Below, piece after piece: positions 1 through 20,000 of a stretch of DNA of 20,000 nucleotides. The position numbers and the translations under genes are program-made. The notes below the pieces were generated by a model that was not told the origin of the DNA, did no database searches, and was given only the letters and a program-made list of their open reading frames with translations. The stretch is from the IMG/VR virus record IMGVR_UViG_3300006358_000003. One strand, written 5' to 3'. The DNA comes from an uncultured virus (IMG/VR IMGVR_UViG_3300006358_000003) (taxonomy: Duplodnaviria; Heunggongvirae; Uroviricota; Caudoviricetes). Each line of letters begins with the position of its first letter. The stretch's first letter is position 1.

Positions 1-144
1 ATTGCCTGCGCTATGACGATCCTGGATCTCTTTCCATAAGTCAGGATGTTTGATCCTCCATCGCCTAGCTTCCTCAGCGCGCTTAGACTTGTTCTCTGGC
101 CTAGCCCGCCATTCTTTGACGTACTCGTACTTACTCTTTGCCAT
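1..144 (-). CDS. Partial gene running off the left edge; basic N-terminus resembling the leaders of phage HNH/endonuclease-VII-type proteins
   Basis: ATG at 144 opens a frame to position 1: MAKSKYEYVKEWRARPENKSKRAEEARRWRIKHPDLWKEIQDRHSAGN. GC is lower than in the flanking genes. No catalytic motif is inside the window. Confidence 0.5.
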   Translation of the reverse strand, partial: MAKSKYEYVKEWRARPENKSKRAEEARRWRIKHPDLWKEIQDRHSAGN

Positions 145-149
145 ACCCC

Positions 150-155
150 ATTATA
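150..155 (-). promoter_or_regulatory. Consensus -10 box (TATAAT), possibly driving a leaderless transcript
   Basis: Minus strand reads TATAAT-GGGGT-ATG(144). There is no Shine-Dalgarno and no recognisable -35. Confidence 0.4.
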
Positions 156-199
156 GACGCTGCCGTCCTGTATAGGGTAGGGATTAGTCAGCCTCGCCA

Positions 200-523
200 T
201 CAGCCTACGGCTTCTGCCTCGTTGCCCTTGCTCGGCGCATCGGTCGTGTTGTGCCCCGAGGACATCGGCGAACCGCCTGCCGACTTCATGCCGCGGATCG
301 ATCCGCCGTGCTTGCGGCCCGGCAGTGCCCCGCCGCGCGCGCGCTTGTCCATGCGCTCCTCCGACGCCGATCCTTCAACCGAACCGCCCGACTTGCGCGC
401 CTTGGTCTTGCCGCCGCGCTTGAAGCCGTCGCCCGTCTCCTTCATGGCGGACTCGGCCGCAGGCGAGCCCTTGGCGTTGTAGAGGGTGGTGCGGCCACCA
501 GCCGCGCGGCGCTTACGTGCCAT
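200..523 (-). CDS. Basic Gly-rich protein with repeated xxxGG motifs (putative virion/internal protein)
   Basis: 107 aa. SD AGGAG upstream. Contains RAAGG, FKRGG, RKSGG, RARGG, RKHGG and KSAGG. Confidence 0.7.
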   Translation of the reverse strand: MARKRRAAGGRTTLYNAKGSPAAESAMKETGDGFKRGGKTKARKSGGSVEGSASEERMDKRARGGALPGRKHGGSIRGMKSAGGSPMSSGHNTTDAPSKGNEAEAVG

Positions 524-532
524 GTAGTGCTC

Positions 533-865
533 CTATTGAACCAATCCGGCCTGGATCGCCTCGGCGGTCACGGTGCCGGTGCCGACAGTCACGGTTATGC
601 GCCACCCGCGCACAGGGAAGGTGAAGGTGAACGACGCATTTGCCGTGGATCCGGCCAGCGTCGTTGGCCGCACTCTGATCGTGTCGGCGGGGCCGTGATA
701 CCAGCTAAATCCCTGGGCGAAGTCATCCATCGTGTACTCAAGCGAATACGTCGCCGAGCCCGTGACCGTCGTCTCGATCTGGAGGTTGAACGGCGTCAGA
801 TGGATGTCCGCGTTCTTCCAGCCGCTCGACCCGACGCCAGTCTGCGACATGATGACCGGCAGCAT
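533..865 (-). CDS. Putative virion structural protein (beta-rich, 110 aa)
   Basis: The likely start is MLPVIMSQTG at 865, in a TAATG overlap with the upstream stop. Thr/Val/Gly-rich and in the head module. Confidence 0.7.
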   Translation of the reverse strand: MLPVIMSQTGVGSSGWKNADIHLTPFNLQIETTVTGSATYSLEYTMDDFAQGFSWYHGPADTIRVRPTTLAGSTANASFTFTFPVRGWRITVTVGTGTVTAEAIQAGLVQ

Positions 866-1311
866 TAGAAATTGCTGTCCGACTGGTCGATGTTCATGTC
901 GTAGAACATCGTCACGACGGTATTCCCGGCAGCCGCCGATCCCACCGGTGTCACCGTCACCACCACGCTGGTGTTCGCGCCCACGTTCGCCATCGCGGCA
1001 AGCTGCGGTCCGGTGTAGGTCGGCCGAAGCCGCCCCGCCGCCGCCTTCACGTCGACGCCGGACACATACTGCGTGCCCGCCGCTGCGGTGCCGATGGAGA
1101 GTGTGTCCGAGGTCGCCGAGGTCCACGCCACGGTGGTGTCGATGGTGAAGTCGATAATCTGGCACGCGGGCGGGATTGTCATGGTCGCCGACACGGCATT
1201 CGTGGTGTTGTGGACCAGCGTCACGGTCTGGTTCAGCAGCGCGCTGCCGGAGTTTGCGGCAGTCGATCCGACCAGCACCGGGCCGCCAAAGTTTGTTCCT
1301 GGACCTGCCAT
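865..1311 (-). CDS. Putative capsid decoration/structural protein
   Basis: 148 aa, Thr/Ala/Val-rich with a beta-strand pattern. SD GGAG. Lies downstream of the major capsid gene. Confidence 0.7.
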   Translation of the reverse strand: MAGPGTNFGGPVLVGSTAANSGSALLNQTVTLVHNTTNAVSATMTIPPACQIIDFTIDTTVAWTSATSDTLSIGTAAAGTQYVSGVDVKAAAGRLRPTYTGPQLAAMANVGANTSVVVTVTPVGSAAAGNTVVTMFYDMNIDQSDSNF

Positions 1312-1333
1312 CTAGGCGGTCTCCTTCCTCGAC

Positions 1334-1450
1334 CTAGTAGCGCATCATCCCGGCACCGTATTTGACCTTGCCGCTGTCCTTCGTGGACTTCTCGGCAGTC
1401 GGCTCCGGCGCCTTGGTTTCTGCGGGGGCTTGCTTGGTGGTGGTGGTCAT
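1334..1450 (-). CDS. 38-aa peptide of unknown function
   Basis: Strong SD AAGGAGA 7 nt before the ATG at 1450. Sequence MTTTTKQAPAETKAPEPTAEKSTKDSGKVKYGAGMMRY. Confidence 0.6.
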   Translation of the reverse strand: MTTTTKQAPAETKAPEPTAEKSTKDSGKVKYGAGMMRY

Positions 1451-1475
1451 TGGTCGGTCTCCTTGCGGTCGCGGG

Positions 1476-2384
1476 TTACGAAGTCGGCGCTGTCCACCAA
1501 ATACCGCGGGGATTTTTGATGCCCGACCCATAGCGCTCGAACCCGATGACGAGCAGGTTCCCCGTCGTGGGATCGACCTGCAAATCCATCTCGAATGCAG
1601 TGCGCTCGTAGAACACAAGGCCCTTGACGCTCGTGGTGATCCCCCAGGCGAAGTTGCTCGTGAGGAACTCGGAGACCGCGAATCCGCCAGGCAGCGCGCC
1701 GCTCGACAGGATCGCCGACACGTCGTTGTTCGCTGTGCCAACGCGCAGCTCGGTCTTGAACAGCCGCTCCGCCTGCCACTGAAGCGCCAGCGGCACGATG
1801 ACCTTCTCGCCGCGCACCATCGCCAGCAAGCCGGCCTGATCGGGAAACTGCCTGATCTGGTTCAGCGCCGTCTCGACCGCGCTCTCGTTGAAGTCCAGAT
1901 CGACGGTCGGCCGGTTGGCGTAGGTGCCGTTGTCGATCGGGTGGTCGACCGCCGCGAGCGCCTTGCCGTCACCGCCGAACTGCGGGTTGTACACCGTCGC
2001 CGAGTTCAGAAGCTGGTGGACCAGGATTTCCTTCGTCTGCGCGAAGCTCTCCATCAACCCCATGCTCTGCGGGTTGAACTGGTCCTTGTAGAGATTGTCG
2101 TCCAACGCCTCGCGGGTAATCGCGAAGCCCAGGCCAACGGACCGATGCTCGATATTCCAGACGAAGCGCTCGCCAGCGGCGTTGTCGAAGGTGGTTGCGT
2201 TCCCTTCGCCTTTGAGTTGGGCCAGGCCGGTGTAGCGAGCCTCGGCAACGCGCTCCAGCGCCATCTTGCTGGTGCCCGTCGCCATGAACTCGCGCCACCG
2301 GGTCTGGATCTGCGGATACTTGCCTTCGATGTCGGCGAGACCGGGGAGCAGAAAGTCCCGGATTTGGCTTCTGTTGATTGCCAT
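1476..2384 (-). CDS. Major capsid protein
   Basis: 302 aa. N-terminus MAINRSQIRDFLLPGL, GLGFAITREALDDNLY and C-terminal ERYGSG..NPRGIW match the capsid family common in GroES-carrying environmental phages. Position in the head module fits. Confidence 0.85.
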   Translation of the reverse strand: MAINRSQIRDFLLPGLADIEGKYPQIQTRWREFMATGTSKMALERVAEARYTGLAQLKGEGNATTFDNAAGERFVWNIEHRSVGLGFAITREALDDNLYKDQFNPQSMGLMESFAQTKEILVHQLLNSATVYNPQFGGDGKALAAVDHPIDNGTYANRPTVDLDFNESAVETALNQIRQFPDQAGLLAMVRGEKVIVPLALQWQAERLFKTELRVGTANNDVSAILSSGALPGGFAVSEFLTSNFAWGITTSVKGLVFYERTAFEMDLQVDPTTGNLLVIGFERYGSGIKNPRGIWWTAPTS

Positions 2385-2396
2385 TGCCGGGCGCTC

Positions 2397-3014
2397 CTAT
2401 GCCTGACCTGTCCGCGTCCCAGCCGGATACGGATTGGTGTTCATCATCACTTCGAGGATCTGGTTGTCGTTCAACTCGCTGTAGTTGAACGGGGCGCCGT
2501 TGGCCGGAGCACCGACGATCCTCAGGATGCGGAACGGCAGCGTCGCCGTGTTGGCCGGCGTCGCATCCAGCGCGCATGTGCTGATAAGCGCCGGTGCCAG
2601 CGTCGGAACGCCCGAGGTGCCCGTGAAGATGTCGACGTTCAGGCCGATGCTGCTCTGCGTGATGGCAGTCCCGCGCATCTGCGCCTGGAACGTCATCAGC
2701 GGATCATTGTCCACGAAGCACTCGACCACGGTCGTGCTGGCCAGAGTCGGCGCCGTCCAGCCTGCGAACCACTCGACCCTGCCGGTCGCGGCCGACAGAT
2801 ACCGGCAGCCGCGGAAGATCCCGAGGATCGTCGTGTCGCCCTTGGCGAACAGCCGCACCGTGCCATCGGTGAACAGCTTGCAGGGGTCTCCGAACGCGAT
2901 CTGGGTCGCGTAGTTGTACGCGATGTTGAAACTGCGCTGGGCGTAGTTGGGGGAACCACCAGCGTATTGCCGGCTGGTGGAAAAACCGCTGGGGGCAAGC
3001 GTGTTCGCTGCCAT
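2397..3014 (-). CDS. Putative capsid decoration/cement protein
   Basis: Starts MAANTLAPSGF at 3014 with SD GGAG; 205 aa. Contains IAFGDP and GIFRGCRY...DNDP motifs, typical of the gene directly upstream of this capsid family. Confidence 0.65.
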   Translation of the reverse strand: MAANTLAPSGFSTSRQYAGGSPNYAQRSFNIAYNYATQIAFGDPCKLFTDGTVRLFAKGDTTILGIFRGCRYLSAATGRVEWFAGWTAPTLASTTVVECFVDNDPLMTFQAQMRGTAITQSSIGLNVDIFTGTSGVPTLAPALISTCALDATPANTATLPFRILRIVGAPANGAPFNYSELNDNQILEVMMNTNPYPAGTRTGQA

Positions 3015-3022
3015 GGGTGACT

Positions 3023-3145
3023 CCGCTTCAAGAGCGGCAACCACACGGCGCGTGGGTAGCCTGGGGTTATTCGGGAGGGGAGAGACCGGCGCGGCCTCTC
3101 CCCCTGCTTTCGATGTGCTAAGCCCCCGGCGCGGGGGTTCCAGGC
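3023..3145 (-). promoter_or_regulatory. Structured 5' leader of the capsid operon (multi-hairpin)
   Basis: Hairpins at 3023-3037, 3044-3054, 3077-3103 and 3123-3137, plus an outer pairing GCCTGG 3059-3064 / CCAGGC 3140-3145. Three hairpins share the apex CG-GCG-CG. Confidence 0.6.
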
Positions 3146-3179
3146 AAAGCGCGAGCGCTACATCTGGCGAGCGGCGGCG

Positions 3180-3209
3180 AGTATGCCGTCATTTTGGGCA
3201 GATACGCAA
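3180..3209 (-). promoter_or_regulatory. Sigma70-like promoter for the capsid operon
   Basis: Minus strand TTGCGT (3209-3204), 18-nt spacer, CATACT (3185-3180), in an AT-richer intergenic stretch. Confidence 0.5.
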
Positions 3210-3216
3210 GTATGTT

Positions 3217-3447
3217 TCAACGGCTGTGGCGAAGGGCATTGCTGGGGAAGCTGATCCCTGGCGATGCGGCGGCAGCTAGACGCTCCGCCAGCAGCTTACC
3301 CAGCAGATCATGCAGCCTGGCGATCTCCCGGTCCCGGACCTGGATCGCTTGCCCAGCCAGGTCCAAAGCCGACCGCAGGCACGCAATTCGCGTCTCGTGG
3401 CTGAACGGAACCATGTTCAGCCGCAACTCCTCCTCGGTCTGCATCAA
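3217..3447 (-). CDS. Hypothetical protein
   Basis: 76 aa, helical. ATGA overlap with the upstream stop. Confidence 0.55.
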   Translation of the reverse strand: MMQTEEELRLNMVPFSHETRIACLRSALDLAGQAIQVRDREIARLHDLLGKLLAERLAAAASPGISFPSNALRHSR

Positions 3448-3896
3448 TCGTCCTCCACCATCCGCTCCTGATCCGGCGCCGGTCCGATCGACTTCTTGAT
3501 CCCGCGCCCCATTTGTCTGGACAGCCCGAGCCGCTGCATCTGGCTCGCCACCTGGTGCTTGGCCGCAAACCCGTCCAACTCGCGCGCCTCCTCGGTGATC
3601 TCTTTCGGCCGCTCCATCAGCATCTGGCCGCCGCGCACGATCTCCGCGCCGGCCTGGAGCCGCGTTCCGCTCAGTTCGGGGTGCCGCTCGGCAGGGACCG
3701 GCGTCCAGCCGTTGGCGTCGAGGTTCACGAGGTGCTCGATATCCTCGGACCCCATGAACGTCTTACGCTTCCACTCATAGTGCATGCCGGGCGGAATGCG
3801 GCTGGTATCGATGTCATAGCGGTTGCCGGGCGTTCTGATCTGGAGCCGCCCCGGCAAGGAACGCTGGTCGCTGCGCTGTATCGGTCGCTGGGCCAT
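3444..3896 (-). CDS. Conserved phage head-region protein of unknown function
   Basis: 150 aa with IPPGMHYEWKR, GWTPVPAERHPE and GGQMLMERP. It is typical of the gene between scaffold and capsid genes in such phages. Confidence 0.7.
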   Translation of the reverse strand: MAQRPIQRSDQRSLPGRLQIRTPGNRYDIDTSRIPPGMHYEWKRKTFMGSEDIEHLVNLDANGWTPVPAERHPELSGTRLQAGAEIVRGGQMLMERPKEITEEARELDGFAAKHQVASQMQRLGLSRQMGRGIKKSIGPAPDQERMVEDD

Positions 3897-4108
3897 CAGG
3901 CCGTCTCCTTCCCAGTCAGATACGCCGCGATCTTGCGTGCGGCGGCTATGAAACTGTCTACGTCGCCGACGAGGTTCATGCGCAAAGCCATCTCCATCGC
4001 CTGCGCGCGCGCGTAGTCATCTTGCATCAGAGTCGTGATATGCGGCGCGGCCGGCGTTCTTTCCCATTCGGCCGCCCATTCATTCTTAGGCTCCTGATAA
4101 ATAGCCAT
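3896..4108 (-). CDS. Hypothetical protein
   Basis: 70 aa. TGATG overlaps at both ends. Confidence 0.55.
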   Translation of the reverse strand: MAIYQEPKNEWAAEWERTPAAPHITTLMQDDYARAQAMEMALRMNLVGDVDSFIAAARKIAAYLTGKETA

Positions 4109-5019
4109 CAGTTCAACCTCCCCTGGCTTCTGAGCTGCGCCTTGAGCGCCGCGTATTTCCGATACCGCCCTGGCACCAGAACCCCATTCACCATCTGGTC
4201 TTCGATCGGCGTATCGCCCATCGTGTCGTCCGCTGCCTCGCGCTCTTCGGCCGTCAGCCGCACCTCGCCGGCCCGCGGCATCCCACCACCAGCCCGACGC
4301 GACACCGGCAACGCACCGCCGTTCACCTCTCTACGGCGCGGCGCCGGATCCTCGTCCGCCTCCGTCTGCCGCTGCTGGCGTCCACCGCCCAGCCTGGAGT
4401 CGATGTGGTCGAAGTAGGCATCGCTATCGACCGCAATGCCTTCGGCCGCTGCATCGTAGTGCGCCGCGGCCACCTTCGCCCGGAACCGCTCGCTGGTCTT
4501 GAACTCGGGATGATCCTCGATCCACTGCCGCTGCCGTGGCGAGTACTGCGCCAGGTCTACCCCACCGCTCTGCTGCCGCGGCGTCGGCGCTTGCTTCGCC
4601 TGCTCGACCGCGATCTTCAGCCATTCCTTCTTCTGCTGCACTAGCGAGATCTGGCTTTCCGCCCGGGCCAGCGCCCTGTAGACCTTGCCGGCCTCAGCGT
4701 AGTTGCCGTCCGCGTTCAGTTGCGCGATCTGCGCCTCGAGCGCGACTGCCTCTGCCTCAGTCGCAGCGAGCGTGGCATCGAGCGACTGCTCCTCTGCCAC
4801 CCACCGCTGATCGGTCGCCGTAGCAGCCGAGCCCCTTGCCTCATCCCGCTCACGCTCTGCTCGTTGCGCGCGCTCCTGTTCGGCCGCGCGCGCCCGCCGC
4901 TCCTTCGCCAGCAGTTCCCGCAGATCGTCGTCCGACACCGCCTCGTGGCCGTTGCCGTTGGGCTTCGACGCCGCACCTCCTGTGCCAACGTCGTCCTCGT
5001 CGTCGATGTAGCCACTCAT
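4108..5019 (-). CDS. Putative capsid scaffolding protein
   Basis: 303 aa with an acidic N-terminus, a long Ala/Glu/Arg coiled coil and a basic C-terminal helix (VRLTAEERE...KYAALK). SD GGAGGAG. Lies between portal and capsid genes. Confidence 0.6.
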   Translation of the reverse strand: MSGYIDDEDDVGTGGAASKPNGNGHEAVSDDDLRELLAKERRARAAEQERAQRAERERDEARGSAATATDQRWVAEEQSLDATLAATEAEAVALEAQIAQLNADGNYAEAGKVYRALARAESQISLVQQKKEWLKIAVEQAKQAPTPRQQSGGVDLAQYSPRQRQWIEDHPEFKTSERFRAKVAAAHYDAAAEGIAVDSDAYFDHIDSRLGGGRQQRQTEADEDPAPRRREVNGGALPVSRRAGGGMPRAGEVRLTAEEREAADDTMGDTPIEDQMVNGVLVPGRYRKYAALKAQLRSQGRLN

Positions 5020-5023
5020 TGGG

Positions 5024-5260
5024 TTACTCCTCCGCCAGCGCGGCGGTCAGGGTTGCTTTCAGCCAGCGGGATACGTGATCCCGCAGCAGCACCGCTGGAT
5101 CGATTGCGGCCAGCCGGCGGCGCGCTTCGGCTGCCATATCTGGGTTCATCCGTAGCGCGCGCTGCATCGTCGCCATCGACGGCACAACCGCGTTCTCCCG
5201 GAGCCCGCTATCTCTCGCGCACGTCGCGAGCAGTTCATCGAGGGTGGGCGTTCCCGTCAC
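5024..5260 (-). CDS. Hypothetical protein (78 aa)
   Basis: Probable GTG start at 5260 in a GTGA overlap with the groES stop. The upstream part of the 245-aa ORF overlaps groES and is unlikely to be real. Confidence 0.5.
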   Translation of the reverse strand: MTGTPTLDELLATCARDSGLRENAVVPSMATMQRALRMNPDMAAEARRRLAAIDPAVLLRDHVSRWLKATLTAALAEE

Positions 5261-5661
5261 ATCACCACGTCCGGCTGCTTGAGGATCAGCTTCACGTCCA
5301 CGTCCTCGACCACACGGCAGCGGCGCGGGCCAAGCTCGAACGCCCATGTGTCTCCTACGTTCACCGCGACCCAGTCGCCGACCTTCGGCGTGACCGCTCC
5401 CCAACGGTGCGTGGCGTCCTCGGTGAACGCCATTTCGCCCATCGCCAGGATCAGACCGCACTTGCCTTGGAAGGTGTCTTCCTTCCGCATGCCCTGGTTC
5501 TCTGGGAGAAGGATCCCGCTCCTGGTCCGCACTGGGCGGATGTAGACCGCCAGCAGCACCTCGGTGCCAAGCGGCTGCACGTCGGCCAGATACGGGCCGA
5601 TCTCCTCCATGATCTCCTGCTTCGGGTCGACCGTGTGAAGCATCGCAACAGCGGTTGCCAT
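5257..5661 (-). CDS. groES: GroES/Cpn10-like co-chaperonin
   Basis: QPLGTEVLLAV, mobile-loop-like RTRSGILLPE, GLILAMGEMAF and KVGDWV are Cpn10 signature elements. Confidence 0.85.
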   Translation of the reverse strand: MATAVAMLHTVDPKQEIMEEIGPYLADVQPLGTEVLLAVYIRPVRTRSGILLPENQGMRKEDTFQGKCGLILAMGEMAFTEDATHRWGAVTPKVGDWVAVNVGDTWAFELGPRRCRVVEDVDVKLILKQPDVVM

Positions 5662-5880
5662 TCAGCCCTCTACCTTTGTGAGTTCCCGCGCCTCGGCGAT
5701 CACCCAGCGCAGCGCTGCCAGGTATCCCATCGCGCCCCGGTAATCCTCGAGCGTCGCACACTTGTTCTCGACTACGATGCGCGCCCGTTCGTCGTAGTGC
5801 TCCACAATCCGCGGCCCCAGGCGCACCCAGAGCCGAGGGTCGTGGTAGGTCGGTCGGCCATCGTCAGGCAGGAGGGTCAA
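5662..5880 (-). CDS. Small conserved phage protein upstream of groES
   Basis: 72 aa, TTG start overlapping the upstream stop. Contains the helix LEDYRGAMGYLAALRWV. Confidence 0.6.
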   Translation of the reverse strand: MTLLPDDGRPTYHDPRLWVRLGPRIVEHYDERARIVVENKCATLEDYRGAMGYLAALRWVIAEARELTKVEG

Positions 5881-6380
5881 CGCTTCTTCCCGCCATACGC
5901 CTTGATCTTCTCCAGCCGTCCCTCGCCGCCACCCGCACCATCGTCGAGCGGATAGCCCTTCAGCGCGCCGCCCCGCTTCATCCCAGGCGGTCGCATTCCG
6001 GGAGGCATGCCGCCGGCTAGGCCGGGGGGAGGTCCACCCGGCGGCATCCCCGCACCAGGAGGCAGAGGACCACCTGGCATCGGACGCGCCAGCCCAGGCG
6101 GCCCACCCATCGGCGGACCTCCGGCCGGCACAGGCACTGGAACCGGAACACGCTGCGGCGGCTGCGCACCACCCTGCGGCGCCACGATCACGTTGACATG
6201 CGTCCCTTTGTGTTTCACGTGCCCGCCGCGCGCTCTCGCCTGCGGTGGTGCCGCTGCGTTGGCGCGCGAGACGCCGAACGCCGCCAGCCTCTCGCCCGTG
6301 CCCGGGATCATACCGCCGCCCGCATAGCCACAGCGCTTCATCAGCGCCGACGCCTTTGCCGCGTGTCCAGACTTCGCCAT
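5877..6380 (-). CDS. Pro/Gly-rich low-complexity protein with xxxGG motifs
   Basis: 167 aa. SD AAGGGAG. Contains YAGGG, RARGG and MKRGG, and ends GAGGGEGRLEKIKAYG(GKKR). Confidence 0.7.
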   Translation of the reverse strand: MAKSGHAAKASALMKRCGYAGGGMIPGTGERLAAFGVSRANAAAPPQARARGGHVKHKGTHVNVIVAPQGGAQPPQRVPVPVPVPAGGPPMGGPPGLARPMPGGPLPPGAGMPPGGPPPGLAGGMPPGMRPPGMKRGGALKGYPLDDGAGGGEGRLEKIKAYGGKKR

Positions 6381-6381
6381 G

Positions 6382-6582
6382 TCAGTCTCCCTTGATGATC
6401 GGCATCGTCCACGCCTTCACCCGAACGCGCGGCTTCCGTCGCATGAACCCGATAGGTCGTTGTATGTCGGGATATGTCTCAGCGCCGGCTTCTGCCGCGT
6501 AGCAATCGCCGCGATGCTGCGTCGGCTCGCTCTCCCACTCGTAGAACGGCAGATCGTCGGCCACCCACATGCGCGGCATCAC
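6382..6582 (-). CDS. Hypothetical protein
   Basis: 66 aa. GTGA overlap with the upstream gene. Confidence 0.45.
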   Translation of the reverse strand: MMPRMWVADDLPFYEWESEPTQHRGDCYAAEAGAETYPDIQRPIGFMRRKPRVRVKAWTMPIIKGD

Positions 6583-7175
6583 GGCACCTCGTCGAACTGC
6601 CGCAGCATCTCTGCCCCGTGTCGCGTCAGCCGCGCCGCCAGCTTGTGCCCCGGCAACTCCGAGGCGTCCGCCGGGTAGGTGCGCGTGCCGTCCGGCCAGT
6701 TCACCCAGGCGCCTTCCCAGTACTCGCCGACCTCGATCATGTCGCTTTGCCGCAGCAAGTTGTGCCGGTCGTTCTTCGGATCCAGCACCACCATCGCCGG
6801 GCGCAGGTCGCCGCGCTTCTGCACCTTGAACAGCGCATCGAGGTCGACCGCCGGATCGATCACTGCCGGGACCACCGGTGGAGTTGGCACAGGCTCGGTC
6901 CTGGTCTGCTGGAGTGCTTGCGCATCCGTCTGCTGCCCGATCGGGCCGCCAAGCGGTGGATTGAGCGGAACCTTCGGACCCTGGAGACCAGCGCGCCGTT
7001 GCGCCTCCGCAGCCGCCGCAATCTTTTCGTCGAGCAGCGCCCGGTCCTTCGCCGCCTGATCGTCGCTCCTCGGTGCTGCCGATTTGCCGCCCAGCAGATC
7101 AACCGTCCGCTGACTGTCCTTCTGCGTCTGCTCTGCCGATGACAGCGCTGCGTCCTTCGGTGCCTTGTCGCTCAT
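6579..7175 (-). CDS. Hypothetical protein
   Basis: 198 aa with a disordered N-half and a globular C-half, in a tightly packed operon. Confidence 0.6.
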   Translation of the reverse strand: MSDKAPKDAALSSAEQTQKDSQRTVDLLGGKSAAPRSDDQAAKDRALLDEKIAAAAEAQRRAGLQGPKVPLNPPLGGPIGQQTDAQALQQTRTEPVPTPPVVPAVIDPAVDLDALFKVQKRGDLRPAMVVLDPKNDRHNLLRQSDMIEVGEYWEGAWVNWPDGTRTYPADASELPGHKLAARLTRHGAEMLRQFDEVP

Positions 7176-7176
7176 C

Positions 7177-7407
7177 TCAGTTGGTTCCCTTCACCCAATC
7201 CGTGAACCGCTGCCACGGAGTGCGATGCTGCCACGCCACCTCGCGCTCGTTGGCAAGCCGCTCGATCTCGGCCTGCACCGCCGCCGCCTCAATCACCTCT
7301 GCCTCCGCTATCTCCCGGCGCTTCTGGATCGCTCGCAGTGCCGCTTCCTTGTTGCTCCTGCGTAGCAGAGTTGCGGCACGCTCCTTCGCCGTCGTGCGTG
7401 ACATCAC
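7177..7407 (-). CDS. Hypothetical coiled-coil protein
   Basis: 76 aa. GTGA overlap with the portal stop. Confidence 0.55.
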   Translation of the reverse strand: MMSRTTAKERAATLLRRSNKEAALRAIQKRREIAEAEVIEAAAVQAEIERLANEREVAWQHRTPWQRFTDWVKGTN

Positions 7408-9689
7408 TTCTTTCCTTTCGCCGCCGGCCGCGGAGCCGGCTTGTTCGCCACCTTCCGCTTGATCTCCAGCTCCTTCAGCCCGCGCTCGTGCTCCGCAGCG
7501 GTGGCCGCCACATCCAGCCCGTGCCCAGCCGCAGCGATCCGGTGCCCGGTCATCGTCTGCTCGTGCTGGTGCTGCATCTCCTCCGTCGCCCGCTCGTGCT
7601 CCGCAGCCGCTCGAACCTGCTCGACGTTCAGCCGCTCGTGCTCAACCGCCAGCCGCTCGTTCTGTATCCGCTCCTCGCTCGCCCGGTCCTCTGCCTTGAT
7701 CTGCGCCTCAATCTGCATCTCCGCGCCCTGGTGCTGCGCCGTCAGCGCCTCGTTCGCTGCCTTGCGCTGCTGGTCGACGCTATCGTTCTGCGCCTTCGCC
7801 ACCTTGGCCTGCGCCTCGATCATCCGCGCCTGCCCGATCAGCGGATCAGGCGGTGCCGCCCCACCAGGCGCCGGCTGCGGTACGGGCTGGTGCAGGAATT
7901 GGTCGGCATCGTTCACCCCGATGCTTTTCCAAGCCCGGTCATGCACCGCCACGCGGTCGTAGATGTCCTGGTTCTGCCCTGCCACCGTCACCATCGCCGT
8001 CGCCAGCATGATGCGGTGCATCTGGCTCGGCACGTTCGGATCGGACGCCGGTACCAGATCAATGTCGGTGAACTCCGCCGCTGCCTGCCACTGACGCGCC
8101 GGGCTCTTGTTCAGCCGCCACAGCGCCTCTGGGTTCTCCGCGAAGCACTCTTTCAGCAACTGCAGCTCTCGCGCCTGCGAACGATACAGCCGCTTGTGGA
8201 CCGAACTCTCGATGTGCGTCGCCTGCTCTATCATCGCGAGGATGGTGCCGACCGGGATGTCCGTTCTCCCCTCGCCCATCGGCGCATCTGCCGCGCTCGA
8301 AAGCTGGCCAGACTCCTTGGCAATCATGTCGGCAAACTGGATGAACGTCGGGCTCGCGTCCTTGTACGGCAGCGCCATCATCGCCTTGCGGATGTCGTCA
8401 ACCCCCGCCGCGTCGATGTCCGGCCACTCGCCCGGCATCGGCTTGATCTCGTTGGTCGACATGCGGGTGCCCTTGAGCTTCACCCCCGCCGGCGCGTTCG
8501 CATACATCCCCGCCGTGACCAGGATGCGCCAGATCGCCCGCAGCGCCTTGGTCTGGTTCCCCAGCAGATGCAGATGCCCGAGGCACAGGAAGCCCAGCGC
8601 CGGGATCATCCCGTAGTGGACGAACTGCTGCTTGCGTTCGAACTCCTCGTCGCCGAACTTCCACCGCCGCCGGATGTCCAGCACCTGGCGCGTGTCCCGC
8701 TCCAGCGTCACCGCATAGGAGACCGGCAGATCACTGTCCGCGTGCGGGTCGCTTATGCCATAATCCGCCAGGACCTGATCGCAGGTCGTCTCGTAGATGC
8801 AGTAGGGAATGTCCTGCGGGCGCAACCCGAACGGCCGCACGCCGCTGACATCGTCCTTCGCCCGCTGGTCTGCCGACTGCGACGGCTGCGGCATCGACAG
8901 CGGCACATCCCGCCAGTGCCCGAACTTCTGCATCCGGCGAACCTGCGGCCGCGCCATCTCGGCCCGGTGCGTAATCCGCGTCGCCGTGTCCAGGTCGGTC
9001 GCATCCTCCGACACGATCAGGTCCATCATGTCGATGGCCTCGGACACTGGCCTCCTGCGCAACGGATGCTCGTAGACCTTCTTGAACAGATTGCCGCCGA
9101 ACATCAGACCGAACAGCCCACGGTCCATGTCCGGGTAGTACTCGGTCGCGACCGTGGTCAAATAATAATTCATGTCGCGCTCGAGGGCCTGCGCAAGCTC
9201 ATCCTGCTCTGCGTCGTCACCCTCATGCGTCTTGACCTTGCACGGCCCGCCGCTTGGCAGCAGCTCGGCAGACGCCGCCGACTGGGCCTTGACCACCGCG
9301 CCCAGCAGCATCGGATGCCCGATGCGCGACGCCGGCCCCTCGGTCTTGTCCACGTCATCGATCGTCAGACCGAGCAACCGCAGCCCCTCGGTGTAATTCT
9401 CGATGAACAGCTTCCGGCTACCCTCATCCGCCCGGATGCCGTCAAGGATGTCCTGTGCCAGCCCGGGCAGGTCACCATCGGTATTCAGCGCCAGGTTGTC
9501 GCCGAACGTCGATGGCGGCTCGGTGTTCTTGCCGCGATGCACAGCGGGTGCCGCGAGCGTCACGCTGCCGTCGTCGCCAATCTCTACCGACAGCACGCCG
9601 TTCATCGGCGCATCGGCCACCGGATCTGCGCCGAAGCCCTGCCGTGGGTTCGCGCTGTAGTTCTGCTCGCGGGTGTAGCCGTCAGGCAT
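7404..9689 (-). CDS. Portal protein with C-terminal coiled-coil barrel (P22-like architecture)
   Basis: About 761 aa from MPDGY at 9689. Motifs HPMLLGAVVKAQ, DMNYYLT..EYYPD, GNLFKKVY, PGEWPDID and LVPASDPN. Immediately downstream of terL. Confidence 0.85.
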   Translation of the reverse strand: MPDGYTREQNYSANPRQGFGADPVADAPMNGVLSVEIGDDGSVTLAAPAVHRGKNTEPPSTFGDNLALNTDGDLPGLAQDILDGIRADEGSRKLFIENYTEGLRLLGLTIDDVDKTEGPASRIGHPMLLGAVVKAQSAASAELLPSGGPCKVKTHEGDDAEQDELAQALERDMNYYLTTVATEYYPDMDRGLFGLMFGGNLFKKVYEHPLRRRPVSEAIDMMDLIVSEDATDLDTATRITHRAEMARPQVRRMQKFGHWRDVPLSMPQPSQSADQRAKDDVSGVRPFGLRPQDIPYCIYETTCDQVLADYGISDPHADSDLPVSYAVTLERDTRQVLDIRRRWKFGDEEFERKQQFVHYGMIPALGFLCLGHLHLLGNQTKALRAIWRILVTAGMYANAPAGVKLKGTRMSTNEIKPMPGEWPDIDAAGVDDIRKAMMALPYKDASPTFIQFADMIAKESGQLSSAADAPMGEGRTDIPVGTILAMIEQATHIESSVHKRLYRSQARELQLLKECFAENPEALWRLNKSPARQWQAAAEFTDIDLVPASDPNVPSQMHRIMLATAMVTVAGQNQDIYDRVAVHDRAWKSIGVNDADQFLHQPVPQPAPGGAAPPDPLIGQARMIEAQAKVAKAQNDSVDQQRKAANEALTAQHQGAEMQIEAQIKAEDRASEERIQNERLAVEHERLNVEQVRAAAEHERATEEMQHQHEQTMTGHRIAAAGHGLDVAATAAEHERGLKELEIKRKVANKPAPRPAAKGKK

Positions 9690-9709
9690 CGGTGCGGGTT
9701 CTCCACACA

Positions 9710-9770
9710 CCCAGGCCGGCGCGGCGGGATGGCAAGCTGCGGTTGTAATATTCTTTCGTCACGGGGGCAA
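9710..9770 (-). promoter_or_regulatory. Candidate portal promoter plus leader hairpin
   Basis: Minus strand TTGCCC (9770-9765), 17-nt spacer, TACAAC (9747-9742). Hairpin GCCG-GCG-CGGC at 9715-9725. Confidence 0.4.
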
Positions 9771-9779
9771 GGAATTGCG

Positions 9780-11450
9780 TCATGCTAGGCCGTATTCCTC
9801 GGCCACCGACCGCTTCCTGCCATGGAACCACAGCGCCGCGTCCTGCTCCGCCTCGACCTCGCTCGCCAACTGCGCCAGCCCGGTGCGCCGCATGTACATC
9901 AGCGCCTGCGTCGCCGTGTCGAACAGGTCGTCATGTCTCGCGCGCGGGAATTGGGCGACGTTGTCGATCATCAGGTCGGCCCATTTGGTCTTGGGCGCGT
10001 AGACCAGCCCGCCCGTGAACAACGGCACCACCGCATGCGCTCGCGCCGTCTTGTCCCCCTTGGGATCGATGGCGATGAGCTGAAACTCCTCCTCGCGGGT
10101 CAGGCGACGCAACTCCTGCACCACTGAGATGCCGGACGCCTTGCCCTCGACCAGCACCGCATCGGCTTCCCGCCCCTTGCGCCGCGCGGTCTCCTTGATG
10201 CGCTCGACCAGGTCATGCAGTTCGAGGCGCTCCTGCCAAGCGTGCAGCAGCATGATGCGCGGCCTGTTGCGCCACTCGAACACGCCCCAGACCGAGCACG
10301 CCGACCAGTCGTTCTGCTGCTTGTCTGTGTAGGCGGTGTCGACCGAGACGCAGATCCACTCGAAGTCGGGCAGGCGCGTGCGGGACCGCATCACGCCGTC
10401 GACCTCGACCTCGCGGACCCAACTGTCCTCCTCATCCTCCGGCGGCCAGACACACCACCAGTCACGTTTGATGATGCCGCCACCGCGTGGCTCCGGCCGC
10501 TGCTGGATCTGTGCGGAGAACGCGAACACCCCGAGCGCCTCGTCGACCGCGCGCTCGCTCGGCTTGTAGCGCGCCGGCCAGAAGTTCTCGCCGTCCTCGG
10601 TGCGCGGATCCTGCCAGAACAGATGGCCGTTGACGTAGGTGGTGTTGCGACGGTCGGACTCGAACCACGCCGGGATGCACAGATGCACAAGCTCGCGGCC
10701 ATAGCGGTCCAGCCAGTAGCCGGACAGGTCGCCCTCGGCCTGCCGCTGCATAATCATCACCTCGGCGCCGTGCTCCGGGGAGTTGCCGCGCGTTGACCAC
10801 ACCTCGCGGTAGGCGCGGATCACGCCATCCCGCACCAGGTCGGACTCGACCTCATCGGTCTTGTGCGGATCGTCCAGGATGCGGATCACGCCGCCCTTGC
10901 CCAGCGACTCCGGTATGCCGGTGTTGATGCGGGAGCCGCCGGCCGTGGTGTCGTATCGCTCCGCATTGTCTCGGTCGTCGGCGATCTGATACCGCTCGCC
11001 CCATCTGTCTTGATACCACTCTGTGCCGATGAGACGCCGGGCGGTCACACCATCCTCTTGCGCCTTGCGCGCGCCGTAGCTGCCGCACAGAAACCGCACG
11101 CCAGGCCCACGTAGCGGACGGTCGGCGTCTGGCTGCAGCGCCCAGGTCCACGTTGGCCACGCTATGGCAATGGCGCTGGTCTTAGCCGATCGCGGCCGGA
11201 TGTTGATGAGCAGCTTGCGGATGTCGCCGCGCGTGACCGCCTCGAGGTGCTCGCAGATGGCTTGTAGGTGCCAGCCACCGCAGAACGGCGCCGGGTCGAA
11301 CCATGGCCATGCGCGCTGCAGGAAGGTGTAGAGGCTGGCCTCGCACGCCAGCGCATCTTGCACGCGCAACTCCCGCTCGATCTCCGACAGGACGAATTGC
11401 GCGCTACCGCTGGACAGCAGATCGTCTAGGAAGGCGAGCGCCTCGCTCAT
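9780..11450 (-). CDS. terL: Terminase large subunit
   Basis: Walker A-like NIRPRSAKT, Walker B IRILDDPH, coupling motif IMQR. Nuclease domain motifs SVDTAY..DWSA, VEGKASG, DKTARA and HDDLFD. Start MSEAL at 11450 via an ATGA overlap. Confidence 0.93.
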   Translation of the reverse strand: MSEALAFLDDLLSSGSAQFVLSEIERELRVQDALACEASLYTFLQRAWPWFDPAPFCGGWHLQAICEHLEAVTRGDIRKLLINIRPRSAKTSAIAIAWPTWTWALQPDADRPLRGPGVRFLCGSYGARKAQEDGVTARRLIGTEWYQDRWGERYQIADDRDNAERYDTTAGGSRINTGIPESLGKGGVIRILDDPHKTDEVESDLVRDGVIRAYREVWSTRGNSPEHGAEVMIMQRQAEGDLSGYWLDRYGRELVHLCIPAWFESDRRNTTYVNGHLFWQDPRTEDGENFWPARYKPSERAVDEALGVFAFSAQIQQRPEPRGGGIIKRDWWCVWPPEDEEDSWVREVEVDGVMRSRTRLPDFEWICVSVDTAYTDKQQNDWSACSVWGVFEWRNRPRIMLLHAWQERLELHDLVERIKETARRKGREADAVLVEGKASGISVVQELRRLTREEEFQLIAIDPKGDKTARAHAVVPLFTGGLVYAPKTKWADLMIDNVAQFPRARHDDLFDTATQALMYMRRTGLAQLASEVEAEQDAALWFHGRKRSVAEEYGLA

Positions 11451-11701
11451 CGCCTGTACGGGTCCCCCTCCATTATGTCTTTTACGATGCGCGCCATAAC
11501 CGACAGGTCGAAATCGTTGCGGCAGGTATTCGCCATAGCGAAGCACAAGGCGAATAAGACATCAGCGTTCCGCTCGCCGGTAAGCAGGTCGCACAGGCTT
11601 TCAATGAGAGTAGCAGACAGGTCGAGGTCTGTATCATCCTGGACCGCCAGCCGTGCGGCCTCGATGCGAGCAACGTGCTGGATGTCGACTGGATCGCTCA
11701 T
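11447..11701 (-). CDS. Hypothetical protein (84 aa)
   Basis: Starts MSDPV at 11701. ATGA overlaps at both ends. Confidence 0.55.
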   Translation of the reverse strand: MSDPVDIQHVARIEAARLAVQDDTDLDLSATLIESLCDLLTGERNADVLFALCFAMANTCRNDFDLSVMARIVKDIMEGDPYRR

Positions 11702-11775
11702 CGCGTTCTCGCGCATAGCAGCAGAACCACCGCCCAGATCAGCACGACGGACGCGATGCAGCCGAAGAAGATCAC
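11698..11775 (-). CDS. 25-aa single-pass membrane peptide (not in ORF track)
   Basis: GTG start; MIFFGCIASVVLIWAVVLLLCARTR. It fills the gap exactly with GTGA and ATGA overlaps. Confidence 0.5.
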   Translation of the reverse strand: MIFFGCIASVVLIWAVVLLLCARTR

Positions 11776-11915
11776 CGCGCTGCCCTCGCCTGCGACACTT
11801 CTAGCGCGTTGACCCGGCTCTCCAGCGTCTGAATGCGCGTGTCGAGTTGGTTGCCCTGGTAGAGCGCCGCAGCGCCGCAGCCTTGGAGTAGCAATAGGAG
11901 TAGGAGCGCTCTCAT
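11772..11915 (-). CDS. 47-aa lipoprotein with coiled coil (not in ORF track)
   Basis: MRALLLLLLLQGC-GAAALYQGNQLDTRIQTLESRVNALEVSQARAAR. Signal peptide with lipobox-like LQGC (Cys13). ATGA overlap with the upstream stop. Confidence 0.65.
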   Translation of the reverse strand: MRALLLLLLLQGCGAAALYQGNQLDTRIQTLESRVNALEVSQARAAR

Positions 11916-12346
11916 GCCGTCCCCCTCGCAGTCGGGTGGATGCGCTTCACGTCGGGGAACGCCAGATCCCGCAACGCCTGCTCGATGCGGTCGCCGACAT
12001 ACGCGTCAGCACCGCATGCCGCGCACAGCACGCCAGTGATCGCCGCTGACTGACCATCCTCGCCGATGCAGGCAACGATATTGCCGCCGGGGGCAAGCAG
12101 CGGACCGCCGCATGCGAAACACAGCGGACTATTGCTGCGATCATGGCGTCCCACGACATCGCGGATCGTCGCCACCACGGCATCGAGCAGTTGCACCATG
12201 CGCGCGTTGGCTTCGCCGTAGTAGTGAGCGGCAATAAGTTGCAGGATGCCCTCTGGAGGAACGACGTAGATCGCAATCGTCCCAGCCATGGCACGGAGGT
12301 GCGCCTCTTGCTGCTTCGTTGTCATCAGTGGGCGCGTCTTGGCCAT
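11912..12346 (-). CDS. Hypothetical protein with CxxC...CxxC (possible zinc binding)
   Basis: Starts MAKTRP at 12346, 4 nt after the terS stop. Contains CFAC and CAAC. Confidence 0.6.
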   Translation of the reverse strand: MAKTRPLMTTKQQEAHLRAMAGTIAIYVVPPEGILQLIAAHYYGEANARMVQLLDAVVATIRDVVGRHDRSNSPLCFACGGPLLAPGGNIVACIGEDGQSAAITGVLCAACGADAYVGDRIEQALRDLAFPDVKRIHPTARGTA

Positions 12347-12350
12347 CAGT

Positions 12351-12749
12351 TCACACGATCCCCAGCGCACGCTTGAGCAAAGTTGCGAGCGATGTGAGTT
12401 CGTCTGGCGTGAGTGCCGCAAGCGATACGCGCTGATTGCGATCGTCGCCGCTGTGATCGCGCGGTTTGCCGACGCCACGGTTGAGCACAGCCTCGGTGGC
12501 CATGAGGCGCACCCGGCTATCATCGTCGTGCATCAGTTGGACTTGGATAAGCGCAGCCTCTGGCGAGTTCGCAGCGCAGATCCGGCGCGCCTCGTGGTAA
12601 GCGGATAGATCGACCGGCCCGTTTGGATTGCCGGACTGACCAGGCTGATACGGGATTAGGCGGCCGTGCCCATGGGATGGAATGTGGACGGCTCTGCCAT
12701 CCTCTCTGTCATCAGAGCGCGGTTTCCTCAGCGCGGCCGACTTAGCCAC
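12351..12749 (-). CDS. terS: Terminase small subunit (DUF5681-like)
   Basis: PYQPGQSGNPNG motif followed by helices (SRVRLMATEAVLNRGVGKP). Lies upstream of terL. Confidence 0.75.
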   Translation of the reverse strand: MAKSAALRKPRSDDREDGRAVHIPSHGHGRLIPYQPGQSGNPNGPVDLSAYHEARRICAANSPEAALIQVQLMHDDDSRVRLMATEAVLNRGVGKPRDHSGDDRNQRVSLAALTPDELTSLATLLKRALGIV

Positions 12750-12927
12750 TGGCGGTTTCCTCCACGATTGCGGGCACTGGAAGCCAGAGCATTTGGAGGC
12801 TGGCGATATCCTTCCAGCACTGCTCTAGGCTGCCGTTGTTCCAGCGTAGTTGCGGGGTTAGGCGGAACATGACGCCGTCGACTAGGCGCGTTTGGACGCC
12901 GTCACGGTGGGTGACGATGTTGGTCAT
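12742..12927 (-). CDS. Hypothetical protein
   Basis: 61 aa. SD GAGAGG. Overlaps the terS start. Confidence 0.55.
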   Translation of the reverse strand: MTNIVTHRDGVQTRLVDGVMFRLTPQLRWNNGSLEQCWKDIASLQMLWLPVPAIVEETASG

Positions 12928-12947
12928 GCATTACCTCTCATTAGGAC

Positions 12948-12977
12948 TTGACACCCTAGGACATGTTGCGGTATGGT
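12948..12977 (+). promoter_or_regulatory. Sigma70-type promoter of the plus-strand operon
   Basis: TTGACA (12948-12953), 18-nt spacer, TATGGT (12972-12977). SD AGGAG at 12990-12994 and ATG at 13002. Confidence 0.7.
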
Positions 12978-13001
12978 TGCGTCGTTAACAGGAGACGACA
13001 G

Positions 13002-13193
13002 ATGGCCAAGACAACTTTCCAATATCGCGACCACGACATCATTCAGATACTGAAGATCAGCCGCTCGCCGCGCTTCGCAAACACCTTGGGATACACGGTC
13101 TATCGCTCTGGCGTTGCGGTTCACTTCCCCAACAGCATGCTTGAGGCAGTCCGTTGGATCGACAAAGCAGCTTGGAACAACACGGGGGCTTAG
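13002..13193 (+). CDS. Small hypothetical protein (63 aa), first gene of the plus-strand operon
   Basis: SD AGGAG; begins MAKTTFQYRDHDII. Confidence 0.7.
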   Translation: MAKTTFQYRDHDIIQILKISRSPRFANTLGYTVYRSGVAVHFPNSMLEAVRWIDKAAWNNTGA

Positions 13194-13228
13194 GCCCCCG
13201 CCTCCACCACCCTCACCAGGAGACGACG

Positions 13229-13390
13229 ATGACCGAGGAACAGATTGAGCGCCGGGTTGAGCGGATGGTTGACCAGCTTGACCGGGAATACCTGTCGTCT
13301 GGCATGACGGCTGACCACTACCAGCAGCGCATGAAGCAGATCGACGACTGGGCTTGGATGCAGAACTACGAGCGCCGGTTGAGCGCATAG
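13229..13390 (+). CDS. Small helical protein (53 aa)
   Basis: SD AGGAG; MTEEQIERRVERMVDQLDREYLSSGMTADHYQQRMKQIDDWA... Confidence 0.7.
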   Translation: MTEEQIERRVERMVDQLDREYLSSGMTADHYQQRMKQIDDWAWMQNYERRLSA

Positions 13391-13403
13391 AGGGAGAACG
13401 AAG

Positions 13404-13958
13404 ATGGCAAGCAACGAATTTGCAGGCAGCCTGTATCGCAACCAAGAAGCCATGGTGGACGCGATTGCGTATGCGTGGCTCGGGAGCGGCGGGATTTGCG
13501 GGGATGCAGAGCGGAAAATCCTGACTGAGATGACCGACGAACAGCTTGCGGCCGAGTGCATCCAGGGTTGGGAGTTGGATCAGCGGTCGGGCGAGAAGGA
13601 ATGGGAAGACCCGGCGGACGAGGACAGCGCCGAGGTTGAGTGCGCTGACAGCCACATGGAGGAGCAGGGTTACGACCGGGAGGATTTGGTCATTGCGTTC
13701 GCCAAGCTGCGGGAGAAGCTGCTTGCGGTGACTGTCGAGCAGTATGCGCCTGACGGGCATGAGCCTCCTGCCAGCGACCTGTTCCGCGCTGATTGTGCGA
13801 CGGTCGAGGAAGCCCGCGCTGTAATCCGGCAACGGATAGGGGTGCATTTCGATAGCCCGGACTGCCGCTGGTACTGCCCCGAGGATGGGGTGATCGAGGC
13901 TTACAACGAGAACGGCCACGCCGGGTGCGGCGGCTACGTCATTCGCGGGGAGGGCTGA
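13404..13958 (+). CDS. Strongly acidic hypothetical protein (184 aa)
   Basis: SD GGGAG. Asp/Glu-rich tracts such as EKEWEDPADEDSAEVE and MEEQGYDRED. Confidence 0.7.
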   Translation: MASNEFAGSLYRNQEAMVDAIAYAWLGSGGICGDAERKILTEMTDEQLAAECIQGWELDQRSGEKEWEDPADEDSAEVECADSHMEEQGYDREDLVIAFAKLREKLLAVTVEQYAPDGHEPPASDLFRADCATVEEARAVIRQRIGVHFDSPDCRWYCPEDGVIEAYNENGHAGCGGYVIRGEG

Positions 13959-13961
13959 CCG

Positions 13962-14174
13962 ATGAGAGCCAAACACCGAGTTATCGAACGCTTCCCAGAC
14001 GCGCGCCTCGTGGCGATTGATTACTGGGAGGATGGTTCTCCGCGCTACCAGCGCGTAGTCACGGGTGGGGAATGGGACACGACAATTCTGGACGTTCACG
14101 ACTGGGATGGTCAGCAGGGCGCGACTGCCGCATGGCGCAGCGCACATTCCTGGTGCAAGAGACACCCGGCATGA
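13962..14174 (+). CDS. Small hypothetical protein (70 aa)
   Basis: SD GGAGG; starts 3 nt after the upstream stop. Confidence 0.65.
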   Translation: MRAKHRVIERFPDARLVAIDYWEDGSPRYQRVVTGGEWDTTILDVHDWDGQQGATAAWRSAHSWCKRHPA

Positions 14175-14371
14175 CCGCGCCCGAGTTCCGTGCTGCGTTG
14201 GGCCGCGTTGGTGAGAGCCAGCGCGGTTTTGCGCGTTTGGTTGGCGTGGACGAGCGCACGGTGCGGCGGTGGGTTGCTGGCGCGGCGGAGGTGCCGCTGT
14301 GGGTGCCGCTGCTGCTCGGGCTGATGGAGCGTTCATCCGACCCTTCCCGCGCCGGGGCCGTGGGCGTCTAG
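14171..14371 (+). CDS. Small XRE/Cro-like HTH protein (Aca-like), last gene of the operon
   Basis: ATGA overlap. MTAPEFRAALGRVGESQRGFARLVGVDERTVRRWVAG is a typical HTH pattern. Confidence 0.8.
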   Translation: MTAPEFRAALGRVGESQRGFARLVGVDERTVRRWVAGAAEVPLWVPLLLGLMERSSDPSRAGAVGV

Positions 14372-14731
14372 CCTGTAGGCGTCGGCCCAGTCCGGATTGC
14401 GGGCGGCGTCCTCGGCTGCCTCGCGGGTGGGATACGACCAGCCGTCCAGGGTGCCATCCTCGGTAACGACGATCCACCGGCCATGCCGTTCGGCTACATG
14501 CCTCGTGCCGGGGCTGTGAGCGTCGCTGGCGGCGTCTAGCGTCTGCCCGCTATCCGATAACCTGGGAGCGCCCTGGCCGCCCTGTAGCGCGCTCTGAGGG
14601 GCGGCGTGGGCCTCGGCGTCGATGGCGTGGCGTGCGTCGATGATCGGCTGCCTGAGTGCGTCCGGCAGGTCGAACACCGCCAGCAGCGCATCGGCGACGA
14701 GGAGGAGCAGCAGGCGCTCGGCTTCGGTCAT
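14333..14731 (-). CDS. Hypothetical protein
   Basis: 132 aa. ATGA overlap. Its 3' end overlaps the HTH gene convergently. Confidence 0.5.
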   Translation of the reverse strand: MTEAERLLLLLVADALLAVFDLPDALRQPIIDARHAIDAEAHAAPQSALQGGQGAPRLSDSGQTLDAASDAHSPGTRHVAERHGRWIVVTEDGTLDGWSYPTREAAEDAARNPDWADAYRLDAHGPGAGRVG

Positions 14732-14952
14732 CTCCGCGCTCCGTTGCGAGCATCGCGTAGGTTCGAGAGCCAGTCAGCCTCGTGCCAGGTTTCGACGCCA
14801 TCGACGCGCCGCTTGATGTCGAGCGTGTTGCGCGGGTGCAGTTCGTCCAGCAGGTCGCGACCATCGACGTGCGAGAACGTGGCCAACGCCATGGCGTCGA
14901 AGCGGCGCACCTTCTCCTCGGGCGATAGGTCGAGGAACTCGGCTTCGGTCAC
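14728..14952 (-). CDS. Hypothetical protein
   Basis: 74 aa. GTG start with SD AGGAG. Confidence 0.6.
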   Translation of the reverse strand: MTEAEFLDLSPEEKVRRFDAMALATFSHVDGRDLLDELHPRNTLDIKRRVDGVETWHEADWLSNLRDARNGARR

Positions 14953-14979
14953 GGTGCGGCTCCTGCGTCGGGGTGGGTC

Positions 14980-15151
14980 GCGTCAATTCCTGCGTCAATT
15001 CCTGCGTCAATTCCGGGCGTTGTGCCTGCCATGTTGGGGGGCAGCGGGGATGGCTGCGTCAATTTTACAGGGCCTTTAGGCCCTGAATTGACGCACCCCG
15101 CCCCCCGGCGGCCCAACGCTGCGTCAATTATGCTGCAATTATGCGTCAATT
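14980..15151. repeat. Iteron cluster and palindrome; candidate replication origin
   Basis: GCGTCAATT at 14980, 14992, 15004, 15056, 15121 and 15143, inverted at 15086-15094, and degenerate at 15132. Directly downstream of the helicase gene. Confidence 0.75.
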
Positions 15152-15157
15152 CTCGGG

Positions 15158-16387
15158 TCATTGATGCGGTCTCTTTCCGTCGTTGACGCGGACGCCAGTG
15201 CGGGCATTGCGGTGCTCATCCTTGAACGCCTCGCGGTAGAGCAGCCCGGACTTAAGCCACTCTCCGATCATGTGACTTGCCTGCTTCTCGCCCATGCCGA
15301 GGTCAACCAGGACCTGGCCGGCCCACCTCGAGTTGTCGCGGCCGGCGCGTGTCGGAGAGTAGAGCCAGCCAGCGGGCGGCGTAGCGATAATGTCGAGGGC
15401 TTCGTTCAGTTGTACGCCGGTCAGCTTCACGTCCACGACGGGGGGAGACCAGACTGCAACGGCTGCTACGTTGTCGCCGTTTGGGTAGAGACCTTTGCCG
15501 TTTCCCAGGGCTTGCTGGGCCAGCCTGAACCAGCGCGCCTTCCCGGCGGGGGCCATGTTGCGCTTGGCATCGTCCAGCCTGACGTACTGCCAGCGGTCCT
15601 CCTCAGAGACGCCGAACAGATCGCCGTCTTCCTTCGTCATGGGGGAAAGCAGGAGGCCGACACGCGAGCTGTCGGTCAGGGCCTTGGCGCCGCGGGCGGC
15701 GTCAATGCCTGACGCCTCCCCCTTGCGGACGTGATGGACCAGTAGGATCGCAGCATCGGTGGCGCGGGCCACCCGGCGCCATGCCGCGGCGGCTTTGACC
15801 ATCTGGGGGTTGTTGTTCTCCTCGAGCGAGTGGCTTTCGGCGAACGGGTCGCAGATGATCAGGCCGATGTTGTTCGCCTTAACCTGCTCGATCATGGCGG
15901 CTTCGTCGGGGTGGATGATTGTGTATCCGTCATCACCGACTGCCGCCATGGTTAGGCCGCGGCCTTCGCTGTCGTCCAGGAACAGGTGCCCGTCGAGGTC
16001 GGGGCGGGCGATGTGGTGCTGAATCATCAAGGCGGCTAGGCGACGCTCCAGCTCGTCCATCGGGTCTTCAAGGTTGATGATCGCGGCGTTGACGCGCTCG
16101 AATATCTTCTCGCCGAGGATGTCGCGGCCCGAGGCGCACGCCACACCGACGCCCATGGCATAGGACGACTTGCCGGTTCCGCCGGGTGCTACCAGGACGG
16201 TCACGAAGCCTCGCACGAGTTGGGTGCCATAGAGCCAGCGCCTGGGGTTGATATTGCACGGGTCTGGCAGTCGTGCAGGGTGAAGGACCAAGGGAGGCCG
16301 TTCCTTGGCCTCGGCTCCACCAACGACACGAAGCTCGGGCTTGGATGCGCCGGCCGCGTATGCGTTCCAGATGGGTTCATGGTCCAT
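15158..16387 (-). CDS. AAA_25/RepA-like (RecA-fold) replicative helicase with C-terminal putative DNA-binding domain
   Basis: Walker A APGGTGKS, NLEDP, Walker B IICDPF, LVHHVRK, ARGAKAL and KRNMAP. Confidence 0.85.
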   Translation of the reverse strand: MDHEPIWNAYAAGASKPELRVVGGAEAKERPPLVLHPARLPDPCNINPRRWLYGTQLVRGFVTVLVAPGGTGKSSYAMGVGVACASGRDILGEKIFERVNAAIINLEDPMDELERRLAALMIQHHIARPDLDGHLFLDDSEGRGLTMAAVGDDGYTIIHPDEAAMIEQVKANNIGLIICDPFAESHSLEENNNPQMVKAAAAWRRVARATDAAILLVHHVRKGEASGIDAARGAKALTDSSRVGLLLSPMTKEDGDLFGVSEEDRWQYVRLDDAKRNMAPAGKARWFRLAQQALGNGKGLYPNGDNVAAVAVWSPPVVDVKLTGVQLNEALDIIATPPAGWLYSPTRAGRDNSRWAGQVLVDLGMGEKQASHMIGEWLKSGLLYREAFKDEHRNARTGVRVNDGKRPHQ

Positions 16388-16847
16388 AGCGCCGCTTCCT
16401 TGGCGCATCTGGCAGTGCATCCCACACCGTCGCTGCGGCGTGATCGTTAACCTCCCCTTCGGTCAGGTGAAACCCTGTTGCGCCGTTAACCCCATGGGCT
16501 TCGGCGAGTATGGCGTTCTTCGGCGCCTGCCGGGCAATCAACGGCTTGATCGTATCGGCGAGCTGGCGGCGTACGTCGTCGCCGATCTTCCGGCGCCATC
16601 GGACGTGGTTGCGCAGCGTCTGCCATGCGGCCTCGAGTAGCGCGTCAGGATCAGGCAGCTTGGCGGCCTCGATTGCCAGCGCGGCGTAGGCTTGGCTGCC
16701 GGTCATGTGCCCTCGCATTACGGGCTTCGCCATGGAGCCAGCCAGGGCATGTACTGCGTCGTGGTCAGGGTCTGGCACCAGCGCGCGCAGTTTGGGCGGC
16801 AGGCTGTCGCGAGCTGCCCGGCGCTCGGTGATGGTGAGTTTGGTCAC
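16377..16847 (-). CDS. Hypothetical replication-module protein (156 aa)
   Basis: Probable GTG start at 16847 with SD GAGGTG. Helical, and overlaps the helicase start. Confidence 0.55.
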   Translation of the reverse strand: MTKLTITERRAARDSLPPKLRALVPDPDHDAVHALAGSMAKPVMRGHMTGSQAYAALAIEAAKLPDPDALLEAAWQTLRNHVRWRRKIGDDVRRQLADTIKPLIARQAPKNAILAEAHGVNGATGFHLTEGEVNDHAAATVWDALPDAPRKRRYGP

Positions 16848-17070
16848 TGCCCACCACCTCGAGGTGACGGCAGGGTGGCGGGCAAGTAGGCCGATTGCCA
16901 TGGGCGTACTCCGGGCTTGCGGCCTGGAGGCAGTTTCGCTAGAACATGGGGATCGACTTCCTGTTCCAGCGCCCCTGTCCGGGCCGCGAATGAGACACAA
17001 GCCCCCACGTGGTTCCCGCCACTGGGGGCTTCCTCGTTTGTGCCACGTAATGCGCTGAGTCGGAAGGGCA

Positions 17071-17286
17071 TCATGGCAGCCACTCCCGCTTGATGTCCGT
17101 CCACACGCGGTCGCAGCCATCGAGGCGCACTTCTGCATCACAGCCAGGGCCGTGGATGGCGGCGCGGATGGAAAACTCATTACGGGCGCTTTCTGCTACA
17201 GCGTGCCTAGCCCAGCGCTCAGCGGCGACAAACGTGGGGAAGCAGCGGGAAGCGGTATCCGTCGAGACGCGCCACGGGTGCTTCAC
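17071..17286 (-). CDS. Hypothetical protein
   Basis: 71 aa. GTG start with SD GGGAGG. Confidence 0.5.
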   Translation of the reverse strand: MKHPWRVSTDTASRCFPTFVAAERWARHAVAESARNEFSIRAAIHGPGCDAEVRLDGCDRVWTDIKREWLP

Positions 17287-17358
17287 GCCGCCCTCCCTTG
17301 CGCCGAATCCGTTGCGTCGCGTGCGGTCAGACCGGTTTGCAACCGGGAGGACCAGGGC

Positions 17359-17709
17359 GTGCGCGATCCGATCGACAAAATGCAGCCGTGGACCATCAAG
17401 TCTATGTCCACCGAGGCGCGTGACATGGCCGTCATAGCGGCGCGACGCGAGGGGCTGACGGTCGGCCAGTGGCTCGAGCGGGTGATCCGCGAGGCGGCGT
17501 CCGACCCGGTTGCAAACAAGTCTGCCCGGTATAACGCTTTCACGGAAAGCGTGAAAGACGCCCCGGACGTGGTGCGCCTAGCCCCTTTGGTGGAGCAAAT
17601 GCCCAGGTGGCTGCGGGCGGCGCTATGGCGGCGGGTGGCGGGCGAGCTCGGCGTCCAGGCGCCGGCCGGGCGGACGCGGAAGGCGCTGGAGGGGCCTGAC
17701 GCGCGATAA
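17359..17709 (+). CDS. Ribbon-helix-helix-like protein resembling the PodJ N-terminal motif (116 aa)
   Basis: SD GGGAGG then GTG at 17359. Contains PWTIKSMSTEARDMAVIAARREGLTVGQWLERVIRE. Confidence 0.65.
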   Translation: MRDPIDKMQPWTIKSMSTEARDMAVIAARREGLTVGQWLERVIREAASDPVANKSARYNAFTESVKDAPDVVRLAPLVEQMPRWLRAALWRRVAGELGVQAPAGRTRKALEGPDAR

Positions 17710-17724
17710 CCCCGCTTATCGCGC
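17701..17724. terminator. Hairpin between convergent genes (possible terminator)
   Basis: GCGCGATAA-ccccgc-TTATCGCGC is a perfect 9-bp stem. There is no clear U-tract. Confidence 0.45.
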
Positions 17725-17743
17725 CTGGTGGAATTGTGCCGGG

Positions 17744-18061
17744 TCACGCCGCCACCCGCAGCGCGCGGCCGATGTTGGCGACCATCCGCGCAAAGCCTGG
17801 GTCGGCCTCGATCCTCGCCTCCACCGCCTGGCAGCCGTGCAGCACCGTGGTGTGGTCGCGTCCGAACTGCGCCCCTAGGGAGGGGTAGGAGGCGCCCGTC
17901 TCGGCGCGTGCGAGCCACATGGCGATCTGTCGGGGGATGGCCGCCACCGGCCGCCGGTCGTGTGCGAGCAGCTCGGCGCGGGTGGTGCCGAACCAGCCGG
18001 CAACGTGGTGCTGGATGGCGCGGACCGCGGCGATCTGGGGCGGGGTGAGGAACGCCGTCAT
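17744..18061 (-). CDS. DnaA C-terminal (domain IV) HTH protein
   Basis: PRQIAMWLAR...SYPSLGAQFGRDHTTVLHG is the Bac_DnaA_C signature. Confidence 0.85.
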   Translation of the reverse strand: MTAFLTPPQIAAVRAIQHHVAGWFGTTRAELLAHDRRPVAAIPRQIAMWLARAETGASYPSLGAQFGRDHTTVLHGCQAVEARIEADPGFARMVANIGRALRVAA

Positions 18062-18354
18062 ACCGCCGTCTCCGCTGGCGCCGTCTCGTGGAACTCGATA
18101 TCCCGCGCCCCTGCCCTAGCCTCGCACCACCACTTACCGGCAAATTCCTCGCAGAAGCCCGCCCACCTTCCGCCATCTCGCAGCGTCAGAAGCCCGTTGC
18201 CTACCAGATGGGGGCCATCCCATAGGCCGACCGTCATCTCAGTGTCGGTGAGCCTCTGGGTCCTAACGCGCATCGTGGAGACCGGGTGGCCGGTCAGCGC
18301 GCCCTCGGCAGTGCCGGGGCCGATGCTGCGCATGGTGGCGCGGGGGAGGGTCAT
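18058..18354 (-). CDS. Hypothetical protein
   Basis: 98 aa. ATGA overlaps at both ends. Confidence 0.5.
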   Translation of the reverse strand: MTLPRATMRSIGPGTAEGALTGHPVSTMRVRTQRLTDTEMTVGLWDGPHLVGNGLLTLRDGGRWAGFCEEFAGKWWCEARAGARDIEFHETAPAETAV

Positions 18355-19091
18355 GCCACACCTGCCAGCATGTCCATCTGCTCAGCCTTTGGTGGCTTGC
18401 TCGAGCGCAGCAGATCGCTCTGGCGCTGGGCCGTCTCGATGCGGCGGCACATCAGGTCGAAATACGGCTCATGAATTTCGATGCCCACGAAACGGCGCCC
18501 GAGGCGAGCGCACGCAACGCCGGTTGTGCCAGAGCCGGCGAAGGGATCGAGGACCAGATCATCGGGCTGCGATGCCCGCTCTACCGCCCACAACATCGCC
18601 TGGATAGGCTTGGCGCAAGGATGAGCAACATCGTTGCTGTCGTTGCCATACAGGCCATAGCGCCCGTTGGGGCGCGTGCAGCCATAGGGATCGCTGCCAT
18701 AGAAAGCGCAGTGCATGAAGCACTGAAAACCCCAGGAACCGAGACCAGTGCCGGCCGGGGAGTAGATGCCTCCCAAGGCCTTGAACGGGGGCAAGCGATA
18801 GACCGACTTATCGGCCATGAAGACGGCGCCGCACTTGGCCGATGCCAAGGCCTGGGCCAGCGTCGGTAGGATTACGGCGTCGAAGTTCTCCGGCGTGTCG
18901 TCGTATGCGGCATAGGTGACGCTGCTTTTGATCGTCTTGCCTCGGTTGGTGGAATGCCAGAGCTTCCCCGTAAGGCCTACGCCGTAGGGCGGATCGGTGA
19001 TGCAGCTATCCACGGGCCCTAGCGTCGGGAGAACCTCGCGCGCATCCCCGAGATACAGCGTCGCATCGCCTATGTGCTCTACGCGGCTCAT
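18351..19091 (-). CDS. Orphan DNA methyltransferase, N6_N4_Mtase family (beta order)
   Basis: LYLGDA, catalytic TDPPYG, HPCAKP, SAM-binding DPFAGSGTTG and FVGIEI. Confidence 0.9.
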   Translation of the reverse strand: MSRVEHIGDATLYLGDAREVLPTLGPVDSCITDPPYGVGLTGKLWHSTNRGKTIKSSVTYAAYDDTPENFDAVILPTLAQALASAKCGAVFMADKSVYRLPPFKALGGIYSPAGTGLGSWGFQCFMHCAFYGSDPYGCTRPNGRYGLYGNDSNDVAHPCAKPIQAMLWAVERASQPDDLVLDPFAGSGTTGVACARLGRRFVGIEIHEPYFDLMCRRIETAQRQSDLLRSSKPPKAEQMDMLAGVA

Positions 19092-19591
19092 ACCAGAACC
19101 CCGGCCGAGCGTGCCCGCTGTATCTGCTGTGGCGTCGGCCTGGAAGCGCGCGGCTTCCCGCCGGCCGCGCGCTTGCGTATTGGCTTCAGCCCCTCGTTCT
19201 GCGCGGCGATGCTGGCACGGATGCCGGAGACCGTGGCGCGGAGGGGGACGCGGTGTATCAAGAGCGCGGCCTCGGCGTCCTCTACCGATCGGACTAGGTA
19301 GCAGTAGTGGCCGGTTCGTTCGATGCAGTGAGCTACATGGTCCTGTTCAGCGGACTGCCGCCCAACTACCGTCTTCACTTCGAAGAAGATCACAGGGCAC
19401 CCGTGGACCAGGATCATGTGATCCGGCGTGCCCCTCTGGCCTCCACGCGCCTTGAGCCGCTGTGCGACCGCGAGAGACGCCTTGCCGGCGCTGTCGATGG
19501 CGCAGTGCCACGAGCCTTCCGGCAGCGCGCGGTTGAGGTACACCGCGATGGTCGCGTGTATCTGCTGCTCGCTGGCAGCGGCGCGGGTCAT
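19088..19591 (-). CDS. VRR-NUC / PD-(D/E)xK nuclease (Holliday-junction resolvase-like)
   Basis: SEQQIH, GTPDHMI, FFEVKT..GRQSAEQ and LVRSVEDA. Confidence 0.8.
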   Translation of the reverse strand: MTRAAASEQQIHATIAVYLNRALPEGSWHCAIDSAGKASLAVAQRLKARGGQRGTPDHMILVHGCPVIFFEVKTVVGRQSAEQDHVAHCIERTGHYCYLVRSVEDAEAALLIHRVPLRATVSGIRASIAAQNEGLKPIRKRAAGGKPRASRPTPQQIQRARSAGVLV

Positions 19592-19899
19592 GCTGCCAAC
19601 TCCATCGCGTCACTGTCCGTCACTTGTTCCAGGCTCACGAGCAGGGCCTGCCCGGCTTCCGTTATGCAGTATCCGCTCCCAGCAAATTCTCCGTCGTCAT
19701 TGCAAAGCCCGCGATGGAACTCGGCCAGCCCCTTACGGGCGAGGTGCCTGATGATCCGTCTAGCCTCGTTGCGCGGCAGACCAGCCTCTCCGCATAGCGG
19801 GTCAAAGCCCACGCACATCGCGCCGCGAGGCGCGGTGAGCCAAGCCAAAGCACGGAGGCAGTTTCGATGCTTTGGAAGCATGGCAGCGGCGCGGGTCAT
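19588..19899 (-). CDS. Putative winged-helix protein
   Basis: 103 aa. EARRIIRHLARKGLAEF...GYCITEAG has a wHTH-like pattern. Confidence 0.55.
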   Translation of the reverse strand: MTRAAAMLPKHRNCLRALAWLTAPRGAMCVGFDPLCGEAGLPRNEARRIIRHLARKGLAEFHRGLCNDDGEFAGSGYCITEAGQALLVSLEQVTDSDAMELAA

Positions 19900-20000
19900 G
19901 CCACCCTCCGGTGATGGTCCTGACGAAAGTCGTCCAGCGCTGCGGAGGAGCAGGCCAAGTACTTCTTGCGCAGCCGGCTGCTTCGCACATAGCCGCTCTG
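19896..20000 (-). CDS. 3' end of a gene entering from the right edge
   Basis: Open frame QSGYVRSSRLRKKYLACSSAALDDFRQDHHRRVA* ending in an ATGA overlap. Confidence 0.4.
   Translation of the reverse strand, partial: QSGYVRSSRLRKKYLACSSAALDDFRQDHHRRVA

Follow-up and report, generated by a model that had tools for sequence, protein, structure and literature searches.

The window analysed here, a stretch of 20,000 nucleotides, forms the end of a phage genome that is complete at 67,984 nt and bounded by direct terminal repeats; coordinates refer to the window unless the genome (G000:C1) is named. Protein sequence indicates that the phage is related to HTVC023P. On its minus strand, the window carries genes for the large terminase, the portal and GroES, a likely scaffold gene (303 aa, without a family match), a 150-aa gene, a 76-aa ORF, a 205-aa gene and the major capsid gene, and the long late operon extends tens of kb beyond. 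The major capsid protein (1476–2384, minus), Mu gpT-like/Phage_capsid_4 by family match, is 38% identical to the HTVC023P capsid, and identity ranged from 31 to 54% across the capsids of MW202675, HTVC023P, HTVC027P, DSL-LC04, CRP-901, Pag-Yong1 and Caulobacter phage RW. Its gene lies 12 nt downstream of the 205-aa gene (2397–3014, minus; AUG at 3014–3012), which is the first gene of the operon preceded by the leader, and the order GroES, two unnamed genes, a 200-aa gene and capsid is shared. The AlphaFold model of the 205-aa protein reached a pLDDT of 89.8, and the first 10 Foldseek rows obtained with it were all phage capsid-entry chains (Sf11, HFTV1, T1, Pam3, FCWL1), which we take to be decoration proteins. 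Because no row had an E-value of 0.001 or better, the protein is named decoration-like only; its modelled fold makes it likely a capsid decoration (cement) protein.

Upstream of the 205-aa gene, the transcribed minus strand contains the four hairpins that the original prediction had proposed for a capsid-operon leader, three sharing one apex and a fourth over the Shine-Dalgarno sequence (SD), all at the positions claimed. H1 (3123–3137; 6 bp) and H2 (3076–3104; 13 bp, ensemble probability 1.0) are predicted to be stable and present the tip CGCGCCG at −119 and at −79, the latter being the conserved distal position. The start-proximal H3 (3041–3057, core 3044–3054), with the same tip at −38, is metastable and constitutes the predicted ON state. 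The fourth hairpin (3023–3037, minus), found by folding, covers the GG of GGAG (3024–3021), in agreement with the claimed partial occlusion of the SD, and many relatives have, by eye, a similar SD hairpin with differing stems. The A/C mismatch noted in hairpin 2 on the plus strand is a G-U pair in the mRNA, as had been proposed. The shared apex CGCGCCG was indeed identical in the three window hairpins, but the conserved unit turned out to be broader, a C-G-closed five-base loop NCGNY, and the CGC triloop is one variant among the NCGNY tips. A predicted closing helix (3145–3140 with 3064–3059, spanning 3059–3145, minus), present in the MFE fold as well as in the centroid fold, brings H1 and H2 together into a single junction, and a weak 5′ hairpin of uncertain structure (3156–3173, minus) has a CAGAYGUAGCG stretch common only to the window and its two closest relatives (L002 and L003). 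The tip 7-mer alone was not enriched, with 29 occurrences in the window compared to 26.8 ± 5.0 in shuffles. The enrichment is in the arrangement of the leader copies, which lie 41 and 40 nt apart: nowhere else in the 67,984-nt genome, whichever strand is read, do three stem-closed 7-mers of identical sequence fall within 130 nt, and 2 of 40 Markov-simulated single strands had such a triple. The full leader folds modestly better than its shuffles (z = −2.2; 6 of 200 shuffles as good).

Sequence inspection revealed a putative promoter just ahead of the hairpins, consisting of a −35 hexamer TTGCGT (3204–3209, minus) and a −10 hexamer CATACT (3180–3185, minus) separated by 18 bp, a layout common to the near-identical phage L001. 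Similar −10-like elements (CATAGT, CATGTT or GATAGT) were found in L002, L003, L005, L006 and L010, and −35-like hexamers lie 45–50 nt ahead of the distal tip in many relatives (31 matches, 48 leaders). This arrangement would place the transcription start near 3172–3175 and give a leader of about 160 nt with all hairpins inside; the original prediction would have suffered from a start downstream of the hairpins, and the promoter-like site was found upstream instead. An alternative promoter proposed by the scanner (TTGAAA-18-CAAAAT, 3220–3191) is not shared with L001. L001 diverges just upstream of the promoter and is devoid of the 76-aa ORF (3217–3447, minus; no family), whose DNA differs there and which, as variable cargo, separates the 150-aa gene from the promoter. 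The gap between these two (window 3210–3444) is an insertion hotspot ranging from about 90 to over 4,000 nt, filled by small ORFs or tRNAs in L017, L026, L077, L084, L096, L157, L164 and L193.

To address the conservation of the element, relatives were collected by protein, which yielded 196 records, 177 of them with a start codon, and 115 non-redundant leaders of at least 150 nt; 107 of these had an intergenic gap of at least 90 nt or of unknown length, and 8 were short. The general tip, C-N-C-G-N-Y-G, was written down from the first batch of relatives. The 107 leaders contained 149 tip hairpins. The corresponding numbers were 13.5 ± 3.8 for 100 shuffles, 28 for the opposite strand and 19 for coding windows. 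At least one tip hairpin was present in 85 of the 107 leaders, at least two in 54 and none in 22, and seven of the eight short leaders also had no tip. In the 41 leaders fetched after the motif had been set, 48 tip hairpins were found, versus 8 and 9 in the controls. Relative to the AUG, the tips concentrate around −43 and −82, 36–44 nt apart, with extra copies further upstream, and a scan from −3000 to +3150 showed a single peak in the last 150 nt before the AUG (152 tips versus 6–31 in the other bins). The stems contained 49 G-U versus 17 A-C pairs, an excess indicating that pairing is favoured on the mRNA strand.

In alignment A4, composed of 42 freshwater-type leaders selected for having both tips, 84.7% of the cells pair, double changes occur in 14 of 20 pairs, and all six slid registers score lower. 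RNAalifold returned 12 pairs in the same helices, one of them in a shifted register, with double changes in all; the soil-clade MAFFT alignments, which were out of register, were left out of the pair counts. A 28-nt proximal pattern matched 74 viral contigs, 73 of which carry it ahead of the same gene family, and a second tip lies 35–44 nt upstream, outside the pattern itself, in 37 of 40 distinct leaders, one edge artefact having been set aside. On the tree, about 40 of the leaders collected belong to one freshwater clade, so the leader counts are not independent. A covariance model of the freshwater subtype (R1) detected five further freshwater leaders at 59–80 bits, including GenBank MW202675, and matched L089, L022, L063, L008 and L010 more weakly. 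It did not match the window, so the link between the subtypes rests on synteny, tip pattern and position rather than on the model score. When GenBank phages were searched by BLASTN, the window leader had a single match, 38 nt long and at chance level, and the freshwater leader matched only MW202675. The leader is carried by dozens of uncultured soil and freshwater phages, and we consider it very likely, from these comparisons, that the tips, repeated at set intervals ahead of the capsid-operon start codon, mark a conserved RNA leader. A wider regulon was considered and rejected, as no other tip cluster occurred in the genome or before other genes in the fetched flanks.

A search of the window against Rfam 15 gave four weak matches, none over the leader; ten relatives gave tRNAs only, and nine GenBank loci gave Mu-gpT-DE and a tRNA, both at other places. 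We found no description of the leader element in the literature searched, though one of the 10,006 candidates of PMC10690425 may be the leader RNA; the main text of PMC5737381, in its accessible part, mentions neither gpT nor capsid. With no Rfam family above its gathering score over the leader in the window, the ten relatives or the nine loci, and with tips conserved and stems covarying among the relatives, the proposal of a conserved, undescribed cis-regulatory RNA ahead of the capsid genes was supported, including its expectation of a kept apex. By these sequence comparisons, the leader is a real, uncatalogued cis-regulatory RNA.

Folding of the leader suggested two mutually exclusive states. 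In the window, the full-leader MFE keeps H1 and H2 and loses H3, because the 3′ half of H3 pairs with the start-codon region; the resulting OFF helix (3052–3040 with 3006–3018, spanning 3006–3052, minus), which is computed only, lengthens the SD hairpin so that it covers the AUG. When only a 135-nt prefix of the leader is folded, H3 is present. Equivalent helices of 9–10 bp with a G-C to A-U change are predicted in L005 and L111, and L016 and L020 have 8-bp ones; where the tip differs, in L003 and L008, the change is matched just ahead of the AUG. Of 61 two-tip leaders, 39 are predicted to pair their proximal arm with the AUG region (p > 0.5), versus 21.6 when the upstream part was shuffled; for the distal arm the number is 9, which is the chance level (9.0 expected). 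Opening of the start region costs 9.5 kcal/mol compared to 6.95 kcal/mol in shuffles, exceeding the shuffle mean in 52 of the 61 leaders and all eight shuffles in 22. When tip and AUG were excluded, arm-to-spacer pairing scored −4.66 with a leader's own partners and −3.80 with those of others, a difference reached in 0 of 5000 permutations overall and in 15, 112 and 1877 of 5000 for the soil group, the freshwater group and the other lineages, respectively; the leaders are related, and these permutation counts therefore overstate significance. No cognate pairing advantage was seen in the 13 leaders that belong to neither the soil nor the freshwater group. When the proximal hairpin was forced, the mean opening cost fell from 11.2 to 7.3, with a drop of more than 2 in 40 of 66 leaders; that a forced hairpin nearby reduces occlusion is in part inherent in the test. 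All fold energies are nearest-neighbour predictions, and on these the leader is predicted to have two exclusive folds with the OFF state as the ground state in most members. In the subclade of L068, L071, L075, L078 and L086, the proximal hairpin is stable, and it is the distal hairpin region that is predicted to pair with the start region.

Taken together, the folds suggest that the leader is probably a protein-activated translational switch of the capsid operon; that it works specifically as an ON switch for the decoration and capsid genes is our best reading, to which we give about an even chance. Transcription would start from a host-type promoter just ahead of the hairpins, two to four of which, by comparison with relatives, bear a common C(NCGNY)G tip at intervals of about 40 nt. 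The stable distal hairpins are predicted to serve as landing pads for a binder, and the proximal hairpin to fold first during transcription and then to rearrange into the helix burying the SD and AUG, unless captured by a phage-made protein that would likely be multimeric or cooperative. Capture of the proximal hairpin would free the SD and AUG, so that the decoration gene and then the capsid gene would be translated only late in infection. Forcing H3 in the window has a computed cost of 11.7 kcal/mol. A single protein is unlikely to offset that much at equilibrium, and kinetic capture during transcription is assumed for this reason.

We weighed this ON switch against other functions of the leader. 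P22 scaffold autoregulation and the coat operators of RNA phages are cases in which a hairpin near the start codon controls the supply of head proteins by repression, and the original prediction likened the leader to the former. A translational repressor operator of this kind, with surplus decoration, capsid or scaffold protein binding the tips and shutting translation off, would suit the identical repeated tips, given a multimeric structural protein, the location of the proximal tip only ~20 nt from the SD, and the proximal hairpin already stable in the ensemble in 21 of the 61 leaders. However, the unbound fold is already closed in most leaders and formation of the tip hairpin opens the start, so that tip binding would relieve repression; the alternative fold implies that proximal binding switches translation on, and the likely scaffold gene is off this transcript, which together speak against the P22 analogy and leave repression a rather unlikely function. 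A role in transcription or mRNA stability, either like the HK022 put and lambda boxB RNAs, promoter-proximal repeated hairpins with conserved loops that act in antitermination, or as 5′-end protection of an abundant mRNA, is unlikely as well. It is favoured by a distal hairpin that begins within about 10–20 nt of the inferred start in many relatives, by a terminator that often precedes the promoter, and by the tens of kb over which the late operon continues. Yet the absence of any intrinsic terminator in 2900–4200 weakens antitermination, and with it the antiterminator analogy drawn originally; unlike in put and boxB, the loops are of another type and the tips are fixed in position relative to the AUG, and the mutually exclusive anti-AUG helix would be left unexplained. 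The hairpins could also act as a constitutive tuner read by a host factor or the ribosome, with the OFF helix being incidental GC-rich pairing. Consistent with this, the distal arms pair with the spacer almost as well as the proximal ones in the arm-only test (−4.57 versus −4.82), making them a weak control, the anti-AUG helix is 80.7% paired in A4 with little covariation (its score was reached by 50 of 500 shuffles), and the proximal OFF pairing is absent in about a third of the leaders (22 of the 61 with two tips). The shuffle and permutation controls nonetheless favour real occlusion, and the genome-specific tips better fit a phage-encoded reader than one host factor, which makes a tuner of this sort distinctly improbable.

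The genome specificity of the tips also bears on the possibility of an RNA-only switch. Within a genome, two tips agreed at loop positions 1 and 4 in 51 of 78 pairs, compared to a fraction of 0.28 between genomes, and at position 5 in 38 of 61; L008 and L010 are exceptions to this match, each with two tips of differing types (CCCGGCG and CGCGACG). The tetramer N1-C-G-N4 is usually self-complementary, so pairing of one tip with another, in the same mRNA or across two mRNAs, could stabilize the ON hairpin without protein; kissing loops of two CG base pairs occur in retroviral RNA. Such kissing would explain the matching tips within a genome, and it agrees with the complementarity of loop positions 1 and 4, present in 126 of 149 tips where 72 are expected, which is kept equally well within the loop (104 of 122) and between the two tips of a leader (102 of 122). 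In contrast, L020, L022, L034 and L139 have two matching tips unable to pair at positions 1 and 4 either way. A quick tree placed the G-C tip type over several lineages and the C-G type mostly in one freshwater group, which means that the swap between them arose only a few times; we regard a kissing switch as quite improbable. A DNA operator array for a late transcription factor would be compatible with the 36–44-nt spacing, approximately four helical turns, and with the GcrA-like and HTH regulators encoded by the genome, but flanks that change in sequence and keep their pairing, together with the 49 G-U versus 17 A-C pairs on the mRNA strand, make an array of this type very improbable.

If the leader is a protein-activated ON switch, the neighbouring and conserved phage genes are candidates for its reader. 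Our leading candidate, albeit a doubtful one proposed from a correlation, is a conserved 141-aa CCCC zinc-finger protein (CXXC...CXXC; G000:C1:19088–19513, L197:3088–3513, minus), for which no named family or solved relative was found and which could be either the leader binder or a virion part. Homologues were detected in 22 of 31 records, and by profile in 17 of 30, many of these being fragments. All four cysteines were present in 24 homologues, belonging to 18 tip-bearing phages, 5 long-leader phages without a detectable tip and 1 that was unscored, and one further homologue is CCCH; a spurious row (L101) was set aside in this scoring. The CCCC motif was intact in all 18 tip-bearing relatives in which a homologue was found and degenerate in all six short-leader phages with a homologue (L012, L095, L097, L098, L099 and L102), as well as in the tipless L193, although five of those six belong to one distant group of GenBank phages, so that phylogeny confounds the correlation between zinc ligands and tips. 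One record with two tips (G002/L020) had no detectable zinc-finger homologue; it is linear, and its late operon runs off the contig end. The next candidate, still less likely, is the 150-aa protein (3444–3896, minus), which is conserved (127 homologues), has an Arg-rich N-terminus and gave no named fold (best match VIA, Z 3.8); its gene is present also in phages without the leader. A screen of six neighbouring proteins for residues tracking the tip type singled out none of them, neither the scaffold nor the 3444–3896 protein included, with a mean MI of 0.10–0.17 and a clade signal in all. A scan of 78 proteins from the genome revealed no match to Com (PF10122) and no SAM-domain protein.

The system that the leader most resembles is Com-mom of phage Mu. 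According to the accessible part of PMC6483171, Mu Com binds a hairpin adjoining the mom translation-inhibition structure, and this binding is proposed to free the start. As in that account, a C-G-closed, sequence-specific loop lies here beside a structure that hides the start, the tip hairpin competes with the translation-inhibition structure, as judged by folding and comparison only, and a small CCCC zinc-finger protein is a candidate reader. In contrast to the Com loop motif CC(N)2-3GAG given in the same part of that source, the motif here is NCGNY, and it occurs in two to four copies ~40 nt apart; moreover, the target is a capsid operon rather than a DNA-modification gene, no PF10122 match was found in this genome, and the candidate zinc finger is unrelated to Com by sequence. 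By analogy, the leader would work most like Com-mom, and the likeness fails on the protein family and the loop motif.

Other known RNAs showed partial likeness. Mu-gpT-DE RNA (RF03012) is likewise a structured leader of the same phage family and operon, but it lies after the major capsid gene and has another sequence and fold, whereas the present leader is upstream of the capsid genes; the Mu-gpT-DE model had no match in the window, though it matched in L098. That match (L098:3994–4046, CRP-901; 72 bits) is downstream of the major capsid gene, with similar stretches in L094, L096 and L097, and sub-threshold repeated CTGAC look-alikes in HTVC023P, MW202675 and DSL-LC04 suggest that the Mu-gpT-DE family may exceed the Rfam model. 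In the window, the post-capsid gap, where relatives have a terminator and Mu-gpT-DE, is occupied by a 38-codon ORF with its own SD (1334–1450, minus). In CNGG(N) pentaloops such as the Smaug recognition element and HBV SL-alpha, loop bases 1 and 4 pair and the fifth base is extruded, as the accessible part of PMC2275152 describes. The tips share the five-base loop with this family as described there, and the freshwater tips CCGGY fit CNGGN literally. Unlike CNGG(N) loops, the window loop is GCGCC, and what is kept among the present tips is C2-G3 together with the closing C-G pair. With C at loop position 1 and G at position 4, 71 of 149 relatives' tips fit CNGG; the complementarity of positions 1 and 4, based on few independent swaps, is not separable from loop-loop kissing.

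In tailed phages, the timing of late genes is usually ascribed to transcription. Here, a putative host-type promoter directly precedes the capsid genes of a seemingly temperate phage, and timing seems handed to an RNA switch at the start codon. We know of no phage translational activator of this type other than Com-mom. If the ON switch is real, meeting the same design again in a widespread phage group, this time ahead of the capsid genes, would show it to be general, assign a function to an unannotated conserved gene and provide natural variants of a protein-responsive ON switch. More speculatively, and in our estimate doubtfully, widespread environmental tailed phages would gate their capsid genes by a multi-tip RNA switch read by their own undescribed CCCC zinc-finger activator, with lineages co-evolving tip and start-codon sequence, and with lineages that co-transcribe capsid and scaffold having lost both the leader and the zinc ligands. 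This reading would add an independent second system of the Com kind, in control of the main virion shell.

A GcrA-family gene and a divergent Cro/CI-like pair (G000:C1:395–1288 and 2715–3468) suggest a temperate phage of an alphaproteobacterium, and GcrA could act on the late promoters. No integrase was seen among the scanned ORFs of the genome, and no prophage with the decoration gene was found in the genome scans; two capsid matches lay on soil MAG contigs of 62 and 67 kb, which resemble phage contigs swept into bins and give no firm host assignment. An 11-pair G-U-rich hairpin with a motif-fitting tip lies about 90 nt within the gcrA-like gene (G000:C1 near 1196, minus), a single copy that may be due to chance. 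A small plus-strand cassette, whose last gene is HTH, occupies window positions 12942–14371, and a stretch of ~18 nt is present twice in the genome, near G000:C1 21190 and at window 16109, in two different coding regions.

What the first reader, a model, noticed from the sequence alone, without database searches (positions are those of the whole stretch)
12942..14371. Candidate anti-defence (acr-aca-like) operon: strong promoter, four small unknown genes, terminal HTH
Seen: a plus-strand operon inserted against the genome's direction, with a consensus TTGACA promoter, strong SDs, four unrecognised proteins (63, 53, 184 and 70 aa) and a translationally coupled 66-aa HTH gene. Known: acr-aca loci have this layout, and Aca proteins repress via inverted repeats in the promoter. 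Inference: the four genes are candidate new anti-CRISPR, anti-restriction or host-takeover proteins.
Basis: partly seen in the sequence, partly recalled or inferred. Interest (0 to 1): 0.8.

Follow-up and report, generated by a model that had tools for sequence, protein, structure and literature searches.

The report
Self-repressed swappable phage gene cassette
A soil phage carries an optional, apparently self-silencing gene cassette built like known anti-CRISPR operons, whose small cargo genes are swapped or lost among close relatives, making them plausible but unproven blockers of bacterial immunity.

Summary
The operon is real: promoter at 12948-12977, four ORFs and a coupled 66-aa HTH. New here: a predicted operator, TAGGRC-N5-GYCCTA, sits over the -35 box (12942-12958), with a decayed second copy in the spacer. 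It has the same TAGG-N9-CCTA geometry as the Aca1 operator, and the HTH keeps the two arginines that Aca1 uses to read the GG. The cassette is accessory. One relative has the same promoter and HTH around one unrelated gene, another lacks the cassette, and a soil assembly shows a deletion allele. ORF3 is a fusion of two stand-alone families with no recognised fold. No cargo protein matches a known Acr, and none of 271 neighbouring ORFs in related loci hit a Pfam family named as an Acr. ArdA, Mom, Lar-like and P22 gp17-like genes occur occasionally. In bacterial genomes, relatives of the HTH often follow small membrane proteins instead. Verdict: an Aca1-like autoregulated cassette (regulation about 85% likely); counter-defence cargo about 50%, anti-CRISPR specifically about 15%. 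A variant of a known kind, of moderate interest.

The parts
12942..12958 (+). Predicted operator O1 (TAGGAC-N5-ACCCTA), an inverted repeat straddling the -35 box
   Evidence: Only match with 1 or fewer mismatches to TAGGRC-N5-GYCCTA in the window, 0.04 expected; top-ranked site with a matrix built from 12 non-window sites; one soil contig diverges from the window immediately left of 12942
12948..12977 (+). Sigma70-type promoter, -35 TTGACA, 18-nt spacer, -10 TATGGT
   Evidence: 10/12; conserved in L003 up to one base past the -10 box
12957..12973 (+). Decayed second operator O2 in the spacer, 15 bp after O1, ending in the TA of the -10 box
   Evidence: 2 mismatches, 4th-ranked by the matrix; same 15-bp tandem with 0-1 mismatches in L154 (twice), L041 and L055
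12989..12999 (+). RBS box CAGGAGACGAC, repeated at 13217-13227 before ORF2 and present before the L003 cargo
13002..13193 (+). ORF1, 63 aa, basic (pI 10), no relative found other than an identical copy
13183..13200 (+). 7-bp GC hairpin around the ORF1 stop codon, no U tract; not significant against shuffles (z -1.5)
13229..13390 (+). ORF2, 53 aa, acidic; member of a family common in phage small-gene clusters
   Evidence: 32 IMG/VR loci; neighbours
13404..13958 (+). ORF3, 184 aa, pI 4.2; fusion of a ~105-aa acidic helical module (residues 1-107) and a ~75-aa alpha/beta module (residues 110-181), each mostly found alone
   Evidence: 155 hits split between the two halves; models with pLDDT 93 and 94; no significant fold match
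13962..14174 (+). ORF4, 70 aa; one 59%-identical relative found
14171..14371 (+). 66-aa XRE-like HTH, predicted autorepressor, translationally coupled to ORF4
   Evidence: bridge to Aca1 through the L028 HTH
12742..12927 (-). Left flank: 61-aa ORF ahead of a DUF5681-like (probable terminase small subunit) gene at 12351-12749
   Evidence: DUF5681 E 0.003, below cut-off; in the empty-site relative L193 it is the C-terminal part of one 135-aa frame
14333..14731 (-). Right flank: 132-aa ORF whose N-terminal part resembles the N-terminal part of the 135-aa frame at the empty site

Best explanation
An accessory, autoregulated early-expression cassette of the acr-aca type, inserted antisense between the replication and packaging genes of a soil phage. 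When the DNA enters a cell with no repressor, the promoter fires and the cargo is made in a burst. The last, coupled gene makes an Aca1-related HTH dimer that binds O1 over the -35 box (and weakly O2) and shuts the promoter. Repression would also limit unterminated rightward transcription running head-on into the leftward phage genes. The cargo slot is exchangeable. The most likely role of at least one cargo protein is to counter a host defence, not necessarily CRISPR. Shown from sequence: layout, operator motif, cargo exchange, empty site. Inferred: binding, repression, timing and cargo function.
For: Same promoter and HTH start with a single unrelated 104-aa cargo in L003. Empty site in L193. 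In run X9, one contig joins 12978 to 14171 with room for 334 nt, equal to the L003 cargo span, and another skips 13073-13948. Operator found upstream of 9 of 68 relatives with an xERTVRR-type helix and downstream of 0 of 64. Aca1 operator is TAGG-N9-CCTA and its two G bases are read by R44 and R47 (PMC8633003 passages); these align to R29 and R32 here through the L028 HTH (Aca1 E 2.8e-8; hhalign 97.7%). ORF3-N relatives have a family HTH within 1.1 kb downstream in 3 of 8 distinct viral loci, ArdA nearby in L060 and Mom in L069. ArdA follows an ORF2 relative in L094. A Lar-like gene and a P22 gp17-family gene lie directly upstream of HTH relatives. ORF2 and ORF3 are small and acidic.
Against: No cargo protein matches an Acr or other anti-defence family by sequence or by fold. 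No Pfam family named as an Acr among 271 distinct neighbour ORFs. At least 15 of 36 genome loci of the HTH follow a small hydrophobic protein. ORF2 relatives have a family HTH within 1 kb downstream in only 2 of 31 loci, one of them the query's own partner. None of 4 genome loci of ORF3-N showed a family HTH. 59 of 68 xERTVRR-type loci lack the N5 operator at 1 mismatch, and the pattern was chosen after seeing the data. O2 is decayed. Nothing was tested experimentally.
Confidence: 0.5

Rival explanations
1. Same autoregulated cassette, but the cargo are host-takeover or phage-fitness proteins (inhibitors or modulators of host transcription, replication, division or metabolism) unrelated to immunity.
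For: ORF2 relatives sit in generic small-gene clusters of many unrelated phages, mostly without the HTH. No anti-defence homology for any cargo. PMC9410906 (passages) reports that most aca-like genes lie without nearby acr genes.
Against: Wholesale cargo turnover among near-identical phages fits an arms race better than a core takeover function. The few annotatable neighbours lean towards anti-restriction.
Confidence: 0.25
2. A moron for superinfection exclusion, phage-versus-phage conflict or lysogenic conversion, kept at a set level by autoregulation.
For: Opposite-strand insertion with its own promoter. Genome-borne relatives of the HTH often follow small membrane-anchored proteins. A gene of the Pfam family named 'superinfection exclusion gene product 17' precedes one HTH relative.
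Against: None of the four cargo proteins, nor the L003 cargo, has a strongly hydrophobic segment (maximum 1.41 against 1.66-2.71). No terminator insulates the unit. A temperate lifestyle was not shown. From recall, not checked here, P22 gp17 overcomes exclusion rather than causing it.
Confidence: 0.15
3. A mobile promoter-HTH unit that captures small ORFs with little or no benefit to the phage; the cargo is largely neutral.
For: A close relative lacks it; a deletion allele that truncates ORF1 and removes ORF2 and ORF3 was assembled at depth 20.
Against: All ORFs are intact with good SD sites. The ORF2 and ORF3 families are conserved at protein level across many phages and both ORF3 modules fold confidently. 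The stretch is held at half or more of its words in 5 studies besides the possible source.
Confidence: 0.1

Closest known systems
acr-aca1 operons (Pseudomonas phage JBD30; Aca1 structures 7c0g, 7fa3, 7vjm; PMC8633003)
   Same: Promoter, small cargo genes, terminal short HTH; two operators; half-sites ending TAGG and CCTA with 9 bp between; S-Q-R at helix 2 and the R44/R47 pair aligned to R29/R32.
   Different: The window HTH does not hit Aca1 directly at E up to 10; a profile gives E 0.097. It lacks Aca1's N-terminal DPDPRY stretch, Y48 and the R59 loop, and the inner operator bases differ. The two operators overlap at a 15-bp period. The leader is about 18 nt, too short for the Aca1 RNA motif described in PMC13551039. 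No known acr in the operon.
Aca10 (7xi5; acrIC7-acrIC6-aca10; PMC9410881) and Aca3 (9vt3)
   Same: Similar size and XRE-like HTH; weak profile hits at E 0.018 and 0.12; inverted repeat inside the promoter.
   Different: Scores are no better than for HigA antitoxins and other HTH proteins; the Aca10 operator sequence and spacing differ.
Aca-regulated operons of unknown genes (PMC13551039, 2026)
   Same: That paper reports that fewer than half of the genes under predicted Aca1/Aca2 control have assigned functions, and that Mom and restriction-modification genes occur among them (Results read in full).
   Different: It covers Aca1-12 and Aca14; whether this HTH lineage or these cargo families are in its supplements was not checked.

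Membership tests
acr-aca operon | Small genes followed by a terminal HTH gene in one operon behind a sigma70 promoter | tested here: met
acr-aca operon | Inverted repeat overlapping the core promoter and tracking with the HTH family | tested here: met
   the motif was chosen after viewing the data, but the matrix used 12 non-window sites
acr-aca operon | Cargo variable next to a constant regulator | tested here: met
   L003, L193 and run X9 alleles
acr-aca operon | At least one cargo gene, or cargo of a close homologue, is a known acr | tested here: inconclusive
   No hit in Pfam, PHROGs, NCBIfam or PDB for the cargo; none in Pfam for 271 neighbours. No dedicated Acr library was on hand. One weak lead: the C-terminal module fused to an ORF3-N relative (P0077) resembles AcrIC4 at E 0.41 whole and 0.049 alone, below designed-repeat hits
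acr-aca operon | The HTH binds the operator and represses the promoter | not testable with these tools
   Needs EMSA and reporter assays
acr-aca operon | Cargo inhibits CRISPR-Cas | not testable with these tools
   Needs plaque or plasmid-interference assays
Aca1 family | Significant sequence similarity to Aca1 | tested here: not met
   Not listed at E up to 10; profile E 0.097; linked only through an intermediate
Aca1 family | GG-reading arginines R44 and R47 and backbone-gripping S31-Q32-R33 | tested here: met
   R29, R32 and S16-Q17-R18 by alignment
Aca1 family | GGCAC half-site read by V45, Y48 and R59 | tested here: not met
   Half-sites here are GGACT and GGGTG; the aligned residues are T30 and R33, and the R59 loop is absent
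Aca1 family | 5' UTR RNA hairpin ending about 20 nt before the first start codon | tested here: not met
   Predicted leader about 18 nt, no stable fold (z +0.87); motif description. The start site is inferred from the -10 position
Aca2 to Aca14 | Match to the family HMMs | tested here: inconclusive
   Only families with PDB chains or library models could be hit; weak hits to Aca10 and Aca3; AcaFinder HMMs not available

The most novel reading that the evidence does not exclude
The HTH marks an unnamed Aca1-related regulator lineage with its own operator (TAGGRC-N5-GYCCTA) that is spread through soil and alphaproteobacterial phages. Its cassettes deliver uncharacterised counter-defence proteins, and the ORF3 N-terminal module (a conserved acidic fold with over 100 clusters at 50% identity and no structural match) is a new inhibitor family, possibly a nucleic-acid mimic or anti-CRISPR. 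The operator plus HTH would then be a new bait for mining anti-defence genes outside Gammaproteobacteria.
Probability: 0.3. Interest if true: 0.75.

Novelty: new variant of a known kind. Interest (0 to 1): 0.45.

Why it matters
Aca-guided searches are a main route to new anti-CRISPR and other anti-defence proteins, and the known baits come mostly from a few host groups (background knowledge). This locus gives a testable regulator-operator pair, five cargo modules with no recognised family, and natural alleles (full, swapped, deleted, empty) in near-identical phages. If the cargo is counter-defence, dozens of cassettes fetched here become candidates. If not, it shows that Aca1-like regulators are general cargo switches and weak predictors of anti-CRISPR function. 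The architecture itself is well known, and this scan has noted many similar cassettes.

Tried and rejected
No whole genome is held for the window, so genome position, lifestyle and further operators outside the window were not examined. Pfam, PHROGs and NCBIfam gave no hit above cut-off for ORFs 1-4. The word-indexed protein search found only ORF3 itself; the full HMMER scan was needed. ESM Atlas gave no usable hit for ORF3 whole or residues 1-108. Fold searches: ORF3-N best Z 5.3, with AcrF6 at Z 4.1 (rmsd 3.8, 73 aligned) among unrelated rows; ORF3-C best Z 4.4, with chains of 8g9s (Z 3.2) and 9lkj (Z 3.0) in the noise; Foldseek had no E under 0.001. These are not treated as evidence either way. 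tblastn of ORF2, ORF3, an ORF3-N relative, an ORF2 relative and the L003 cargo against GenBank phages, and of ORF3 against plasmids, gave nothing significant. A recalled likeness of P0104's fused module to AcrIC5 found no PDB support; L157's cargo likewise. No locus search could be run for ORF3-C, so its gene neighbourhoods are unknown. ORF2 was not found in 301 genomes of the family of G002. No RNA holder was listed, which says nothing on expression. Hairpins in the leader, after ORF1 and after the HTH are not significant. Host not established: capsid matches in 4 of 301 genomes, best 39% identity. Literature searches did not turn up a description of this HTH lineage, but they were keyword searches and supplements were not read. 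A link between DUF932 and anti-defence was not found among the 8 papers listed. No complex prediction was run.

Full report
Context. The window is part of a tailed-phage genome of about 65% GC. Minus-strand genes include an AAA_25 primase/helicase-type gene (15158-16420), a terminase large subunit (9780-11546) and a major capsid gene (1476-2384; 54% to an uncultured phage, 38% to Pelagibacter phage HTVC023P). The 132-aa ORF at 12351-12749 has a sub-threshold DUF5681 hit and by position is probably the small terminase (inference). The stretch is held at half or more of its sampled words by 7 of 14 listed runs, all soil or rhizosphere; two may be the source, leaving five studies. The host is not established. 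The closest genome-borne HTH relatives are in a Rhodopila MAG and an Acetobacteraceae chromosome, and ORF3-N occurs in 3 of 301 genomes of that family (family name inferred from the record title of L105), but the capsid has only distant matches there.

Observation. The promoter TTGACA-18-TATGGT is the best of three hits in the window, though three hits are no more than chance gives (2.2 expected). No terminator follows the HTH. Gene callers extend the HTH by 13 residues (P0165), but the family alignment starts at the Met at 14171.

The cassette is accessory and its cargo is exchanged. IMG/VR locus L003 is nearly identical through the left flank and promoter, diverges one base after the -10 box, shares the RBS box, and carries one unrelated 104-aa gene coupled to an almost identical HTH start. 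L010 is an identical copy as far as its contig goes. L193 has the 61-aa left-flank sequence at 93% identity and no cassette: there the two flanking ORFs are one continuous 135-aa frame. Laying four runs on the region (I chose 4 of 14) showed the full cassette in one contig of X3. In X9, one contig joins 12978 to 14171; its length leaves 334 unaligned bases, exactly the L003 cargo span. A second X9 contig skips 13073-13948 with 36 other bases in place, keeping the ORF1 start, ORF4 and the HTH. Read by hand, those bases begin like the end of the ORF3 N-terminal module, which suggests a deletion from an allele with the N module alone (inference from one contig). The same contig has different sequence immediately left of 12942, so the cassette's left edge coincides with the first operator base.

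Operator. Promoters upstream of HTH relatives often carry an inverted repeat ending in the TA of the -10 box. With the pattern TAGGRC-N5-GYCCTA at one mismatch or fewer, 9 of 68 dereplicated loci with an xERTVRR-type helix have a site in the 1.3 kb upstream and 0 of 64 downstream; five more have an N4 version; 1 of 7 and 1 of 28 loci in the other two classes have one, and that last one (L073) in fact has an RTVR helix (window, L003 and copies excluded; loci with under 700 bases upstream dropped). The pattern was chosen after seeing these data, and many of the 68 are distant HTH proteins that share only the helix. In the window the only such site is 12942-12958 (0.04 expected; 9 of 200 shuffles reach one). 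A matrix from the 12 non-window sites ranks it first (14.7 bits) and 12957-12973 fourth (9.9 bits, behind two unrelated sites). The same pair of operators at a 15-bp period, one over the -35 and one in the spacer, occurs with 0-1 mismatches in L154 (two promoters), L041 and L055; one 2-mismatch hit in L144 looks like chance.

Relation to Aca proteins. In PMC8633003 (passages) the Aca1 operator has TAGG and CCTA separated by 9 bp, R47 and R44 read the two G bases, and there are two operators. The window HTH does not hit Aca1 directly, and a 13-sequence profile gives only weak hits to Aca10 (E 0.018), Aca1 (0.097) and Aca3 (0.12), comparable to HigA antitoxins. However, the L028 HTH, found with that profile, hits Aca1 at E 2.8e-8 and aligns to the window subfamily at 97.7% probability over 45 columns. 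Through it, R29 and R32 correspond to R44 and R47 and S16-Q17-R18 to S31-Q32-R33, while V45, Y48 and the R59 loop are not kept, matching the different inner bases. So it probably works like Aca1 but is not filed as Aca1. The Aca10 operator differs (PMC9410881 passages). The leader is too short for the Aca1 RNA motif (PMC13551039 Results; fold).

Cargo. None of the four ORFs has a library hit above cut-off. ORF1 (pI 10) has no relative but its own copy in IMG/VR. ORF4 has one 59% relative. ORF2 belongs to a family found at 32 viral loci, usually in clusters of small unknown genes; a family HTH lies within 1 kb downstream in only 2 of the 31 other loci, one being L018, which was in the query. 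ORF3 gives 155 hits among 50%-identity representatives; of the 150 listed, most cover residues 1-107 and about twenty cover 110-181, mostly as separate proteins, some fused to other modules. Both halves fold confidently without a significant structural match. Of 12 viral loci for ORF3-N, 8 remain after removing the window's copy, one weak hit and two apparent duplicates: three have a family HTH within 1.1 kb downstream, one has it upstream, one has a MazE-like gene downstream, one has ArdA about 0.8 kb upstream and one of the three also has Mom. Four genome loci show no family HTH. One relative (P0077) is fused to a module whose only PDB hit at E up to 1 is AcrIC4 (E 0.41; 0.049 alone, behind designed repeat proteins): a lead only.

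Guilt by association is thin. I scanned 271 distinct neighbour ORFs with Pfam: 69 (65 of the 69 listed plus 4 added), 126 of 129, 24 hand-picked, 53 of 60; 82 proteins also went to PHROGs. No family named as an Acr appeared. Annotated hits were ArdA (L007, L060, L094), Mom (L069), Lar-like (L024), P22 gp17 family (L141), a DNA methylase (L034), DUF932 (L075, L154) and ordinary phage genes; the great majority had no hit. I had no matched control for how often ArdA lies near arbitrary small phage genes. Against the anti-defence reading, 25 of 301 family genomes hold the HTH, and in at least 15 of the 36 genome loci examined the gene just upstream is a 41-89-aa protein with a strongly hydrophobic segment (15 of 18 hand-picked ORFs). 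The window's cargo has no such segment. PMC9410906 (passages) notes that most aca-like genes lack nearby acr genes and that strong acr transcription interferes with downstream phage genes.

Mechanism and verdict. The best reading is a burst-then-off cassette: unrepressed transcription on entry, then shut-off by the coupled HTH bound over the -35 box, which would also limit transcription that, lacking a terminator, runs against the leftward genes on both sides (inference). I put autoregulation at about 85%, counter-defence cargo of some kind at about 50%, and anti-CRISPR specifically at about 15%. The architecture is known (PMC13551039 describes many Aca-controlled unknown genes; its supplements were not read and could already hold this lineage), and earlier notes of this scan list at least eight similar cassettes (unchecked AI notes). 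What is particular here is the predicted operator code linking an unnamed HTH lineage to Aca1, the four natural alleles of one locus, and a two-module acidic protein from families with no recognised fold.

Noticed in passing
L104:2124-2545, L105:2763-3192, L199, L213, L215, L217, L219, L224, L228, L229; also viral L011, L023, L045: A recurring two-gene module, mostly in genomes of the family of G002: a 60-90-aa protein with a C-terminal hydrophobic segment coupled to the same HTH family, sometimes behind the same operator (L104). No Pfam hit above cut-off. Could be an undescribed exclusion, toxin or membrane module.
   Followed up: partly
L206, L207, L208/L226, L212 (about 170-300 nt upstream of the HTH): 41-44-aa hydrophobic peptides upstream of HTH relatives in small genomes, with a gap of about 165 nt; layout reminiscent of type I toxin-like peptides (recalled resemblance, untested).
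   Followed up: no
window 14972-15160: Repeats of a 12-nt unit ending GCGTCAATT (6 copies) plus a 32-nt inverted repeat just after the helicase gene; L193 has a different repeat (ATGTCCC-like) at the same position. Candidate replication origin that co-varies with the helicase.
   Followed up: no
L161-L165, L172, L181: An HTH subfamily with a one-residue-longer turn (RDERTVRRW) goes with the same half-sites spaced by 4 instead of 5 bases, a possible spacing code.
   Followed up: partly
Run X9, contig 26, left of window 12942: The different left flank begins with the reverse complement of a -35 box, suggesting a second, divergent promoter in that allele (table 7).
   Followed up: no
L154:801 and L154:1337: Two copies of the tandem-operator promoter drive separate small operons (one with DUF932) upstream of a single HTH, as in multi-operon control by Aca proteins.
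   Followed up: partly
P0015, P0095: Proteins made of two or three tandem repeats of the ORF3 N-terminal module.
   Followed up: no
window 17152-17709 (+): A 185-aa plus-strand ORF with no library hit amid minus-strand genes; a possible second opposite-strand gene.
   Followed up: no
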